DNA of 64,000 nt from a virus: positions 1 to 64,000 of IMG/VR virus record IMGVR_UViG_3300033149_004458. The stretch is one strand, 5' to 3'. Position 1 is the first letter of the stretch. Each line of letters starts with the position of its first letter. Positions 1 through 64,000 of the stretch are shown here, piece after piece. A program made the position numbers and the translations under genes. Below the pieces are notes generated by a model. That model made no database searches and was not told the origin of the DNA. It was given only the letters and a program-made list of their open reading frames with translations.

Positions 1-114
1 GGTGGTGGGAGGAGGAAGAATGAAATAATAGACTAGGTGAACACGAAGAGTTGGGGTAGAAAGGTTTTCTCGGTAAAGACGATAGCCAAATTATTAGAAT
101 GAGGGAGGTAAAAA

Positions 115-477
115 ATGCCGAAGGTGGTATTTGATGTAGAGTTTGGTTATGCGCCGCAGTATCGTAGACCGTGTTATGCACGGGTTAAGCTAGAACTTCC
201 ACGGGATGGAGACAAGTATGGTATTCCATGGGAGGTTCAGGCTCCAACCAGAGAGGTTTTTGGAAGTTGCCTAGGTAGGTTATGGGGGTATACTTCTTCT
301 TCTGGAAAGTATCGGTACAGTGTCGAGAAGGTTACCGGTACATCCTGGGGAGAAGTGAGTCAGAGGGTAAAGGAGCTGATCGAGGACACCCTGGTGACTT
401 TACGGAAGGTTGTCGAAGAAAACCGGAAGGTAAAGGATATGCAACCGGTTGATTATCGAAAGGAGGTGTGCTTATGA
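115..477 (+). CDS. hypothetical phage protein (120 aa)
   Basis: Strong SD (GGGAGGT) before ATG; followed by a terminator. Confidence 0.8.
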   Translation: MPKVVFDVEFGYAPQYRRPCYARVKLELPRDGDKYGIPWEVQAPTREVFGSCLGRLWGYTSSSGKYRYSVEKVTGTSWGEVSQRVKELIEDTLVTLRKVVEENRKVKDMQPVDYRKEVCL

Positions 478-507
478 ACTGACAAATACTTCACCAACAA
501 TTGAATA

Positions 508-540
508 GGAACCGGTCTGGTCAACCGGTTCCATTTTTTT
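508..540 (+). terminator. intrinsic terminator
   Basis: Stem GGAACCGGT/ACCGGTTCC, loop CTGGTCA, then ATTTTTTT. Confidence 0.85.
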
Positions 541-776
541 ATGTCTACCTGAATAATAGGGTATCTAACCTGATTTTGGGTGAGAGAAGAGCGCGGTTAC
601 CCCCAGATATAGCGGTTATCTACCAGCAACCCTTGGAATATTTCTGGGAATCCCACTGGTTTCTGGTGAATAAGCTTTCCGGTTAAGTGCGGAGTAGCAG
701 GTTAAATTGGAAAGATAATCAAATCTGCTTAGTGATAAGGTATCTAACCTAGAGATAGCGTGTAGGTTAAAGGGGC

Positions 777-805
777 TTGACTTCTGATTAACCATATGCT
801 ATACT
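777..805 (+). promoter_or_regulatory. sigma70-type promoter
   Basis: TTGACT-17 bp-TATACT with TG extended -10. Confidence 0.8.
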
Positions 806-852
806 GAGTATGTAGTGGGGACAGCTAGGTTAGACTGAAAGGAGCGGTTAAA

Positions 853-1041
853 ATGCAAGTAGTGGTAATCTCAGATGTGGTGGACCCAGAGTCTGGTGAA
901 GTCATTTTGTCCACGGGACATTATGACGACGCTGACCCCAGGGTCAGCCGGTGTCTCCGGTTGGAAGAGGCCGGAGACGAGAATATTAAGTCAACGTTCG
1001 TCCGCTTCAATGGGAGGCTTACCCTGATGGTTAAAGGATAA
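853..1041 (+). CDS. hypothetical protein (62 aa)
   Basis: Own promoter, SD AAAGGAG and terminator. Confidence 0.8.
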   Translation: MQVVVISDVVDPESGEVILSTGHYDDADPRVSRCLRLEEAGDENIKSTFVRFNGRLTLMVKG

Positions 1042-1055
1042 GCCGATAGGTCAGC

Positions 1056-1086
1056 TAGGGCGGCCTGGTCAGCCGCCCTACTTTTT
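1056..1086 (+). terminator. intrinsic terminator
   Basis: Stem TAGGGCGGC/GCCGCCCTA, loop CTGGTCA, then CTTTTT. Confidence 0.85.
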
Positions 1087-1597
1087 ACCTACCGCTTTAA
1101 TATGGTATCTAACCTGGACAGGAGCGAATTCTGGTAAGCAAGCTCCCAGGTTAAGTAAGATTTTCCTGGTTAAACCTCGTGTGAAATTAGAGCCAGAATA
1201 AAATAAAATATCTAACCGATTCTGGTAAGTAAACTCGCCGGTTAAGTATAATTTCCCAGGTTAAGTCGAATAAGAGGTTATCTGTGTATTGGGATAAGGT
1301 ATCCAACCTTGGGTAAGCAGGTTTTCCGGTTATATACCATGAGGCGGTAAGCAACCAACAGGGGGTCGGGCACCAGCGGGGTCTATGGCGGGCTCTGAAG
1401 TAGGGAAGCCTAGAGAGGGCCGTAGAGTGGGGACTGTGGAAACAGAAACTTTCCACTAGTGGAAACTGACAATCCTATAAACTTTCCATGTATGACCTTC
1501 CTATAAGGGAGTAGAGCTATCTTGTAGATGCACAAAGTGTTGCACACAAGGCAATTGAATGAATCAAAAAATGTTAAGATTCGCCGGTCATTTGTGC

Positions 1598-1653
1598 TTG
1601 TGTTTATTTGACCTTTGGAGTATAATATAGATAGTTGACTGGCTGATAGTCAA
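1598..1653 (+). promoter_or_regulatory. sigma70-type promoter with downstream inverted repeat (possible operator)
   Basis: TTGTGT-17-TATAAT (1598-1626); TTGACT-N7-AGTCAA at 1635-1653. Confidence 0.6.
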
Positions 1654-1676
1654 GACAATCTTATTTGGAGGGATGT

Positions 1677-1799
1677 ATGACTAGCGAGAGTGGAGCGAAA
1701 TTGGGCACGGTGTTGATTGTAGTATGCTTGCTGATACTAGTGATACTACTAGCGTCGGCCCATGGGCTGTCTAGCGGAATTATCCGTCTAGGCTTCTAA
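1677..1799 (+). CDS. small single-pass membrane peptide (40 aa; not in ORF track)
   Basis: SD GGAGGG; MTSESGAKLGTVLIVVCLLILVILLASAHGLSSGIIRLGF. Confidence 0.7.
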   Translation: MTSESGAKLGTVLIVVCLLILVILLASAHGLSSGIIRLGF

Positions 1800-1813
1800 A
1801 AGGGGGTAGGACA

Positions 1814-2482
1814 ATGGCAAAGAAAACTGTAACTAGTGTTGCACAGAGTGTCTTCGAGAAGGCCGTGGATACTTTTGTTGTTTCTGAGGAACTAGCTGCC
1901 TTCCTAAAGGCAAAACAGAGCAACGTGAATCTTGCTGAAGGGATTCGGGCCGCCTATACAAGGGCTGGTCAGAAGTTTTACTCAGCGAGAATCGATGGGG
2001 AGATTAACGTTGCTCTGGGTTCCAATGGAACAAAGGGCGCTAGTGTTAGGACGAAAGAGCTATTGGCTCTTTCGTCTAGCGCGTGGGATGACAAAGAGAG
2101 AGAAGAGCGACTTGTAGGATTGATTCTCTCTCTTCTCTGTCCTACTGAAATACAATTTCTGGCTGGGCAGATTGTCTATGAGTATGGGAAGTCGGCTTTT
2201 CAAAAACTACTTGCGAATCTGGGATATGAGCGCGAGTGGGCTGAACTAGCATACTCTGTAGGGAAAATCTATCATAATGCCACAGAGCATATTCCTAGTG
2301 AGAACAAGACAAAGAAAAGAAAATCTACTCCAGTAGACACAGAGAAGATAGAGAGAGCGCGTGCGAAACTGCGTGACTCTCTCTCCACTGTTCGTCAGCG
2401 GACGCGCCGCTACGCTAACATGGAAGAGTACCGCAAGGCGCACAGTAAGGAAAGTGAGGAAGAGAATAAAGACAATTCATAG
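1814..2482 (+). CDS. hypothetical protein (222 aa, basic C-terminus)
   Basis: Long ORF with purine-rich SD and a downstream terminator. Confidence 0.85.
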   Translation: MAKKTVTSVAQSVFEKAVDTFVVSEELAAFLKAKQSNVNLAEGIRAAYTRAGQKFYSARIDGEINVALGSNGTKGASVRTKELLALSSSAWDDKEREERLVGLILSLLCPTEIQFLAGQIVYEYGKSAFQKLLANLGYEREWAELAYSVGKIYHNATEHIPSENKTKKRKSTPVDTEKIERARAKLRDSLSTVRQRTRRYANMEEYRKAHSKESEEENKDNS

Positions 2483-2509
2483 ATAAGACAATCCCCAAAC
2501 AACCGAATA

Positions 2510-2550
2510 AACCCGCTAGGCTTGGGCAACCTAGCGGGTTATTTTGTTTG
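2510..2550 (+). terminator. intrinsic terminator, possibly bidirectional
   Basis: Stem AACCCGCTAGG/CCTAGCGGGTT with T-rich tail and A-rich upstream flank. Confidence 0.85.
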
Positions 2551-2554
2551 TCCC

Positions 2555-2630
2555 CTGTTACATAACATAGTTATGCGTAACATGCCTGTGTATAAGTATT
2601 CTGTGCATAAGTATGTTATGTTAAAGAATG
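2555..2630. other. pair of inverted dif-like sites / 15-bp periodic array
   Basis: TCTGTGCATAA-GTATG-TTATGTTAAAG (2600-2626) and, on the minus strand, GTTACGCATAA-CTATG-TTATGTAACAG (2555-2581). Confidence 0.4.
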
Positions 2631-2788
2631 TTAAAAAAGAAGATACTCCCCCCCTTTATCTTAAAAAAGATGCCAATTGCCATTACTTTTGACGGCTTTC
2701 TTCATTCTAACAATTTTTTCCACATACGTCATGTCAATTTTTGCCAATGTTATATGTCAAATTTTGACAATATTATATATCTTATTGT

Positions 2789-3082
2789 TTAACCTCTTGG
2801 GGCTAATTTAATACCCAGGGCTGAGAGGATTTCATGTAGGATGGTAGGACCCACTCCGATTGCCAGGCTGGTTAACGTTCTTCCTACGTATTCGTTTGGG
2901 AAATAATCTACAAATAGGTTCATTTCGCTTAACCAGCCTACTGCTGCTCCTAATACTAGAGATACATAAAATAGGTACCATGAATCCCAGTTAGGGTATT
3001 TCTTTTTAATTGGTGCCACAGCTGCATCGATTAATACTTTTACTACGGTAGCCAGACTTACTATTTGTGCTGCTAATTCCAT
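2789..3082 (-). CDS. holin-like membrane protein (97 aa)
   Basis: About three hydrophobic segments; last gene of the late operon. Confidence 0.6.
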   Translation of the reverse strand: MELAAQIVSLATVVKVLIDAAVAPIKKKYPNWDSWYLFYVSLVLGAAVGWLSEMNLFVDYFPNEYVGRTLTSLAIGVGPTILHEILSALGIKLAPRG

Positions 3083-3140
3083 TTTTATTATGTCCTTTCT
3101 ATATATTTATAGCAAATTATACTTATGGCAGGTTAGGCCT

Positions 3141-3446
3141 TTACAAATTCTTATATACACGAAATGTACCTGTGTCTGAGTGCCAGGAGCCGGTGGGTAA
3201 TACAACACGGGCCTGGATTTTCCAGAGACCGATTGTGTCCAGGTCGTTAGCTACAGTTGTATATTTTAGTTTTCCATCTGTACCATCGGTGACGAAGGTG
3301 GCGTTTTTGGTCATTGTCGTGCCATTTGGTTTCTGGAACAAAATTTGCTTTGTCGTTGCTCCTGAGATGTCTACCACTGTTGTACCGTCCAATAATGTTA
3401 CCTGGAAAACTGTACCTACGTCTCCTTTGTGTATTTCTGCGCTCAT
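3141..3446 (-). CDS. BppU/baseplate-upper-like beta-sandwich protein
   Basis: MSAEIHKGDVGTVFQVTL...DGKLKYTT...GLWKIQARVV pattern; start moved to the ATG after SD GGAGGT. Confidence 0.6.
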   Translation of the reverse strand: MSAEIHKGDVGTVFQVTLLDGTTVVDISGATTKQILFQKPNGTTMTKNATFVTDGTDGKLKYTTVANDLDTIGLWKIQARVVLPTGSWHSDTGTFRVYKNL

Positions 3447-3601
3447 AATTCTACCTCCACGGGCCATTTCCTTGTTATTACCAATGATACCAATTTTTCT
3501 GAGCAGCGGTAAAATGTTGCTGCCCATGACTGCGACAGGTTTAGTATAGAATTTTTCTGCCGCGAAATATATAGTGTAAATGCAATAATTTCACCGCTCA
3601 A
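3443..3601 (-). CDS. hypothetical micro-protein (52 aa; not in ORF track)
   Basis: TTG start after SD AGGAG; ATGA overlap with the next gene. Confidence 0.5.
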   Translation of the reverse strand: MSGEIIAFTLYISRQKNSILNLSQSWAATFYRCSEKLVSLVITRKWPVEVEL

Positions 3602-3698
3602 GGACCATCTCCTGCACCCTCAGAATGTGTAATGTAAATGAGATGGTTTCCTGAAATGGAAACCGATGAATATATGAATCAAGTAAAAGTAATAGCAT
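3591..3698 (-). CDS. hypothetical micro-protein (35 aa; not in ORF track)
   Basis: ATG immediately after the upstream stop; fills the operon gap. Confidence 0.45.
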   Translation of the reverse strand: MLLLLLDSYIHRFPFQETISFTLHILRVQEMVLER

Positions 3699-3699
3699 G

Positions 3700-5667
3700 C
3701 TATCTTCCTATAATCCATCCCACCAAAATCTGTATGAATTGGTTGATGTTCTTGATTAGTGCTCCGAACGTCCCTGGCGACCAGGAAACTGAGCTTACAA
3801 CCGTGTTCATAATGTCGTTGGCCGTCATGCTGGGCTTCGGCACGACGCTTGGTATATCTCCCTCGAACCAATGCGCGAAGCTGTCTTGATCGTCGTCTAC
3901 GTAGACGCTTCCAGAGGCGTTCTGGCAGACGAACTCAATCTTGCAGAAGCCATTTTCTCCGGCTATACCAGAGACGGTCAACAATTCCCACGTATCTACA
4001 CTGTCTGTCATTGCGGCGGTGTCGGTCGTGATCCCTGCACCCGACAATCGAACGTAGGGCAGAGCCGCCATCGAGACATCCTTCCTCATATAACAGGAAT
4101 AGGCGACTGTCTCCCCTGCTTTGGCAAAGACGGTTGCCTCAGCAACCAGCTCGTTGTCAGCGTCGTTGGGGCTCATCAGCAGGGCATAGTCGCCAGAGTA
4201 TTTGACGGTGGATTGTTTCTCGTAAGAGCCGTAGTCCGCATAGGTCTTATGAGCGTAGGTTGTTCCTCCCAATGTTGTATTGCCAAATCTCACCCTAGAA
4301 CCAGAAAGAAGATTGCTGATATTAGTCATAGTGGCACTATCAAAAGAGGAGTCATGAATATAAGCATCATTATAACCAGAACTAAAAGTTATCGCTCCAG
4401 TTCCCAGATTGGTTGCTGTCAGATTGTCAATGACTATATTGGCATTGGAAAAGTAAATGCGGATAGCATGTTCTGCTGAGTCAATGGTTGTGTTTGAAAC
4501 AGTGAAGGAGAAACATCCCGCAAAGCATAACGGAGAATATGTGCCATGATTGAAGTCTCTAAACTCATTACTATCAAGAGTACAGTTTGCCGCACTATCC
4601 CACCCAAAAAAACCATAGTATCTACTGTCGTGGATAATATTGTTATTAAAAGAAGAATTATTAGCTCTTCTGTTCTCGATCCCTGCTGCCAAAGCAAATC
4701 TAGCTCCAAAATTATTCGAGATATTGCTTCCAGTTGCCACATAAACAAGCAAAAAAGCCCCTGCCGAACCCCCAGCCAACAGATTGCCAAAATTATAGCC
4801 CACATTATAGGTTAAAGTTGAAGGCTGATTTTTAAGATAGAAACCACCGCTAACTCCATTGGTTGTATAAGCCGAACAGTAACTAACAGTTCCTCCTCCC
4901 TCAAGAGTTACACCATGAGAAGAAACAGAGGGGTTAGTAGCAATATCCTTGAACTCCACCCAAGTAATAGTTGCCTGAACACTCCGTGTATCAAACTTTA
5001 TGAAAGTTTCATAAGAAGTGTCATAAGCAATAAATCTGATATTCCTAGTTAAATTACCCACATACCTAGTAGCATCGTGGGAATAAGAAAAATTGGAGTC
5101 AACTGTTATCTGGTTGCCAGAAAAGCCTACGATAGTTTTCCTTTCGGTCTGATTATACGCACCGCTGACAAAAATCTCATCTCCAACATTCCAACAAGAG
5201 GAATTGTCGTTGGTCGTTGAGATAGTGTCCCCACTAGCCGATACAGAAACGCTATCGTAACTCCGTGTCTTGTCAAAGCCCTGAAGGACTATAATCGCAC
5301 CATTCTCTGACTTAATGCCATATTTAATGTCAGCCAAACTTGCCGAATAGTTTAACTTAATCGTCAAGGTCTTTGTCCCGTCAGAAGTGCCATCTAAATC
5401 TAGTGTTCCCCCATTCCTGATATAGAGGTCTCCCTTGAGAATGAGTGTGTCGTCCCCCGCATTATCCCAATCCAGCGTTCCCCCATTGAGGATGTCCAGC
5501 GCAGGCGTTGCAGTATCATCACCAACGGTGATGTCAGTGTCAATCGTGATCGTGTCACCAGAGACGATCTGGACAGTATCGCCCTCACCTGGCACGACCC
5601 CGCCAGCCCAGCTTGCTGGGTCTGACCAGTTGCCGCCACCCGTGCCGTTGGACTGAATCGCAGCCAC
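3700..5667 (-). CDS. G8-like plus right-handed beta-helix virion/adhesin protein (655 aa)
   Basis: N-terminal GNWSDPASWAGGVVP..GDTV motif, Asn/Gly-rich parallel beta-helix repeats, C-terminal CBM-like domain. Confidence 0.7.
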   Translation of the reverse strand: MAAIQSNGTGGGNWSDPASWAGGVVPGEGDTVQIVSGDTITIDTDITVGDDTATPALDILNGGTLDWDNAGDDTLILKGDLYIRNGGTLDLDGTSDGTKTLTIKLNYSASLADIKYGIKSENGAIIVLQGFDKTRSYDSVSVSASGDTISTTNDNSSCWNVGDEIFVSGAYNQTERKTIVGFSGNQITVDSNFSYSHDATRYVGNLTRNIRFIAYDTSYETFIKFDTRSVQATITWVEFKDIATNPSVSSHGVTLEGGGTVSYCSAYTTNGVSGGFYLKNQPSTLTYNVGYNFGNLLAGGSAGAFLLVYVATGSNISNNFGARFALAAGIENRRANNSSFNNNIIHDSRYYGFFGWDSAANCTLDSNEFRDFNHGTYSPLCFAGCFSFTVSNTTIDSAEHAIRIYFSNANIVIDNLTATNLGTGAITFSSGYNDAYIHDSSFDSATMTNISNLLSGSRVRFGNTTLGGTTYAHKTYADYGSYEKQSTVKYSGDYALLMSPNDADNELVAEATVFAKAGETVAYSCYMRKDVSMAALPYVRLSGAGITTDTAAMTDSVDTWELLTVSGIAGENGFCKIEFVCQNASGSVYVDDDQDSFAHWFEGDIPSVVPKPSMTANDIMNTVVSSVSWSPGTFGALIKNINQFIQILVGWIIGR

Positions 5668-5927
5668 TAGTGCACTGCCTCCTCAGACTGCAACTTGATC
5701 TCTGTGCCAACGTACCGTTGAAGTTGGGCCTCAGCGTCATAGCCTGCCTTGAAACGACGCAACGCATCACGAATGAGCTCGACGGCCTCCTCCCTGGTCG
5801 CAGTTCCGGCATCAACGCTGATCGTCGGGCCAGGAAAGCTCTCGTCATCCCGCCAGAAAGAGCACGTGATGTCAATCCTGTCGTCTACTTTCGTGATCCG
5901 CTCGATAACTGCTTTGTACTCCGCCAT
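5667..5927 (-). CDS. hypothetical protein
   Basis: SD GGAGGTG; packed in the operon. Confidence 0.75.
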   Translation of the reverse strand: MAEYKAVIERITKVDDRIDITCSFWRDDESFPGPTISVDAGTATREEAVELIRDALRRFKAGYDAEAQLQRYVGTEIKLQSEEAVH

Positions 5928-5929
5928 TC

Positions 5930-6433
5930 TCACACCTCCGCCCAGGCTGACATAGATTGAAGCTCGCCAGAACTCCAGGTGAGCGTCCGCTGATATGCCG
6001 TTCCGCCAATAGTCGCCTGGATCGTTTGCAACTCGCCTGAGGACCAGGTGAAGGCCAGCGACGGGTTGTTCTTGCTCGCGTCGGTCGGTGGTGTCTCCTG
6101 TTCCTCAACAGGCTGTGTCTCAGATAGATCGGCCTTGGCCTGAAGCTCCGTCAAGAGAGACTGCAACTCTGACAGAATGGATGCCGAATTATCCTCCGTC
6201 ACCAGGCCACGGGAACCGGAGATGAAGTTGTCAATGATCTCGACCGCAGCCTGGATCGCTGTCAGTTCTGCGCCTTGGACGTGGACCGCGTTCCCAGAGA
6301 CGCCTGCCTGGTCTCCGCTGTCATCGACGATGGCGATAGCCTGGATATGATCTCCATCGCCGTCTACGAATGTCTTAATGCTCTTGCCTGACGTATCATC
6401 GCGTCGGGTTGCTGAGGATTCTGAGAGTGCCAT
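5930..6433 (-). CDS. hypothetical virion-associated protein
   Basis: TAATG coupling; internal repeat LxxTWSSGELQ twice. Confidence 0.7.
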   Translation of the reverse strand: MALSESSATRRDDTSGKSIKTFVDGDGDHIQAIAIVDDSGDQAGVSGNAVHVQGAELTAIQAAVEIIDNFISGSRGLVTEDNSASILSELQSLLTELQAKADLSETQPVEEQETPPTDASKNNPSLAFTWSSGELQTIQATIGGTAYQRTLTWSSGELQSMSAWAEV

Positions 6434-6867
6434 TACTCGCTTTCCTCCCACAAATCCCTATGCGCCGCCAGGTAGCCTCGTGCCTCGTCGCCGCTTTCCT
6501 CCCAGGAGGCTCCTACCCCGCCGAACAGCGCCATGCGCAGGTAGTCAGTGCCCCCGCGCGAGAAGGTTGCGACGGGCGTATCACCGCCCGCGAAGTGGGC
6601 CGTTGTCAGGCTGTGGTCGATGGTCGCAGGATCAACACCGAACAGCGCCACCAACCGTTCCTTGAACCACTCCACGGTCAGGTTGTTCTCGTCAAACAGC
6701 GCCTCGAAGATAGCAGCCTCGCCGTCCAACCGCGTCCGCCAATGGCATAGCATACACGGCAGATTGTGATGTGCTGGCCCCAGGCGGCGCAGGGCCTCCA
6801 CCAGCGTCGCCCGCTGACTGGCGTTAAGGTTTAGGTTCTCTATGCCAAAGTAGCCGTGCCAGGCCAT
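6433..6867 (-). CDS. hypothetical protein
   Basis: SD GAGGTG; packed in the operon. Confidence 0.75.
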   Translation of the reverse strand: MAWHGYFGIENLNLNASQRATLVEALRRLGPAHHNLPCMLCHWRTRLDGEAAIFEALFDENNLTVEWFKERLVALFGVDPATIDHSLTTAHFAGGDTPVATFSRGGTDYLRMALFGGVGASWEESGDEARGYLAAHRDLWEESE

Positions 6868-6874
6868 AATCACC

Positions 6875-7612
6875 TCACGATATTACGTACAGGTCATCCA
6901 TCTGCGCCGTTGTCATCGCGTAGTCGAACAGCACAATACAGGAAATCCAGCCCTTCCAATAGAAGGAGAGACCATCGCTACTGCCGAAGTACACCTTCGT
7001 TAGATCCCCCGCCCAGGTCCCCAGGCCTGTGTCATTCGCGTTCATCTGCGCGCCGTTCCAGCGATACTGCACGATATCGCCAGATGCGCTCCACGTCGTT
7101 GCAGTGTAAAACCAGGCCGTCGTTGACGTAGTCTTATCGCCTACCTCGTAAGTACCTCCACGGCGGTGAATCCAGGTCGGTCTATTGCTGGCAACATTCC
7201 TGTGGAGCATTATGTAGTTATTGTCGTCCACAAACAGCCTGCCAATGGCCCGCTCAGCGTCATCGGTCCAAACCGTCGCATCGTAGGCTCGCGCCCAAAC
7301 CGCCAACGTGCCCTCATCGCCGTTGAACAAGCCACCATTCAGCGCCGAGAGGACGCTCGCCCCTGCGCCAACGTAGTCATTCACTCCGTCAAAGTAAAAC
7401 GCCCCCAGGCCCCCAGGCCCGCTTTGCCCCAGCGTGCAGCCCGTGATGCTTCCATGCAGCCCGTTCCCGCTCCAGTCGTGCGCCACCGACCCTGATAGCT
7501 CGTTTAAGGGCCAGAAGGCGATGGGCTCATACCACAGCACCTTGTCGTAGTAAGAACAACCAAATATCCCAGGGACGCTAGAAATTCCTGATAACCCTGA
7601 TACTCCACCCAT
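6875..7612 (-). CDS. LamG/concanavalin A-like lectin domain protein
   Basis: PIAFWPLNE.SG..A.D.SGNG, FDGVNDY and KG.I....FD.A.T..Q...LY motifs. Confidence 0.85.
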   Translation of the reverse strand: MGGVSGLSGISSVPGIFGCSYYDKVLWYEPIAFWPLNELSGSVAHDWSGNGLHGSITGCTLGQSGPGGLGAFYFDGVNDYVGAGASVLSALNGGLFNGDEGTLAVWARAYDATVWTDDAERAIGRLFVDDNNYIMLHRNVASNRPTWIHRRGGTYEVGDKTTSTTAWFYTATTWSASGDIVQYRWNGAQMNANDTGLGTWAGDLTKVYFGSSDGLSFYWKGWISCIVLFDYAMTTAQMDDLYVIS

Positions 7613-7615
7613 GAT

Positions 7616-7972
7616 TTATTCCACCCAATGATTTAATACATTTACTTTGCCTGTAACCCCAGAACCACCCGCTGATAAAGTAACTACCATGTTTTTGCCT
7701 TTTGATCCATGCTTGGGGGCAGGGAAAATTATAAACCCTGCTCCTCCGGTTGTAATATCCATACTGAAAATAGTCGCCCCACCAACTGCAATACTAAGAT
7801 TTCCATTAGTAGGAACATTATCATAGCTCCAAGCCAAACCCGTGATTACATGACATGCCCCTCTTACTGCTGCATAGGTAATAACTGCATCAGTATTGGC
7901 AGCAGGTTCATCTACATCGTTATTATCCGAATAAACACTGCTGAATGTTATAGGCTTTAGTGTTTCTGACAT
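7616..7972 (-). CDS. hypothetical beta-rich virion protein (118 aa)
   Basis: Coupled ORF in the late operon. Confidence 0.75.
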   Translation of the reverse strand: MSETLKPITFSSVYSDNNDVDEPAANTDAVITYAAVRGACHVITGLAWSYDNVPTNGNLSIAVGGATIFSMDITTGGAGFIIFPAPKHGSKGKNMVVTLSAGGSGVTGKVNVLNHWVE

Positions 7973-8139
7973 TATTTCTCTGCTCCAACATCTTGTCGTT
8001 TGAGAATAACCGGGTTACCGCCATTCTCTAACGAGTAGTTTATTTCCGCAAAAACCCTTGTATATTTTTGCAGGCTTATAATTATTTCTCTTCTTAATCT
8101 TTTAAGTTCCTCTAAATTATCCAGTATCTTGTTTGACAT
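7972..8139 (-). CDS. hypothetical protein (55 aa; not in ORF track)
   Basis: MSNKILDNLEELKRLRRE...; TAATG overlap with the next gene. Confidence 0.6.
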   Translation of the reverse strand: MSNKILDNLEELKRLRREIIISLQKYTRVFAEINYSLENGGNPVILKRQDVGAEK

Positions 8140-8389
8140 TTGCCAGCCTCTCCGCTAATATTTCCAATGAACGGTCAATCTGCATAATTAGTTTGTTGTG
8201 TTCCACTCTCATTGTTGCCTCATGTTCTATCTGTTCTTGAAGAACCCTCATCAGGGTGTTTCTACAAGTATTTAGTTCCTTCCATAAGCGTAAAACGACC
8301 ATGGCTAACCCAATAACCATAACGCCAAGTGGACCATAAGCTAATAAAACACTTTCTAGTGTAATGGGTTCCATTGTAGTAGATTCCAT
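8117..8389 (-). CDS. holin-like protein (one TM helix plus coiled coil)
   Basis: YGPLGVMVIGLAMVVLRLW segment; directly follows the lysin-like gene. Confidence 0.6.
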   Translation of the reverse strand: MESTTMEPITLESVLLAYGPLGVMVIGLAMVVLRLWKELNTCRNTLMRVLQEQIEHEATMRVEHNKLIMQIDRSLEILAERLANVKQDTG

Positions 8390-8407
8390 TGTAATAAGGT
8401 TGTTCCA

Positions 8408-10807
8408 CTAACCTACTAATCTAGATAAATCCAATAGTTGCTTTCTGCTTATGCCAAAGTGTTCCCATTCTCCACTTCCTGGGAATGTGAAAATACATTG
8501 TCCTCGGCAACGGTTGCCGTGCTCTTTGTTCCATGCCTGAACGAGACTTCTATACTTGAGAAGGCTAGATTTATACCATTCCCAATCACCATTACATGTT
8601 TCCTTATAACGCCAACCAGCAGTTGCACTAGGCATACTACCATTCACTATCAGAATTCCTCCACCTTCGGTGAAGATGTATTGTGGATAAACTCCCTTTT
8701 TTCTAAATTCTACGTCCCAACTTAACAGAGGTCGCATAGAAAAGTGTCGCACCGAATCTGATAATGTACAATACCGTTGTTTATAATTGAACCCAATATA
8801 AGTATGTCCACCAAGGTAGCCGTTATATTTCACCACTTGCTCTGCCGCTGGCAACATAAGAAGGGCTTCTTCTCCATGTTGGGGGTTTCCCACCCCTGGG
8901 TTTAGCAAGCAGGGAACGACTGCGTTACCAAGTTCAGAGTATAGCCAATCAGCATAATGACATTCAAATTCAACTGTTCGTTGTATACCAGAAATATCGC
9001 CCGTTGCGATTGTTTCATTTACCCCTTCTACTGCGTCTATCCAATCAGCTTCCTCAAGTAAACTGTCTAGAATTTGTTCCAGATAAAGTCTGGCCCCCGC
9101 ACGCAACCCACCAGAATGGTTGAAATATGGATTATAGTTATTTATAACATGTCGGTATAATACATTTGTCTTTGGAGATATTGCTTTAATCTGGCGGCCC
9201 CACTGCATGTTCTCTACCAGCTTAACCCATTCAGGTTGAACTGTTGCAATGTATTCATAAATTCCTGAGCTATTATCTTGGATATGAAGACTCAAGAACT
9301 CACCTGGTTCTGGGTATTGTGGTTCTCCTGTTTCATACTTAGCAAGAAGTCGGAAACTTTCAGCCTGTCTACCATATAAATTATCTAAATAATCACATTC
9401 TCGCTTCCAAGGATCAAGGGCAATGAAACGTTGATTTGCAAATTCTACCAGTAAAACAAAGTGCTTACTATACCCCCAAGAGACATCAGCAAAAGCCAAC
9501 CCACCGCTTCTGAGGTGCTGTACTACTTCTGGGTAATCTTCAGTGTATTTTAAGACCTGCAAACCAAGAGCTTCTTTCATAGATACCCATTTTACTTCAC
9601 AGTTTGACGTAAAACCCCCTGGTCCAAGGTCTTCGTTTACAGTCAAAGGGGTGGCATCAGGTTTAATGCCAAAGATTCTTTGAGCCATAGCACACGCAGT
9701 GTCCCAACAACCATCCTCACCGATTGTGGTTGTACAATTTGCTCCTTTACGAACAACGTCTTTCCAGGGTTCGTCCCTTTGGCCCAGTAGATACTTTTCC
9801 CACTTTTTGCGTGGGTCAACCGGTAATACGTTACGGAAAACAAGCTCTGTCTCTGGTGACCTTTCCTTATACCATTCAGTTAGTGCTGCTTGTTTGTCCT
9901 CGTCGAAATCAAATAATTCTACCTTGTTAGAATTGACTAACTCCGGTTTGTAGTTTATTGCGTCGTCGTGTGACCAGCCCGCCGATCTTCTTTGGTATTT
10001 CGCCCACTTCTGTACTGTCTCCAGGGATTTGCTGTCCATGTTATCGGAATATACCCAGAAAACGCGGTTATACTTTTCTGCTGGTGGTTCTACTATAACT
10101 AAACGAACATCGTCCCAATAAGCATCATTATGTTTAAATCTCCAAAGAGTTTGCGATCTTAAGAATACAGTTATATAGTCATTTTCTGCTGTTACCTCTA
10201 CCTGGGGAACTTGGGCATAGCTGTTATAAATGTACGCCCCTCGCCCCCAGACCACGGTGTTAGCATATGGATTTGTTTTCCCTGTGGGGTCAATGCCAAG
10301 CCAAAAAGTAAAGTTTCTCCAATCGTCGTCCTCGGTATCACCCTCAAGAATAAACCCTGCGTTATAACCAGCGCCCTCGCTCCAACGAGCGTCGTCTGGG
10401 TGTGGGCCATCCTTACTATTACTCCAGGCATGTGCTTGTGCTGTTAACCTCAAATGCTGGCCCGGTTTTACAGCAACTCGTTGTAGGAAACCAGCGTCAT
10501 GGACACGAAAAAATGTGAATAACAAGGTTGCTTTTTTACCTTCTGCTACCCGTGTGGGATCGTGTGTTTTCCATGCATCTCTTACCTCTGGTTGGCACCA
10601 GCCCTCTTTATTTGACGGGTCATACCCAAAGCCGCCTTTAGGAAGGCCCTCTTTGAAAAACGTATACCATTCTGGGGGAGTGAAGATATTGCCCACCGAT
10701 CTTTCCCTTACAAACTTACCGTTAGGGGCAAAAACAAAAGCTATATGACTACCACCATCTGACCAGTCTGTTTCAAATCCCTGGTTATGCAATAAATTGT
10801 CGTTCAT
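8408..10807 (-). CDS. multidomain endolysin-like protein (CBM-like, C39-like cysteine peptidase, GH-like TIM barrel)
   Basis: Q...GCWDTACAM...HFVLL...DP peptidase motifs; EGVNE and FTEGG glycoside-hydrolase-like motifs; next to a holin-like gene. Confidence 0.6.
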   Translation of the reverse strand: MNDNLLHNQGFETDWSDGGSHIAFVFAPNGKFVRERSVGNIFTPPEWYTFFKEGLPKGGFGYDPSNKEGWCQPEVRDAWKTHDPTRVAEGKKATLLFTFFRVHDAGFLQRVAVKPGQHLRLTAQAHAWSNSKDGPHPDDARWSEGAGYNAGFILEGDTEDDDWRNFTFWLGIDPTGKTNPYANTVVWGRGAYIYNSYAQVPQVEVTAENDYITVFLRSQTLWRFKHNDAYWDDVRLVIVEPPAEKYNRVFWVYSDNMDSKSLETVQKWAKYQRRSAGWSHDDAINYKPELVNSNKVELFDFDEDKQAALTEWYKERSPETELVFRNVLPVDPRKKWEKYLLGQRDEPWKDVVRKGANCTTTIGEDGCWDTACAMAQRIFGIKPDATPLTVNEDLGPGGFTSNCEVKWVSMKEALGLQVLKYTEDYPEVVQHLRSGGLAFADVSWGYSKHFVLLVEFANQRFIALDPWKRECDYLDNLYGRQAESFRLLAKYETGEPQYPEPGEFLSLHIQDNSSGIYEYIATVQPEWVKLVENMQWGRQIKAISPKTNVLYRHVINNYNPYFNHSGGLRAGARLYLEQILDSLLEEADWIDAVEGVNETIATGDISGIQRTVEFECHYADWLYSELGNAVVPCLLNPGVGNPQHGEEALLMLPAAEQVVKYNGYLGGHTYIGFNYKQRYCTLSDSVRHFSMRPLLSWDVEFRKKGVYPQYIFTEGGGILIVNGSMPSATAGWRYKETCNGDWEWYKSSLLKYRSLVQAWNKEHGNRCRGQCIFTFPGSGEWEHFGISRKQLLDLSRLVG

Positions 10808-10852
10808 TTTACTTTTCCTCTTCCATTTCTAAGCAGTCCTTATTAAATATAT

Positions 10853-12364
10853 TCATACTTCCCTTCTGGTCTCAAGGACCTCTGTCTGTACCGTTTTCTT
10901 ATTCATTGGGTAGACTACCTTCTTGGTGGTGTATCCTGTTTTTGAGATCGTGACAGTAAAGGGTGTATAGTCTATCCGGTTGGTACTGTTGTAATAGGTC
11001 CCCCCGCCTGGGTTAGTCATCACCCACGCCAGGAGGGGTTGGCTGATGTTCCCGTCCGTATCAGTAGTAAGGGGGCTGCCGCTTACTTCATCACCATCCA
11101 CATCTTGTATTTTGACACTAGCCCCCTCAATTGGGTTGTTGTCTTCGTCAACAACAGTTAGATCCAGGGTAAACTCAATCTTGAGAGGATTAGTGTATGA
11201 GGATTGCCAATAAACACGGGGGATGTTATCACCTCGCCTTTCAAAGACACAATCTCTGAAAATGCTGTCGCCATTCCCAGAATAGCGACTGCATCTCAGG
11301 TCACCTTCCCAATGACCCCAGATTTTACCCTCTACGACCAAAAGTGTGCCACTATCGTTGTAAAGTTCATCCTGAAAATAAGCATTTCTAAGGACTGGGC
11401 GAGTAACGGTGCATGGATCAAGAGCGCCGAACTTCCACCCATCTCCTGTTACCTCAACATCGGAGCAATCAATATAGGTCTGGAACATTGTTTCCACCCT
11501 GCTCCCATTAAATGAGGTGGAAGTGTAGTTCAGACGACAGTATGAATCAGCATTGATCACCTTGTCTAATCTCTCCACACCGCCCCACTCACCTTTGAGC
11601 GTGCAGCCATAGAATTTGCAGCCATAGGAATACCCGCCGGTTCGGTTGCCAAACTGAAGCCCGTAAATGGTGCAACCGTTGTAGCCTCGCTGGGCAGCCG
11701 CATCATAATCTCCAAAAGTTAACACCGCGTTGGGGTTGTAAATCTGCAAACCACCGTTGATAAAGATAATGGTTTTGTTTTTCTCCGTCAGGCTGGCCGC
11801 TGCTGTGCCGGTCAAGTAGATGCAGCCTATCAGCTCGAATACCCCACCATCGTAGAAACAAGCATTGGACAACCCCGCCGCATCCAAGGCATCCTTGATA
11901 TCTTGAAGAGTCGTCTCGCCCGTGAAACTGATCAGCGGTTTGCCGATGTTCTTATCTAAACCATTGGGCAAATCATAGGGGTAGGTGAACAGGTGGCGGG
12001 GGTCATACAGGTTCTCACTGCTGATAGTAATGGAGTTGGTCGTGGTGGAATAGGAATAATCGCCCCCGACGTGGCTGGGATTGGAAGCGTAGTCACCAGG
12101 TGCCTTGGTCAGGTAAACATGATAGCCACCGGCACCCGGAACAGCGTCCCACGTAATTTGGACCTGTCTATCAGTATCTGTCGTGGCGAAAGATTGCTCA
12201 GCTGAGGCCACCCCCTCTCTCACATAGAGATTGTAGGTAGCACCATGATTGCTGGCCAGGATACGAAAGTAGTAAGTAGTATTAGGATCAAGCGACCCGC
12301 CAGCCTGAACAGTCGGGACAATGTTGGTAGGGGCAGCATAAGGAGCTGTGATCGTTACTGCCAT
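10853..12364 (-). CDS. Fn3-like, beta-helix and carboxypeptidase-regulatory-like virion protein (503 aa)
   Basis: LDPNTTYYFRILA and ITWDAVPGAGGYHVY (Fn3-like); VVDEDNNPIEGASV...TDTDG. Confidence 0.65.
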   Translation of the reverse strand: MAVTITAPYAAPTNIVPTVQAGGSLDPNTTYYFRILASNHGATYNLYVREGVASAEQSFATTDTDRQVQITWDAVPGAGGYHVYLTKAPGDYASNPSHVGGDYSYSTTTNSITISSENLYDPRHLFTYPYDLPNGLDKNIGKPLISFTGETTLQDIKDALDAAGLSNACFYDGGVFELIGCIYLTGTAAASLTEKNKTIIFINGGLQIYNPNAVLTFGDYDAAAQRGYNGCTIYGLQFGNRTGGYSYGCKFYGCTLKGEWGGVERLDKVINADSYCRLNYTSTSFNGSRVETMFQTYIDCSDVEVTGDGWKFGALDPCTVTRPVLRNAYFQDELYNDSGTLLVVEGKIWGHWEGDLRCSRYSGNGDSIFRDCVFERRGDNIPRVYWQSSYTNPLKIEFTLDLTVVDEDNNPIEGASVKIQDVDGDEVSGSPLTTDTDGNISQPLLAWVMTNPGGGTYYNSTNRIDYTPFTVTISKTGYTTKKVVYPMNKKTVQTEVLETRREV

Positions 12365-12603
12365 TACGCCTCCCGTGTCCCAATAAGAGCCTCAATCTGT
12401 GCAATCTGAGCCTCCAAATAATCTATCCGCGCTTCCCTCTCTTGGTAGTAAGGGTGACATTGCTGGCCCAGTTCAGCCAACTCTCGGAGAGTCGGTGGCT
12501 CCATTGCTTTCAGCCTTTCAAGCTCGCGCTTCATCCTCGTCAGGTTGACCTTGGTTGTAACCTCGTCAACTCGGTAAACTTTGCCATCTAGTATGCGATA
12601 CAT
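12364..12603 (-). CDS. hypothetical coiled-coil protein (79 aa)
   Basis: SD AAGGAG; TAATG coupling. Confidence 0.75.
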   Translation of the reverse strand: MYRILDGKVYRVDEVTTKVNLTRMKRELERLKAMEPPTLRELAELGQQCHPYYQEREARIDYLEAQIAQIEALIGTREA

Positions 12604-12614
12604 AGCTGGTCTCC

Positions 12615-12947
12615 TTAGCTGATTTCTGCACCTGAGACGTGGACCGTGATCTGGTCTGCGATTTCGGCCTGAGCCCGAATTGTATCACCAGCAGTATCTA
12701 GTACCTGGAAGCCTGTCCAGTGAACGAAGTCATGGGCTGGCACACTCCATTGGTAAAACATAACGTTTTCATCAGTTGGACTATTACCACTAGGGACTAA
12801 CCAAAAAGAAATGTAGCAGCCGCTGACTGTGTTATTACAGATATGAATATCTTTGACGATTGCTATTGTCGATGCAGGAACGGTGTAGAGGGTCTCTACG
12901 GAGCTGCCTACTGCTTGTCTTACTAATACTTTTTCCTGAAATGCCAT
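12615..12947 (-). CDS. tail fibre-associated small beta-sandwich protein (110 aa)
   Basis: TLYTVPA...IVKDIHICN...SGAEIS pattern, commonly found after phage fibre genes. Confidence 0.65.
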   Translation of the reverse strand: MAFQEKVLVRQAVGSSVETLYTVPASTIAIVKDIHICNNTVSGCYISFWLVPSGNSPTDENVMFYQWSVPAHDFVHWTGFQVLDTAGDTIRAQAEIADQITVHVSGAEIS

Positions 12948-12948
12948 T

Positions 12949-15900
12949 TTACCTCCCCATCATAAAACTGTAGCGGAATAGGTCTCTACCATCTTCTATG
13001 AGTATGTTTGTATTTATCTCGCCGGCATATACGTCCCACCGATGTGTTGCGTCCCCCAGAGCCTGACCACTGGCGGCAACAGGAAGAACGTCTCCCCCGT
13101 CCATTGTTAAAGCTTCAGCCATAGCACTTAATGTGGTGTGCTGTGCACCGGTAACGTGATAGTAATCATCCGCAGCCCCACCCTGGATAGCACCCGTGTC
13201 ATTGTGGTCGATGGCACCAACAAGGGGGAAGGCTACATCGTATGCACCTGCCACAGCATGGAAATTTGTGGCCCCCTGCTTGATTATAATCTTAGCAGCT
13301 AATATACTAAAGCCGCTTACGATGGGCGGTGTCTCTGGGGGCATTACTGCCTGCGCTTCTGCTAACCTATAGCTACCCCTACCGACTACAACGTGCAAGT
13401 CACTATCGTAGTTGATGTACACCCAGAATACACCATATCTATTATTTGCAATATTGGCTAAGTCAGTTCCATTGTCATATTGATAAGCAGTGGCACAAAT
13501 CTGTGATTGTGTGTCAGAGGCCCAAACTCCACCGGAGTGGTAGTGCCTGGTGAATGTTGCTGCACCAGAGGTATCTACTCCAGTTGTAGTAATCCTGTTT
13601 CTACCGAGATAGAATACACCAGCCGTGGATTCTAGGTAACGGTTGCCCTTCTCTGAGATTGTTCCGCCTGATGCTCGCTCAAACCCCCGCACGGCCATAA
13701 TCCGCTCGTGCTCTTCCCGCTGGAAATTTGGCAGTTGGATGCCAGACTGAATAATACGTAGAGTAGTTCCATCTCTGTAGACCTGACCAAGAGGAAACTG
13801 ACGATTCAACTCTATGTCAGAACGAGTGGTGGTCACATCGAACTTCGGCCCACCTACGTAATTCACAAACACGTAGTTGGTCATCGCGTCTGTGATGGCA
13901 AAATTGGTTGTACCCGCCAAATCAAATGATCGAGTCTCACCTATTTCACTATCTGTGGTCTTAAGAAATCCAGTGAGTGCTGAGATGTCTATCCTACCAT
14001 TGGCAATATTGCCATCGGCTGTTCCATCTGTTACCGCTTCATCGACCGGGATAGTAGTTACCCCACCAGCGTATGACGAGCCCCCAGCTGATACTGTATA
14101 GTCTCCATCATTTCCTGTACTGCCACTAACGGTAATTGTGTCGCCTGCTTCATAGCCTGCGGTCTGATCTCCAGCCACCTCAAATGACCCTGCACCTGCG
14201 CCCCCAACATTAGCCGCGGTGATGGGGTCCGAGTGAGCCGAAAGAGTGCCACCACTGATATAGCCCGCGCTCTGGACATTGTTAAGCCAGTCTTGAACGT
14301 CATCATATGTGGCAGTGTCGATTTCTGCAACTTCAACCTGAGAGGCTGGAACGGCTCCTGGCTGCCACTCGCTGGCAGTATCATTCCATATATATGTCTG
14401 GCCGTCTGCCGGCGCGCCAGCCCCCACCGCCCTGCCTTGAATACCTATGACGGTAGCTGCTCCTGTATTGTCCAGGGACACATCCTGGCTGACAGGCACG
14501 CTATTGATGTCAGTGCCATCACCTACTAAAATCTGGCCGTCTGCCTTGGCAGCGTAAGCTTCCCAATCAGATGCGCCACCACGAATAATCGACCCACGTG
14601 CATAATCATTTAAGCTCTCTAAGGCATTGCCATCCAAGAAAGTAATTGTGCCATTAGCGGTATCATATTGTACATTGAATACTTGTAAGGTGCCAGCGGT
14701 CTGCCGAAGGTCATATGGATTGCCAGCACTTGATGTGGTCTCTATTTTTCCACCAATTACTTTTATTGTGGCACCGGACACTTCATTGTTGACTCCATAG
14801 CTATCACCGGTGCCACTAGATTGTATGTCTACATCTAGCAATGTAATTGTACCCGTGCATGTTCCGCCTACAACGTCTACGCCTCTCGCAGACCCATTTG
14901 CCGTGCTGACCTCGATGTTTCCCTCATACACAATATTAGATGTCGATGTACGCCCAGCAGAGGTATTTGATAGCCCAATTGCGTAACTATTATCTGTAGT
15001 TAATACCATACGACCGCAAATATAAATTTCACATGCACCGTCTCGTGCAAGGATACCTCTGATATGGTCATCACTATGTGCCGTAATATCTCCATGGTAT
15101 GTAAGGGACCCGCCAGCCCTTGTGTGTATTACGTCGCTGTCTGTTGCGCAATTTAAGTAGAAATCTCCATTCCATACCCATGTTGCGGCATTACGGTTTT
15201 GTAGACAATATCCCCAACACCCTGTATTTGGGCATTGGATTCTGATGCTGCCCTCACCATAAATATCACCTGTGCTTTCTCCACGCACTCCATAGGCTCC
15301 CCAATCGTTACCGTCTGACTGTACATCAATGTTCCATTCTGCGTCTTGGCCTCTGTAAACAATCTTTCCAGTTGAGGTATTGCGAATACCTATTGCTGTG
15401 GCGTCACCACTGGTATATGTATTGTGGCAATAAAGGTCTGCTATAATAGTAGCTGTCCCAGATGTATGGTTACAAACCACTGCTGTCAACCCGGTTGATG
15501 CCGCGCCACTGTTAAGGGATGCCTCTATGCTGATGCTACGCACGTTGATGTAGTAATCTCCAGGGGACGATGGGATAGTTACTGCAACTTGTCCACCAGT
15601 GCAGAATATATCCACAGTCCCTTTGTAGATTTCTACCACAGGAACATCTGATACAAGAACTATATTCTCATCGTATGTTCCAGGTGGAATTAACACCACG
15701 TACCCTGCCCCTGCATAATCTATTGCGGTCTGGATTGTATCATATTCTGTTAGTGTGTTGGTTGTTGGGTTAAATAACGCCGGCCTATCTGGAGAAAAGG
15801 CAAGTGTCATCCCACCGTCTAGTGCTTCCAACCAAGCGCCAGCAGACATTCCGCCTGAACCCACACAAGAACATGTTATTCCAGAACCACAGGGGTTAAA

Positions 15901-16563
15901 TGTTACAAATGGACGTATATCTTTCCAAATGTAACCACTATAGGACATTCTCTCTCTCGGCCACCCAACAGCATACGCGCCAGACATTAGATATACAATA
16001 GCTAGTGGCATAATTGGGTTACCAGACCCCATACACTCAGGGGGCATAACAACTGATGGTATTTCGGCTTCTTGCCCTTGTTGTATCCCAATCTCCCCAG
16101 ACGCAGTAATATATACTACATCATATCTTGAGTGTCTCATTGGACTTGTGATTGTTGGCGAATCTCCACCCTCAAAATCCAAGTATTGTACACCATTGTA
16201 GTGCCAAATTCCACTAGCCACATGCACCCTCATTGCTCTTGGTGTTGTAACTGTTACTTCAAACCACGTTGCAGGTTTATGATGCCAACGGATATGGTTC
16301 AAGTTGTCTACAAGTGAAGAGTGACCACTCATTAAGAAGTGCCCACTTGTCAACATAGTGGCCGCTTCTGTTGTATCATAACAGACTAAAGATTGCGGGA
16401 GCTGTCCTTGTGGTGTTCTCCAGGGGCCACCAGTTCCACCATATGGTCCTTCGTCTCCGCCAAGGATTAGACCGCCACCCTGGACTATTCCGAGCATGGC
16501 GTCGTCTATTTCCCCCTCAACGAAATCAATTAGGGTGTCATTCCAACTATTTTTACGTCCCAT
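12949..16563 (-). CDS. tail fibre/tailspike protein with beta-helix region (1204 aa)
   Basis: YDTIQTAIDYA...VLIPPGTYDENI beta-helix cap; Gly/Thr-rich; follows the tail-tip genes. Confidence 0.75.
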   Translation of the reverse strand: MGRKNSWNDTLIDFVEGEIDDAMLGIVQGGGLILGGDEGPYGGTGGPWRTPQGQLPQSLVCYDTTEAATMLTSGHFLMSGHSSLVDNLNHIRWHHKPATWFEVTVTTPRAMRVHVASGIWHYNGVQYLDFEGGDSPTITSPMRHSRYDVVYITASGEIGIQQGQEAEIPSVVMPPECMGSGNPIMPLAIVYLMSGAYAVGWPRERMSYSGYIWKDIRPFVTFNPCGSGITCSCVGSGGMSAGAWLEALDGGMTLAFSPDRPALFNPTTNTLTEYDTIQTAIDYAGAGYVVLIPPGTYDENIVLVSDVPVVEIYKGTVDIFCTGGQVAVTIPSSPGDYYINVRSISIEASLNSGAASTGLTAVVCNHTSGTATIIADLYCHNTYTSGDATAIGIRNTSTGKIVYRGQDAEWNIDVQSDGNDWGAYGVRGESTGDIYGEGSIRIQCPNTGCWGYCLQNRNAATWVWNGDFYLNCATDSDVIHTRAGGSLTYHGDITAHSDDHIRGILARDGACEIYICGRMVLTTDNSYAIGLSNTSAGRTSTSNIVYEGNIEVSTANGSARGVDVVGGTCTGTITLLDVDIQSSGTGDSYGVNNEVSGATIKVIGGKIETTSSAGNPYDLRQTAGTLQVFNVQYDTANGTITFLDGNALESLNDYARGSIIRGGASDWEAYAAKADGQILVGDGTDINSVPVSQDVSLDNTGAATVIGIQGRAVGAGAPADGQTYIWNDTASEWQPGAVPASQVEVAEIDTATYDDVQDWLNNVQSAGYISGGTLSAHSDPITAANVGGAGAGSFEVAGDQTAGYEAGDTITVSGSTGNDGDYTVSAGGSSYAGGVTTIPVDEAVTDGTADGNIANGRIDISALTGFLKTTDSEIGETRSFDLAGTTNFAITDAMTNYVFVNYVGGPKFDVTTTRSDIELNRQFPLGQVYRDGTTLRIIQSGIQLPNFQREEHERIMAVRGFERASGGTISEKGNRYLESTAGVFYLGRNRITTTGVDTSGAATFTRHYHSGGVWASDTQSQICATAYQYDNGTDLANIANNRYGVFWVYINYDSDLHVVVGRGSYRLAEAQAVMPPETPPIVSGFSILAAKIIIKQGATNFHAVAGAYDVAFPLVGAIDHNDTGAIQGGAADDYYHVTGAQHTTLSAMAEALTMDGGDVLPVAASGQALGDATHRWDVYAGEINTNILIEDGRDLFRYSFMMGR

Positions 16564-19480
16564 CTTCTATATCATACTCCCCAACAACCACACTAGTGAT
16601 TCTATAAGAATGAGTTAGTCCGGCACTTAACTCATCCCAAAGTTGCCCGGTAAGATTGCTTCTCTGTAGGACATTAGTTCCGCCACTCATCGCTCCCGCG
16701 AAAACACCGCCAGAAAAATCTTCGGCCCCGCAGTTTACATCGAATGGCAAATTAGCCCGTTTCTCCCAAGATTCTGCGTCCTGATTATACCCCCATGCCT
16801 CGCCATCAAGTAAAGCAACATCATCTCCGAAGAATCCTTGTATGAAAGAGCGAACAGTAGATGATTGGGGGAGTCCAGAGCTTATTATCTCCCACGAGTC
16901 TCCAAAATAATTAGAATACGCAACTTTGGCTAAATTTGACCAGTTGCCAAATGTCCAAACTCCTTGCGGGTTAAACCTGTCTATCGCAACGCCGGCCCAG
17001 CCGCCAGGGATACCGTTTTTTGCCTGTGTGGTTATTGCAGACAATGTATCAGAAGTAATTACTAGCCTGGGCATGTCTCTATCTTTTAACGTAGCATATA
17101 TTTCCTTGCCGCTAGGAGTTATTGCCATCGTGTGCGTTTGCCCAGTGTCATAAAGCTCAAGGTATCCTCCTGTTGGGCATACTTTAAATATAAGTCCATA
17201 AGGTAGACAATGGACATATAAATGGTTATCATGGTAAGCAATTCGAGTTACTGTCATTTCAGAGACAACGTTAGAGATATCACAGATTTCAACATATTGT
17301 GTTGCTGTTCTCTTGTATACCTTTGACCCAGCGCCAACATACAGAACCCCATCTGCTGAGACTCCGCACCTGATTGTGTCTGGGCAGATAATAGAGTCAT
17401 TAACCCAAGAGCCGCCAACACGTTTTAATAGTGTTGTAGATGCATGTGCTAAATATAGTGTATTATTATGGGTTATGAATCCACCAGCTCTATCAACGGC
17501 TGCATTTGTCTCTTCTATCCAGTTAGCATAGGTTTCTCCCCAGATTGCTCCAGGGACATCGGTAAAGTTTACAAACCTCAAAACTCTGTTTGGACCAGCT
17601 TGCATAAACAGATTTCCACCAAAAGAATGTAGGTGATAAGCTTGTGTGTAGCCCAAATTGGTATCTCCAGTCCAGTTAGAACATATGTGGTAACCATTCT
17701 CTACAAATGTACCATTTTGAGTGTATTGTGTTATGCTGTATGTTATGGGGCTTCCAGAAAAAGAGCTTGACAGTATCCAAATATATCCATTATGCGAACA
17801 GATGTCACCATTGGGATCGCGCTGTCCACTCCCCCCAGGGAGCAGGTGCCTAAAATATGATTCGTCGGCCTCTATCCATGTTGAACCGGTCCAAATCTGT
17901 GGTCTTTTATTAGCTGATGGCGTGCACCAAACACCAATATCACCAGTACATACACAGTACCCTAAGGTTGCACTTAGGTTTGGATTACTTGGTTGGTCCA
18001 CCCAAACCCCAAGTTGTCTTTCTTTTGCTCTGCTAGTGTATAAATTCCCTAAAAATGTAGCAAATCTATTACCTTTGGATGACACCCCCCAAACACCTGT
18101 TTCCCAGGCATATTCTGGTGTAATTTGTTTATATGTCCATGTGCTTCCCTTGTTGTCTGTTTTAGCGATCCATGGGACATCTTCTGATGTATAAGGGTCT
18201 ACTGTTTTACAAAGTACATATAGGATGTTTTTGTTTGTTGGGTCTGGAGCCAGGGCATATGGTGTTGGTGGACCATGTCCTGGAGTTGGTTCTGGCATTG
18301 TTTTCCCAACCCAAAGGTCCCCAGAATTCTCGGTTAGGTATAGCCCTCCAGCAGTGGCAACCCAGAGCATGTCTTGGTCTGCCGCCATTTTCATATCATA
18401 TACTGTTTTTGCGTTCCCAGAGAGGCCATTATTTATTTCAGACCATTGAACAGAGTAGCCATCCCATGGCGACCGCCAAACACCGCCCCCAAGTGTACTA
18501 CAGAACAAATACGGCAAATAGGTTGGTTCTGTATCCCAACCCCAAAAGTGCCTGCATTTTTCGTCCAAAGTCAATTCCATGGTATATCCATCTGCATCAT
18601 AAGTTGCGGTCAAACTAGTTAAAACACAATTTGTTTTATGGTATCCTGTGTGACGGTCATGGAAGTCTATGATTTGACCAATCCAATAATTGGGGTTTGC
18701 TACGACTTCTACTACCTTTACATCTAATGGATTAGCAAATTCTGCTAACATCTTATCAGCTAAAGCATAGGCTGTCGCAGGAAGATGTATTTGCCCTGTT
18801 CCTACTGCTGCCGTTCTAACCTCCCCTGGCAACAAATATGGATTATCACCACCATATCTTACCGCAGAAAATCCATTTCCAAAGACAACTATTCTATTTC
18901 TAATATAACTGTCATTTATGCTTCTGCTGTACTCGATGTATTCGTCTATGCTGTAGTCAGCGGGGGTATTTCTACTTATTTGCACTACCCAAACTTTGCC
19001 ATCGCTATCTGCGTAGATTTGGTATGGCGTCATCTTAAGAATACCAAAAATTGCCTCCAGGCATGATGTGTGGTCCCAACCATATCCTGGGAATATGCTT
19101 GCTCCTTCACGGACATTATAGCCCCAATTGGTAATTCCAGCCATTCTTAAAAATCTACCAATCCAAGCAATTGCCTGCTCGCCGTTTGAAATATGTGGTC
19201 CTATAAACCAATAGTCACGAGCAAGGATCAATGGGTCATAACAAGTTATTTCTTTTTTTACTGGTAGTCTGCCTTTTGCAAATGTATAAGTGTAACCAGT
19301 GAACACTTTAGTTCCATTCTCGTAGAATTCCATTTGCTCATATGGTTGAATGTCCCGTGGAAGATTCGGCGACAAGGTAATACTCATTCTACCAATTGGG
19401 TTGCATATAGAGAGTTCTCTGAGACTATCTACTACATAATTTGTGAAATCCTGACCGTCGATTATAAGCTGTACTGCCAT
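16553..19480 (-). CDS. tail tip hub protein with C-terminal BNR/beta-propeller domains (975 aa)
   Basis: N-terminal ~310 aa paralogous to 19482-20468; Asp-box-like SxDxGxxW repeats. Confidence 0.7.
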   Translation of the reverse strand: MAVQLIIDGQDFTNYVVDSLRELSICNPIGRMSITLSPNLPRDIQPYEQMEFYENGTKVFTGYTYTFAKGRLPVKKEITCYDPLILARDYWFIGPHISNGEQAIAWIGRFLRMAGITNWGYNVREGASIFPGYGWDHTSCLEAIFGILKMTPYQIYADSDGKVWVVQISRNTPADYSIDEYIEYSRSINDSYIRNRIVVFGNGFSAVRYGGDNPYLLPGEVRTAAVGTGQIHLPATAYALADKMLAEFANPLDVKVVEVVANPNYWIGQIIDFHDRHTGYHKTNCVLTSLTATYDADGYTMELTLDEKCRHFWGWDTEPTYLPYLFCSTLGGGVWRSPWDGYSVQWSEINNGLSGNAKTVYDMKMAADQDMLWVATAGGLYLTENSGDLWVGKTMPEPTPGHGPPTPYALAPDPTNKNILYVLCKTVDPYTSEDVPWIAKTDNKGSTWTYKQITPEYAWETGVWGVSSKGNRFATFLGNLYTSRAKERQLGVWVDQPSNPNLSATLGYCVCTGDIGVWCTPSANKRPQIWTGSTWIEADESYFRHLLPGGSGQRDPNGDICSHNGYIWILSSSFSGSPITYSITQYTQNGTFVENGYHICSNWTGDTNLGYTQAYHLHSFGGNLFMQAGPNRVLRFVNFTDVPGAIWGETYANWIEETNAAVDRAGGFITHNNTLYLAHASTTLLKRVGGSWVNDSIICPDTIRCGVSADGVLYVGAGSKVYKRTATQYVEICDISNVVSEMTVTRIAYHDNHLYVHCLPYGLIFKVCPTGGYLELYDTGQTHTMAITPSGKEIYATLKDRDMPRLVITSDTLSAITTQAKNGIPGGWAGVAIDRFNPQGVWTFGNWSNLAKVAYSNYFGDSWEIISSGLPQSSTVRSFIQGFFGDDVALLDGEAWGYNQDAESWEKRANLPFDVNCGAEDFSGGVFAGAMSGGTNVLQRSNLTGQLWDELSAGLTHSYRITSVVVGEYDIEDGT

Positions 19481-19481
19481 C

Positions 19482-20468
19482 TTACCTACTCAAAGACATT
19501 GAAATTTTATAGCCATTGTCATCTAAGCGGTGGGTAACATCGTATACAAACCATTTGTCGTTGGACATCCCAATAAATGGCTCTGTGATACCAACGATAT
19601 CACGACAGCGAACTCTTGGGTCTCCTTCAGCCTCTACTCGCAACGTTTCCGTTAACTTATTATACAGATTTAGGTTGTATGAGGCAGAAGCATCTGCCAT
19701 CTTTTGTGTCTCAATAAGCTCGCTGGACACAATTGCTGTTTTATAAAAGTTTGGTGGTAAATAAGGACTACTTGTTTTTACTTCAGCATGAATTTTATCC
19801 TTGCCAAAAACAACAACTCTGTTTCTTAGTTCTTCTGTACTATATTCATAGTCAACCAGTATTATGTTGCCCCCTGTTCCAACATTAAATGAGTGCTCAA
19901 TCGGGTCGCCGGCTTCGGGGTAAGGAAATACTCGATCAAAGTAGACCGTTCCTCCCTCTGCCCAACAGTTATAAGCCAAAATATGACAAATTGTCCTCAC
20001 GGCATCCCACACCGACATGAGGTTGAACTCTGCATCATTGTTGACACCAAAAGTAAAACCAACATGTGCGCCGTTATAATTGGTTATTCCTGCCTCATGT
20101 AAAAGGTCTCTAACTAGATTCTCTGCTTGAATGTTTTTTCTGCTCCACGGGTTGTCTAGGTCCTCACTTACCAGCCAGTATTCCAAGGCAAGCTTCAATA
20201 TGTCTCTTCCTGTTACGATGTAGGTCCCTGGCAATCTGGTATATGTTATATCGTCTACATACCCAATAAATATAACTTCATGGTTATCTGGGTAGCCAAT
20301 ATCAATATTGATTACTTGGTTTAAGTTAATCCCACTCACATCTGAGAGTTCTATTGAGCATCTTGCGGCAACCTGCTTATAGCTTTCTGAAACATCAACA
20401 GAGATGAGGCTATCATTTCGTGGGACGCCACCAATTGTAATATTTCTATACAATTGCCTTGCAGTCAT
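19482..20468 (-). CDS. tail tip/baseplate hub protein (328 aa)
   Basis: Position after TMP and Dit-like gene; LRNRVVVFG...GDPRVRCRD hub-like motifs. Confidence 0.7.
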   Translation of the reverse strand: MTARQLYRNITIGGVPRNDSLISVDVSESYKQVAARCSIELSDVSGINLNQVINIDIGYPDNHEVIFIGYVDDITYTRLPGTYIVTGRDILKLALEYWLVSEDLDNPWSRKNIQAENLVRDLLHEAGITNYNGAHVGFTFGVNNDAEFNLMSVWDAVRTICHILAYNCWAEGGTVYFDRVFPYPEAGDPIEHSFNVGTGGNIILVDYEYSTEELRNRVVVFGKDKIHAEVKTSSPYLPPNFYKTAIVSSELIETQKMADASASYNLNLYNKLTETLRVEAEGDPRVRCRDIVGITEPFIGMSNDKWFVYDVTHRLDDNGYKISMSLSR

Positions 20469-20827
20469 TATGGCCCATCCTTAATACATTCTATTGTCAC
20501 TCTATAAACAGGGTTGGGGTGGTTAATTGCCTGCAACCTATCTGCGCTGATACTTTTGATTGTAACATTGCCAGCACTGCCGTGGTCTGTACATAATTCT
20601 ACACCAGAGCAGACATCAGCTAGTGGTAAAATATTGTTTTCGTAACCACTGACGACCACAAATGTAAGATTCCTGGTGTAGCTAGGTCTTCCCGCACAAT
20701 GGATAATCGTCTCATTAGAATCTAATACATTGATTTCCCCACGACGCGGCTGCACTTTCCAACCAGAATCTTTTTCTACATATATTCTAACACCACCAAG
20801 ATACCATTTTCCAGATTTACATGTCAT
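20468..20827 (-). CDS. distal-tail-like protein (119 aa)
   Basis: Directly downstream of the tape measure gene. Confidence 0.55.
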   Translation of the reverse strand: MTCKSGKWYLGGVRIYVEKDSGWKVQPRRGEINVLDSNETIIHCAGRPSYTRNLTFVVVSGYENNILPLADVCSGVELCTDHGSAGNVTIKSISADRLQAINHPNPVYRVTIECIKDGP

Positions 20828-20829
20828 AA

Positions 20830-23800
20830 TTACCTAGGCCCTCCAGCGGGTGTAGAAGTTCTTGCCCGCAATAATGTGCTTAGGGCTTTCTCCAGGATTC
20901 TATTAACATAGCTTGCAATTATAGTCCCGTCCAACATAATTGTATTAGTAATATTAAAGGTGCCCTCAATTGGAGGGATCTCCACCTCTACTGTTTGAGC
21001 TTGCGGTTGAGCATAAAAATTAGGAAAGGTCGTCATTAGGACCGAACCAACTTGAGTAACTATATCTAAATAGTTTTTATTTGGAAAAGTTGTTTGTAGA
21101 ACTGCGCCAGGTGTGCGTATGTCATCTACAATTCTTACGGGAACAGCTTCGCCGTGCGGCCCAACAGAAACATATGGAGTATGTTGGGCGAAAGCGGTTG
21201 CACCGATATACCCTTCCGAAATTGCCATCATAATATCCTGTGCTGTTGCAAACCACTCACCAGCTTTCATGGCCTGCATATATTGATCGGCCCACTCAGT
21301 GGGAGTTGTTGGACCCGTCCAAGCCTCTGTTTTACTAATTGGAGCCAATTCCTCTAGCTTTTCAAACCACTGTCTTAATTCTAAGATAAACTCCTCTTCT
21401 GTTTGGTCTTTGTCCCAAACCGGGATGCCCAACTCAAGCATCTGTTGCATCTGTTGTGTCATTCTACTGGTACTATCTGCCGTAACTTGAGTTGGCGGTA
21501 ATAGCTCTGGCAATCCAGGCACACCGCCCTGTTGTTTCTGGTAAAAAAGTGAGGTTAGTGGCACCCAAAAGGTAGCACCAGCAGGAATATTCCACTGACC
21601 TTCAAGTTGTTTTTCTTCTATTTCTTTAATATCTTGAAGAGCGAACAACATTGCTTGATTTGTAGAGTAAATTTGTTGCCAGACGTTGTTCGGGCCAAGA
21701 ATAAGATTAAATGTTTTGCCCTCTGCCTTTAGATACTGCTGTGCGGTCATTCCTTGCAATCTTGCAAGGTATTCAACCCAATACCTACTTCTTGCAGCAA
21801 TTTCTCCCATCTTGCTTGGGTCAACATCACGCAAACGCATGATTTCCATGCCCTCTTCACGAGATTGTTTGAGCTCATCAAATTTAGCTTTTTGGGCACT
21901 TACAAATTGCTGCATTAGCCCATCAACGTATTGAAAACTATCATCGTTGTACATTACCCAACGATCCAAATCATCAAATGCCGAATCTGGAATACCCAAT
22001 TCTTGAGCGAATTGTTCTTGCATGGTCCGAGCGGCGTTTAGGATTTGCTGCATTTCTTCGGCAGTATATTCTGAGAAATCGGTAAACCCCGGTATATCAA
22101 ATATTTCTCTTAAATTTGCTGCGCTAATAGCGCCAAGTGTTCTACCAAATTCTTCAATTCCAGCATTAAGTTCTTCTATACCAACCGTCCCATCAAGAGC
22201 GGCCTGTTTTAGCCTCATAAGGTCAGTTGCCATTTGTGAGATAAACTCTATATCTGCTCTATCCCACTCTGCCATTTCATCCACTAAATCTTGCAACTGC
22301 GGAACTATACTCCCCAGTGTTTCTCCATGTTTCTCCCAAACAGCTGTGGCCGCAAAAGTTATTTCTGTCAAAGAATCTTGCACAGCGGCTATTTGCTCGT
22401 AACCAGCAGCCAGCTCATTAAGAGTTTCTATATCTCCAGCCTCAAAACCAACTAAGAATTCTTTACGCTTTCTTTGTAGAACTTTCTCTAGACCGGGGTA
22501 GATACCTTTTTGTCTAGAAAGTATCTCTGCCATCGCGGGCGTGGTGCCAGGGCCATATTCTTCTTCAACTTGTCTTTGCTTATCTAACTCAACAAGTTGT
22601 TCCAAAAGCTCTTCCACACGTTCCATTGCTCTTGGTGTAGGCCTGCCTTTCCACGCCTCTTCGCCACGAGCCACTCTTTCAGCTAATCTGGTAATTAACT
22701 CTTCATCAGTTAGCTCTCTGGCTTCTGGACGCCAGAGTCTTTCCATTGTCATGGCAAGCTGCCCAGGGAAACCCTTGCCCACAGCCCAAAATTGTAGCTC
22801 AGATAGAATTTGTTCTCTTGTTAATGCTTCTGCTTCAGGGGCCGGTGCCAACCCCAATGCCTGAGCTATAAATGGAGCTGATTCCTCGATTGCTTGTGCC
22901 GCTGCTTGTCCAATAAAGGCCCCAGCCATAGCTCCAACTGGCCCGCCAAGGGTAGCCCCAATTGCTGTACCAATACCAGCACCAGCGCCCTGTATCCAAC
23001 TTCCAGAGGCCAATCCAGTAGCAAGACCAGCAATACCACCATAAGCAAGCCCAGGGCCGAATGTTTTTAACCCATAACCTGCCATGCTTGTAAGGGGTTG
23101 CCCTAATGCCGCACCGCGTTCTTCCAAACGGCCACCCGCAAACAACATTCTCTCTGGTAAACCAATTCTGGCACCAATACCCATAGAAGTTAGGGCCGCC
23201 AGAATAGCTGTTGTTCCGGTTCCAGCAAAGGAGGTAAATTTGTTAAACAGCCCTATTAATCCAGTCAATGCATCAGTTAGCTTAGTAAGTAGTGATAAAA
23301 TACCACCCTCTTCACCAAGTACATATGACATTTTTGTAAATGCATTGTTTAGCTCTGTCGTAGCCTGTTTTAGGGTTCTGCTTTTTATAGCCAGGGCGTC
23401 CTCAAGGTTGCCCTGAGCGTTCATGCTCACATTTACAACTTCTTGAATTCTGTGTCTCTGGCGCAAAAAGCTTACATAGTCTGCCTGTCTCCTCGCTCCC
23501 TGGGCACCAAGAGCAGCGGCGATTTCTGCCATATCGCGCTCGCCAAGAACATTTCTGTCTAATAGAGCGCCAATGTCATCAAGAATGTCTGCCATGCTTC
23601 GGTAGTTATCATTTATGTCTTTAACAATAATACCATGCTGTTCCAGAGTTTTTTGTGTTGAGGGGGTTTGAATAGCAGCAAACATAGCACGAACAGCATT
23701 TGCTCCCTCAGTAGCAGACTTATTTGTAACCTCAGCCATCACTGCAATGTAAGCGTTAAGTTGGTCCTGGCTAACCCCAGCCATTTCTGCCGCAGCCGCT

Positions 23801-25191
23801 GTAATAGAATAGGCTTTGCCGAGGTCAACCATTGTAACTTTGGCCTCTTTAGATACAGCAAGCCATTTCTCCATAAGCTGTTCGCCCTCTGTGATAGAGT
23901 ATCCCATTTGCTTTAATGAGCTTACAAGAATATCAGTGGCTTGGTTCATATCTATACCAGTTAGCCTGGCATAAGCCATGGCGTCCCCAAGTAATACGAA
24001 CGCATCTGCTGCACGCTCTGCCTCTACAGACCCCCCGGTTGCTCGCATGGCTCCAATTACAGCTTCCATAGAATCGGTTACGCTAACACCGAAATCAGAA
24101 GCCATCTTTGCCACCTCAGTGAAATAACCAGAGATGGAAGACATACCCTCGCCTGTAACGATTGCAAGGTCTGTAACACTTTCTTGTAGTACAGATATAT
24201 TAGCAAATACATCTTGCATACGTCTGTATGCGCCAAAAACCACCTCTACAGCAATACCCCACTCGGTTACTTTGCCAATATTGCGTAGAATCATCTGTTC
24301 AAAACTCTTGAACCGAGTTGTCGTGTCACCTAATTCCCGACCAAACCTATCAAAGGTGAAAGTTGCAGTTCTTACAACTCTGTTGCCATCTACCATTCTG
24401 AACGTGAACTGCTTGACTCCAGTAGCGGCAGATTCACTTGCGGCATGCAAATCTTGCATGCTTAACCCCATACCGCGCAGTCTGTTTCTAAATTCATCGA
24501 GCCGCTTTTGTGTGCCAAGAAGTTTCTCTAAGGTTGCTGCGGGGGTTGATTCTGGTAAAATTTCTCCGGTTGTCGGGGACACACGTTTTGTGGCCTCTGT
24601 CACAGCCTTAATTCCAGGAGCTAACTCATTTACAAGTCTTGCCTGGACTGTGAGTGCTTCGTTTGTTAGGTCTAGACTTATTTTGGTCTTGTCTAATGTA
24701 AAACCAAGACTCTCATATTCATTTTTAATGTCCTGAACAGCAGAAGCAAGCGCCAAAGGCAAGGTTTTTACTTTGGGACCACCCATAAAAGCCTGAAGCT
24801 CTTCTAATGTTCCAGAGATCGGCATTGGTGGCGCTTGTATCTGCCCACCAGCCGGAATCTGTAACCCAAGTCCGCCCAGTCTATAGCGACGTTGTGCCTG
24901 TGACAATTGGCCTATTTGCTGAGCAGCGTTGGCGGCTCGATACGCAATCTGTTGGAACACACCGCCCATCTGGTCCAAATCACTGATATATTGGCGAAGC
25001 TGGGTTATTTGTTCTCTAGAGATGCCAACAGAGAACGTTGAAACCTGCCCAGTGGGTCTACTTTGTGTGACAATCAGATTTTCTACAGCCCTGGCAAGGT
25101 CTTGGAGCTGCTGTTTGCCTGTCCTTGAAGCGCCAGACAATTCGCGTATCCAATGTACCAGGTCTCTAATTTGTTGAACAGATGTTGGCAT
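20830..25191 (-). CDS. tail tape measure protein (1453 aa)
   Basis: Long helical Ala-rich ORF with TP901-like core and GAGIGTAIGATLGGPVGA segment; follows the tail chaperones. Confidence 0.9.
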   Translation of the reverse strand: MPTSVQQIRDLVHWIRELSGASRTGKQQLQDLARAVENLIVTQSRPTGQVSTFSVGISREQITQLRQYISDLDQMGGVFQQIAYRAANAAQQIGQLSQAQRRYRLGGLGLQIPAGGQIQAPPMPISGTLEELQAFMGGPKVKTLPLALASAVQDIKNEYESLGFTLDKTKISLDLTNEALTVQARLVNELAPGIKAVTEATKRVSPTTGEILPESTPAATLEKLLGTQKRLDEFRNRLRGMGLSMQDLHAASESAATGVKQFTFRMVDGNRVVRTATFTFDRFGRELGDTTTRFKSFEQMILRNIGKVTEWGIAVEVVFGAYRRMQDVFANISVLQESVTDLAIVTGEGMSSISGYFTEVAKMASDFGVSVTDSMEAVIGAMRATGGSVEAERAADAFVLLGDAMAYARLTGIDMNQATDILVSSLKQMGYSITEGEQLMEKWLAVSKEAKVTMVDLGKAYSITAAAAEMAGVSQDQLNAYIAVMAEVTNKSATEGANAVRAMFAAIQTPSTQKTLEQHGIIVKDINDNYRSMADILDDIGALLDRNVLGERDMAEIAAALGAQGARRQADYVSFLRQRHRIQEVVNVSMNAQGNLEDALAIKSRTLKQATTELNNAFTKMSYVLGEEGGILSLLTKLTDALTGLIGLFNKFTSFAGTGTTAILAALTSMGIGARIGLPERMLFAGGRLEERGAALGQPLTSMAGYGLKTFGPGLAYGGIAGLATGLASGSWIQGAGAGIGTAIGATLGGPVGAMAGAFIGQAAAQAIEESAPFIAQALGLAPAPEAEALTREQILSELQFWAVGKGFPGQLAMTMERLWRPEARELTDEELITRLAERVARGEEAWKGRPTPRAMERVEELLEQLVELDKQRQVEEEYGPGTTPAMAEILSRQKGIYPGLEKVLQRKRKEFLVGFEAGDIETLNELAAGYEQIAAVQDSLTEITFAATAVWEKHGETLGSIVPQLQDLVDEMAEWDRADIEFISQMATDLMRLKQAALDGTVGIEELNAGIEEFGRTLGAISAANLREIFDIPGFTDFSEYTAEEMQQILNAARTMQEQFAQELGIPDSAFDDLDRWVMYNDDSFQYVDGLMQQFVSAQKAKFDELKQSREEGMEIMRLRDVDPSKMGEIAARSRYWVEYLARLQGMTAQQYLKAEGKTFNLILGPNNVWQQIYSTNQAMLFALQDIKEIEEKQLEGQWNIPAGATFWVPLTSLFYQKQQGGVPGLPELLPPTQVTADSTSRMTQQMQQMLELGIPVWDKDQTEEEFILELRQWFEKLEELAPISKTEAWTGPTTPTEWADQYMQAMKAGEWFATAQDIMMAISEGYIGATAFAQHTPYVSVGPHGEAVPVRIVDDIRTPGAVLQTTFPNKNYLDIVTQVGSVLMTTFPNFYAQPQAQTVEVEIPPIEGTFNITNTIMLDGTIIASYVNRILEKALSTLLRARTSTPAGGPR

Positions 25192-25194
25192 ATT

Positions 25195-25482
25195 TTATCC
25201 TTCTATGTCTGAGATAACAAGTTCCACAGAATTAGGTTTGCTGAAATCAAATACATCATCAAACCAAGTTTCAAGTCTCTCTGGATCATCCCAGATTTCT
25301 TCTGGTGGTCGTTTGTCTTTGGGCAATTCCATATATGAATCTATTTGCATTTGCCTTTTTATACAGAAATTAACTGTGTGTGGATAGCTGCTTGGGTCGG
25401 TTAGTGACGGATGCAATGGCAAACTCAAACTCTTAGCAACGAGCCAAATAGTCCTGAGCTCGTTGCTTTTAGCTAGTTTTTT
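25195..25482 (-). CDS. tail assembly chaperone C-terminal extension (lambda gpT-like, via -1 frameshift)
   Basis: The -1 frame is open from the slippery site (KKLAKSNELRTIWLVAKSLSLPLHP...) to 25195. Confidence 0.8.
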   Translation of the reverse strand, partial: KKLAKSNELRTIWLVAKSLSLPLHPSLTDPSSYPHTVNFCIKRQMQIDSYMELPKDKRPPEEIWDDPERLETWFDDVFDFSKPNSVELVISDIEG

Positions 25483-26192
25483 AGTTCCTTACCTCCAATT
25501 TCTAGAGCCAGATATGAATCTATTAATTGACCTTTCAGTTGTGTTGCACTATTAGCAAAAGCCGCGAAACTAGGAAAAGCTCTTTGGGTCATTGTTTTAT
25601 TTTTATATGTACCAAGGTAAGTGCACCATTCATTGAAAGTCCTGACCATCTCTGTTTGACATAATGAATTAATAAGCGCGCCAGTAAAAATATCTATCAA
25701 TTCTTGTCTTGATTTACTAGACAATTCTTCTTTTTTCTGCTCGATAAGTTCTTTAGTTCTTTCAACAATAGCTTTTTCTACCTTGTCATCATATTTCTCA
25801 AGAGCTACCTCGTAATTTTCTTGTTCCTCTAAGTCGGCGTCGCTGCCTGGCTGAACTGGCTTACGGGGTTTCTTGTAAGTCTTTTCTGCTTCATTTCTAA
25901 TAGAAAATGCTTCTGCTAAGATAATACCATTGATTATGGTCTCGTTGTCCATTTCATTGAAATCGGGAAATAAAGCATTATGCTCAGGTGTATCAGGGTC
26001 TCTGAGTTTCTGACGTAGCAGTCTACTAGCACTTAATGCTTGCTTTCTCGCTTCACTTATTTCAAAGTCCCCAACGACCCTCTGATAAACTACAACTGGT
26101 TTGCCGTTGATCTCAACGGAATTACCACTTCTATCCTTGATTGTTAGTTCTTTGTGCCATTTGAACAGTGAATCTAATAAATTTTTACTCAT
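25473..26192 (-). CDS. tail assembly chaperone (lambda gpG-like)
   Basis: Between tail tube and TMP; ends in slippery A AAA AAC just before TAG. Confidence 0.8.
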   Translation of the reverse strand: MSKNLLDSLFKWHKELTIKDRSGNSVEINGKPVVVYQRVVGDFEISEARKQALSASRLLRQKLRDPDTPEHNALFPDFNEMDNETIINGIILAEAFSIRNEAEKTYKKPRKPVQPGSDADLEEQENYEVALEKYDDKVEKAIVERTKELIEQKKEELSSKSRQELIDIFTGALINSLCQTEMVRTFNEWCTYLGTYKNKTMTQRAFPSFAAFANSATQLKGQLIDSYLALEIGGKELKN

Positions 26193-26209
26193 ATTCCTAC
26201 CTCTCCTAT

Positions 26210-26253
26210 AAAGAAATGAGGCTATACCACCTTAATACAAGATGTATAGCCTC
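26210..26253 (-). terminator. terminator/attenuator after the major tail gene
   Basis: GAGGCTATAC...GTATAGCCTC stem followed by ATTTCTTT on the minus strand. Confidence 0.65.
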
Positions 26254-26305
26254 CTTTTCTAAGTCCTTTATGGCGTTAATTAAATTGTGAACAGGCGGTT
26301 GTTGC

Positions 26306-27520
26306 TTATGGGCAAGCTACCCGCGAGCCGCTATAAACATATAGTGACCCATCCAAAGATTTCCAACCAAACGTCTGTGTGGCATTTCCTCCAACGTTAG
26401 TTGAATGTCCCTCGGAAGTAATGACGATTTCTGGGATGTATAGAGTCTTCATAATATCATCACAACTCAGGGTGTCATCACAACCGGCCCCTGGTTTGTA
26501 TAGCCTAATCTCCAGTGAAATCCCACTAGCAGTAAGCTCACAGCTTCTGAACTCAGTTACACCAGAAGGTGAAACTTCTCCGGTTGTCAGAAGAGCAATT
26601 AATTCTAAATCTGTATCTAGAACACTGATGTCTCCAGTGACCTGCGGCACCTGTACTATTGTCCCTACGACATCTGTATTACCCATCTCTTTAATTACGG
26701 TATTGGGGAATGTGCCACGGATTGTTACAGATTGAACACGCTCAATTTGATTTGCTGCAATATAAACCGGAATATGTTGCCCACGGATAGCAGCTGGAAT
26801 ATCGTTGTCGACTACATCTGACCAGTTGTTTCCCGCCGGGTTAGCATGGTAAACAACCACTAAGGCGTCACTAATGGTATCAGCGAATGAGATATTGCCA
26901 CCAGAATAGCTATATTCACCACTCGCTGGAGCGCCTGCCACTTCAGTTAAGTATTCTCCATCCAGGATAACACTTAGAAGCCAATTGCCATTCTTTAACT
27001 GAATTGGTGTTTCGGAAAGAGCCTGTGGGCTCCCAGCCCCAGCATCAAAGGTGTCTACAACTACGTCATATCTGAACCACCGCTTTTCTGTACCAGAAAC
27101 AGTGTATTCTTCAGTCGCCTCAGCATCAACAGAATACGTATACGTAAATCCCGTGACCTGGCAGCGTCGCAAATGAATACTTTTAACGTAATCTGCTACA
27201 TCCTCATCTCTGACGACGCCAATAACGTCAATTTCTCCTAGTTGGTTAACATCTACTCCCACCCCAGGGGACCATGAGGTTGTTCCAGTTAGTGCGCCAA
27301 ACAACTTTACCGAAGCATCCATTGCCTGGAAAGTCGCTGTCACTTCTGGAATATCCTGGGTTGTACCTGCATGATGGGGATTCCCTAATTCATCCACGTC
27401 AGTCGATGTAATGTTCACCGGCATATCCAAACGCTGGATACGTGCAGCTAGATAATCTCCAGCAGGCCCGACTACTTTTAGCGCCATCTTTTGGAACGGT
27501 ATGGCGATCCTCTTTGCCAT
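26306..27520 (-). CDS. major tail tube protein (404 aa)
   Basis: Synteny; two internally similar tube-like halves (VDELGN/IKEMGN..VT). Confidence 0.75.
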   Translation of the reverse strand: MAKRIAIPFQKMALKVVGPAGDYLAARIQRLDMPVNITSTDVDELGNPHHAGTTQDIPEVTATFQAMDASVKLFGALTGTTSWSPGVGVDVNQLGEIDVIGVVRDEDVADYVKSIHLRRCQVTGFTYTYSVDAEATEEYTVSGTEKRWFRYDVVVDTFDAGAGSPQALSETPIQLKNGNWLLSVILDGEYLTEVAGAPASGEYSYSGGNISFADTISDALVVVYHANPAGNNWSDVVDNDIPAAIRGQHIPVYIAANQIERVQSVTIRGTFPNTVIKEMGNTDVVGTIVQVPQVTGDISVLDTDLELIALLTTGEVSPSGVTEFRSCELTASGISLEIRLYKPGAGCDDTLSCDDIMKTLYIPEIVITSEGHSTNVGGNATQTFGWKSLDGSLYVYSGSRVACP

Positions 27521-27532
27521 TTATTTTACTCC

Positions 27533-27973
27533 TTAACTCGGTTGATAATAGGTATAAAATGTTATACCAGCGCGCCAGTATAACTTTTCAACCAAATCTT
27601 TAAAAACATATATTGGTTTTAATACTCTATCGCTGACTATTAAATAACCAATTTGTGTTGGTGAAGCGCCAGGGGGGAACCCTTCATCATAATTGTATAC
27701 AGGGATTTGTTGTTCTAAAGCGTCAAAGATTAAAAATGCAAGCTCGTCTCTTTGAGGTGTGTCCTCCGCGAAAATATCAATTCTCCAAAATTCTTTGTCG
27801 AGCTCACATCCTCCCAATTCAAATGGCACTCCCCTGATGTCAAGAGAAACAACTGAAACAGTAGGCAGTAACAGCTTTCCAGAAGGAAAGCCGTCTTCTA
27901 CATTTACACCAGTTGGTACTAAACTTGACAGCCAGTAATATATAGATTGACGTAGCTTTCGCTTTATGTTCAT
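27533..27973 (-). CDS. tail terminator/completion protein
   Basis: LPTVSV...ELGG...IDIFA...QRDEL pattern; precedes the tube gene. Confidence 0.7.
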   Translation of the reverse strand: MNIKRKLRQSIYYWLSSLVPTGVNVEDGFPSGKLLLPTVSVVSLDIRGVPFELGGCELDKEFWRIDIFAEDTPQRDELAFLIFDALEQQIPVYNYDEGFPPGASPTQIGYLIVSDRVLKPIYVFKDLVEKLYWRAGITFYTYYQPS

Positions 27974-27994
27974 CTATACCTCTACAAAACAAAT

Positions 27995-28870
27995 TTACGG
28001 TGAGAATATTTCTCCTGTTGGTAATCGTTCTCCAGGACGAATTCTCCCAACATAGCGCCCCCTGACTTTTAACATGAACCATATACCTGTTTTACTTGTT
28101 CTTGCCTCTACGTGAACAGATGGTCCTGGAGATTCATAACGAACTTGGTCCAAAACTACAGGCACGCTCTCATTAGGGTTCTCAAACTGAAAACCTACAG
28201 CGTCTTCTATAGAGTGTACCATGTCCTCAGCAACGTCATCAAGAGCCTCGCTTACTATAGCAGGTACTTCTGCGCGCACCTTAGAGATGAACCCAGTACC
28301 TGCAAATGATGGATATGCTGGCGCTCCACTGGCATTACCATACTCTAGAAAAATCCAATAAGGAGCTTTTGTGCCCCAGGCATCAAGTCTTGCTTTAATT
28401 ACTTCTTCATATGTAGGAAGTTCCTCAAAGCTAACTGATTTGTTTTTCTTGGTAACAAATGCCCTTGGGCCACCCTCTCTGGCCGGCTTATATATTCCGA
28501 ACATCCACACAAAGAGGTTTTGCTCTGGTGTCCCGGTGCCTGGCCCACCTCCAGCAATTTGCCCCTCCAGAATATCACTCGGCATACCTGCTATCTGCTC
28601 GTTAAATACTTTGGCTCCCCTTAAATCTGGGGATACATAATAATGTTCCCAGTTGAGTAAATTTTCCATTAGTCGCTCTTCAAGAGGGGGGTATTGAAAC
28701 TCCTCAATGGTATTAATTGCCTCCTCTGCCATCTTTAGCATGTAATCTCGAATTCTGCTTTCTGCTAGATATTTGGCATTTGATCTAATGGCACTATCAA
28801 TATTCATCGTGTCAAATTGAGAGCCAAAATATATAAAACGGTCTAGTTCGTTCAATACGTCTTCTAACAT
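27995..28870 (-). CDS. neck/tail completion-like protein (291 aa)
   Basis: APYWIFLEYG motif reminiscent of HK97 gp10-like proteins; synteny. Confidence 0.55.
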   Translation of the reverse strand: MLEDVLNELDRFIYFGSQFDTMNIDSAIRSNAKYLAESRIRDYMLKMAEEAINTIEEFQYPPLEERLMENLLNWEHYYVSPDLRGAKVFNEQIAGMPSDILEGQIAGGGPGTGTPEQNLFVWMFGIYKPAREGGPRAFVTKKNKSVSFEELPTYEEVIKARLDAWGTKAPYWIFLEYGNASGAPAYPSFAGTGFISKVRAEVPAIVSEALDDVAEDMVHSIEDAVGFQFENPNESVPVVLDQVRYESPGPSVHVEARTSKTGIWFMLKVRGRYVGRIRPGERLPTGEIFSP

Positions 28871-29109
28871 TACCTGAATGTAAGCCCCTCTACTTCCTCT
28901 CCAAACAATGCCCTAAACACCGAACGAGCATAGTCATTAAATGAATCTAAAATAGTCTTTCTGACGAGGCCATACTTCTCATGGTCGGAACCAAGTATTT
29001 CCTCTATATCACTAAGCAGGATAGCAAGATACCGCCTCTTTCTGCGTTCTATGATTGCGGTTATATCTTGTATATCTAATCCATTAATTTCTACAGTATT
29101 CACCTTCAA
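28870..29109 (-). CDS. hypothetical protein (79 aa)
   Basis: GTG start after SD GAGG; TAATG coupling. Confidence 0.75.
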   Translation of the reverse strand: MKVNTVEINGLDIQDITAIIERRKRRYLAILLSDIEEILGSDHEKYGLVRKTILDSFNDYARSVFRALFGEEVEGLTFR

Positions 29110-29114
29110 CCTCT

Positions 29115-29558
29115 TTATACCCCAGCCGGGTCCTCAATCAGGGTAATTCTTATTCTATTTACATCTTGTACCCCGCGAAGAGCATAATTTTTCAAGTATA
29201 AGTTCTTTCCATCCACAACAAAATATTTAGAGTTATTAATTGTATTTAGAATTCCACTGCTGTAAGTAACTGTTACAGTGCAATCGCCATCGTCAATAAC
29301 TCCACCAGAAACCCAATATGGCTGACCGGCATATTTCCATCTAATGTGTCCATCATATACATGTTCTGACAAAGTAGTAAGCCAATAAGAACCATTACAG
29401 CCGCTGCAAAATGGATCGGTAGATTTGTTTGTTGTTGGATCAAGGCTACATAGTGGGCAAGCGCCATATATCTCCTCTGTATAGATACTGAATGGTCTTC
29501 CAATTGTTTCACGTATATTATCTATGATTTCTTTTGTGTTGGATGGAAAATTAACCAT
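29115..29558 (-). CDS. head closure/completion protein with Zn-binding insert
   Basis: CPLC...CSGC; lies between adaptor and neck genes once the glycan cluster is removed. Confidence 0.6.
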   Translation of the reverse strand: MVNFPSNTKEIIDNIRETIGRPFSIYTEEIYGACPLCSLDPTTNKSTDPFCSGCNGSYWLTTLSEHVYDGHIRWKYAGQPYWVSGGVIDDGDCTVTVTYSSGILNTINNSKYFVVDGKNLYLKNYALRGVQDVNRIRITLIEDPAGV

Positions 29559-30708
29559 TACTTAAAACTTCCTCAAAAAGTTCATCCCATTGTTTACCAA
29601 TATTTTCCCAGCGGAATTTGTCCTGGGTGACAAAATTATAAATTGCCTCTGCCTCTACTTCGCGCCGGTCGGGGTGTTCATAATAATAATCTAATGCCCT
29701 GGCTACTTCTTCTGGGGTTACTACCGCTCCTTCTGTTAATAGCCCAGGGTAGGTATCGTAATGGTCTATCGGAATCAAATATGCCAAACCATGATAAAGT
29801 TCACTAGTAGCAGAACTATCTGGAACTACTTGTGCCCTTTTACAAGCAGCATGCTCAAAGGTTGTTAAGCCCCAACCCTCTCCCATTCCTGTGTTTAGTC
29901 CAACATCGCAAGCGTTGTAAATCCAGTTTAATCTCTCGTCCGAAACACTCATTGCTGGACTCAAATCAAGCGAAGTGAGAATCAATCTATCGACAATCCC
30001 ATGCCGTTTACACATTTTAATGAGATTCCACCCGGCGTCTTCCAGTCCCGCGTGGCAATACAACTTAACCGATTTTGGTTTATTTCTTGCGAATTCAGCA
30101 AACCCCTTGATTGTTAGATCAAATCTTTTTCTTGGTTGGTTACGGTTTGCATTTAGCACCACGAATTCATCGTCTTCCATGTCAACTAAATGACTTCTGG
30201 CCTCCCTCATACCTATAGGGTAAAATACTGATGTATCGAGTCCATGAGGGATCACCCTTACCTTATCGGTTTTCACGTTGTCCAAAATAGCCTGTTTACC
30301 AAACTCTGTATATGCTACTGGCGTTGACCTCTCTACGATTTTCTGGCACCATTCCCCATCTAGTGGTTTGGCGTCAACCGGAAAGTATGTTACAACTTTT
30401 ATGTTTTCTGGCATCCTGGACAAATAGTCATAAAGTATCCAAGTGTCATTTAAAATGAAAACTAAATCTGGTCTGACATAATCTAACAACGGCTGTATTC
30501 TACCAAAGCCGTATAGATCACCACCAATAAACGCGGGGTACATTAAATGCTCCGCTTGTGGGTAGGGGTCGCCTCGATAGTTAATTGCCAAATGATGAAT
30601 GTCATATTTATTTTTTGGCAGATTATTAATAATACTATGATTCACTCTGGCGAACCCTGTTGCAACACCACCATCTCCTATCCAAAGTATTCTGAACTTA
30701 TTCCCCAT
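29551..30708 (-). CDS. GT-B (GT4-like) glycosyltransferase
   Basis: TGFARV, IPHGLD, NRNQPRKRFD and GEGWGLTTFE motifs. Confidence 0.9.
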   Translation of the reverse strand: MGNKFRILWIGDGGVATGFARVNHSIINNLPKNKYDIHHLAINYRGDPYPQAEHLMYPAFIGGDLYGFGRIQPLLDYVRPDLVFILNDTWILYDYLSRMPENIKVVTYFPVDAKPLDGEWCQKIVERSTPVAYTEFGKQAILDNVKTDKVRVIPHGLDTSVFYPIGMREARSHLVDMEDDEFVVLNANRNQPRKRFDLTIKGFAEFARNKPKSVKLYCHAGLEDAGWNLIKMCKRHGIVDRLILTSLDLSPAMSVSDERLNWIYNACDVGLNTGMGEGWGLTTFEHAACKRAQVVPDSSATSELYHGLAYLIPIDHYDTYPGLLTEGAVVTPEEVARALDYYYEHPDRREVEAEAIYNFVTQDKFRWENIGKQWDELFEEVLSNG

Positions 30709-30720
30709 ATGCCTCCCCCT

Positions 30721-31587
30721 TTATATCTCCTCCAATATTCTACTAAACATCTTGGGAACTAGAACTTTCCAACTGAATGTCTTTAAAATCTGTTCATACT
30801 CAGAGTCAGTTATTGGTTCTGGTTCTTGACTTAAAATGTGGACCAGCTGTTCTACAATATCATCCTCATGATTTACAAAGTAAGCAAATCCCTTATACGC
30901 AGAATACGTTGGAAGGTCAAAGACTATTGGCCGTGCCCCGCAGAATAATCCCTCTACGCCTAACAGCTCAAAACCCTCTACCAATCTTAGGCAAGAAGTA
31001 TATTTTGTGTAATTTAATAAGCCGGCCAACGCTAGAATGGGCATAAACCTTAAATGGCGATAGTGGCCTGTATCCCAACCAAACTGTTCTACAAAATTCC
31101 TTCCTGTGTGATGGACTATTTTATCTGCCTTTACTGCTGCCTCATAGAGTTTGTCTATGCACTCATCCTTCGCTATATATCCTGTGGTGAGAACATCAAC
31201 AGTACGAATATCTCTATTTGTATATGTAAATATATCCGGGTCTGCTCCCCAAGGCATATAGTGGAAGTTAAATGATTCGTCAGTATAATCTGTAAGTTTA
31301 TGAAACGATATTACTAGCTTAGCTTCCTTCCAAAATGGTATATAGTCTACTCGATCTATTTGTGCTGTCCAATAACAATGTTGAACAATAACCTTGTTTG
31401 GGTGTTCCCTCTCTAATACTGGGACCTCTCCTTCTCCAACAACGTGAATAATAAAAATATCACTATCTTCCCAATTTGGCACCCAAACAATATTTTCTGG
31501 TGAATATTTGCGGAAAGCCTCACTGATTCTAGTGAAAGCTGTTCCCCATGATGGGTGTCTATACTCAGATACTTTTATCTTTCCCAT
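30721..31587 (-). CDS. GT-B glycosyltransferase
   Basis: PWGADPDIF, EGFELLGVEGLFCGARP, FSW motifs. Confidence 0.85.
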   Translation of the reverse strand: MGKIKVSEYRHPSWGTAFTRISEAFRKYSPENIVWVPNWEDSDIFIIHVVGEGEVPVLEREHPNKVIVQHCYWTAQIDRVDYIPFWKEAKLVISFHKLTDYTDESFNFHYMPWGADPDIFTYTNRDIRTVDVLTTGYIAKDECIDKLYEAAVKADKIVHHTGRNFVEQFGWDTGHYRHLRFMPILALAGLLNYTKYTSCLRLVEGFELLGVEGLFCGARPIVFDLPTYSAYKGFAYFVNHEDDIVEQLVHILSQEPEPITDSEYEQILKTFSWKVLVPKMFSRILEEI

Positions 31588-31605
31588 AACCACTCCTTTA
31601 GTATA

Positions 31606-33315
31606 CTACCCTTTTATCTCAAATGGCTTGTGCCAGTTTTTCCTTGGCACTCTGATCCCCGGTTTACTCTCCCACTTTTCTCTTAGCCGTCTAATTTTAT
31701 TTCCGTAAGTTCCATCATCACCACTACAGGAACCTACATGGTGAACTCCGACAGCATTTGCATCTATGACAAGATAGCCAGCATTTCTGGCCTTTAAGCA
31801 GAAATCAGCGTCCTCGTGCCAGAATTTACCATATCCTTCATCAATGAAACCTATCTTGTTAACTAATCTTTTAGGAAATAATTGACAGTACCCTTGAACA
31901 ACATCTGCTTCAGTTACCCCTTTTGCTTCCCAAAACTGTCCCCACCTTCCTTCTGGGATATAAGTTCCGGTTTGCCCGACAATACCAACGCGCTTATCAG
32001 CAAAGAACCGTAATAGCTTGTTTAGCCAGTCATACTTTACAATGTGGGCATCATCATCTAAGAGAAGAATGTATTCTCCTCTGGCAGCCTTTATGCCAAT
32101 ATTTCTACCCTTAGAAACTCCTGAATTATAGTTTAACCTTATAACCTGATTGTGGGGATGTAATAATGCTAAATCAACCGGAATTTCCCAATTAGCCATA
32201 TTTTGGTCGACAATAACGATCTCAAAACCAGGGTCTTCGTCTCTGGTTGTATACTTGTAAATACTTTTTAGACAACGAGCAAGCATTTTTTGTGGTCGAT
32301 CAACAGCAAGAATAACAATACTGACTTTAATTGGTTTGGCGGCAGCTTTTAAAATATATTCTAGTCTTTCAGCAGACTTATCCCAAGTCCATTCTGTTCT
32401 TATATAATCACTTGCCTCTAAACCTCGTTTTCTGGCCTCGCCTGGGTGATTGACTAACCACCTCATAGTATTTACCAGATGGTCTAACTCTGGCTCCATC
32501 CAATATGGTTCCATGCTATCAGTTTTATAATGATGTGTTGTCCTTACAGTGTTAAATCTTATCTTATAAATATATTTACCATATTCTTTTATTCCGCTTC
32601 CAAAGGGCGCTATTACTGGAATACCACAAGCCATTGCTTCCATTGCGATTAGCCCTGGGCCTACACCACGAACTGGGAATAAAAGACAGTCTGCCTGGTG
32701 GTAAATATCTGCCATGCTTTTTACGTTTTTTCTAATTATTTTTATTCTTGGGTCATTAATAGATTCTTCTATTGGTGGGTAATTTGTATCTAGTTTCATA
32801 AGAAGCTTAACATTCTTATTATCTGAAAAGGCAGCTTTGAACGCTTTGATCGCTAAATCCCAACCATGTCTTTTGTCTGTACCTCCAGCCCATAGAAAAG
32901 TAAATGTGCCACCTGTTTGTTTTTCTCTGGGCTGAAATTCTTCTGGGTCTACTCCCATGTGGAGAGTTGTAACGTTTTTCAGTCCATTTGCATGGAAAAC
33001 TCTTCCCACCCAATCGCTAATAGCAACCACAAGATCATAATTTTTATTGGCGGCTTTTTTCCAGCCAATAGGAAAAGAATTATTTCCACCAAACTCCCAA
33101 GTCATAAAACCAACAGTTAATGGGTGCCTAACCTTTATATCAAAATTATATTCGTATGTAAAGGTAATATAAATAGGAGTTAACTCTCCAGCGGAATTTC
33201 TGTGTTGGTTTTTGTAAACAGTGTGCCCTCTACGCTCAAGGGCTTGTGACAGTTTCCGGTTTATAGTCGGAAAAGCGTAAACTTTATCGAAGGCACCTTG
33301 CCAAGTAATCTCCAT
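31606..33315 (-). CDS. bifunctional GT4 plus GT2 glycosyltransferase
   Basis: N-terminal GT-B (HMGVDP, GLIAMEAMACGIPVI); C-terminal GT-A (VSIVI, RNIGIKAARGEYILLLDDD, EDADF). Confidence 0.9.
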   Translation of the reverse strand: MEITWQGAFDKVYAFPTINRKLSQALERRGHTVYKNQHRNSAGELTPIYITFTYEYNFDIKVRHPLTVGFMTWEFGGNNSFPIGWKKAANKNYDLVVAISDWVGRVFHANGLKNVTTLHMGVDPEEFQPREKQTGGTFTFLWAGGTDKRHGWDLAIKAFKAAFSDNKNVKLLMKLDTNYPPIEESINDPRIKIIRKNVKSMADIYHQADCLLFPVRGVGPGLIAMEAMACGIPVIAPFGSGIKEYGKYIYKIRFNTVRTTHHYKTDSMEPYWMEPELDHLVNTMRWLVNHPGEARKRGLEASDYIRTEWTWDKSAERLEYILKAAAKPIKVSIVILAVDRPQKMLARCLKSIYKYTTRDEDPGFEIVIVDQNMANWEIPVDLALLHPHNQVIRLNYNSGVSKGRNIGIKAARGEYILLLDDDAHIVKYDWLNKLLRFFADKRVGIVGQTGTYIPEGRWGQFWEAKGVTEADVVQGYCQLFPKRLVNKIGFIDEGYGKFWHEDADFCLKARNAGYLVIDANAVGVHHVGSCSGDDGTYGNKIRRLREKWESKPGIRVPRKNWHKPFEIKG

Positions 33316-34033
33316 AATACGGTTCCTTTAAACACAAGATGTCTGTGTGGCAACCAGCCTGTCTATAGTAAGTTACTAGCTTTTTGGGCGTTGTGCGTAC
33401 AATCTCTCTAGTATTTTCATCTATATTCCAAATATATTTATAATTATTTTTAGCGAGTAGTTCAAGAAGTTGCCCCGCTGGTACCGCTGTTTGGTCTAGA
33501 TGTCTTGGGGAGAACTCTATTATTAAAATAGGAGAATGGTTTCTTAGAGTCCGAAGCATACCAAGAACAATTAGTCCCTCACTACCTTGTGTGTCTAATT
33601 TTATCATATCAATGGATATGTAAGAATTGCAATATTTACATTTATTCCTTTCCATCCAGGAATCTATAGTAATAACTTCTACCATTTCTTCTTCACGAGC
33701 CACATCGCCAGATGGGTGTAAACGGTTGTCAACGAGTTTTTTCGGATTGACATAGAGAATACCTTGCTTTGAGCAGACATCCCCAACGGCGACATTGTAT
33801 GTCGTAACATTTTTAAATTGCCTAGTATTGTTAACTAGCTCGTTGTAAGATTCTTTGTGTGGCTCAAATGCATAAACGCGGCCACTTGTCCATGATGCAA
33901 ATTTCTGTGTGTAATATCCGATATATGCCCCTATATCAAGAATGTTACCATCTGCAAGGTGAGATAGCACTGTTGTCAAAAATGGAGAACGGTATTTATA
34001 TTGTAGAATATCAAACTGGTCACTCACCTTCAA
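33284..34033 (-). CDS. FkbM-family methyltransferase
   Basis: LDIGAYIGYY, VYAFEP, IKLDTQGSE. Confidence 0.9.
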   Translation of the reverse strand: MKVSDQFDILQYKYRSPFLTTVLSHLADGNILDIGAYIGYYTQKFASWTSGRVYAFEPHKESYNELVNNTRQFKNVTTYNVAVGDVCSKQGILYVNPKKLVDNRLHPSGDVAREEEMVEVITIDSWMERNKCKYCNSYISIDMIKLDTQGSEGLIVLGMLRTLRNHSPILIIEFSPRHLDQTAVPAGQLLELLAKNNYKYIWNIDENTREIVRTTPKKLVTYYRQAGCHTDILCLKEPYYGDYLARCLR

Positions 34034-34051
34034 TCCTTACATTTAGCACAA

Positions 34052-34552
34052 TTATTTTCTTGCTGTAATTCTCATTTCTATATGATCTTCTAGCTGTTTG
34101 TGCCGCTCTATTTGTTTAAACCCAACACTACTTAGCAATTTGCGCAGAGCTAGGTAATTCCAACCAGCCTTGTGAGTATTCTCTGGATACTCTTGCCCAC
34201 CATAGAGGTAGTAAGCAAATAACAAAACGTCAAATCTCTTGCCTGTATAACTATCTCTTACATGGTTAGTGTAATTATAAACCAACTTATCAAGGTCAGG
34301 GCAATGAATTTCTAACGTTCCCCCAGGCCTCAACACTCTATACCATTCCCTTAACACTGCCTCTGTCCTACGGTGGGACCAATGTTCCAAAACATGCCTA
34401 GCGTATATTCCATCTAATTGGTTGTCTGAGAACCTACTTAGGTTAGCTCCATCTCCAACGATATCAACTTTGCCTGGAATATACCGCGCATCTAGACGAA
34501 TAGTTGATTTTGGGTTGGGATGAGCACCACCACCTATCTCTAAGATTTGCAT
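34052..34552 (-). CDS. class I SAM-dependent methyltransferase (type 11-like)
   Basis: LEIGGG, HVLEH, EWYRVLRPGG..EI..PD. Confidence 0.9.
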   Translation of the reverse strand: MQILEIGGGAHPNPKSTIRLDARYIPGKVDIVGDGANLSRFSDNQLDGIYARHVLEHWSHRRTEAVLREWYRVLRPGGTLEIHCPDLDKLVYNYTNHVRDSYTGKRFDVLLFAYYLYGGQEYPENTHKAGWNYLALRKLLSSVGFKQIERHKQLEDHIEMRITARK

Positions 34553-35280
34553 AATTCCTCCACAAGAAACCTATGCAGCTCAATGTGTCCTTCTATATTG
34601 TAACTAATTTCTCTATTTATCCATAGAGGGACTTCGTACAAATGTTTCCCAGAACCACCATGAAAGAACTCGTTTAAATTGTGTCTATATTTGTTTTCTA
34701 ATCCCTCAGAGTGGTCTCCTGTTATTATAAACAGATCATCTTCATTCAACCAAGAGCTAACTTTCTTAATAGCAATCTCTACCTGTCTGAAATAAGCATT
34801 TTTAAGTTCCTGCGTTGTTCTCGTTTGAAGAAGTTCTTTGGCAGCACTTACAGAGTATCTACCAAAATATTCGTTAGAATAATGCCCTTTTAACCCAAGC
34901 TCGTATGGTAGATGTGTTTTCCAGAAATGAAGAAGAGAGAAACAATTATTGCCGTGGCGGGGGAGAAGTCTAAGAGAATCCGCCCATCCATCTAATCGCT
35001 GTTTACATGGGCGGTTCCAATGGGAATAATTGTAGTTATCAATTAGAAACAGGTTTCCCATGGTATAAGCAGAGACAGAAAACCTGTGTTCTCTTGCCAA
35101 CATAAATAAATCCTTTCCAGGCCTTCCCCACCTTTTCCCTAACAATATTGCATACATAGATGCAGGCGTTAGGGTTGCATATGACTTAAAATCAGGAAAA
35201 TAGGTTCCTTGTTTAAGATTGAAAACCCTCTCAAATGTTTTCTTTTGCAAGGAATCTATCACAATTAGCCATAGATTCAT
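34540..35280 (-). CDS. alkaline phosphatase/sulfatase superfamily enzyme (probable Thr-nucleophile phosphotransferase)
   Basis: LIVIDSL, TLTPAS, HFWKTHLPY, TGDHSE, HG...EVPL. Confidence 0.8.
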   Translation of the reverse strand: MNLWLIVIDSLQKKTFERVFNLKQGTYFPDFKSYATLTPASMYAILLGKRWGRPGKDLFMLAREHRFSVSAYTMGNLFLIDNYNYSHWNRPCKQRLDGWADSLRLLPRHGNNCFSLLHFWKTHLPYELGLKGHYSNEYFGRYSVSAAKELLQTRTTQELKNAYFRQVEIAIKKVSSWLNEDDLFIITGDHSEGLENKYRHNLNEFFHGGSGKHLYEVPLWINREISYNIEGHIELHRFLVEELCKS

Positions 35281-35411
35281 TCCATATATCCTAACTCCCT
35301 CAGTCTTTCTCTGAGTATTTCTAGATCATCTTCTTGATCTTCTTCACTCAGCTCCTTCTCTGATGTTTCCTGGTAATTTATATCCTTCGAGGGATTGTCG
35401 TGAGGCTCCAT
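35277..35411 (-). CDS. acidic micro-protein ending RERLRELGYME (44 aa; not in ORF track)
   Basis: Overlaps the adaptor 3' end; ATGA coupling to the AlkP gene; RLxxLGY is the usual C-terminal tail of AlkP/sulfatase proteins. Confidence 0.6.
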   Translation of the reverse strand: MEPHDNPSKDINYQETSEKELSEEDQEDDLEILRERLRELGYME

Positions 35412-35826
35412 ATAATCTCGCCTTGAGTAACCGTTCTAGTTCTTCCAGGTCGCGCCCAATACTTGAATCTGCCGATTTCGCAGCAGCAATGTTAGAATAT
35501 GCCACCTCATCGTCTCTCCAGCTACCTATATCCCAAACGTGGCCCTCATATTGGGCACCCTTCAGAATAATAGCTGCCTGAAGGATGATTGGCCGTTCAT
35601 CTGCCGCTGCAATTGTTGGCGGAGCAGCATCTCGGAAAGTTGCTGTGCTACTACGTGTAACTGTCCCAGAAGAAGTGGCAGAATATCTATAAGACCATCG
35701 CCTGCCAAGAGCGTTAATAGCAGAGATTAATGCTGTCTCCATAACAGAATCAGAAAAAGTATATGGGGCGGTGTAATCTCCCATATGTAACCTTAGTTGA
35801 TCTATTAATTGAGTAACGTCACTCAT
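35344..35826 (-). CDS. head-tail adaptor/connector protein
   Basis: LIDQLRLHMGD...FSD pattern; two genes after the capsid gene. Confidence 0.7.
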   Translation of the reverse strand: MSDVTQLIDQLRLHMGDYTAPYTFSDSVMETALISAINALGRRWSYRYSATSSGTVTRSSTATFRDAAPPTIAAADERPIILQAAIILKGAQYEGHVWDIGSWRDDEVAYSNIAAAKSADSSIGRDLEELERLLKARLYGASRQSLEGYKLPGNIREGAE

Positions 35827-36320
35827 GTATTTGCCTGTAGCTCAGAAAGTCTTTCCTCAATTCTACCTACAACGCCAACAGAAACATTCATTTCCTTAGC
35901 CAGGCGCAACATCCTCTCTACTGGAACCGGTGAGGTAAATTTGTCTAACAGGGCTTTCACAGCAAAGAATTTCTTTTTGAGGGCTTCCTCTAGCTCTGCG
36001 TCAGAGATTTCATTTACAGAGATTTTTTCCTCTATTTCTTCAGTAAATGGGGCAATGTCACCACGGTCTAGTAGCGGCTTATTTGCCCTCCTGAAGAATT
36101 CATGTTCAAAATCTGTCCAGAATGTAAGAACGATATCTTCGATAGGGACTTTGCCTGGCTCACCCGCGAGAATTAGCTCTGTTGGCGATCCAGTGAATTG
36201 GTCTATTACTTTTACACAAACCTTGCCAACAATAGTTTTGACATACTTGGCTACTGGTTGGCCGGTTGCCCGCGCTTTTTGCAAAGCGTCGTAATATATT
36301 TTACTTGCAGTTAACTCCAT
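35823..36320 (-). CDS. hypothetical protein (165 aa)
   Basis: Strong SD GGGGAGGT; ATGA coupling. Confidence 0.8.
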   Translation of the reverse strand: MELTASKIYYDALQKARATGQPVAKYVKTIVGKVCVKVIDQFTGSPTELILAGEPGKVPIEDIVLTFWTDFEHEFFRRANKPLLDRGDIAPFTEEIEEKISVNEISDAELEEALKKKFFAVKALLDKFTSPVPVERMLRLAKEMNVSVGVVGRIEERLSELQANT

Positions 36321-36344
36321 TCCTACCTCCCCGTTAAAATGGTT

Positions 36345-36372
36345 ATAGGAGGGGATAATTATCCCCTCCTAT
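36345..36372. terminator. perfect 28-bp palindrome after the capsid gene (terminator or stabilising hairpin)
   Basis: ATAGGAGGGGATAA/TTATCCCCTCCTAT. Confidence 0.6.
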
Positions 36373-36381
36373 CCGATTTTA

Positions 36382-37308
36382 TTAGTCTGTACCAGCAAGA
36401 GCTGTGCAGTCAATCACGTAAATACCGATGGCCTTATCAATAATCATACCAAACTGCTGGTATAATTCAAGATACCAATCTGGCGGTGTGGGAGCCATGT
36501 CTTCCCATTGCTTCCATTTTGCATCACCGTAGGTGATGAATTCTCCAACATGATTGCCCAAAACCACAACATAGCGGTTCGAGATCATTGGAGTGTAAGT
36601 CACCTGGTCTGACCAGACCTGGTCAATGGCAACAATATTGGCTCCATACCAGCTACCAAGCCAGCCAGTGCGGTAAATTTCGCGGATTGCGTCCTCATTT
36701 CCCCAGGCATTGTTGTTTACTGGGTCAACGTGGAACCCGCCAAACTGAGTGATTGGTGCCAAGCTTCGTCGTGTACCAACAACAGCGCGTACACCCCCAG
36801 GAATACGATAGTTGATCTCATTAATTGCATTGCGTAAAGCGGCCTGAGTTAGATTGGCTACAGCAACGTAGTTATTTGGTGTGTTGACAGCGGTCCAAAT
36901 ATTTGCCAAAGCAGTGAACACACGCCCAACGTAAAAATCTGTCAGGGTGGCCTGCATTTCAGCACGAATACTTTCAACCGTACCAAGCTCGCCAGATTCA
37001 AGCTCCCAAAGGTTGGCTCGAACCTTTACGTCTGCTCCATCAAGCATATAGTTAATACGGTCAGCAACCGTGATCTCACTTGCTAGATGAACAGAGCCAG
37101 GAACCAAAGTTCTCACATCAATTCCTGTACGCACCTTCTTGACTAAAGCGTCGCCAGGTTTTAATGCGCGGGTATCTAAAAAGAGCCCCACGATGTTTTC
37201 TGTGATATGCCCAGGATCAATATACTCAACAATTAACGAGGCCAGGGCTTCGCGTTGTGACTTGTCCTTAGCTAGTGCAGCATAAGCAGTTTTAAATTTT
37301 TCGTCCAC
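36382..37308 (-). CDS. major capsid protein (308 aa)
   Basis: Synteny after portal, protease and decoration genes; HK97-like size; G.LG.WYGANIV motif; strong SD. Confidence 0.8.
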   Translation of the reverse strand: MDEKFKTAYAALAKDKSQREALASLIVEYIDPGHITENIVGLFLDTRALKPGDALVKKVRTGIDVRTLVPGSVHLASEITVADRINYMLDGADVKVRANLWELESGELGTVESIRAEMQATLTDFYVGRVFTALANIWTAVNTPNNYVAVANLTQAALRNAINEINYRIPGGVRAVVGTRRSLAPITQFGGFHVDPVNNNAWGNEDAIREIYRTGWLGSWYGANIVAIDQVWSDQVTYTPMISNRYVVVLGNHVGEFITYGDAKWKQWEDMAPTPPDWYLELYQQFGMIIDKAIGIYVIDCTALAGTD

Positions 37309-37321
37309 GAAGGCACCTCCT

Positions 37322-37906
37322 CTATCCCGGTAGTCTCAGCGTTCTAAATGTCAGAGCGAATGTCGAAGTATTGAAACGCTCTGTAATAGCGACGCGAGTA
37401 GTACCACTAGCCATAACTGCTAACATGCCAGCAAATGCGGCCCCATCAGTTGCGGCATCACAAGCACGCAAACGGCAACCAGGAACCTGAATCGCTGGAC
37501 TATAGACATATTGCCCAGACGGAACAGTAAAGACACCACCACCAAAAGCTAGTGCCTGGGACCCACTGGGGATTACCACGCTCTCTTGGTAACCAGGATA
37601 CGTTAGATATACTGTTCCTGTGAATGGCGCGTTTCCAGTCTGGTCAAACCCATGGCGCAGAGCGTATGAATATGAGGGATAGTTAATCAGAGGTGGCTCT
37701 CTGCGATCATTCTGCCAAGTAAGAACAAACATGGCTTCCGCGGCCTCAGCTGGTGTGTCGGGCAATTTTACGCCAGGAAGATCAGTTAGGCGGCCAGTCA
37801 AATCGCTGGGGTACCCAGGATTAGAGGTAAATAATACCATACGGCCCTCTGTGATGTCTTCTGTTACAACAACACCTGTTACATCCGTGTTCTTGTTGAT
37901 TTCCAT
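37322..37906 (-). CDS. capsid decoration/cement-like protein
   Basis: Between scaffold/protease and capsid genes; beta-rich. Confidence 0.6.
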   Translation of the reverse strand: MEINKNTDVTGVVVTEDITEGRMVLFTSNPGYPSDLTGRLTDLPGVKLPDTPAEAAEAMFVLTWQNDRREPPLINYPSYSYALRHGFDQTGNAPFTGTVYLTYPGYQESVVIPSGSQALAFGGGVFTVPSGQYVYSPAIQVPGCRLRACDAATDGAAFAGMLAVMASGTTRVAITERFNTSTFALTFRTLRLPG

Positions 37907-37913
37907 TTAATTT

Positions 37914-38846
37914 TTACTCCCGTCTTAATTCTTTCAGACCCTGGCGAACGATTTCCACAATGTCGTTCTCGCTAGGATCATCTCCGTGTACATCTGGTAC
38001 ATGGACCGAAGCAGCAGAACTTTTAACCTTTTTCATTGCTTCTAGCATTAACTCAAAAGTATTATCGTCCATTGCAGCCCATGCGTCTTGCTTCTCCTGG
38101 ATTTCTTCCAGAGAAAACTCAAAACCAGCGGCTTTTAAAGCCTCTACACGTTCAGCGAGTTTGCTGGCCTTTGCGTCGGCTTCTTCTCGCTCTTTCTTAT
38201 ACTTACGTAGTGTGGCGACTTCTTCCTCTAAAGTAGCCAATGTTTCCTTTAGCTTTGCCAACTCCTTTTCTGCCGGAGATTCAGTTTCCCCAGATGAGTC
38301 CTCTGTGGTTACTTCTTCTTGTGCAGTATTCTCATCATCAACTGTAGAGGCCACGGAGAGAACTGGTGTCCGATCTCCATATGCCGGTTTGCTGACAATA
38401 GCAGCTCCAACCAACACGGGGTCAGAAAGCCATTCCACACCATCATCATCAATAGTTGATTTTGAATAAAGAATTTCCCAAGAGATATTAATAGGCTCAT
38501 CACTAGAGTGTTTTTCGACAAGCATTTTGTATTCGTCTGGTTTGTCAGCTTTCCAAATTGCCGCCTTGCCTAAAATTTTATCCTCTTCTGGGGTTAGTTT
38601 GGCAATAGTGCCAAGAGGCTTGGCGTTATCGTGGTCTTTACTGATCTCGCCTTCACCGATCTTGAGTGGCATAAATAACCCAGAATCTACCAACGCAGCA
38701 AAAGCAGAACGTGGAACACCCTGCTTATTCTCGTTTGGCTTGTCATCTGTTAATATAAATTCTAACCACCCAAGGTTGGGATGCCCCTCGGAGGCATTAG
38801 CCTGGACAAACTGTGCGGAAGAAGTTAGCCTTAACTTTTTGTCCAT
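37914..38846 (-). CDS. prohead protease/scaffold protein
   Basis: PNENKQG, H, ISWE, GAAIVSKPAY protease-like N-terminus; acidic coiled-coil C-terminus. Confidence 0.75.
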   Translation of the reverse strand: MDKKLRLTSSAQFVQANASEGHPNLGWLEFILTDDKPNENKQGVPRSAFAALVDSGLFMPLKIGEGEISKDHDNAKPLGTIAKLTPEEDKILGKAAIWKADKPDEYKMLVEKHSSDEPINISWEILYSKSTIDDDGVEWLSDPVLVGAAIVSKPAYGDRTPVLSVASTVDDENTAQEEVTTEDSSGETESPAEKELAKLKETLATLEEEVATLRKYKKEREEADAKASKLAERVEALKAAGFEFSLEEIQEKQDAWAAMDDNTFELMLEAMKKVKSSAASVHVPDVHGDDPSENDIVEIVRQGLKELRRE

Positions 38847-38852
38847 TTATTG

Positions 38853-40310
38853 TTACTCCATATTTTGTTTATCTGGTTGGGGGCTGAAGGGTACCGGAGC
38901 AAAGTCTGGAAGGCCTAGTTCCTTCATTTTCTTCTGTTCCTTAGCACGTCGTTCCATTTCGACATTGAAGTCAAAATCAGCGATTTCCCCAAGCCCGGTC
39001 TTAGAAATAACTCCACGGTCATGTAATTCCACACCAATACTCAATAGGTCTGCAAGCTTTTGCAGCCTGATTGGAGGATAATATGGTTCTGGTACTCCCT
39101 TGAAATTATTTCGTTTCTGTATTTCCTTATAAAGGTGCCTCACAAAAGATAGCAAATCTTCCCGCATAGAGTCAATTGAACAACTCGACGGCAACATAGC
39201 TACCTCTGATGTTCCAGCACCACTTCTAAGGTTCTCTCCTACCAAGACAAGCCTTGGTAAGCCAAGAGCAACAAGTATATCCTCATTGATTGAGCGGTAC
39301 TTACCCTCGTCCAAAAGAGCCTTAGTGTCTGGCATTATCCAATCAATTTGTAAAGTATGATTACTGAACAATTGAAAGACTCTTTCAACGTTGTTGGGCA
39401 AACCCCTCCAATACATTTGTTCTCTTAATTCAGTTATTTGGTCGGCATCATCCTCTGTAAGAGGATATTCGTCATTTCCTAATCTAAACAACTGAATGGC
39501 CTGAATAACTCGTGCAGCGATAGAGTAATCCATTTTTCTTAAATTGCGTTTGTGCATAAAAAGCTCAAGAGCTGGTAACAAATACGGCGTCGGCCACACG
39601 TTACCACTTCTTGGCTTTCTTCGCACGACAAACGGATCAGGAAGTTTGAAGAAAGTATCTCCATTTTTTACAGCACGTACAAAATCTGGGTAATTTTCAA
39701 CTAATAGCTCATAAGTTTCTTTATCTTGTGACCCATCTTTAAATTTACCATTGTTCATAATGAAATAGCGATCTTCGTCTGATACCTTTACAAATACTAC
39801 TAATCGGTTAGGTAAAGGTGTTTTCTTTATGTCTAATGAGTTCGGGTCTCTAACCCAGATATCTACAGGCAATAAAACACTACCGCGACGCCGTTGCTCT
39901 ATACTACTAAGTCTAATTCTGTCCCACGTAACTTCTGGTATAACAAGCCCAGACAATAGATACTCCAAGGATGCCTCATTGAGAAACCTAGAAATTCTTT
40001 CATTTAATGATTTATAGACGACAAATTCCCTATCCGTACAGCTCCCTTGATTGATCTTGTAGCCATTGTTTGCAATTTCCACTTGTTTATTAATTGTGGA
40101 GTGGGCTAAACCCTCATGTGTATAGAAAAACCTACAAAGGCTGACAATTGCATGATAATCGGTTGGGACAACCATTTTATCTATTGCAGAACGCCCTTTG
40201 CCCAGGCTCCAAAGGGCTCCATCAGTGTCTACTTCTGTTGGAAAACTATAAGCAGCCTTTGCCAGGCGAAACACTTGCGTCTCTCCACCAATTACTATTT
40301 CTTCCGGCAT
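38853..40310 (-). CDS. portal protein (485 aa)
   Basis: Directly after TerL; size and helical pattern fit. Confidence 0.8.
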   Translation of the reverse strand: MPEEIVIGGETQVFRLAKAAYSFPTEVDTDGALWSLGKGRSAIDKMVVPTDYHAIVSLCRFFYTHEGLAHSTINKQVEIANNGYKINQGSCTDREFVVYKSLNERISRFLNEASLEYLLSGLVIPEVTWDRIRLSSIEQRRRGSVLLPVDIWVRDPNSLDIKKTPLPNRLVVFVKVSDEDRYFIMNNGKFKDGSQDKETYELLVENYPDFVRAVKNGDTFFKLPDPFVVRRKPRSGNVWPTPYLLPALELFMHKRNLRKMDYSIAARVIQAIQLFRLGNDEYPLTEDDADQITELREQMYWRGLPNNVERVFQLFSNHTLQIDWIMPDTKALLDEGKYRSINEDILVALGLPRLVLVGENLRSGAGTSEVAMLPSSCSIDSMREDLLSFVRHLYKEIQKRNNFKGVPEPYYPPIRLQKLADLLSIGVELHDRGVISKTGLGEIADFDFNVEMERRAKEQKKMKELGLPDFAPVPFSPQPDKQNME

Positions 40311-40314
40311 TTAT

Positions 40315-41868
40315 TTACCCCCATCTTGGCCTATACAATCCTTTGTGTTTTCGCCAAGAATAATCTTCAAATTCTTCAGTCATATAATGACCCACTATAA
40401 AGCAGAGTAGCGCAGCGAGGTTATGATCTTCTCCGTGTCTTGTCCCCCCGCGTAAAGTAAGAGTCTTAAAAACTAATTCGCCACTAGGAGTCTTTGAATA
40501 AGTAGTTCTCTCTAACTCACCGATAACCGCCTCATCCAAAGAAGTAAACTGTATCTCATGGTTATTGACTTTGGTTTGCAAAAGCTGCATAGCAAACTCT
40601 TTTGCTCTTACTTCGACACGATCACCCGCTTCATCCATTCCGACAGGAAGCATAGAACGGAATTGGACAGGTACTATTCTATCCTTATAGTTTTTATACT
40701 TAAACTTTTGGTCGCCCAAGAGGTGTTGAACGACCGCCTTGCCAGAACTCCCTTCATCTATCCCCAATACCTGTGGATTATAAAAAGAATCCAGCCTATC
40801 TATAATAACTTCTTGCAGTGGGTACTCTACATGCCTCAGTGTAATCCTTGCAAGATACCGCCACAAACGAGCAACTCTATAAAGAACAAAGATCACAGTG
40901 GGGTCAGTATAACCAAGGTCAATCCCGAATTCTACCATATTTACATCTTTTTCCATTTGTGGGAGTGCGTTGTAAAATCTGGTAAGATAGGTCTTGTCCT
41001 CCTTTATCTTCGTTCCAGAGAGAGTGGCCCTGAAAACACTGTATTTACCAATAAGCATCCTTGCGCGGTCGAATAAAGCATAAGAAGGAGCGCCATGTTC
41101 TCCAAGAACCAGGTGAACGTAATCCTCACCCTCAACACCACCATATTGTCTCCTATTTCTTTTTTCATCAGCATCGGTGTATCTTGGGTTCATGTGCTGA
41201 GAAACTCGATGTTTTGTATACCCAGTCTCCCTTTGGTCTACTTGGTAGAGAACGTTTTTCTCTCTCATGCCGGTCGGCACACCAGAAACTATTAGTTGAA
41301 ATCCTTCTTCCCAAGTGTTAAGGCATGGTTGAAGCTCTAGCCAGGTTCCCCAAGGGTATAAAGCGGCCTCGTCAACGATTATAATTGGAGAATGAAGCCC
41401 AACCACATTTGCTCCAGTCCCAGATTGTCCAGCTATTCTACAATCTATTACTGCTGAATTGTAAAGAATTATTCGGTATGACTGAGAATTAATTCCAGTT
41501 CTTCCAATGAAACTACTCAAGAAGGGGTTCGTTCTAAACCAACGAGACATTCTTAAGAATACTGGTTCTAAGTGTACCTTATTAGGAACAGTGTAAACTA
41601 GAGGGTCATTCCAAAATTTATTAATTGAATACCATACCAATTTATCAATAATAGAAACGGTTTTTCCTATGCTTCGTCCACAACAAATAGAAACATAAGG
41701 GTTGAAATCGCAGAGAAACTCTTTCTGGTAGCTTGTGTATTCCCACTGTTCTTCTTTGGGCAAATCATCGTTGTCCAAAGCACGAATAAACTCACCAAAC
41801 CAAAGCGGGTGACGGATAACTTCCAGTAAAGCCAGCTCTTCTTCATCGAGTCTTTTTACTATCGCCAT
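40315..41868 (-). CDS. terL: terminase large subunit
   Basis: Walker A GRSIGKT, Walker B IIVDEA, SGVP coupling motif, RNase H-like GIDLG...DH. Confidence 0.9.
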   Translation of the reverse strand: MAIVKRLDEEELALLEVIRHPLWFGEFIRALDNDDLPKEEQWEYTSYQKEFLCDFNPYVSICCGRSIGKTVSIIDKLVWYSINKFWNDPLVYTVPNKVHLEPVFLRMSRWFRTNPFLSSFIGRTGINSQSYRIILYNSAVIDCRIAGQSGTGANVVGLHSPIIIVDEAALYPWGTWLELQPCLNTWEEGFQLIVSGVPTGMREKNVLYQVDQRETGYTKHRVSQHMNPRYTDADEKRNRRQYGGVEGEDYVHLVLGEHGAPSYALFDRARMLIGKYSVFRATLSGTKIKEDKTYLTRFYNALPQMEKDVNMVEFGIDLGYTDPTVIFVLYRVARLWRYLARITLRHVEYPLQEVIIDRLDSFYNPQVLGIDEGSSGKAVVQHLLGDQKFKYKNYKDRIVPVQFRSMLPVGMDEAGDRVEVRAKEFAMQLLQTKVNNHEIQFTSLDEAVIGELERTTYSKTPSGELVFKTLTLRGGTRHGEDHNLAALLCFIVGHYMTEEFEDYSWRKHKGLYRPRWG

Positions 41869-41869
41869 A

Positions 41870-42499
41870 CTACAATGGTGGCCCTATTTCTATATTTTTG
41901 CCTGACTTTAACTCTGAGCTAGAAACGGTGAAAACCTTCCTACAACGCTTCCTGCCACAAGATAAAGTAATTTTGTTGTCCTGTTCTGGGTAGAGAAACC
42001 ACACCTTAGCAATCAACATTCCACACTTTGGGCAATAAATTTCTGCTAAGCGGTCAGCAAGAAAATGTTTTGCTCGCTTTTTCAAATCTGTTAAAAGCTC
42101 ATGAACGGATTCCCCGCTCTGCTCTTTTCTAGCCTTTCTTGTAATATTTAAGTCGCCCTGAATAGTAGAAGCAGTTGCGCGTAGTCGCGCTGCCATACGG
42201 TCTATTTTCTCCAATGCGGTCAGGTCTGGTTCATCATCGTTTAAAATATCTTGTTGTCTCTCCGAAAGCTGGTCTAGCATTACTGAGATTTTGGCAAGCT
42301 CACGCAACGACAGCATGTCATTTGCTGTCATATCAGAGAGATCATAGTCTGTCTCAAATGATTTTAAGACCTTTGCTATTCTACCTTCCAGGCCACCACT
42401 TCTTACATTATCTACGACTTTTTCTAGTTCCTCTTCTGAAAGTCCTCGATATTGTGGTAAATTAGCAAGCTGCTTCGCCGTCATTCTTTTCTTAGCCAT
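41870..42499 (-). CDS. terminase small subunit-like protein with C-terminal Zn ribbon
   Basis: Immediately upstream of TerL; likely start MAKKRMT; CPKC...C...C. Confidence 0.6.
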   Translation of the reverse strand: MAKKRMTAKQLANLPQYRGLSEEELEKVVDNVRSGGLEGRIAKVLKSFETDYDLSDMTANDMLSLRELAKISVMLDQLSERQQDILNDDEPDLTALEKIDRMAARLRATASTIQGDLNITRKARKEQSGESVHELLTDLKKRAKHFLADRLAEIYCPKCGMLIAKVWFLYPEQDNKITLSCGRKRCRKVFTVSSSELKSGKNIEIGPPL

Positions 42500-42608
42500 A
42501 ATCACACTTGCTCCAACCACAAGACATACATAAACTGCACCTTCCTGTTCGGTATAGAGTTTCTCCACAGATAGGACAGGTTTCATCTACACTTAACTCT
42601 TTGTCCAT
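42492..42608 (-). CDS. Cys-rich Zn-ribbon micro-protein (38 aa; not in ORF track)
   Basis: SD GAGGAGG; MDKELSVDETCPICGETLYRTGRCSLCMSCGWSKCDYG; alternative start at 42659. Confidence 0.7.
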   Translation of the reverse strand: MDKELSVDETCPICGETLYRTGRCSLCMSCGWSKCDYG

Positions 42609-42662
42609 TGGTGGTTCCTCCTCATGTGGTTCATATGTTATAATGGGTTCGCTATCCATAAT

Positions 42663-42866
42663 CTACAAATCATCTCCTAGAGGAACAGTGAAAATTCTAT
42701 GCCTGGCACGCTTATTTCTTTGCTCTATAGTTACCAGAGCTTTGACCCAGGCCGGCCAATCTCTATAGTCCACACCAACCAGACCATATTTTTCTTCGCA
42801 TTGTCTACACACCCAAAACTGGGGTGTTATTGGTTTATCGCAAATAACACATCTGTTCATTGGCAT
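42663..42866 (-). CDS. Zn-finger hypothetical protein
   Basis: CVIC...CRQC. Confidence 0.65.
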   Translation of the reverse strand: MPMNRCVICDKPITPQFWVCRQCEEKYGLVGVDYRDWPAWVKALVTIEQRNKRARHRIFTVPLGDDL

Positions 42867-42885
42867 CTTCTGAGAAAAGTTAATC

Positions 42886-43068
42886 TTAATGATAGAGAAC
42901 GTCTTTGGCAACAAGGTAAAGCCAAACGATTAGCATAAAAGCCACACTAAGTACAACTCTAAGTGAAACACTAGCAACTTTAACACAACTAAGTAAAATG
43001 TAAACAAGAGCCCCACAAAGAATGGCTATAAAACATCTTGCAAATGTTGCTATAACTTCTGCATCCAT
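42886..43068 (-). CDS. small two-TM membrane protein
   Basis: SD GGGAG; two hydrophobic segments. Confidence 0.6.
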   Translation of the reverse strand: MDAEVIATFARCFIAILCGALVYILLSCVKVASVSLRVVLSVAFMLIVWLYLVAKDVLYH

Positions 43069-43079
43069 TTTTCTTCTCC

Positions 43080-43178
43080 CTATGGAATATCATAAAAAAT
43101 CCAGTATAGCCCCGCCGCAAGAGCGATTATCCCAATAATAAGTAGGAAAACAGTGATTCCGCTCGGACACTTTTGCAT
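43080..43178 (-). CDS. single-TM micro-protein (32 aa)
   Basis: SD AAGGAG; MQKCPSGITVFLLIIGIIALAAGLYWIFYDIP. Confidence 0.6.
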   Translation of the reverse strand: MQKCPSGITVFLLIIGIIALAAGLYWIFYDIP

Positions 43179-43205
43179 CTTGTGCTCCTTTTCATCTTAA
43201 TGTTA

Positions 43206-43415
43206 CTAATCGTGGGCATACCACAGCACTTCTCTAATACGCCAGAGCTCTTCTAACAGATCAAGCAAATCGGACGAATCATTTATAACTTTCCTGGCGA
43301 TTTCTGTAGTAGACATTCCAGCTTGATTGTTTAGGTAATCTCTCATTTTATCTAAGACCGACCGCATGTCACGTAGAATTCGCTCTTCACTATTCATAGT
43401 GTTGTTTCCTCTCAA
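43206..43415 (-). CDS. hypothetical protein
   Basis: Coupled ORF; SD GAGG before the internal MNSEER start. Confidence 0.65.
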   Translation of the reverse strand: MRGNNTMNSEERILRDMRSVLDKMRDYLNNQAGMSTTEIARKVINDSSDLLDLLEELWRIREVLWYAHD

Positions 43416-43978
43416 TAAGATGTTGCAGCTTCAGCTGCTTCAAGAAAGTTAACTGGCTTGAAATCCCAACAGTCTACCCCAACATCACATGAGTTTATTA
43501 GCTTCCTGAGCTTTCCGTGGCTATGCCCATAGAAGTGTAATGCTCCATAGTGAGATTTATCCCAAACGCGCATAGCATAATGACAGAGGACCACGGGTAA
43601 TTTGGGAAGCAGTCCAGAAATAGAAACCATCCGTGGGAGTATCTCTATTTTCCCAGAGGTTGCCCAACCGGGGCTCAGCCGCTGAATCCATCTATAGTCG
43701 TGGCTCCCTGGGACAACTTTTATATTCCCATTGAGCCTGCCCAAATATTGATTAACCCTCTCTAATAGAGAGAAATCCCCTAAATATAAAACTAGGTCGT
43801 TCTGTTTAACCAGAGCGTTCCAGTTAGAGATCAGTTTTTCATCCATTTCCTCTACTGAACTAAAGGGTCTGTTGCAGAATCTTATTATATTGGCATGTCC
43901 AAAGTGATGGTCTGCCGAAAGCCAGATGTTCTTATAATTAACACCTGTAAATTTTATGGTCCTCTTGTAATCCATCAA
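43412..43978 (-). CDS. calcineurin-like metallophosphoesterase
   Basis: ADHHFGH, LGDF, GSHD, CHY, GHSH motifs. Confidence 0.9.
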   Translation of the reverse strand: MMDYKRTIKFTGVNYKNIWLSADHHFGHANIIRFCNRPFSSVEEMDEKLISNWNALVKQNDLVLYLGDFSLLERVNQYLGRLNGNIKVVPGSHDYRWIQRLSPGWATSGKIEILPRMVSISGLLPKLPVVLCHYAMRVWDKSHYGALHFYGHSHGKLRKLINSCDVGVDCWDFKPVNFLEAAEAATSY

Positions 43979-44090
43979 TGCTCTTCCTGACTTTATTATA
44001 GGTAAATACTAAAAGTAGTCCAACTAAAATAAAAGCAACAAATAAAGCAATAAGGGCAATATAGTCAAACTGAATGATTAAAGCTAACAT
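43938..44090 (-). CDS. single-TM micro-protein (50 aa)
   Basis: MLALIIQFDYIALIALFVAFILVGLLLVFTYNK...; fills the operon gap. Confidence 0.5.
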   Translation of the reverse strand: MLALIIQFDYIALIALFVAFILVGLLLVFTYNKVRKSIDGLQEDHKIYRC

Positions 44091-44308
44091 AATTTATCTT
44101 GTTCCCTCGCTATATTACTTTGCGCAAGCAAATTTAACATTTCGCGCAACTGCTGAATGAGAGTATAAACATCTCCAGCTTTTAAAGTAACAAACCTTTC
44201 AATTTTGCCGGTTTCTTCACCTATTATGAAACTAATAAATCCAAGTGCGTCGGTATCCACAGTAAGTTTGTTACCATATATTCCACTATATATTATTTTT
44301 GACATCAT
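44084..44308 (-). CDS. hypothetical protein
   Basis: TAATG coupling to the RNA ligase gene. Confidence 0.7.
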   Translation of the reverse strand: MMSKIIYSGIYGNKLTVDTDALGFISFIIGEETGKIERFVTLKAGDVYTLIQQLREMLNLLAQSNIAREQDKLC

Positions 44309-45207
44309 TATCTCCCATCAAAGATTTCCGGTAGAAGTCGCTTTACCTCCTCGATGGTACTAGAATAAAAGAAGCGAAAATTTATTGTTACGTTTCCATA
44401 CGATTTCAAAATATTCCACATCTCTTCAGTGATAATCTCGTGCCAAACACGACCAAACAGCTCTGGGATTCGCTTACGTGAGAATGGGCCGGTTTCTCTC
44501 ATTTTAGCTAAAACCTTGTTTAGTCTTGCCTCTGTAACAAATTCCTGAGCTAGTTTGTGTTCAAGGGGGGACATTTGTGCCCGTGGCAGGCCAAAATTAT
44601 TAATATGCTTCTCTCTAAACTCATTTCTCACAAGCTTCGCCCAGACTGTTCTACCATAGTTATTTTTAAAACCATATCTCTTTACAACAATTCCCTCTCC
44701 ACTACCTTTGCCATCCTCAATCAGAAAAGTATTAGAACTCAGCAACTTGACAAGATGTTCTTCTGTTGGGTTATCAACAATCTCTATTGGCGGAATAAAA
44801 TCAACTCCGTATTCTTGTAAGGCTTCTATGTATTCATAATATGGGAGATATTCTTCTCTAGCATCATCAAAGACATCAAAAACATAAAAATGTTTCCATG
44901 CATCTTCTCTATACGTTTTAAGAGTATGCGGAACCAACCATTCTCCATATAGTCTCCAAGAAGGCTTATCAGAGAATAACGCGAGAAGCCGTTTTTCCAT
45001 TGGCGAAGATAAAACAAAGTCTAAAAATCCTGCGTTATCTTTCTCTAGTGTCAGCTCCCGTTTTCTACTTCCTGCATGTAGCTTCCCATTATACCAAACT
45101 GAGGCATTGGTGCCATCTATTTTAGGGAATATATAGCATGTTCCAACATTTATTCCTGCAACCTCATCAAGACCAAATCGCTCAATGTGCATATATGGCT
45201 TAAACAT
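44308..45207 (-). CDS. ATP-dependent RNA ligase, Rnl2-like
   Basis: Motif I KIDGTN, LYGEW, FYVFD, GEGIVVK, WAK...EFRE; helical C-terminal domain. Confidence 0.85.
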   Translation of the reverse strand: MFKPYMHIERFGLDEVAGINVGTCYIFPKIDGTNASVWYNGKLHAGSRKRELTLEKDNAGFLDFVLSSPMEKRLLALFSDKPSWRLYGEWLVPHTLKTYREDAWKHFYVFDVFDDAREEYLPYYEYIEALQEYGVDFIPPIEIVDNPTEEHLVKLLSSNTFLIEDGKGSGEGIVVKRYGFKNNYGRTVWAKLVRNEFREKHINNFGLPRAQMSPLEHKLAQEFVTEARLNKVLAKMRETGPFSRKRIPELFGRVWHEIITEEMWNILKSYGNVTINFRFFYSSTIEEVKRLLPEIFDGR

Positions 45208-45239
45208 TATCCTTGCCTCATTTCTAGAGTAAGCATATC

Positions 45240-45533
45240 TCAGTATGGGTATCTTTTCTGTTCTTTCTCAGCAATTTCATCTTCTATATCTGTTGCTTGT
45301 TCTCCTAGAATCTCATGTCTAAGCCTGATAAAAGCTCTCTCTGGAACAGTGTGCCCACGCTTAAGATGTTCCTGAAGATGCTCATACGCTTCCTCTAAAG
45401 ACGTAAAGACAGAATTCCATGTTTTTCCTTGGCGCTGGTCTTCTATAAGAATAAGACACATCTGACAGACAATAGTGCCGTCGACACTGGGATACATATA
45501 AACATCCCCCTCGCTAAATCTACAGTATGACAT
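45240..45533 (-). CDS. hypothetical phage protein
   Basis: MSYCRFS..DVY.Y; SD GAGGAG. Confidence 0.75.
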   Translation of the reverse strand: MSYCRFSEGDVYMYPSVDGTIVCQMCLILIEDQRQGKTWNSVFTSLEEAYEHLQEHLKRGHTVPERAFIRLRHEILGEQATDIEDEIAEKEQKRYPY

Positions 45534-45597
45534 ATTGCTCCTCTCTTGTTTAATGATAAAATTCTTGGTGCCTGTATTTCTCTCCTAATCTATTTCC

Positions 45598-45626
45598 ATT
45601 ATAGCAAATGGTAAGATTTTTGTCAA
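45598..45626 (-). promoter_or_regulatory. consensus sigma70 promoter
   Basis: TTGACA-17-TATAAT with TG extension. Confidence 0.9.
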
Positions 45627-45693
45627 GTTAGTTCAACCATAAGATTTCTTCGTTGTTATTAGTCAGTGAGAAGTTATCCTTTTGTCTTTCGAC

Positions 45694-45891
45694 TCATTTC
45701 AGTTCACGCTCCACCTGTTCTGAGGATAGCTTTGGAAGAGTGTCGCACAATGTATCAGGAACACACGGTGTTGTCTTTAGCCCTCCCCGCTCGCTATGTT
45801 CAAGCCTATATGATATCCAGCATCCTGTGGCAACCGCGATCAAGACAGCTCCTAGTATCAATATTCCTATCCAGGCAGAAATCATTTCCAT
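45694..45891 (-). CDS. small membrane-anchored protein
   Basis: SD AAAGGAG; N-terminal TM; own promoter. Confidence 0.7.
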   Translation of the reverse strand: MEMISAWIGILILGAVLIAVATGCWISYRLEHSERGGLKTTPCVPDTLCDTLPKLSSEQVERELK

Positions 45892-45923
45892 TCTTTCTAA
45901 ACTCCTTTCCTTGAATCATTTTC

Positions 45924-45952
45924 ATTTTATCATGTGATGAAATTTTTGTCAA
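45924..45952 (-). promoter_or_regulatory. sigma70 promoter
   Basis: TTGACA-17-TAAAAT with TG extension. Confidence 0.85.
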
Positions 45953-45985
45953 GCCAAACCAACCGTTTTTCTTTATTGCTACAGA

Positions 45986-46057
45986 CGAGAGAGCCAGGGA
46001 TCGAACCTAGATCTCTGATTTTGGAGACCAGTATTTTGCCGATTAAACTACTCTCTC
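45986..46057 (-). tRNA. tRNA-Trp (CCA anticodon), 3' CCA not encoded
   Basis: Acceptor GAGAGAG/CTCTCTC, D arm GTTT/AAAT, anticodon arm CTGGT-CTCCAAA-ATCAG, T arm CTAGG-TTCGATC-CCTGG. Confidence 0.92.
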
Positions 46058-46281
46058 TTAGTCTAATACGAAGGGGCAATACTCATAAGTCCTGCTCACC
46101 CATGTCAGTGGAGGTGTGAGGAATCGAACCTCAGTTTCCAAGACAACATATGTCATCTTAGAACGAACCCTTTCACCCCCGACTTAATTGTGTCTATTTA
46201 AAACTCTTCTTTCACTTCGCACAACTCTTTTACTTTTCCTGTTTAAATAGCTGCTTGAGATAAGCTACTCTCTCTTAGTTT
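46044..46281. repeat. direct repeat pair (15-bp exact core) flanking the mini-tmRNA
   Basis: CTACTCTCTCTTAGT at 46048-46062 and 46265-46279; 19/21 identity when extended. Confidence 0.8.
46109..46180 (-). ncRNA. mini-tmRNA: tRNA-like domain only, no tag reading frame
   Basis: GGGGGTG/CACCTCC acceptor with G3-U70 and discriminator A; stemless D loop AAAGGGTTCG; 12-bp closed helix; AC linker; T arm TGAGG-TTCGATT-CCTCA. Confidence 0.75.
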
Positions 46282-46495
46282 GTCCAAACAACGATGTTCT
46301 TACGCTTTGATACGCATCCAAATAATAAACGGCCCACTTAACGCCATGCTCCTTAGCGGCTCTCCAGTAATCAATGCACTCATCAAGATACCTTTTTACG
46401 GCCTCTTCGGTGAGCTCAATCTTCTTGGTCACTGGTTCCGTCCCCGCATCTTTTCTTCCTCTGATTCCTATATCTAGTCCTACCATCAGTGGCAT
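46265..46495 (-). CDS. hypothetical protein
   Basis: YLDECI..WR...YYLDAYQSVR.SLFG; start uncertain. Confidence 0.65.
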   Translation of the reverse strand: MPLMVGLDIGIRGRKDAGTEPVTKKIELTEEAVKRYLDECIDYWRAAKEHGVKWAVYYLDAYQSVRTSLFGQTKRE

Positions 46496-46626
46496 CTCTT
46501 AAACCAGCCATAACGCCACTTGACGACCACAAGTGGTGTCCATTTATATCCTTTCAGGTAAATGCGTTCGCGGATAAAGTAAGAACCATGCGCACTACAC
46601 CATTTGCCGAATGATAACCAAATCAT
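46486..46626 (-). CDS. hypothetical micro-protein (46 aa)
   Basis: SD GGGAGGT; MIWLSFGKWCSAHG... Confidence 0.55.
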   Translation of the reverse strand: MIWLSFGKWCSAHGSYFIRERIYLKGYKWTPLVVVKWRYGWFKRCH

Positions 46627-46647
46627 TATTACCTCCCAACTCTTATA

Positions 46648-46881
46648 TCACAGACCGCGCTCCAGGAGTGCTAATCCATCCCTCAAGATAAAGGCCCGAC
46701 CAGTAACGTCTTTGAGCAGCGTATCAATTCTCGCTAGAGCAGTATAGCGCAGCTGTTGGTCAGACACTTCAAGATCACATGGCCCTATGATGCCCTCCAA
46801 GTGGTTTATTGCATGGACCAGCAGGGAATTAATCTCTTCGAGCCTATCCGTGATTTTCTCTGTTGTTCCGTTATCTGCCAT
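46648..46881 (-). CDS. hypothetical protein
   Basis: SD AGGGAG. Confidence 0.7.
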   Translation of the reverse strand: MADNGTTEKITDRLEEINSLLVHAINHLEGIIGPCDLEVSDQQLRYTALARIDTLLKDVTGRAFILRDGLALLERGL

Positions 46882-46893
46882 TTTACTCTCCCT

Positions 46894-47334
46894 TTATGAT
46901 TTTTGTGTCTCTTTATGTCTACTCACAACGCCCCGTTCTGGTCGGCGGGCATCGTTGAAACCCCTGGTATATGCTCGATCTATATCCTCGCACCAGCTAC
47001 AATATCGTGTGCCATCATCTCGTAGTTTCTCAGCAATATGTGGATGACCACATGGCATCGGTCTAAACCACTTAGAGAGCTCCTCGATATATGCTGCCAT
47101 TTGCTGTATAGCATCAACCGGATTGCGAAAAGCGGTATAGATACCCGCAATATCACAAGCATCTAGAGCTTGTTCGATTTTAGTTGATTCCTCGCGGTAG
47201 TGCTGAATTGTATCATCCAGACGCCGTTGCAGCTCCTCACATTGTCCCACTAGACCAGTGACTATCCCAACCCAATCAACATGGGCCTCTAGACAAATCC
47301 ACCTTTGAAGATCATTAAGTAACTCGCTGTTCAT
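46894..47334 (-). CDS. hypothetical coiled-coil/Zn-finger protein
   Basis: PCGHP...YCSWC; SD AGGAG. Confidence 0.7.
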   Translation of the reverse strand: MNSELLNDLQRWICLEAHVDWVGIVTGLVGQCEELQRRLDDTIQHYREESTKIEQALDACDIAGIYTAFRNPVDAIQQMAAYIEELSKWFRPMPCGHPHIAEKLRDDGTRYCSWCEDIDRAYTRGFNDARRPERGVVSRHKETQKS

Positions 47335-47374
47335 TGTACTTCTCCTATCCACCCGGTTATTTACGACCAACCAC

Positions 47375-47551
47375 TCATTTTGCGTACTTTCTCTGTCTTT
47401 TCCTCTCCGTTCCTGTTAAACACCCTGCTATCAGTCTGGCCTTATCCATCAATTCGCCCGCGTCGATACAGTGAGGATTCCAATATCCCAACCTGACCAG
47501 CGCACGCACCCATGTATCAAATATGTAATACTGTATTTTTCTCGTCGTCAT
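47375..47551 (-). CDS. hypothetical protein (58 aa)
   Basis: MTTRKIQYYIFDTW...; SD GGGG. Confidence 0.5.
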   Translation of the reverse strand: MTTRKIQYYIFDTWVRALVRLGYWNPHCIDAGELMDKARLIAGCLTGTERKRQRKYAK

Positions 47552-47580
47552 TTTATCCCCAATGTCGTTGGCGTCAGCAA

Positions 47581-47808
47581 TTACCCCTCATCTACTTTAC
47601 ACAACTTCAGTGCCTCTTCCAAAGGATACAGCGTCTCTACGCCGTCAGCATTGATCTTGTAGCAACGCATTGCCTTCTGTCCATCGAAGCCACAGATACG
47701 GCACACATTGTCTCGTTCCCAGGCAGCAGAGATCGATGCAGCGATCACAGCAGTAGCAATTAGTATCCATGCCAGGCCCAGAAGCAAAGCGGCTCCAAAC
47801 CTCTTCAT
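47581..47808 (-). CDS. small secreted or membrane-anchored Cys-rich protein
   Basis: SD GGAGGAGG; MKRFGAALLLGLAW signal-like N-terminus. Confidence 0.65.
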   Translation of the reverse strand: MKRFGAALLLGLAWILIATAVIAASISAAWERDNVCRICGFDGQKAMRCYKINADGVETLYPLEEALKLCKVDEG

Positions 47809-48155
47809 TCTCTTACTTCCTCCTCCGCCAATTCCGCCCGTGTCCAAACACCACCAGCAAAAAGTGCCTTGTCAAATGGTGGCGGCTTTTGGCAAGGGCT
47901 ACGGTAGATACACCACATAGTAGGACTAACCCACACGCAAATGGAACATGCGGAGTGTACGTCTCTAATAGCATGACATAAGGTTAATGACAATCGCCGA
48001 TGTCTCCATAGCCATAACCAATCGTGCCAATGCCGCAAGGATTCTCTCCAGCGGGAAAGACATTCACTTATTCGAGCCACAATTACAACTATTAATAAGA
48101 TAAGTAGTATACCAGGCCAGCCATAACAACATAATTTCCAACATCTAAATCCCCT

Positions 48156-48935
48156 TTAATTGTTACTAGCCTCAACATTGGTTTTAGCCAGTTCTTTACG
48201 CACTTCAGCACGACCTTCCTCACGAGCCTTTTCTAACATTTCCTCAAGCTCACACTTGCGGCATTGCCATTCACCCGGTCGTACAAGGTCCATTTCAGAG
48301 TTACAGTTAGGACACAGACAAACTTGATCGGCCTTATCCCACTCATATTCCGCGCCACACTTAAGTTCCTGAAACGCTTTGACCTTCAACATTTTAGTGA
48401 TTTCCGCGAGGTCTGCTGCTAATTCGTCCCTTGCCTGCTTCAGTGTTCCAGCTAACTCGCGGGCCGCATCACGCTGCGCTTCCAAACGTCCAAGTTTCTC
48501 AGCGGCTACCTGCTGGTGTAGCATTTCCAGTTTCAACAGTGCATTATACTGTATCCCTAGCCGCCTGGCCTCTGCCTCAGCTGTTCGCTTCTCTAGCCTC
48601 AACAATGCATTGTCACCTTGCAACCATTCAACCTCATCCAGCAGCGCCGCCAGCCAGCGACGGGCGTTAGCGAAAAGCCGCGCATAAGCACGACCATCTG
48701 GTCCGCACAGGACATCATTATTCCACGTGCCATCAATGAAAGCGGCTATAGTCCAATACGGTCCAACTGGTCCAGTTTCCAGCGGCACATCTGGTGTAGC
48801 TTCCACATTAGTCCAGTATCCATCAATGTCGCCCCAGACTGAAGCGCCATAGTCATCACCCGTGTTGCTCACAAGCCTTGTGTCCGGCGTGGCTTCAATA
48901 GCCTCTTTGATCTCATCCAGCAACGCAGCATCCAT
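48156..48935 (-). CDS. hypothetical coiled-coil protein with C-terminal Zn ribbon (259 aa)
   Basis: SD AAGGAG; CPNC...CRKC. Confidence 0.8.
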   Translation of the reverse strand: MDAALLDEIKEAIEATPDTRLVSNTGDDYGASVWGDIDGYWTNVEATPDVPLETGPVGPYWTIAAFIDGTWNNDVLCGPDGRAYARLFANARRWLAALLDEVEWLQGDNALLRLEKRTAEAEARRLGIQYNALLKLEMLHQQVAAEKLGRLEAQRDAARELAGTLKQARDELAADLAEITKMLKVKAFQELKCGAEYEWDKADQVCLCPNCNSEMDLVRPGEWQCRKCELEEMLEKAREEGRAEVRKELAKTNVEASNN

Positions 48936-49198
48936 TATTCACTCCTTTTACTCACAAGTCTACCGGCCCACGACATTTCCGAGAAACGCACCATCAAGTC
49001 ATATCTGCTCGGCGTCGTCATGCCATCATCATCCATTCCCATACACCACTGTCATCAATATCGAGGTCGTCGCTATCTCTTTCGTCATAACTGCTCACCA
49101 CTTGCTCCTCAACAACAGCTACCTGGTGTTGGCAAATGCCATACAGCCTGTCGACCGCCCCTTGCTTCATGGCCTGCTCTTGTGCTCTGGCTAGTAAC

Positions 49199-49498
49199 TC
49201 ATCCATTGATTGTCCTCCGATACAACATCTCTACAATCATGCCCCAGAAATTACCTTGTGCATGTTCGTACACCGAGGGGCTTTCTAGCTTCAATTCCTC
49301 TGGTGTTATTTGGTTGAGACCGTGCCGCAATGCTACGTCGAACCAAAACGCTTTATCTCTCCAGATATACGGCTTAATCCGCCTTAGCCGAGGTCCAGTT
49401 ACACCAGTGCCGCCCCCACTACCACCGACAACCCATTGCTCAATAAAGTGGTTCCAGATCAAATGCTTGCGCTCATCCGTCAATTCAACACTCATCAT
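49199..49498 (-). CDS. hypothetical protein
   Basis: Strand-consistent ORF with SD. Confidence 0.65.
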   Translation of the reverse strand: MMSVELTDERKHLIWNHFIEQWVVGGSGGGTGVTGPRLRRIKPYIWRDKAFWFDVALRHGLNQITPEELKLESPSVYEHAQGNFWGMIVEMLYRRTING

Positions 49499-49538
49499 TT
49501 GTCCCTTTTGCTCAAACCTACCAGTACACCGTGGGCAA

Positions 49539-49778
49539 TCACATTAAAATTTTAACGGTATTTTTCTTATTCTTAGTAGTCTCTGCTTGATCCTTTAAAA
49601 GCTTTAACCTCTTAGCCATATTAACTAGTGTTTCATACTGTTCAAACGTAAGTAGTGACACATCTCCATTTGAGAAATAAGCCACTCTCCAGCCGTCCTC
49701 TTGCAACTTAACTACAAATGCTGTTTTATCTGGGATAACAACTTTTATTGCTTGGTCGATGCCAACAGTGTTATTCAT
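49539..49778 (-). CDS. hypothetical protein
   Basis: Strand-consistent ORF. Confidence 0.6.
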   Translation of the reverse strand: MNNTVGIDQAIKVVIPDKTAFVVKLQEDGWRVAYFSNGDVSLLTFEQYETLVNMAKRLKLLKDQAETTKNKKNTVKILM

Positions 49779-49818
49779 TTTCTAGCCTTTCTGAAAGTAT
49801 TTTCCTGGTTTTCTGATG

Positions 49819-50049
49819 CTAAATACATTTCTCAAGAAGTTCTTCAATCTGCTCCAGGTCCTCTCGAATCAAAGACAATAATACACAAGCCATACGAATT
49901 CTCTTGGCTTCGTCTTTATAACTAATGCGGTTTGCGATGGACTTACCAATACAATTGAATATCTCTTCAATTTCTTCCAGGTGCTCTATCTTTGTTTTCT
50001 GAGGGGTATTTAAAAGTCCCCCAGAAGGTCTATGAAGTTTGGTTGACAT
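49819..50049 (-). CDS. hypothetical protein
   Basis: SD GGAG before MSTKLH. Confidence 0.55.
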   Translation of the reverse strand: MSTKLHRPSGGLLNTPQKTKIEHLEEIEEIFNCIGKSIANRISYKDEAKRIRMACVLLSLIREDLEQIEELLEKCI

Positions 50050-50429
50050 GGTCTCCACTCTCCAGTTTCTAGTTTTCTCTGCCAATAACGGGCTCTTGCA
50101 CCATATCCTGTTACTATAACATCAGAGGCTACGATTAAACCTCCAACTAAACCTGTGTTGGGGTCTTCGCACAAGTAAAGCTCTCTACTCCCATTGCAGT
50201 AATATCGGACTGTAGCACAGGACCTAGAGCTAATTAGCGTCGCAATACGCCAGGCGTCTAAACTCTCACCGACGTGCTTGGCAGCATGAGCTGAGATTGG
50301 TGGTTGGGAAATGGCTGGCTGTTCCCACAAATTCTGTATTTGAATTGTCAGGACTAAGCCGCCAACCAGCAGCAAGAGAAACACAAACCCCGCCATCCCG
50401 CCTTGTCTCTGTGTATTATCCTGGATCAT
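50010..50429 (-). CDS. membrane-anchored hypothetical protein
   Basis: SD GGAGGT; N-terminal TM; SAHAAKH...IVTGY. Confidence 0.7.
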   Translation of the reverse strand: MIQDNTQRQGGMAGFVFLLLLVGGLVLTIQIQNLWEQPAISQPPISAHAAKHVGESLDAWRIATLISSRSCATVRYYCNGSRELYLCEDPNTGLVGGLIVASDVIVTGYGARARYWQRKLETGEWRPCQPNFIDLLGDF

Positions 50430-50511
50430 TTTTACTGACCTCCATAACTCTCCAACCCAAGAATCACTTTTGGCCCACGCCTTATATTCTAGGTTTTATT
50501 GTTTATACTCT

Positions 50512-50604
50512 TTACCAGCCCCCGCACCGTGCCACACATGCTAATATAATAACTAGAGCTAAAATCAATAGTATTAGCAAGCCCACTTTGTCTGCATCTT
50601 TCAT
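50512..50604 (-). CDS. single-TM micro-protein (30 aa)
   Basis: SD AAGG; MKDADKVGLLILLILALVIILACVARCGGW. Confidence 0.55.
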   Translation of the reverse strand: MKDADKVGLLILLILALVIILACVARCGGW

Positions 50605-50622
50605 CTCTACTTTCCTTTCCAG

Positions 50623-51444
50623 TTAAGATGAGTTATCGGTATGAATAAACTCTACTGCATCTTGGTCAAATAAATTTGGCTGTAATCGTAATCTAAGAAT
50701 ATCTTCAAGGGACTTATTCTTTTCAATGCCTATACCAACCCTACCAAGGTCTCTTGCCACTTTAATGGTGGTTCCTGTGCCAACAAATGGGTCCAAAATA
50801 ATATCTTCTCTTGCTGTATACATCGTTATCAGTCTCTTTGGTAATTCCTCTGGGAAAGTAGCCTGTTTGCTCCCTTCTACTATAATGTTATCTGCCACAC
50901 TACTAAAATTCCATACTCCATGAACATATTGCGACCATTCTTCTTTGCTCATATTTAACTGCTTTGGTTTCAATTGTGCTCCTTTGGAATACTTGCGCCA
51001 AACAAATATATATTCCCAAGAAGGCGATACACGCATTTGTCCTTCAAACCTTGATTTCTGAGTTAGGTGTCTGGCTGCATCTAACATAGGCCTATTTTTA
51101 TTCCAGATAATCCTGGCCCACAAGTCCATCCCGACCCGATTCATAATATCCACATAGAAGGGAACATATGATATCTCTAATGGTCTACCGAACTCTTTAG
51201 CGTTTGCATATTTATCAGCAAAATTGATAGCAATCTTGCCCCAAGGTTCAAGCAATGGTACACATCTGGAGAAAACTATGTCTAACAGTTTAAGATATTC
51301 TTCCCAATTGTTCAGATATAGTTCATATTCTCGATTAACAAAATAAGGAGGGCTGGTAACCACTAAGGCTACTTTTTCTTTCAGCTCTCCTGCTAACTCC
51401 AATAGAACTTCTCTGCTATCTCCAAAATAAATCCTATGATTCAT
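50623..51444 (-). CDS. orphan DNA methyltransferase (N4-cytosine/N6 family, beta class)
   Basis: TSPPY catalytic motif precedes DPFVGTGT SAM-binding motif. Confidence 0.9.
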   Translation of the reverse strand: MNHRIYFGDSREVLLELAGELKEKVALVVTSPPYFVNREYELYLNNWEEYLKLLDIVFSRCVPLLEPWGKIAINFADKYANAKEFGRPLEISYVPFYVDIMNRVGMDLWARIIWNKNRPMLDAARHLTQKSRFEGQMRVSPSWEYIFVWRKYSKGAQLKPKQLNMSKEEWSQYVHGVWNFSSVADNIIVEGSKQATFPEELPKRLITMYTAREDIILDPFVGTGTTIKVARDLGRVGIGIEKNKSLEDILRLRLQPNLFDQDAVEFIHTDNSS

Positions 51445-51643
51445 CCGCTCCCCAGTAGTTAAGCTTGCCCTCTCTCGTAAATGCAAAATATATTACTTCT
51501 GGACCTATAGATGGAAGCTCAACATATGTATGTGTTTTTCCACAAGGAGAGGCTTTCCCTCTACGAACAATCCCTCTATGAACAACTCTATAATTTACCT
51601 GAGCGCCGTTTAGCATATGCAAAAACATCTCCAGATCAGACAT
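51434..51643 (-). CDS. hypothetical protein
   Basis: SD AAAGGAG. Confidence 0.7.
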   Translation of the reverse strand: MSDLEMFLHMLNGAQVNYRVVHRGIVRRGKASPCGKTHTYVELPSIGPEVIYFAFTREGKLNYWGADES

Positions 51644-51644
51644 A

Positions 51645-51827
51645 TCAAACTCCTTTATCAGTCTTTCCTTTCAACGAGAAATTTCTAATAGCTAATTCCT
51701 TCTGTTCTTCTGTTGCTTTCTTCCAACATTGTTTGTGCCAAATAATATTAGCGTATGGACGATCACTTGCTTGTAAAAATTGTTCTTGTTCTTCTTCTAT
51801 TGGTTTGTTACAGCCAGGGCAAATCAT
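51645..51827 (-). CDS. Zn-finger hypothetical protein
   Basis: CPGC...HKQC; ATGA coupling. Confidence 0.7.
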   Translation of the reverse strand: MICPGCNKPIEEEQEQFLQASDRPYANIIWHKQCWKKATEEQKELAIRNFSLKGKTDKGV

Positions 51828-52063
51828 CTTAGCTTCCTATATCTTTTCAATGTATCCCACAAAGTCTTAGTCAAAAAGCGGTCTTCCTTAGTAACTATAA
51901 AGTTCAGCAGGCTTTCTACGTCTGCTCTTAGCAGTGGTACATATACTACTTTATGTTTCTCTTCACACTGCTTAGCCCTCTTAAATGCTTTTTCTCTATC
52001 ATTACTTGTATAGGTCCTACCACAGATTGAGCACCTATAAGTATGCTTTAAACTTTCTGGCAT
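51824..52063 (-). CDS. C2H2-like Zn-finger protein; first gene of the leftward arm
   Basis: YRCSICG...CEEKH; SD AAGGAG. Confidence 0.75.
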   Translation of the reverse strand: MPESLKHTYRCSICGRTYTSNDREKAFKRAKQCEEKHKVVYVPLLRADVESLLNFIVTKEDRFLTKTLWDTLKRYRKLR

Positions 52064-52072
52064 ATCAGCTCC

Positions 52073-52101
52073 TTGACAAAATTTTTATTTTATGTTATTA
52101 T
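52073..52101 (+). promoter_or_regulatory. sigma70 promoter (rightward, distal)
   Basis: TTGACA-17-TATTAT with TG extension. Confidence 0.7.
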
Positions 52102-52255
52102 GAATTTTAAGAGTAGCCAGAATTATGCTTAATAACAAAACCTCTTAATTTAAAAAAAATTTAAAAGCTTAAAATTTTAAATCTTCATTTATATATAAAA
52201 ATTTATTTGTTTTAACTTTTAAACTTCCTGTACCTCCGCAGTATTCGGCGGCGAC

Positions 52256-52317
52256 ATTTTAATTTTAATTTTCATTTTTGTCAATAATATTGTAACACAA
52301 AAAAGATTTTTTGTCAA
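52256..52317 (-). promoter_or_regulatory. two tandem leftward sigma70 promoters
   Basis: TTGACA-17-TACAAT (52317-52289) and TTGACA-17-TAAAAT (52284-52256). Confidence 0.8.
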
Positions 52318-52389
52318 GGGAATTTTGCGCTAAGAACGTCAAAAATTTCTTAAAAATTTCTTAAAATACGTAGAAACGCTGTTTTTGTC

Positions 52390-52418
52390 TTGACAAAATT
52401 TGCTTTTTGTGCTATAAT
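52390..52418 (+). promoter_or_regulatory. consensus sigma70 promoter of the replication operon
   Basis: TTGACA-17-TATAAT with TG extension; -35 lies within inverted repeat TTTTGTC-TT-GACAAAA. Confidence 0.9.
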
Positions 52419-52448
52419 AAGGAAGATCAAAAATTTTAAAGGAGCAGC

Positions 52449-54239
52449 ATGGAGTTTGTAACTTCTGATATTGTCTTACAAGAGGAGATATTGCCTGATA
52501 TACTTAGGCATGATATTCTCTCTTTGGACGTTGAGACTACAGGCTTTAATCCTAGAGAGAGTGTTTTAGTTCTAGTTCAAATTGCTACTCCAGAAGAGAT
52601 ATATGTTTTTGATGCTAGAGCATGTAATCTCACACCGCTATTCTCTGGGATTGAGCAAGTAAACCCACTTATCATTGGACACAACCTAAAGTTTGACCTG
52701 AAATTTCTCAAGCAAAAATACAATTTTACACCTAAAAGATTATTTGACACAATGTTAGCTTGGGGAATAATCTACAACGGAAAGCGAAGTCAATTTGCTT
52801 CGTTGCATGAGTTGACTCTTCTCCTGTTAGGGGAAACTCTGGATAAAGACTTAAGAGCATCTTTCCAATATACTTATGGAGATGTTACTGAAGAACAGAT
52901 AAAGTATGCTGCCAACGACGTTCGCTTTTTATACAATATATTCAGAGAGGAGCTGACACTATTAAAACAAGATGACCTTATTGCTACTGCCAAGCTAGAG
53001 TTCTCCCTTATTCCTGTAGTAGTTGATCTGGAACTTACTGGCATAAGAATAGATAGAAATAAATGGGAAGAAATAATCGCCAGACTCCCAGAAGAGATAC
53101 AGGCACTAGAGCAAGAAATAGGGAAAATGTTATCTAACAGAAGTAGTGGTTACTTGCAAAGCGCCCTTGTCGAAAAAAGCGGGAGCTTGGTGCAAACAGA
53201 TGGCCTACCTGTAGACTTTAACCCAAGAAGCAATTTACAAGTCAGAAGAGAATTGGTTAATTTTGGTTACAACGTAGATAATGTTCGTGCTTCGACCTTG
53301 CGGTCTATTCCGCACCCATTTGCACGGGCAATCCTCAAACATAGAAATCTGGCAAAGATAGCATCTACGTATGGAAAGAATTTCCTTGCGCTGATTGAGT
53401 CTGATGGGAAGATACATGCAAACTTTAATCAGAATGGTTCTAGAAGCGGGAGATTCTCAAGCAGCAACCCGAATTTACAGAATATTCCAAGATCGAGTGC
53501 TTTTAGAGGTTGCTTTATTGCAGATGCTGGTTGTAAATTTATTACGGCGGATTTTTCTCAAATTGAGTTAAGAACAGCGGCGGTTCTTAGTGGAGAGCCA
53601 AAGATGCTGGAAGAGTATTCCAGGAAGGACGCTGATTTACATAGAAGAACTGCCTCTTACATTTACAAGATACCAGTAGATAAAGTAACAAGTGAACAAC
53701 GATCTGTTGGAAAAAATGGGAACTTTAGTATCATTTACCAGATTTCTCCGGCAGGCTTTGCCTCTAGATATGAAATTAGCATCAAAGAGGCAGAGAGAAT
53801 AATAAGCGGTTTTTGGTCTGCCTATGACATGCTCCATAATTATATGTTGTCGCAGGGGGACTTGGCAGTTACTCGTGGATACACCAAAACAGCTATTGGT
53901 AGACGCCGATACTTCCTTCCACCGAGCCAAAATTCTAGAATGTACAGAGCAGAGATTTCTAAAATTCGTAGAGAGGGAGCAAACTTTCCTGTTCAGGGTA
54001 CCGCAGCAGATATTATGAAGCTTGCTCTCATAAAAGTACGAGAAGCAATAATGCCATACGGTGCTAGTATAGTAAATACTGTACACGATGAGCTCGTAGT
54101 CAACACTCCAGAGGAAACTGTTGCTGAAGTTGCGGCACTTGTCTACAACGAAATGATTAATGCTGCTATCGATACTCTTGGAGATGAGTTGCCATGGGAA
54201 GTGAACATGAAGATTGGAAATTGTTGGGAAAAAGCTTGA
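52449..54239 (+). CDS. polA: family A DNA polymerase (3'-5' exonuclease plus polymerase, no 5'-3' exonuclease)
   Basis: DVETTG, HNLKFD, YAAND; ADFSQIELR, RSVGKNGNFSIIY, NFPVQGTAADIMK, VHDEL. Confidence 0.95.
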   Translation: MEFVTSDIVLQEEILPDILRHDILSLDVETTGFNPRESVLVLVQIATPEEIYVFDARACNLTPLFSGIEQVNPLIIGHNLKFDLKFLKQKYNFTPKRLFDTMLAWGIIYNGKRSQFASLHELTLLLLGETLDKDLRASFQYTYGDVTEEQIKYAANDVRFLYNIFREELTLLKQDDLIATAKLEFSLIPVVVDLELTGIRIDRNKWEEIIARLPEEIQALEQEIGKMLSNRSSGYLQSALVEKSGSLVQTDGLPVDFNPRSNLQVRRELVNFGYNVDNVRASTLRSIPHPFARAILKHRNLAKIASTYGKNFLALIESDGKIHANFNQNGSRSGRFSSSNPNLQNIPRSSAFRGCFIADAGCKFITADFSQIELRTAAVLSGEPKMLEEYSRKDADLHRRTASYIYKIPVDKVTSEQRSVGKNGNFSIIYQISPAGFASRYEISIKEAERIISGFWSAYDMLHNYMLSQGDLAVTRGYTKTAIGRRRYFLPPSQNSRMYRAEISKIRREGANFPVQGTAADIMKLALIKVREAIMPYGASIVNTVHDELVVNTPEETVAEVAALVYNEMINAAIDTLGDELPWEVNMKIGNCWEKA

Positions 54240-54264
54240 CAAAAAATAACGAATCTGATATAAT
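54236..54264 (+). promoter_or_regulatory. consensus sigma70 promoter, probably giving leaderless recA mRNA
   Basis: TTGACA-17-TATAAT ending 6 nt before the ATG; no SD. Confidence 0.8.
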
Positions 54265-54270
54265 TGTAAT

Positions 54271-55254
54271 ATGGAAAAAACTAACGAAGTTTTGAAAAAA
54301 ATTAAACGCTTGTATGGAGAAGAGGCTATTTATCTTCTTAACGATTTCCCGACGCAGGATGTTGACGTAATCCCGACTGGAGCCCTACTATTAGACCAAG
54401 CATTAGGAGTGGGGGGAATTCCTAGAGGAAGAGTAACAGAAATATTTGGTCTATATAATACTGGCAAGACAACAATCTGTCAGCATATTATTGCGGAGGC
54501 ACAAAGACTCGGGTTGACCCCCGCTTATATTGACGTAGAAAATGTACTTGACTTTCAGTGGGCGTCTCTTTGTGGTGTAGATTTTGACAATCTCCTTTTG
54601 TCTCAACCAAGCTTTGCAGAAACAGCTCTTGGAATTGCAGAAAAATTGATCAAAAGTGGTGAGATTGGGTTAGTAGTAATTGACTCCGCTGCAGCTCTGA
54701 CTCCTAAGTCTGAAGAGACGGAAGAAGAATTTAAAGATGTTAATACCACAGGGATGCGGCGCGCAAAATTACTGTACCACTTCTTCCGCGTCGTAGTTCC
54801 TGCACTTAGAAGAAATAACGTGGCCCTGGTTTTTACAAATCAGATGCGAGATAATACCAAATCCATATATGGAGGAGTTCTTCCAGGCTGCGGCCACGCA
54901 ATTAAATATTATGCCTCTGTTAGAATGGAATTAAAAGTGAAGAAAAGTGGAAGAGTGTTCTCTGGAGACACAGTAGTTGGTCAGGAGGTTCAGGCTAATA
55001 TTGTGAAGAACAGGGTGGCACCGCCATTAAAGACTGCCTCTTTCGTGATATTATTTGACGCTGGTATAGATAAAGCAGCGGACGTGTTAACAGCGGCCCT
55101 CTCTTTTGGGATAGTAACGAAGGCTGGACCGTATTTACGTTACAATGAAACTACTATAGGACAGGGGAAAGCAAAAACTATTCAAGCGTTACGCGAAAAC
55201 CCAGAATTACTATTGGCTATAGAGCAAGAGTGCAAGGAGATTTTGTATGGCTGA
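54271..55254 (+). CDS. recA: RecA-family recombinase
   Basis: IPTG...LDQALGVGGIPRGRVTEIFG..TGKT, IDSAAAL, FTNQMR, YASVR, VKNRVAPP. Confidence 0.95.
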   Translation: MEKTNEVLKKIKRLYGEEAIYLLNDFPTQDVDVIPTGALLLDQALGVGGIPRGRVTEIFGLYNTGKTTICQHIIAEAQRLGLTPAYIDVENVLDFQWASLCGVDFDNLLLSQPSFAETALGIAEKLIKSGEIGLVVIDSAAALTPKSEETEEEFKDVNTTGMRRAKLLYHFFRVVVPALRRNNVALVFTNQMRDNTKSIYGGVLPGCGHAIKYYASVRMELKVKKSGRVFSGDTVVGQEVQANIVKNRVAPPLKTASFVILFDAGIDKAADVLTAALSFGIVTKAGPYLRYNETTIGQGKAKTIQALRENPELLLAIEQECKEILYG

Positions 55255-55546
55255 TACAACTTCGATAGAGCGGCTTTTTAATCTCGGAGAGTTTAGTAAT
55301 ATCAGAATAACCGTAGCAGATATTAGCAAACCCTTACAAGAGCGCAGGATAGAGATGCTAGAAAGGATTTTAGATATCTACGAAGCATTTTACCTGCAAC
55401 AAGTTATAAGGTATATGCTACAAGACAATGATAAGCTAACTGAACTTTGGTGTACCAGATATGAGAATTTAATCGCAAATAGAGATACCTATTTCAAGGA
55501 ACTTACTAAGAATGAGGAGGAAACGCAAGATGACACAACTAACTGA
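55247..55546 (+). CDS. hypothetical protein
   Basis: SD AAGGAG; overlaps recA stop. Confidence 0.75.
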   Translation: MADTTSIERLFNLGEFSNIRITVADISKPLQERRIEMLERILDIYEAFYLQQVIRYMLQDNDKLTELWCTRYENLIANRDTYFKELTKNEEETQDDTTN

Positions 55547-56276
55547 CTTTTCAGGACCAGAGAAGGTTGCACGATCTAATGACTTTATCAAAATTGTTCC
55601 TGGTATTCCGGTGACAATTCAGATTTTAGATAAGAAGTCACATCACATTGTGGTCCACTGGATTGCCGATGGGACTGGCAGACGATTCAGCTTCCGCTGT
55701 TTGGGGAAAGACGTTTGCCCTGTGTGTATTAGAAATGCAGAAATTGGTTGGGACCGGAAACACCCGAACTATATTCCTGCCCAGAACAGGTATAGAGTTA
55801 ATGTCCTTGACTTGACTCAGGGGAAAATTTGTCCGGCATGCGGTGCGGTCTATGTCGGAAATATTCCAGAAGTTTGCACTAATGAGGCTTGTTCTGCGAG
55901 CTTGCGGGATGTAGAGGCAGCTCCACTGAACCGAGTTCGTATCTTGGAGCGTGGGCGTAGGCTCTTCCAGAAATTTAATGCACTACAAGAAGTCCCGAAC
56001 CCGTTTGCGAATGATGAGATTATTCCTATTCAGTCCTACCCGATTAGATTAGTTGCTACTGGGCAGGGAACACAGATGGAGATTACTGTGTTGCCACAAC
56101 CCCCCAATAACATTGATCCAACCCAATATGAGCTTTTAGACCTAGATGCTGGACTGGTCCTCACTCCAGAGGAAATTCAGTTCATCATGGACGGCGGCTC
56201 TTTGAATGACGTGTTGTCAGAGCGTCGTGCGGCAAAGGCAAATGCATCATCTGACGAAGGCGATATTCCATTTTAA
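55530..56276 (+). CDS. single-stranded DNA-binding protein (gp32-like, Zn-binding)
   Basis: HW...C....CPVC...RYRVNVLD; acidic SSDEGDIPF tail; replication context. Confidence 0.7.
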   Translation: MTQLTDFSGPEKVARSNDFIKIVPGIPVTIQILDKKSHHIVVHWIADGTGRRFSFRCLGKDVCPVCIRNAEIGWDRKHPNYIPAQNRYRVNVLDLTQGKICPACGAVYVGNIPEVCTNEACSASLRDVEAAPLNRVRILERGRRLFQKFNALQEVPNPFANDEIIPIQSYPIRLVATGQGTQMEITVLPQPPNNIDPTQYELLDLDAGLVLTPEEIQFIMDGGSLNDVLSERRAAKANASSDEGDIPF

Positions 56277-56283
56277 TTACTCC

Positions 56284-56317
56284 TGGTTGGTGGGTGTAAA
56301 TTTACACCCACCAACCA
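56284..56317. terminator. perfect 34-bp palindrome after the SSB-like gene
   Basis: TGGTTGGTGGGTGTAAA/TTTACACCCACCAACCA; no U tract. Confidence 0.55.
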
Positions 56318-56329
56318 AAAATTATTACA

Positions 56330-56671
56330 ATGGTCGGGAAATTTCTAAGCCAACTTAATCAAAATGAGAAGGGGTCGCATTTAATATTGGCTAGAGTCTT
56401 CTCAGAGATTTTTGGGAGGAAATTGAGGAACGAAGAATGGGGGTGGCTTCGGAGGCTAATAAAACTTTATGGTAGTGAGACAGTCTTTTGGGCTTTACTT
56501 TCTAGTGTTGGCATAAGCAACACGAACAAACCTTTAGCTTACGTGAGTAAAATCTGTATAAATTGGCTGGCTGATGGGGTCGAAGAGGCCTACAGGGATA
56601 CAGCGAATAACTTTATTGACGAAACACAAGAACTGCTTTTGGAACTAAGAGGGGAAAATGCTGCTGAATAG
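56330..56671 (+). CDS. DnaD-like replication initiator/helicase loader domain protein
   Basis: YVSKICINW matches the YxxxIxxxW motif; overlaps dnaB start. Confidence 0.5.
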   Translation: MVGKFLSQLNQNEKGSHLILARVFSEIFGRKLRNEEWGWLRRLIKLYGSETVFWALLSSVGISNTNKPLAYVSKICINWLADGVEEAYRDTANNFIDETQELLLELRGENAAE

Positions 56672-57965
56672 ACCAAATAGTCTGCAAGATGAACGGGCAG
56701 TATTGAAATGCTTGATTTTGAATTACGAATTGTACTTTGACATGAAACAACAGCTCACCCCAGATATGTTCTTCGGTGAGGACAATGCGCTTGTCTATAA
56801 AGTTTTCTTAGAGTTAGTGCTAGATGGACAATCCCCAGACACGGTTCTTGTTATGTCAAAGTTGCAAGAGAAGGGCCATCTTGACCTAATAGGGGGGGAG
56901 GAATATTTCAAAAGTCTGCTTGGCCTTGAAACATTAGAAAGCAACTTTAGTAACTATGTGGATAACGTATTCTCCACATATCTGTCCAGGCAGATCATAG
57001 ATGCGGGGAAAGAGATAGTAGATGTTGGTTACAAAGAGAACGCTAATACAGCTCTTCAAGTTCTTTGCAATAAAACAGATACTTTGTTGACTATTTCTAC
57101 AAATAGGGGGTCCGCTGTTACAGCGGCAGACATAATGAGTACAGAACTTGAGGCACTCATTGATCGAATAAAGACTGGGACAGGGGGCTCTGGATATAAA
57201 ACCTTATTTTTGGATTATGACGATTTGACTGGGGGCTTGCACCCGTCAGATGAGGTTATTATCGCTGCAAGGCCCAGTGTTGGTAAAACAACAATGGCAA
57301 CGCGCTGGATGTTGAACCTTGCTAAGCAAGGCATACCTTGTCTATTTTTCTCTTATGAAATGTCTAGAACACAACTTGCTCAAAGAATGATGGCAATGGA
57401 GTCCGGTGTCAACCTGGCAAAAATAAGGTCTGGAAGATTGCCCGCTGGAGACGAGTACAATCGTGTTGTTGCTGCATCTAAAGAGGTTGGCTCTCTTCCT
57501 GTTTATATAAGTACCGCTGCTAGTGCTGGTGTATTGGATGTAATTAAAGAATCTAAAAAGATGTCTCGTAAACATGGGGTAAAGGCAGTTTTTATTGATT
57601 ATATTCAGCTGATGCCAATGAGAATTGAGTATGCAACACAGGATTTGGGAGAGATTGCTAGAAGTTTAAAAATGATGGCAATAGACACAAACCTGTTAGT
57701 TGTGTACCTTAGCCAGCTAAACCGTGGCGTAGAGTCCAGGGCGAATAAAGTCCCCCTGCTATCAGATTTGAGACAATCGGGCAACCTTGAAGAGCATGCC
57801 GATGTTGTCTTAATGCTTCACCGCGAAGAGCTGTATAATCCAACTCCAGATAACAGAGGGATAATAGAAATCTGGATTAGAAAAAATAGAAATGGACCAA
57901 TTGGAGTATTACCGGCAGTGTTCCATGCTGCTTCTGTAGACATATCTCCAGTTGGTGGAACTTAA
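56658..57965 (+). CDS. dnaB: replicative DNA helicase
   Basis: AARPSVGKT, FSYEM, IDYIQLM, LSQLNR, LSDLRQSGNLEEHAD, KNRNGP. Confidence 0.95.
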   Translation: MLLNRPNSLQDERAVLKCLILNYELYFDMKQQLTPDMFFGEDNALVYKVFLELVLDGQSPDTVLVMSKLQEKGHLDLIGGEEYFKSLLGLETLESNFSNYVDNVFSTYLSRQIIDAGKEIVDVGYKENANTALQVLCNKTDTLLTISTNRGSAVTAADIMSTELEALIDRIKTGTGGSGYKTLFLDYDDLTGGLHPSDEVIIAARPSVGKTTMATRWMLNLAKQGIPCLFFSYEMSRTQLAQRMMAMESGVNLAKIRSGRLPAGDEYNRVVAASKEVGSLPVYISTAASAGVLDVIKESKKMSRKHGVKAVFIDYIQLMPMRIEYATQDLGEIARSLKMMAIDTNLLVVYLSQLNRGVESRANKVPLLSDLRQSGNLEEHADVVLMLHREELYNPTPDNRGIIEIWIRKNRNGPIGVLPAVFHAASVDISPVGGT

Positions 57966-57979
57966 ATCAAGGAGGAATC

Positions 57980-58195
57980 ATGCCTATCAATCCAAAAAAG
58001 GGTGAAGAGCAACAGGAATTTATCAGTCGTTGTATCGCTATTGAGAAGCGAGCACATCCTGAAATGAAGTCAGATCAGATTGCGGCTATTTGCTACAACG
58101 CCTGGCGTAAGGCTCATCCTGGCAGTGCTCCACCACCTACCAAGAGTTCAGAAGAACAAGAGTACAAATTGGCAACCGCAGAAAATGACGAGTAG
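57980..58195 (+). CDS. small conserved phage protein
   Basis: PKKGE...FISRC...QIAAICY..W motif; strong SD AAGGAGG. Confidence 0.75.
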   Translation: MPINPKKGEEQQEFISRCIAIEKRAHPEMKSDQIAAICYNAWRKAHPGSAPPPTKSSEEQEYKLATAENDE

Positions 58196-58622
58196 ACAAA
58201 AGAGGGCTGGAAGTAATTGGGAAAGGGAACTGGCAAAAAGGCTCAAGGGCAAAAGACAGCCTAGCTCTGGTGCTTTTGGAACACAACATCATGATGCAAA
58301 ACTCACAGGAGACGTTGTAGTTTCGTATCCATGGTGGAACAAGCCGCTTCACATTGAATGTAAATACGGCTATGGTGGCAAATCACAACTTTCACTTAAG
58401 CGGGGGTGGTTTACAAAAGTAAGACAAGAGGCAGCAAACGCTAACCGTTATCCATGCGTAGCTATAAAGTTTAGAGATGTAACCAGTGACGTTGAAACAG
58501 CTAAAGTAATTTGCTTTAATATAGATACTTGGGAAAGAATGATGCAAGAATTAAAATACTTATACTTAGATTATCTCTCGATGCTAAAGGAGCAATATGA
58601 GAACCAAGAAAAGAATAAGTGA
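58185..58622 (+). CDS. Holliday junction resolvase-like PD-(D/E)XK nuclease
   Basis: G..WERELAK.L, SGA, GD, IECK motifs. Confidence 0.8.
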   Translation: MTSRQKRAGSNWERELAKRLKGKRQPSSGAFGTQHHDAKLTGDVVVSYPWWNKPLHIECKYGYGGKSQLSLKRGWFTKVRQEAANANRYPCVAIKFRDVTSDVETAKVICFNIDTWERMMQELKYLYLDYLSMLKEQYENQEKNK

Positions 58623-58875
58623 GTTTGCTGACCCCTATAGAGAGTGGGTTGTAGTTGCAGAGTTTCTGTTGGCCCTGGATAGGGACGCTACAATGTTTGA
58701 TCTTATTAAGGTTATGTATGAGTGGAAAACCAGTTGTCCTTTTCCAGAGATGCCAGACGAAGACGTAGTTTTATCTTTATTTGATAGCGGTATGTCGCCA
58801 GTGAATATTGCTCGCAACCTTGATACAGAATCAGGAGTAGTCAGAGCGATCTTAGAGAGTTGTAAAAGGATTTAA
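58597..58875 (+). CDS. HTH-containing hypothetical protein
   Basis: GMSPVNIARNLDTESGVVRAIL. Confidence 0.6.
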   Translation: MRTKKRISEFADPYREWVVVAEFLLALDRDATMFDLIKVMYEWKTSCPFPEMPDEDVVLSLFDSGMSPVNIARNLDTESGVVRAILESCKRI

Positions 58876-58879
58876 AACT

Positions 58880-59254
58880 ATGGTAAAGCAAGAATCGCTT
58901 ATCCCTGATTTTGACCAGCTTGACCAAATGGTCAATACACTAGGGGAGCTCAAACGCAAGGAGTTACTTACTAAGCATACACTAAAAGCCTTGGAAGCCA
59001 GCTATATAAAGAGAGCTCTCACAGACCAAAATTGTTGGGTTGGTGGAAAGCGTCCAACAATGTCGTATTGTGAGCGGGTTGTTGCTGTTATTGGCAACAC
59101 AGAGGAAGAGAGGGAAGCTCTTCTAGGACTCAGAACAACATTGGCAGAGCTGGCTGAGGGGATAGAAATTACCGGGCAGCTAATTAGAACGATGCGAGAC
59201 AGACTTGATCTATATAGAACGCTATCAGCCAATGAAAGGAACTCTTTATTGTGA
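58880..59254 (+). CDS. hypothetical helical protein (possible UvsY-like mediator)
   Basis: Coiled coil ending RTLSANER; recombination context. Confidence 0.55.
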   Translation: MVKQESLIPDFDQLDQMVNTLGELKRKELLTKHTLKALEASYIKRALTDQNCWVGGKRPTMSYCERVVAVIGNTEEEREALLGLRTTLAELAEGIEITGQLIRTMRDRLDLYRTLSANERNSLL

Positions 59255-60015
59255 TTTATATCTCTGCTTCGTCGCTTAAAGCATTTAATGACTGCATGTA
59301 CAAGATAAAGCTGCGACGAGAAAAAGCGGCTAGAATTATTACTGCAAGTCAAGTTGCGGGGTTGGTGGTGCATGATGCTATAGAGCATTATTCTGCTACT
59401 GCTGCGAATGACGTGGCAAGAATACTTGCTGAACGGCTAACGGAAAAGAACTTATTTTTCTACCCAAGACAATCTGTTGCTGGTTTAATTCGTGATAGTG
59501 TCACTTGTGTAAATAACTACAAGCAATTGCGTGAATACCTGCCAGAATCTAAAGGGAGAGAGGTAAACTTTCGTTTCAATTTCTCTAATAATGCAGAGAT
59601 ACTGGGAAGGTTTGACGAGTTATGCTACCCAGATGTAATAGTAGATTACAAGACCACTAAGCGACCGCCAACAAAGTATACTTTAGCTTATGACCTACAG
59701 GCAACTTTCTATACTTGGGCTTACAAACATATGTATGGAGTTTTGCCTGAATATTACTATGTCCATTTATTTTCAGCCAGGATATACAAGTTAGTTAGAA
59801 CTGATTTTAGAGATTTGATTAGTAACATCGAGAATTTTATATTTAGTTGTTCTAATGATTTTCTACCGAGGCAACCAGATGGGTACAAGTGTGGAAACTG
59901 TGAGTACAGGGAAAACTGCGCCGAATGGGGCAAAAATAGTGGCTCTCTTTTTGCGTCAGTACATGAATCTAGACAGAGAAAAGCTAGACGGGTTGATCCC
60001 CTCACTACGTTTTGA
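59251..60015 (+). CDS. Cas4/RecB-like PD-(D/E)XK exonuclease with Fe-S cysteines
   Basis: SASSL...C, G..VH, GRFD, VDYKT, Q...Y, CGNCEYRENC. Confidence 0.85.
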   Translation: MIYISASSLKAFNDCMYKIKLRREKAARIITASQVAGLVVHDAIEHYSATAANDVARILAERLTEKNLFFYPRQSVAGLIRDSVTCVNNYKQLREYLPESKGREVNFRFNFSNNAEILGRFDELCYPDVIVDYKTTKRPPTKYTLAYDLQATFYTWAYKHMYGVLPEYYYVHLFSARIYKLVRTDFRDLISNIENFIFSCSNDFLPRQPDGYKCGNCEYRENCAEWGKNSGSLFASVHESRQRKARRVDPLTTF

Positions 60016-60220
60016 TATAGAAAATGCTATTAAGACTTTACTAGATAGCGGAGAATTTGGGAGTTACGAGAAGTTCCTCATAGATTTGTATGTCTTAGGG
60101 TTTTCTATTTCAGATATTTCTGCTATATTTGGTTGCGCCAGGTCTACATTAGACAAAGAAATGTTTAGAATTTGTAAGAGAATTGCTGACTTCCTTGGTG
60201 ATAATTATTTCGAGGTATAA
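59855..60220 (+). CDS. sigma70 region-4-like HTH protein (start uncertain)
   Basis: LYVLGFSISDISAIFGCARSTL...RICKRI. Confidence 0.6.
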   Translation: MIFYRGNQMGTSVETVSTGKTAPNGAKIVALFLRQYMNLDREKLDGLIPSLRFDIENAIKTLLDSGEFGSYEKFLIDLYVLGFSISDISAIFGCARSTLDKEMFRICKRIADFLGDNYFEV

Positions 60221-60221
60221 C

Positions 60222-60431
60222 ATGAAAAGATGTGTTATCTGCGGCAATTTTAGTTCGACTAGTATTTGCTCCAGTTGCTCTGAGGAGCTTGCTAATGTTT
60301 CTACAGCGGTTGTGAATAAGCTTGTACGCGCTATAGCAGCAAAGCATAGGGAGCCAAAGTATAAGAAAATGGAGGATGGATGCGAACCTATAGACGAGAT
60401 AGAGATGAATATCTTACAAGAAGAGCTTTAG
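60222..60431 (+). CDS. Zn-finger hypothetical protein
   Basis: CVIC...CSSC; SD GAGGT. Confidence 0.65.
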   Translation: MKRCVICGNFSSTSICSSCSEELANVSTAVVNKLVRAIAAKHREPKYKKMEDGCEPIDEIEMNILQEEL

Positions 60432-61390
60432 AATTATCTACGATATTCTCTGAATCTAGAATAGCTCAGATATTATCTGAGGAACTAGGCGAGGAGATAA
60501 CCAGGAATACGGTGCATGGAAGGATATATAGAAGAACCAGATCATCCGGCTTAGAGTGTAAGCCACGTACAAGCATGCCGTATTTTGAACGTTATGAACG
60601 TTATCTGAGAAAGGTAGAACCGCCCCCAGAGAAGGCTAACTTCTCTTTTGATAAAGGACATATTAAGATATTAGTAATCAATGATTTGCATGCTCCTTTT
60701 CAACATGAGGAAGCGTTACAAACAGCCTTGACAGATAACTTTTCTTCTGATATAATAGTTACATCGGAAATTTCAGACCTATATTCTTATTCTCCCTTTG
60801 CTAAAGATAAGCACGTGTCTTTTGAATTGGAAGTTGAGGAAATACTCAGACTGTTTGAATATTTTAATCAGACCTTTCCTGTTACTTTTGTTGTCAGTGC
60901 AGGACATGAGAAGAGAATAACTAGAGCAATAACTAGAAAAATACACACAGAGTTGCTATTTCTAATAGAGACAAATTTACTAGAGCTTCTTGCAAGTCCT
61001 TTTCCAAACATTATTACAATTCCAGAGCCATACTTCCAAATCAATGATGCGCTGTTTACACATCTAAATAAATATTCTCAGACAATTCCTATGAGAAGTG
61101 CGCACAACACACATCGTTGGATACAGAATTGGAAGAAGTCTTTGGGTATAGGGGAGTATCGGGTTTTAGCTCAAGCCCACTCTCATCATAGTGGTATATA
61201 CAATATGCCGACGGTACAGCTTATTGAGACCGGCTGCTTGCAAAAAATACCAGAGTGGGTACTTGATAGGTGTCCAATGTTACCATGGATGACAGGGTGG
61301 ACTGTGATTGAGCAGAATGACGGAAGGACGGATTTGAACGCAACGAAAGTAGTGATATATGAAGATAGACGAGTTGGCACAAAGGGTTAG
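60380..61390 (+). CDS. metallophosphoesterase-like protein with N-terminal HTH
   Basis: NDLHAPF, GHE, FTH, AHSHH, ETGCL. Confidence 0.75.
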   Translation: MRTYRRDRDEYLTRRALELSTIFSESRIAQILSEELGEEITRNTVHGRIYRRTRSSGLECKPRTSMPYFERYERYLRKVEPPPEKANFSFDKGHIKILVINDLHAPFQHEEALQTALTDNFSSDIIVTSEISDLYSYSPFAKDKHVSFELEVEEILRLFEYFNQTFPVTFVVSAGHEKRITRAITRKIHTELLFLIETNLLELLASPFPNIITIPEPYFQINDALFTHLNKYSQTIPMRSAHNTHRWIQNWKKSLGIGEYRVLAQAHSHHSGIYNMPTVQLIETGCLQKIPEWVLDRCPMLPWMTGWTVIEQNDGRTDLNATKVVIYEDRRVGTKG

Positions 61391-62306
61391 TATTGTTCCA
61401 ATTATCGAGGAGGCTTTTACTCTACGGCAGTCTGGGCAACATTACTTGCGTGGGGTAGAGCACGATAGCCTGGTTGTAGATATAAGAAAGAATAAGTTTT
61501 ACTGGAATTCTCTTGGGATTTCAGGGGGGCCTATTACCTGGCTAATGCAGATACGCGGTTTATCTTATAGACATGCTTTAGACGAGCTCCAGAGATTTAG
61601 CGGGTTACCATTTAGAGAGGCATTATTGAAAATAGATAAGCCTACTCCGATCTACCCCAGACTGCTAGATACGTTTTTTGAGTTGGGGAAAAGAAATAGG
61701 AGCTATTGGTATAGCCGTGGTTTTACAGATGATTCGATTGATAAGTTCAAACTTGGTTTTACCGGTAAAGCCAATGTTATACCAATTATCCAGGATGGAG
61801 TGTTAGAGAATTTCCAGTGTAGAATTGGACAAGGGGCTGAGAAAAGAGTTTGGTGGTGGGCAAAACACAAGGCCTTAAATCTGTTCGGTGCAGATGACTT
61901 GAGATCAAGTTATGTGGTTTTAACAGAGGGTCCAATAGACGCAATAACTTTACATCAGGTTGGTATTCCAGCAATTACTCAATCTGCGATAAACTATTGG
62001 AATAACTTGTGGAATAAATATTTAGTCGATTGTTACACTATATACATTTTATATGATAATGATTTAGCTGGAAGGACGGCGGCAAGAAAGATAGTCAAGC
62101 GGTTTTTAAATAGAGGGAAGATCGCTTATTGGCCGTCATTCTTACCGGAAAAGTTTGACGTAAATGATGGGCTTATTCAGTTTGGGGAAGATACTTTGAA
62201 GAAGCTACTAACTGAAATAATCTTTCCATATTCTGTTTATCAGGCAGAGGAAAATGATACCAGTTATATAAAGGAGCGGGATGAAGCAGCACGAAAAATT
62301 CTTTGA
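61359..62306 (+). CDS. DNA primase (Toprim)
   Basis: VLTEGPIDA, YDNDLAG, DVND motifs. Confidence 0.9.
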   Translation: MKIDELAQRVSIVPIIEEAFTLRQSGQHYLRGVEHDSLVVDIRKNKFYWNSLGISGGPITWLMQIRGLSYRHALDELQRFSGLPFREALLKIDKPTPIYPRLLDTFFELGKRNRSYWYSRGFTDDSIDKFKLGFTGKANVIPIIQDGVLENFQCRIGQGAEKRVWWWAKHKALNLFGADDLRSSYVVLTEGPIDAITLHQVGIPAITQSAINYWNNLWNKYLVDCYTIYILYDNDLAGRTAARKIVKRFLNRGKIAYWPSFLPEKFDVNDGLIQFGEDTLKKLLTEIIFPYSVYQAEENDTSYIKERDEAARKIL

Positions 62307-62679
62307 TTTCCCTTGGCCGTTGAAACGAGCAAGGAAGGAAAGTAGAAAGGTAAAACACAGCGGCAGACATGTCGGTGCGGCAATAACAAAAGGGGGAAGG
62401 TTGTTGTCTGTAGGAAGAAACAAGCTAAAGACGCACCCCGCTCTAACTACGTTTTCGATACACGCAGAGCAAGATGCCATTCTCTCTAGAATTCATTGCG
62501 ACGACATGACTGGGGCAACGATGTGGGTGTTTAGAGAGACCGCAGATGGTATGCCAGCGATGGCAAAGCCGTGTGACAAGTGTGTTAATATGATGTTGGC
62601 TTTTGGAATTAAAAAAGCAGTATATAGTGTGCCTTACCCACCATATATTGGGGTAACTGTTTATAGAGGTGAAACATGA
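62281..62679 (+). CDS. cytidine/dCMP deaminase-family Zn enzyme
   Basis: HVGAAI, HAE, PCDKC. Confidence 0.85.
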   Translation: MKQHEKFFDFPWPLKRARKESRKVKHSGRHVGAAITKGGRLLSVGRNKLKTHPALTTFSIHAEQDAILSRIHCDDMTGATMWVFRETADGMPAMAKPCDKCVNMMLAFGIKKAVYSVPYPPYIGVTVYRGET

Positions 62680-63053
62680 AATTTGTAGCGGTAGGAAAGG
62701 AAAGGATTTACCTCTCCGACTACGAAGGCAATGCTGAAGAGCTTGAACGCCTTCTTAGGTCATGGGCTTCGTCTGTAGAAGCTGTTATGACCAAGAACCT
62801 TGAGTTGTATCATAAACTCTACAAGGAGGTTTTTGGTATCCCAGAGGGTGTCAAAACGCCAGAAGAAGAGCGTGAGTTTATGGTTGCGCGTTGGGGAGAG
62901 GATCTATTGAAGAATGAAGAGGTCGTTGAGTTGCTTCGTGAAGCTACGGTAAAGTATGAAGAGGTAAAGAATGAATTGCCCAGTTTTGAAGATTGGGCAA
63001 CGGAACATAATTTGGAATTGGAGATAATTCCATACGTTGTTGAGATTCCTTAA
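62676..63053 (+). CDS. hypothetical protein
   Basis: ATGA coupling; SD GAGGTG. Confidence 0.75.
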   Translation: MKFVAVGKERIYLSDYEGNAEELERLLRSWASSVEAVMTKNLELYHKLYKEVFGIPEGVKTPEEEREFMVARWGEDLLKNEEVVELLREATVKYEEVKNELPSFEDWATEHNLELEIIPYVVEIP

Positions 63054-63063
63054 GGAGGGTAAT

Positions 63064-63237
63064 ATGGTAGACGTAGCAGTGCTGGTTGGTTTGGAAGTTA
63101 TTGCGGTAAAGAAGTTAGATAATGGTGGCGTTGCTTTTCTGTTTGATGACGGTTTGATTTTTGTTGCCAGTGAAGAGGATGGTTACTCCCTGGTTAGAGC
63201 CGAGAACTGGGAAACTGTCTTTGATAGTTTATCATAG
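63064..63237 (+). CDS. hypothetical protein
   Basis: SD AAGGAGG before MVDVAV. Confidence 0.65.
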   Translation: MVDVAVLVGLEVIAVKKLDNGGVAFLFDDGLIFVASEEDGYSLVRAENWETVFDSLS

Positions 63238-63243
63238 GCTTCT

Positions 63244-63284
63244 TTGGTTTGGGGGAAGTTGTTAAAAGGCTTCCCCCAAACTAA
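63244..63284. terminator. hairpin (terminator-like, no U tract)
   Basis: GTTTGGGGGAAG/CTTCCCCCAAAC stem. Confidence 0.5.
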
Positions 63285-63297
63285 CTAAAAGCAGGAC

Positions 63298-63963
63298 ATG
63301 AAAGCCAAGAGTAAATCAGAAGGCGACAAGAGGCTGTATAAGATTATCTATGCAGACCCACCTTGGAGATATAAGAATTGGTCTATGTCTGAGCTTGCCC
63401 AACGTGGTGAGAAGTGGGCCAGGCGGATGGGTAGAAGCCCTTATGATGTCATGGACACAGAGGATATTTGTAAACTTCCTGTTGGGGAATTAGCTGCTAA
63501 AGATTGTGTTCTTTTTCTTTGGGTTACAGACCCAAAGCTTGAGGAGGCTTTCAAAGTTATTAATGCATGGGGATTTAGCTACCGAACGGTTGCATTTACG
63601 TGGGTTAAGACGAACAAGAAACGCGGTCTTGCCCCATTAGGAGAACATTTAGGCGCTTTAATGGCTTATGGCCTAGAGGGATACTTTGATTGGTTGTTTT
63701 GCTTCGGGCTCGGTTTCTGGACAAGGGCAAATCCAGAAATGTGCTTACTTGCTACACGGGGACACCCGAAGAGAGTTAGCAACAAGGTACAACAGCTATG
63801 TATTGCTCCAAGAAGAGATCACAGTAGAAAGCCTGATGAGATAAGAGACAGAATAGTTGAATTGTGTGGAGATTTACCTAGAATTGAATTATTTGCCAGG
63901 CCCCCAATTCCCGAAGGATGGGACGTTTGGGGAGATGAAGTAGAAAGTGATGTAATTCTATGA
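63298..63963 (+). CDS. MT-A70 family N6-adenine methyltransferase
   Basis: IYADPPW, LFLWVT, WGF.Y..FTWVK, HSRKP, RIELFAR. Confidence 0.9.
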   Translation: MKAKSKSEGDKRLYKIIYADPPWRYKNWSMSELAQRGEKWARRMGRSPYDVMDTEDICKLPVGELAAKDCVLFLWVTDPKLEEAFKVINAWGFSYRTVAFTWVKTNKKRGLAPLGEHLGALMAYGLEGYFDWLFCFGLGFWTRANPEMCLLATRGHPKRVSNKVQQLCIAPRRDHSRKPDEIRDRIVELCGDLPRIELFARPPIPEGWDVWGDEVESDVIL

Positions 63964-64000
63964 AAGACACAATTAGATATAGAAAGGAAAATAGACTGGT

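Follow-up and report, generated by a model that had tools for sequence, protein, structure and literature searches.

A 72-nt element on the minus strand of the window, the stretch of 64,000 nucleotides analysed here and the first 64 kb of the 80,112-bp IMG/VR record IMGVR_UViG_3300033149_004458, is with high confidence a genuine member of the family of tmRNA genes of the type found in Mycobacterium phage DS6A, which consist of the tRNA-like domain (TLD) only. By analogy with known TLDs, the encoded RNA probably accepts alanine and has host SmpB as its partner. It may thereby act as a competitor of host tmRNA, a mechanism that we propose tentatively and hold at a little under even odds; a blend of the confidence in family membership and of that in the competitor mechanism comes to 0.6. 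The TLD-only kind of phage tmRNA has been published for one phage, DS6A, and is present in the tmRNA database, and the window adds a member with a simplified arm.

Architecture and detection of the element

The element spans seven acceptor pairs, a stemless D-loop analogue, a single long hairpin and a T arm, which are arranged as follows.

46109-46180, minus strand: TLD-only mini-tmRNA gene, 72 nt, CCA not encoded
46174-46180, minus strand: 5′ strand of the acceptor stem, GGGGGUG, including G3 of the G3-U70 pair; pairs checked by script
46164-46173, minus strand: stemless D-loop analogue AAAGGGUUCG, positions 8-17, unpaired and containing GG
46136-46163, minus strand: helix 2 analogue, a 12-bp hairpin with an AUAU loop that occupies the place of the anticodon arm
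46134-46135, minus strand: AC linker preceding the T arm, its A invariant and its C nearly so in the family alignment
46117-46133, minus strand: T arm UGAGG/UUCGAUU/CCUCA with a 5-bp stem; site of a weak Rfam match to beta_tmRNA and tmRNA_permuted
46109-46116, minus strand: 3′ strand of the acceptor stem, CACCUCC, and discriminator A; pairs checked by script

The 72-nt minus-strand sequence and its fold read exactly as quoted in the original prediction, and a script confirmed every pair. In the acceptor, positions 1-7 pair with 65-71, and the element's G3-U69 is the canonical 3:70 pair while its discriminator A72 is the canonical A73. The helix 2 analogue pairs 18-29 with 34-45, with four of its 12 pairs being G-U or U-G, and A46 may, to judge from the sequence, face G17 as a G-A pair. 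All 24 base pairs are intact, as are the T-loop, the D-loop GG, G3-U70 and A73. The bases that follow the discriminator are CUG, so no CCA is encoded. Between the two TLD halves there is a 28-nt hairpin only, which leaves no resume codon, tag frame or pseudoknots; the parts retained from tmRNA are the acceptor stem, the D-loop analogue, the base of helix 2 and the T arm. The TLD fold has a free energy of -29.0 kcal/mol, compared with an unconstrained minimum (MFE) of -32.0, and the MFE lies at a z-score of -4.6 relative to 200 shuffled sequences, none of which (0/200) folded as well.

Standard models do not call this RNA. ARAGORN reports no tmRNA, tag peptide or tRNA on the element and calls the neighbouring tRNA-Trp alone, and Rfam at gathering thresholds likewise finds the tRNA-Trp and nothing else. 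With permissive Rfam settings, the T arm and the acceptor 3′ strand alone are matched by beta_tmRNA (16.4 bits, threshold 84) and tmRNA_permuted (15.9 bits, threshold 47). The Rfam and ARAGORN check proposed in the original prediction gave no call by ARAGORN or at Rfam gathering thresholds, and a weak match of about 16 bits to two permuted-tmRNA models. The organellar tmRNA models of Rfam give no match to the element at E up to 10. A better fit to a standard tRNA model, which the original prediction had regarded as the outcome that would speak against it, was not found: ARAGORN is silent, the element does not reach the RF00005 gathering score of 29 bits, and no tRNA-clan model is at threshold. 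Within 46088-46108 (minus strand), a GGGUGA located 8 nt past the discriminator is aligned by the permuted-tmRNA models as a two-piece 5′ strand (16 bits in total). This resemblance, which may be due to chance, was too weak to be retained as the remnant of a two-piece (permuted) ancestor, and that candidate was set aside.

The covariance model R2, built from 67 look-alikes in other viral contigs with the window left out, assigns the element 66.5 bits (E 3.7e-12), a score that is partly circular because the acceptor and T-arm letters of the window itself served to gather the training set. R2 has no other strong match in the window or anywhere else in the 80-kb genome, finds no second copy there and gives the neighbouring tRNA-Trp 16.6 bits.

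A viral family of TLD-only genes and its known relatives

The family was collected from IMG/VR in three pattern scans. The first, which specified the acceptor and T-arm letters of the window and left a free interior of 45-62 nt, returned at least 120 matches; among the matches listed are 67 distinct RNAs of 74-87 nt that are built like the element, plus a few tRNA-Ala genes. The true phage tRNA-Ala genes with the window's acceptor recovered by this pattern look quite different. In the second scan, UUCGAC, GGAC and the T-loop were fixed and the acceptor was left free, and almost all loci were new relative to the first. Here 69 of the 78 distinct matches have a perfect local 7-bp acceptor, and 24 different acceptor 5′ strands occur, with G3-U70 in 70/71 and the discriminator A in 71/71 (all counts among the matches listed). 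The AlaRS identity elements named in the original prediction, G3-U70 and A73, are thus present in the window and conserved where the pattern left them free; because they stay fixed while the acceptor is free to vary, chargeability is taken to be under selection in the family. The third scan, for shorter interiors, recovered forms of about 63-72 nt with a plain hairpin like that of the window in unrelated contigs, one of which is 69 nt long and starts with GGGGGUGAAAGGAUUCGAC. When the three scans are pooled and duplicates and true tRNAs are removed, the family comprises at least 148 distinct elements in at least 231 loci, with a length range of 63-87 nt and a mode of 79 nt, compared with 72 nt in the window. 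ARAGORN is silent on 225 of the 239 collected sequences.

Alignment of the 67 sequences from the first scan to the covariance model places standard pairs in 96% of the pair cells, against 71% for shuffled sequences and at most 60% when pairing partners are slid. In this alignment double-sided changes are seen at all 7 modelled helix-2 pairs and at 3 T-stem pairs, and acceptor pairs 4-7 also covary in the family. The search for viral homologues with covarying helices suggested in the original prediction thus yielded both the homologues and the covariation, in helix 2, the T stem and the acceptor. A D-loop consensus, GG.UU.GAC, emerges in the first-scan set from a stretch that the pattern had left free, and in the linker of the family alignment A46 is invariant and C47 is present in at least 90% of sequences.

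In the majority of members a 7-bp helix is followed by a purine-rich internal loop and a small apical hairpin. The hairpin takes the form CCN-CAYG-NGG in 66 of the 148 distinct members (about 45%, among the matches listed), with a covarying stem, a conserved loop and a purine-rich internal loop preceding it (e.g. L126:1579-1657 and DS6A), and it is a mark of a subclass, not of the whole family. The window element has neither this hairpin nor the internal loop, and in their place carries one unbroken 12-bp helix. Its junction reads UUCGUU...AAAC where the family has UUCGAC...GGAC, such that one presumed G-A/A-G layer becomes a U-A pair, while the final AC and the possible G17-A46 pair are kept; several members of the first-scan set also lack the GAC.

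The loose pattern was also run on 185,579 bacterial and archaeal species, each represented by one genome. Among the matches listed, these are mostly the 3′ ends of ordinary tmRNA genes, and prophage-borne copies in bacterial genomes were therefore set aside as a candidate. A local 7-bp acceptor occurs in 3/120 of the cellular matches as against 69/78 of the viral ones, again among the matches listed, and this difference argues that the compact form is a phage trait.

The closest published counterpart is that of DS6A, which is listed with a "TLD only" tmRNA by Hudson, Lau & Williams (2014, PMC4131195). It is the only natural phage case named in the literature searched and is given one sentence there (PMC4131195); a 2025 tmRNA database paper repeats it and adds tag-less plastid forms of about 65 bp (PMC11915505). 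As precedent for tag-less forms the original prediction cited protist mitochondria alone; it overlooked the phage case already present in both papers and overstated the novelty. On the DS6A genome (JN698994), R2 finds exactly one site, at 28478-28557 (58.1 bits), which is intergenic between gp33 and gp34, 80 nt long and of an interior typical of the family. The DS6A element (tmRNA Website tmID 11587) and that of the window are alike in having an acceptor of 7 bp that includes G3-U70, an A as discriminator, a GG-containing D-loop without a stem, a hairpin-closed helix 2 and a canonical T arm; neither encodes CCA, neither is annotated in its record, and one model, R2, detects both. They differ in the interior, where DS6A has a GAC...CAC junction, a helix of 6-7 bp, an internal loop GAAAA and, at the apex, the hairpin CCGCACGCGG within its 80 nt, whereas the window element has a GUU...AAAC junction, a continuous 12-bp helix and an AUAU loop within 72 nt. 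The acceptor 5′ strands also differ (GGGGCCG in DS6A and GGGGGUG in the window), and the DS6A host is Mycobacterium. The literature search, while not proof of absence, found no description of the family's breadth, of its position in the head module or of cultured Streptomyces phages as carriers, and the term "mini-tmRNA" was not found in the literature searched.

A link to complete tmRNAs is provided by the 5′ end. The first 17 nt of the window element, made up of the acceptor 5′ strand and the D-loop analogue, are identical to the 5′ ends of full-length tmRNAs in three other viral contigs (L435:517-865, L434:6534-6746 and L436:424-720), which Rfam recognises as one one-piece tmRNA (109 bits, tag ANDGIYDNSYALAA) and two permuted ones (99 and 89 bits). 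They also have CACCUCC as acceptor 3′ strand and UUCGAUU as T-loop in common with it. The full-length phage tmRNAs (RF00023; permuted forms RF04321, RF01849 and RF01850), of which phage Melnitz provides an example (PMC9004378), possess a tag frame, pseudoknots and scores above the Rfam gathering thresholds, all of which the window element lacks, and their interior is about 270 nt compared with its 28 nt. One and the same 17-nt 5′ end is thus common to three gene architectures, namely one-piece, permuted and TLD-only. Because of the 5′ identity with full-length tmRNAs and the match to DS6A and the family, the window element is considered tmRNA-derived rather than a crippled tRNA-Ala; these two lines of evidence, along with the AlaRS identity elements conserved in the family, support the proposal of the original prediction that it is a stand-alone TLD without a tag-coding domain. 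With tRNA-Ala it shares a T arm and a 7-bp acceptor that contains G3-U70 and is followed by an A as discriminator, and from these sequence features both should be AlaRS substrates, but a D stem is missing from the window element, as is an anticodon stem carrying a 7-nt loop and an NGC anticodon.

Two further groups of RNAs have a comparable design. Engineered TLD fragments are laboratory constructs of about 60-65 nt in which the 5′ and 3′ ends of a tmRNA are joined by a tetraloop, whereas the window element, of the same design, occurs naturally as a gene and has a longer helix 2. The crystallised Thermus TLD (PDB 2CZJ) is described as the 5′ 25 nt and 3′ 34 nt joined by UUCG (PMC3929946). Such fragments are reported to bind SmpB, become alanylated and enter the ribosome in vitro (Shimizu & Ueda 2006, as described in PMC3929946), and a TLD fragment together with SmpB to support template-free polyalanine synthesis in vitro (PMC3929946). 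Tag-less organellar tmRNAs are found in jakobid and oomycete mitochondria and as plastid forms of about 65 bp in Mallomonadaceae (PMC11915505). Like the window element they are reduced to little beyond the TLD, and they are presumed to be SmpB partners without a tag frame; they differ in being organelle-encoded and of another lineage, with an SmpB that is nucleus-encoded and organelle-targeted.

Gene neighbourhood and genome setting

In the window the element lies upstream of a tRNA gene and between two copies of a short repeat.

45986-46057, minus strand: tRNA-Trp with CCA anticodon (ARAGORN; Rfam tRNA, 62.2 bits), 51 nt downstream of the element
46044-46062, no strand assigned: copy 1 of a 19-nt direct repeat, comprising the 5′ end of the tRNA-Trp and 5 nt
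46261-46279, no strand assigned: second copy of this repeat, at the stop codon of a 76-aa ORF (46265-46495, minus strand), which it overlaps
44308-45207, minus strand: RNA ligase (Pfam RNA_ligase PF09414, E 6e-20), about 0.9 kb downstream of the element and given as context only

The tRNA-Trp is probably co-transcribed and co-processed with the element. No consensus promoter was found directly upstream of the element, and two strong promoter-like sites are both located downstream of the tRNA-Trp. Given the lack of a promoter just upstream, the element is most likely expressed by being transcribed along with the small ORFs that precede it and then processed in the manner of a tRNA. The two repeat copies that bracket the element are identical at 18 of 19 positions with a spacing of 217 nt, and appear to be what a local duplication or insertion left behind. 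Across the family, flanking direct repeats are no more frequent than at control positions, which ruled out a mobile cassette with a target-site duplication; because the family in general is not repeat-flanked, the repeat of the window is ascribed to local rearrangement. A weak metallophosphoesterase match also lies downstream, on the same strand as the RNA ligase. Relatives of the RNA ligase in 33 viral loci (at most 56% identity) are accompanied by no mini-tmRNA, and almost none by tRNAs.

The source genome has direct terminal repeats and is rated 100% complete in its IMG/VR record, and its large terminase (TerL) shares no more than 25% identity with that of any phage isolate. When the 2.5 kb surrounding the element were compared by blastn with 50,697 phage records, no match was obtained, and the element alone gave weak T-arm matches and nothing else in phage records; TerL and a 259-aa ORF of this phage found no relatives among viral contigs. 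A sister phage or close relative was thus not found by blastn or by way of TerL, the 259-aa ORF or the RNA ligase. Parts of 44000-45450 are identical to short contigs in two hydrothermal-vent metagenome runs from different studies, which is a weak hint of habitat. Over 44000-48000, contigs of two hydrothermal-vent DNA runs gave short, low-depth fits, none of them informative over the element.

Across the family the neighbourhoods are diverse, and the commonest order is prohead protease, element, major capsid protein (among the matches listed, as are the next three counts). An S78 protease lies directly upstream in 16/119 loci and an HK97-type capsid gene directly downstream in 17/120, and in about one fifth of the distinct loci the element is flanked, all on one strand, by a prohead protease or scaffold-like gene before it and the major capsid gene after it. 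Two unrelated head-module types show this order (examples are L002:2819-5518, L093, L082, L194, L115 and L121). For at least 15 of 89 relatives, a gap of 5-9 nt separates the stop codon of the preceding ORF from the element, and the start of the capsid gene is reached within about 30-120 nt on the other side. A conserved protein partner adjoining the element was sought and rejected, the neighbourhoods being too varied for any universal one. The gene directly downstream of the element encodes a peptidyl-tRNA hydrolase (PTH2, E 4e-27) in one family locus.

Cultured phages of Streptomyces carry the gene as well. LuckySocke (OR725497.1, 17977-18054; R2, 63.3 bits) and Shaeky (MT701595.1, about 42932-43010; R2, 60.5 bits) each have an unannotated element inside a tRNA array, and further unannotated members are present in GiJojo, pSt2308, Alone3, BRock and Riptide. 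In LuckySocke an RNA ligase gene lies 1.6 kb downstream of the element, and the window also has an RNA ligase downstream. An SmpB gene was found neither in the window phage nor in 42 further viral records that bear the element, of which 21 are at least 90% complete, and therefore any SmpB partner must come from the host.

Proposed competition with host tmRNA and its alternatives

Trans-translation is the main ribosome-rescue pathway of bacteria. Recognition of tmRNA by AlaRS is defined by G3-U70 and A73, the D-loop of the TLD is stemless, and SmpB binds the elbow of the TLD (PMC3968760). In the proposed competitor mechanism, the element would share a transcript with the small genes upstream and with the tRNA-Trp that follows, the RNA would be excised by host tRNA-processing enzymes and receive CCA, host AlaRS would charge it with alanine via G3-U70 and A73, and host SmpB would bind it. 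The alanylated TLD, with SmpB and EF-Tu, would then be a rival of host tmRNA for SmpB as well as for stalled ribosomes, with the outcome that nascent chains would gain alanine, perhaps several, without the ssrA degron, or that host trans-translation would be damped. Features that speak against this reading are the departures of the window copy from the family core, in its GUU...AAAC junction and its missing apical hairpin, and the lack of a consensus promoter directly upstream. That the charged RNA enters stalled ribosomes with host SmpB and EF-Tu and takes the nascent chain, leading to degron-free release or short template-free alanine tails, is suggested by the behaviour of the engineered fragments and is in our assessment possible though rather doubtful.

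A related possibility is that the RNA acts off the ribosome as a pure SmpB sponge, in which host SmpB, perhaps together with RNase R, would be sequestered and trans-translation shut down irrespective of charging. According to Mao et al. (2009), as cited in PMC4131195, a TLD-like molecule strongly inhibits E. coli tmRNA, perhaps via titration of SmpB, and does so whether or not it can be charged; this charge-independent inhibition leaves room for a sponge. The lack of a phage SmpB that could balance the extra RNA, in the window phage and the 42 other records, is in keeping with it, and the protease-capsid position of many relatives fits the high late expression that a stoichiometric sponge would need. 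A sponge would require neither G3-U70 nor A73, however, and both are nearly invariant while the remaining acceptor covaries; the 12-bp acceptor/T helix read by EF-Tu is also kept intact. We regard the sponge as unlikely, and action on the ribosome is favoured over pure SmpB titration, not strongly, because chargeability is conserved even though a sponge would not need it.

Both a functionless remnant and a tRNA-like role outside ribosome rescue are less likely than ribosome action or SmpB titration. A decaying remnant would have arisen as a deletion product of a full-length phage tmRNA, or by imprecise capture of a host ssrA end or an attP-type fragment. The 17-nt match to full-length phage tmRNAs, the loss from the window copy of two family motifs, the bracketing 19-nt duplication as a sign of recent rearrangement and the failure to find relatives that could show selection on this copy all fit such an origin. 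Yet the base pairs and tmRNA hallmarks of the element are intact throughout, an attP fragment would bring only the 3′ part of ssrA and no matching 5′ strand, short simple-hairpin forms recur in unrelated contigs, and covariation across the family is strong; as such, decay is highly improbable as an explanation. For a role outside rescue the RNA could serve as RNase P/Z punctuation of an mRNA, as a non-ribosomal alanyl donor or as bait for a tRNA-directed defence nuclease, the last envisaged in combination with the nearby RNA ligase and phosphoesterase. Excision from between a closely spaced upstream stop and a capsid gene, as arranged in the 15 or more of 89 relatives noted above, would define mRNA ends, and the RNA ligase recurs downstream in both the window and LuckySocke. 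Punctuation alone would nevertheless not fix G3-U70 and A73, the ligase relatives in 33 viral loci lack the element, there is no anticodon loop for known anticodon nucleases to act on, and in its D-loop and linker the element carries tmRNA motifs. These points make a non-rescue role the least probable of the explanations considered.

The TLD-only kind of tmRNA is widespread in phages yet unannotated, being missed by ARAGORN and by Rfam thresholds, and a small covariance model could let phage annotation pipelines catch these genes. To our knowledge, the handling of trans-translation by phages is poorly understood. In tractable phage-host pairs it is a testable question whether ribosome rescue is blocked or is run without a degradation tag. 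If the charged RNA does enter stalled ribosomes and take over nascent chains, phages would rewrite the outcome of host quality control during heavy late translation; such a role would fit the frequent place of the element between the prohead protease and major capsid genes, and might counter defence systems that stall ribosomes.
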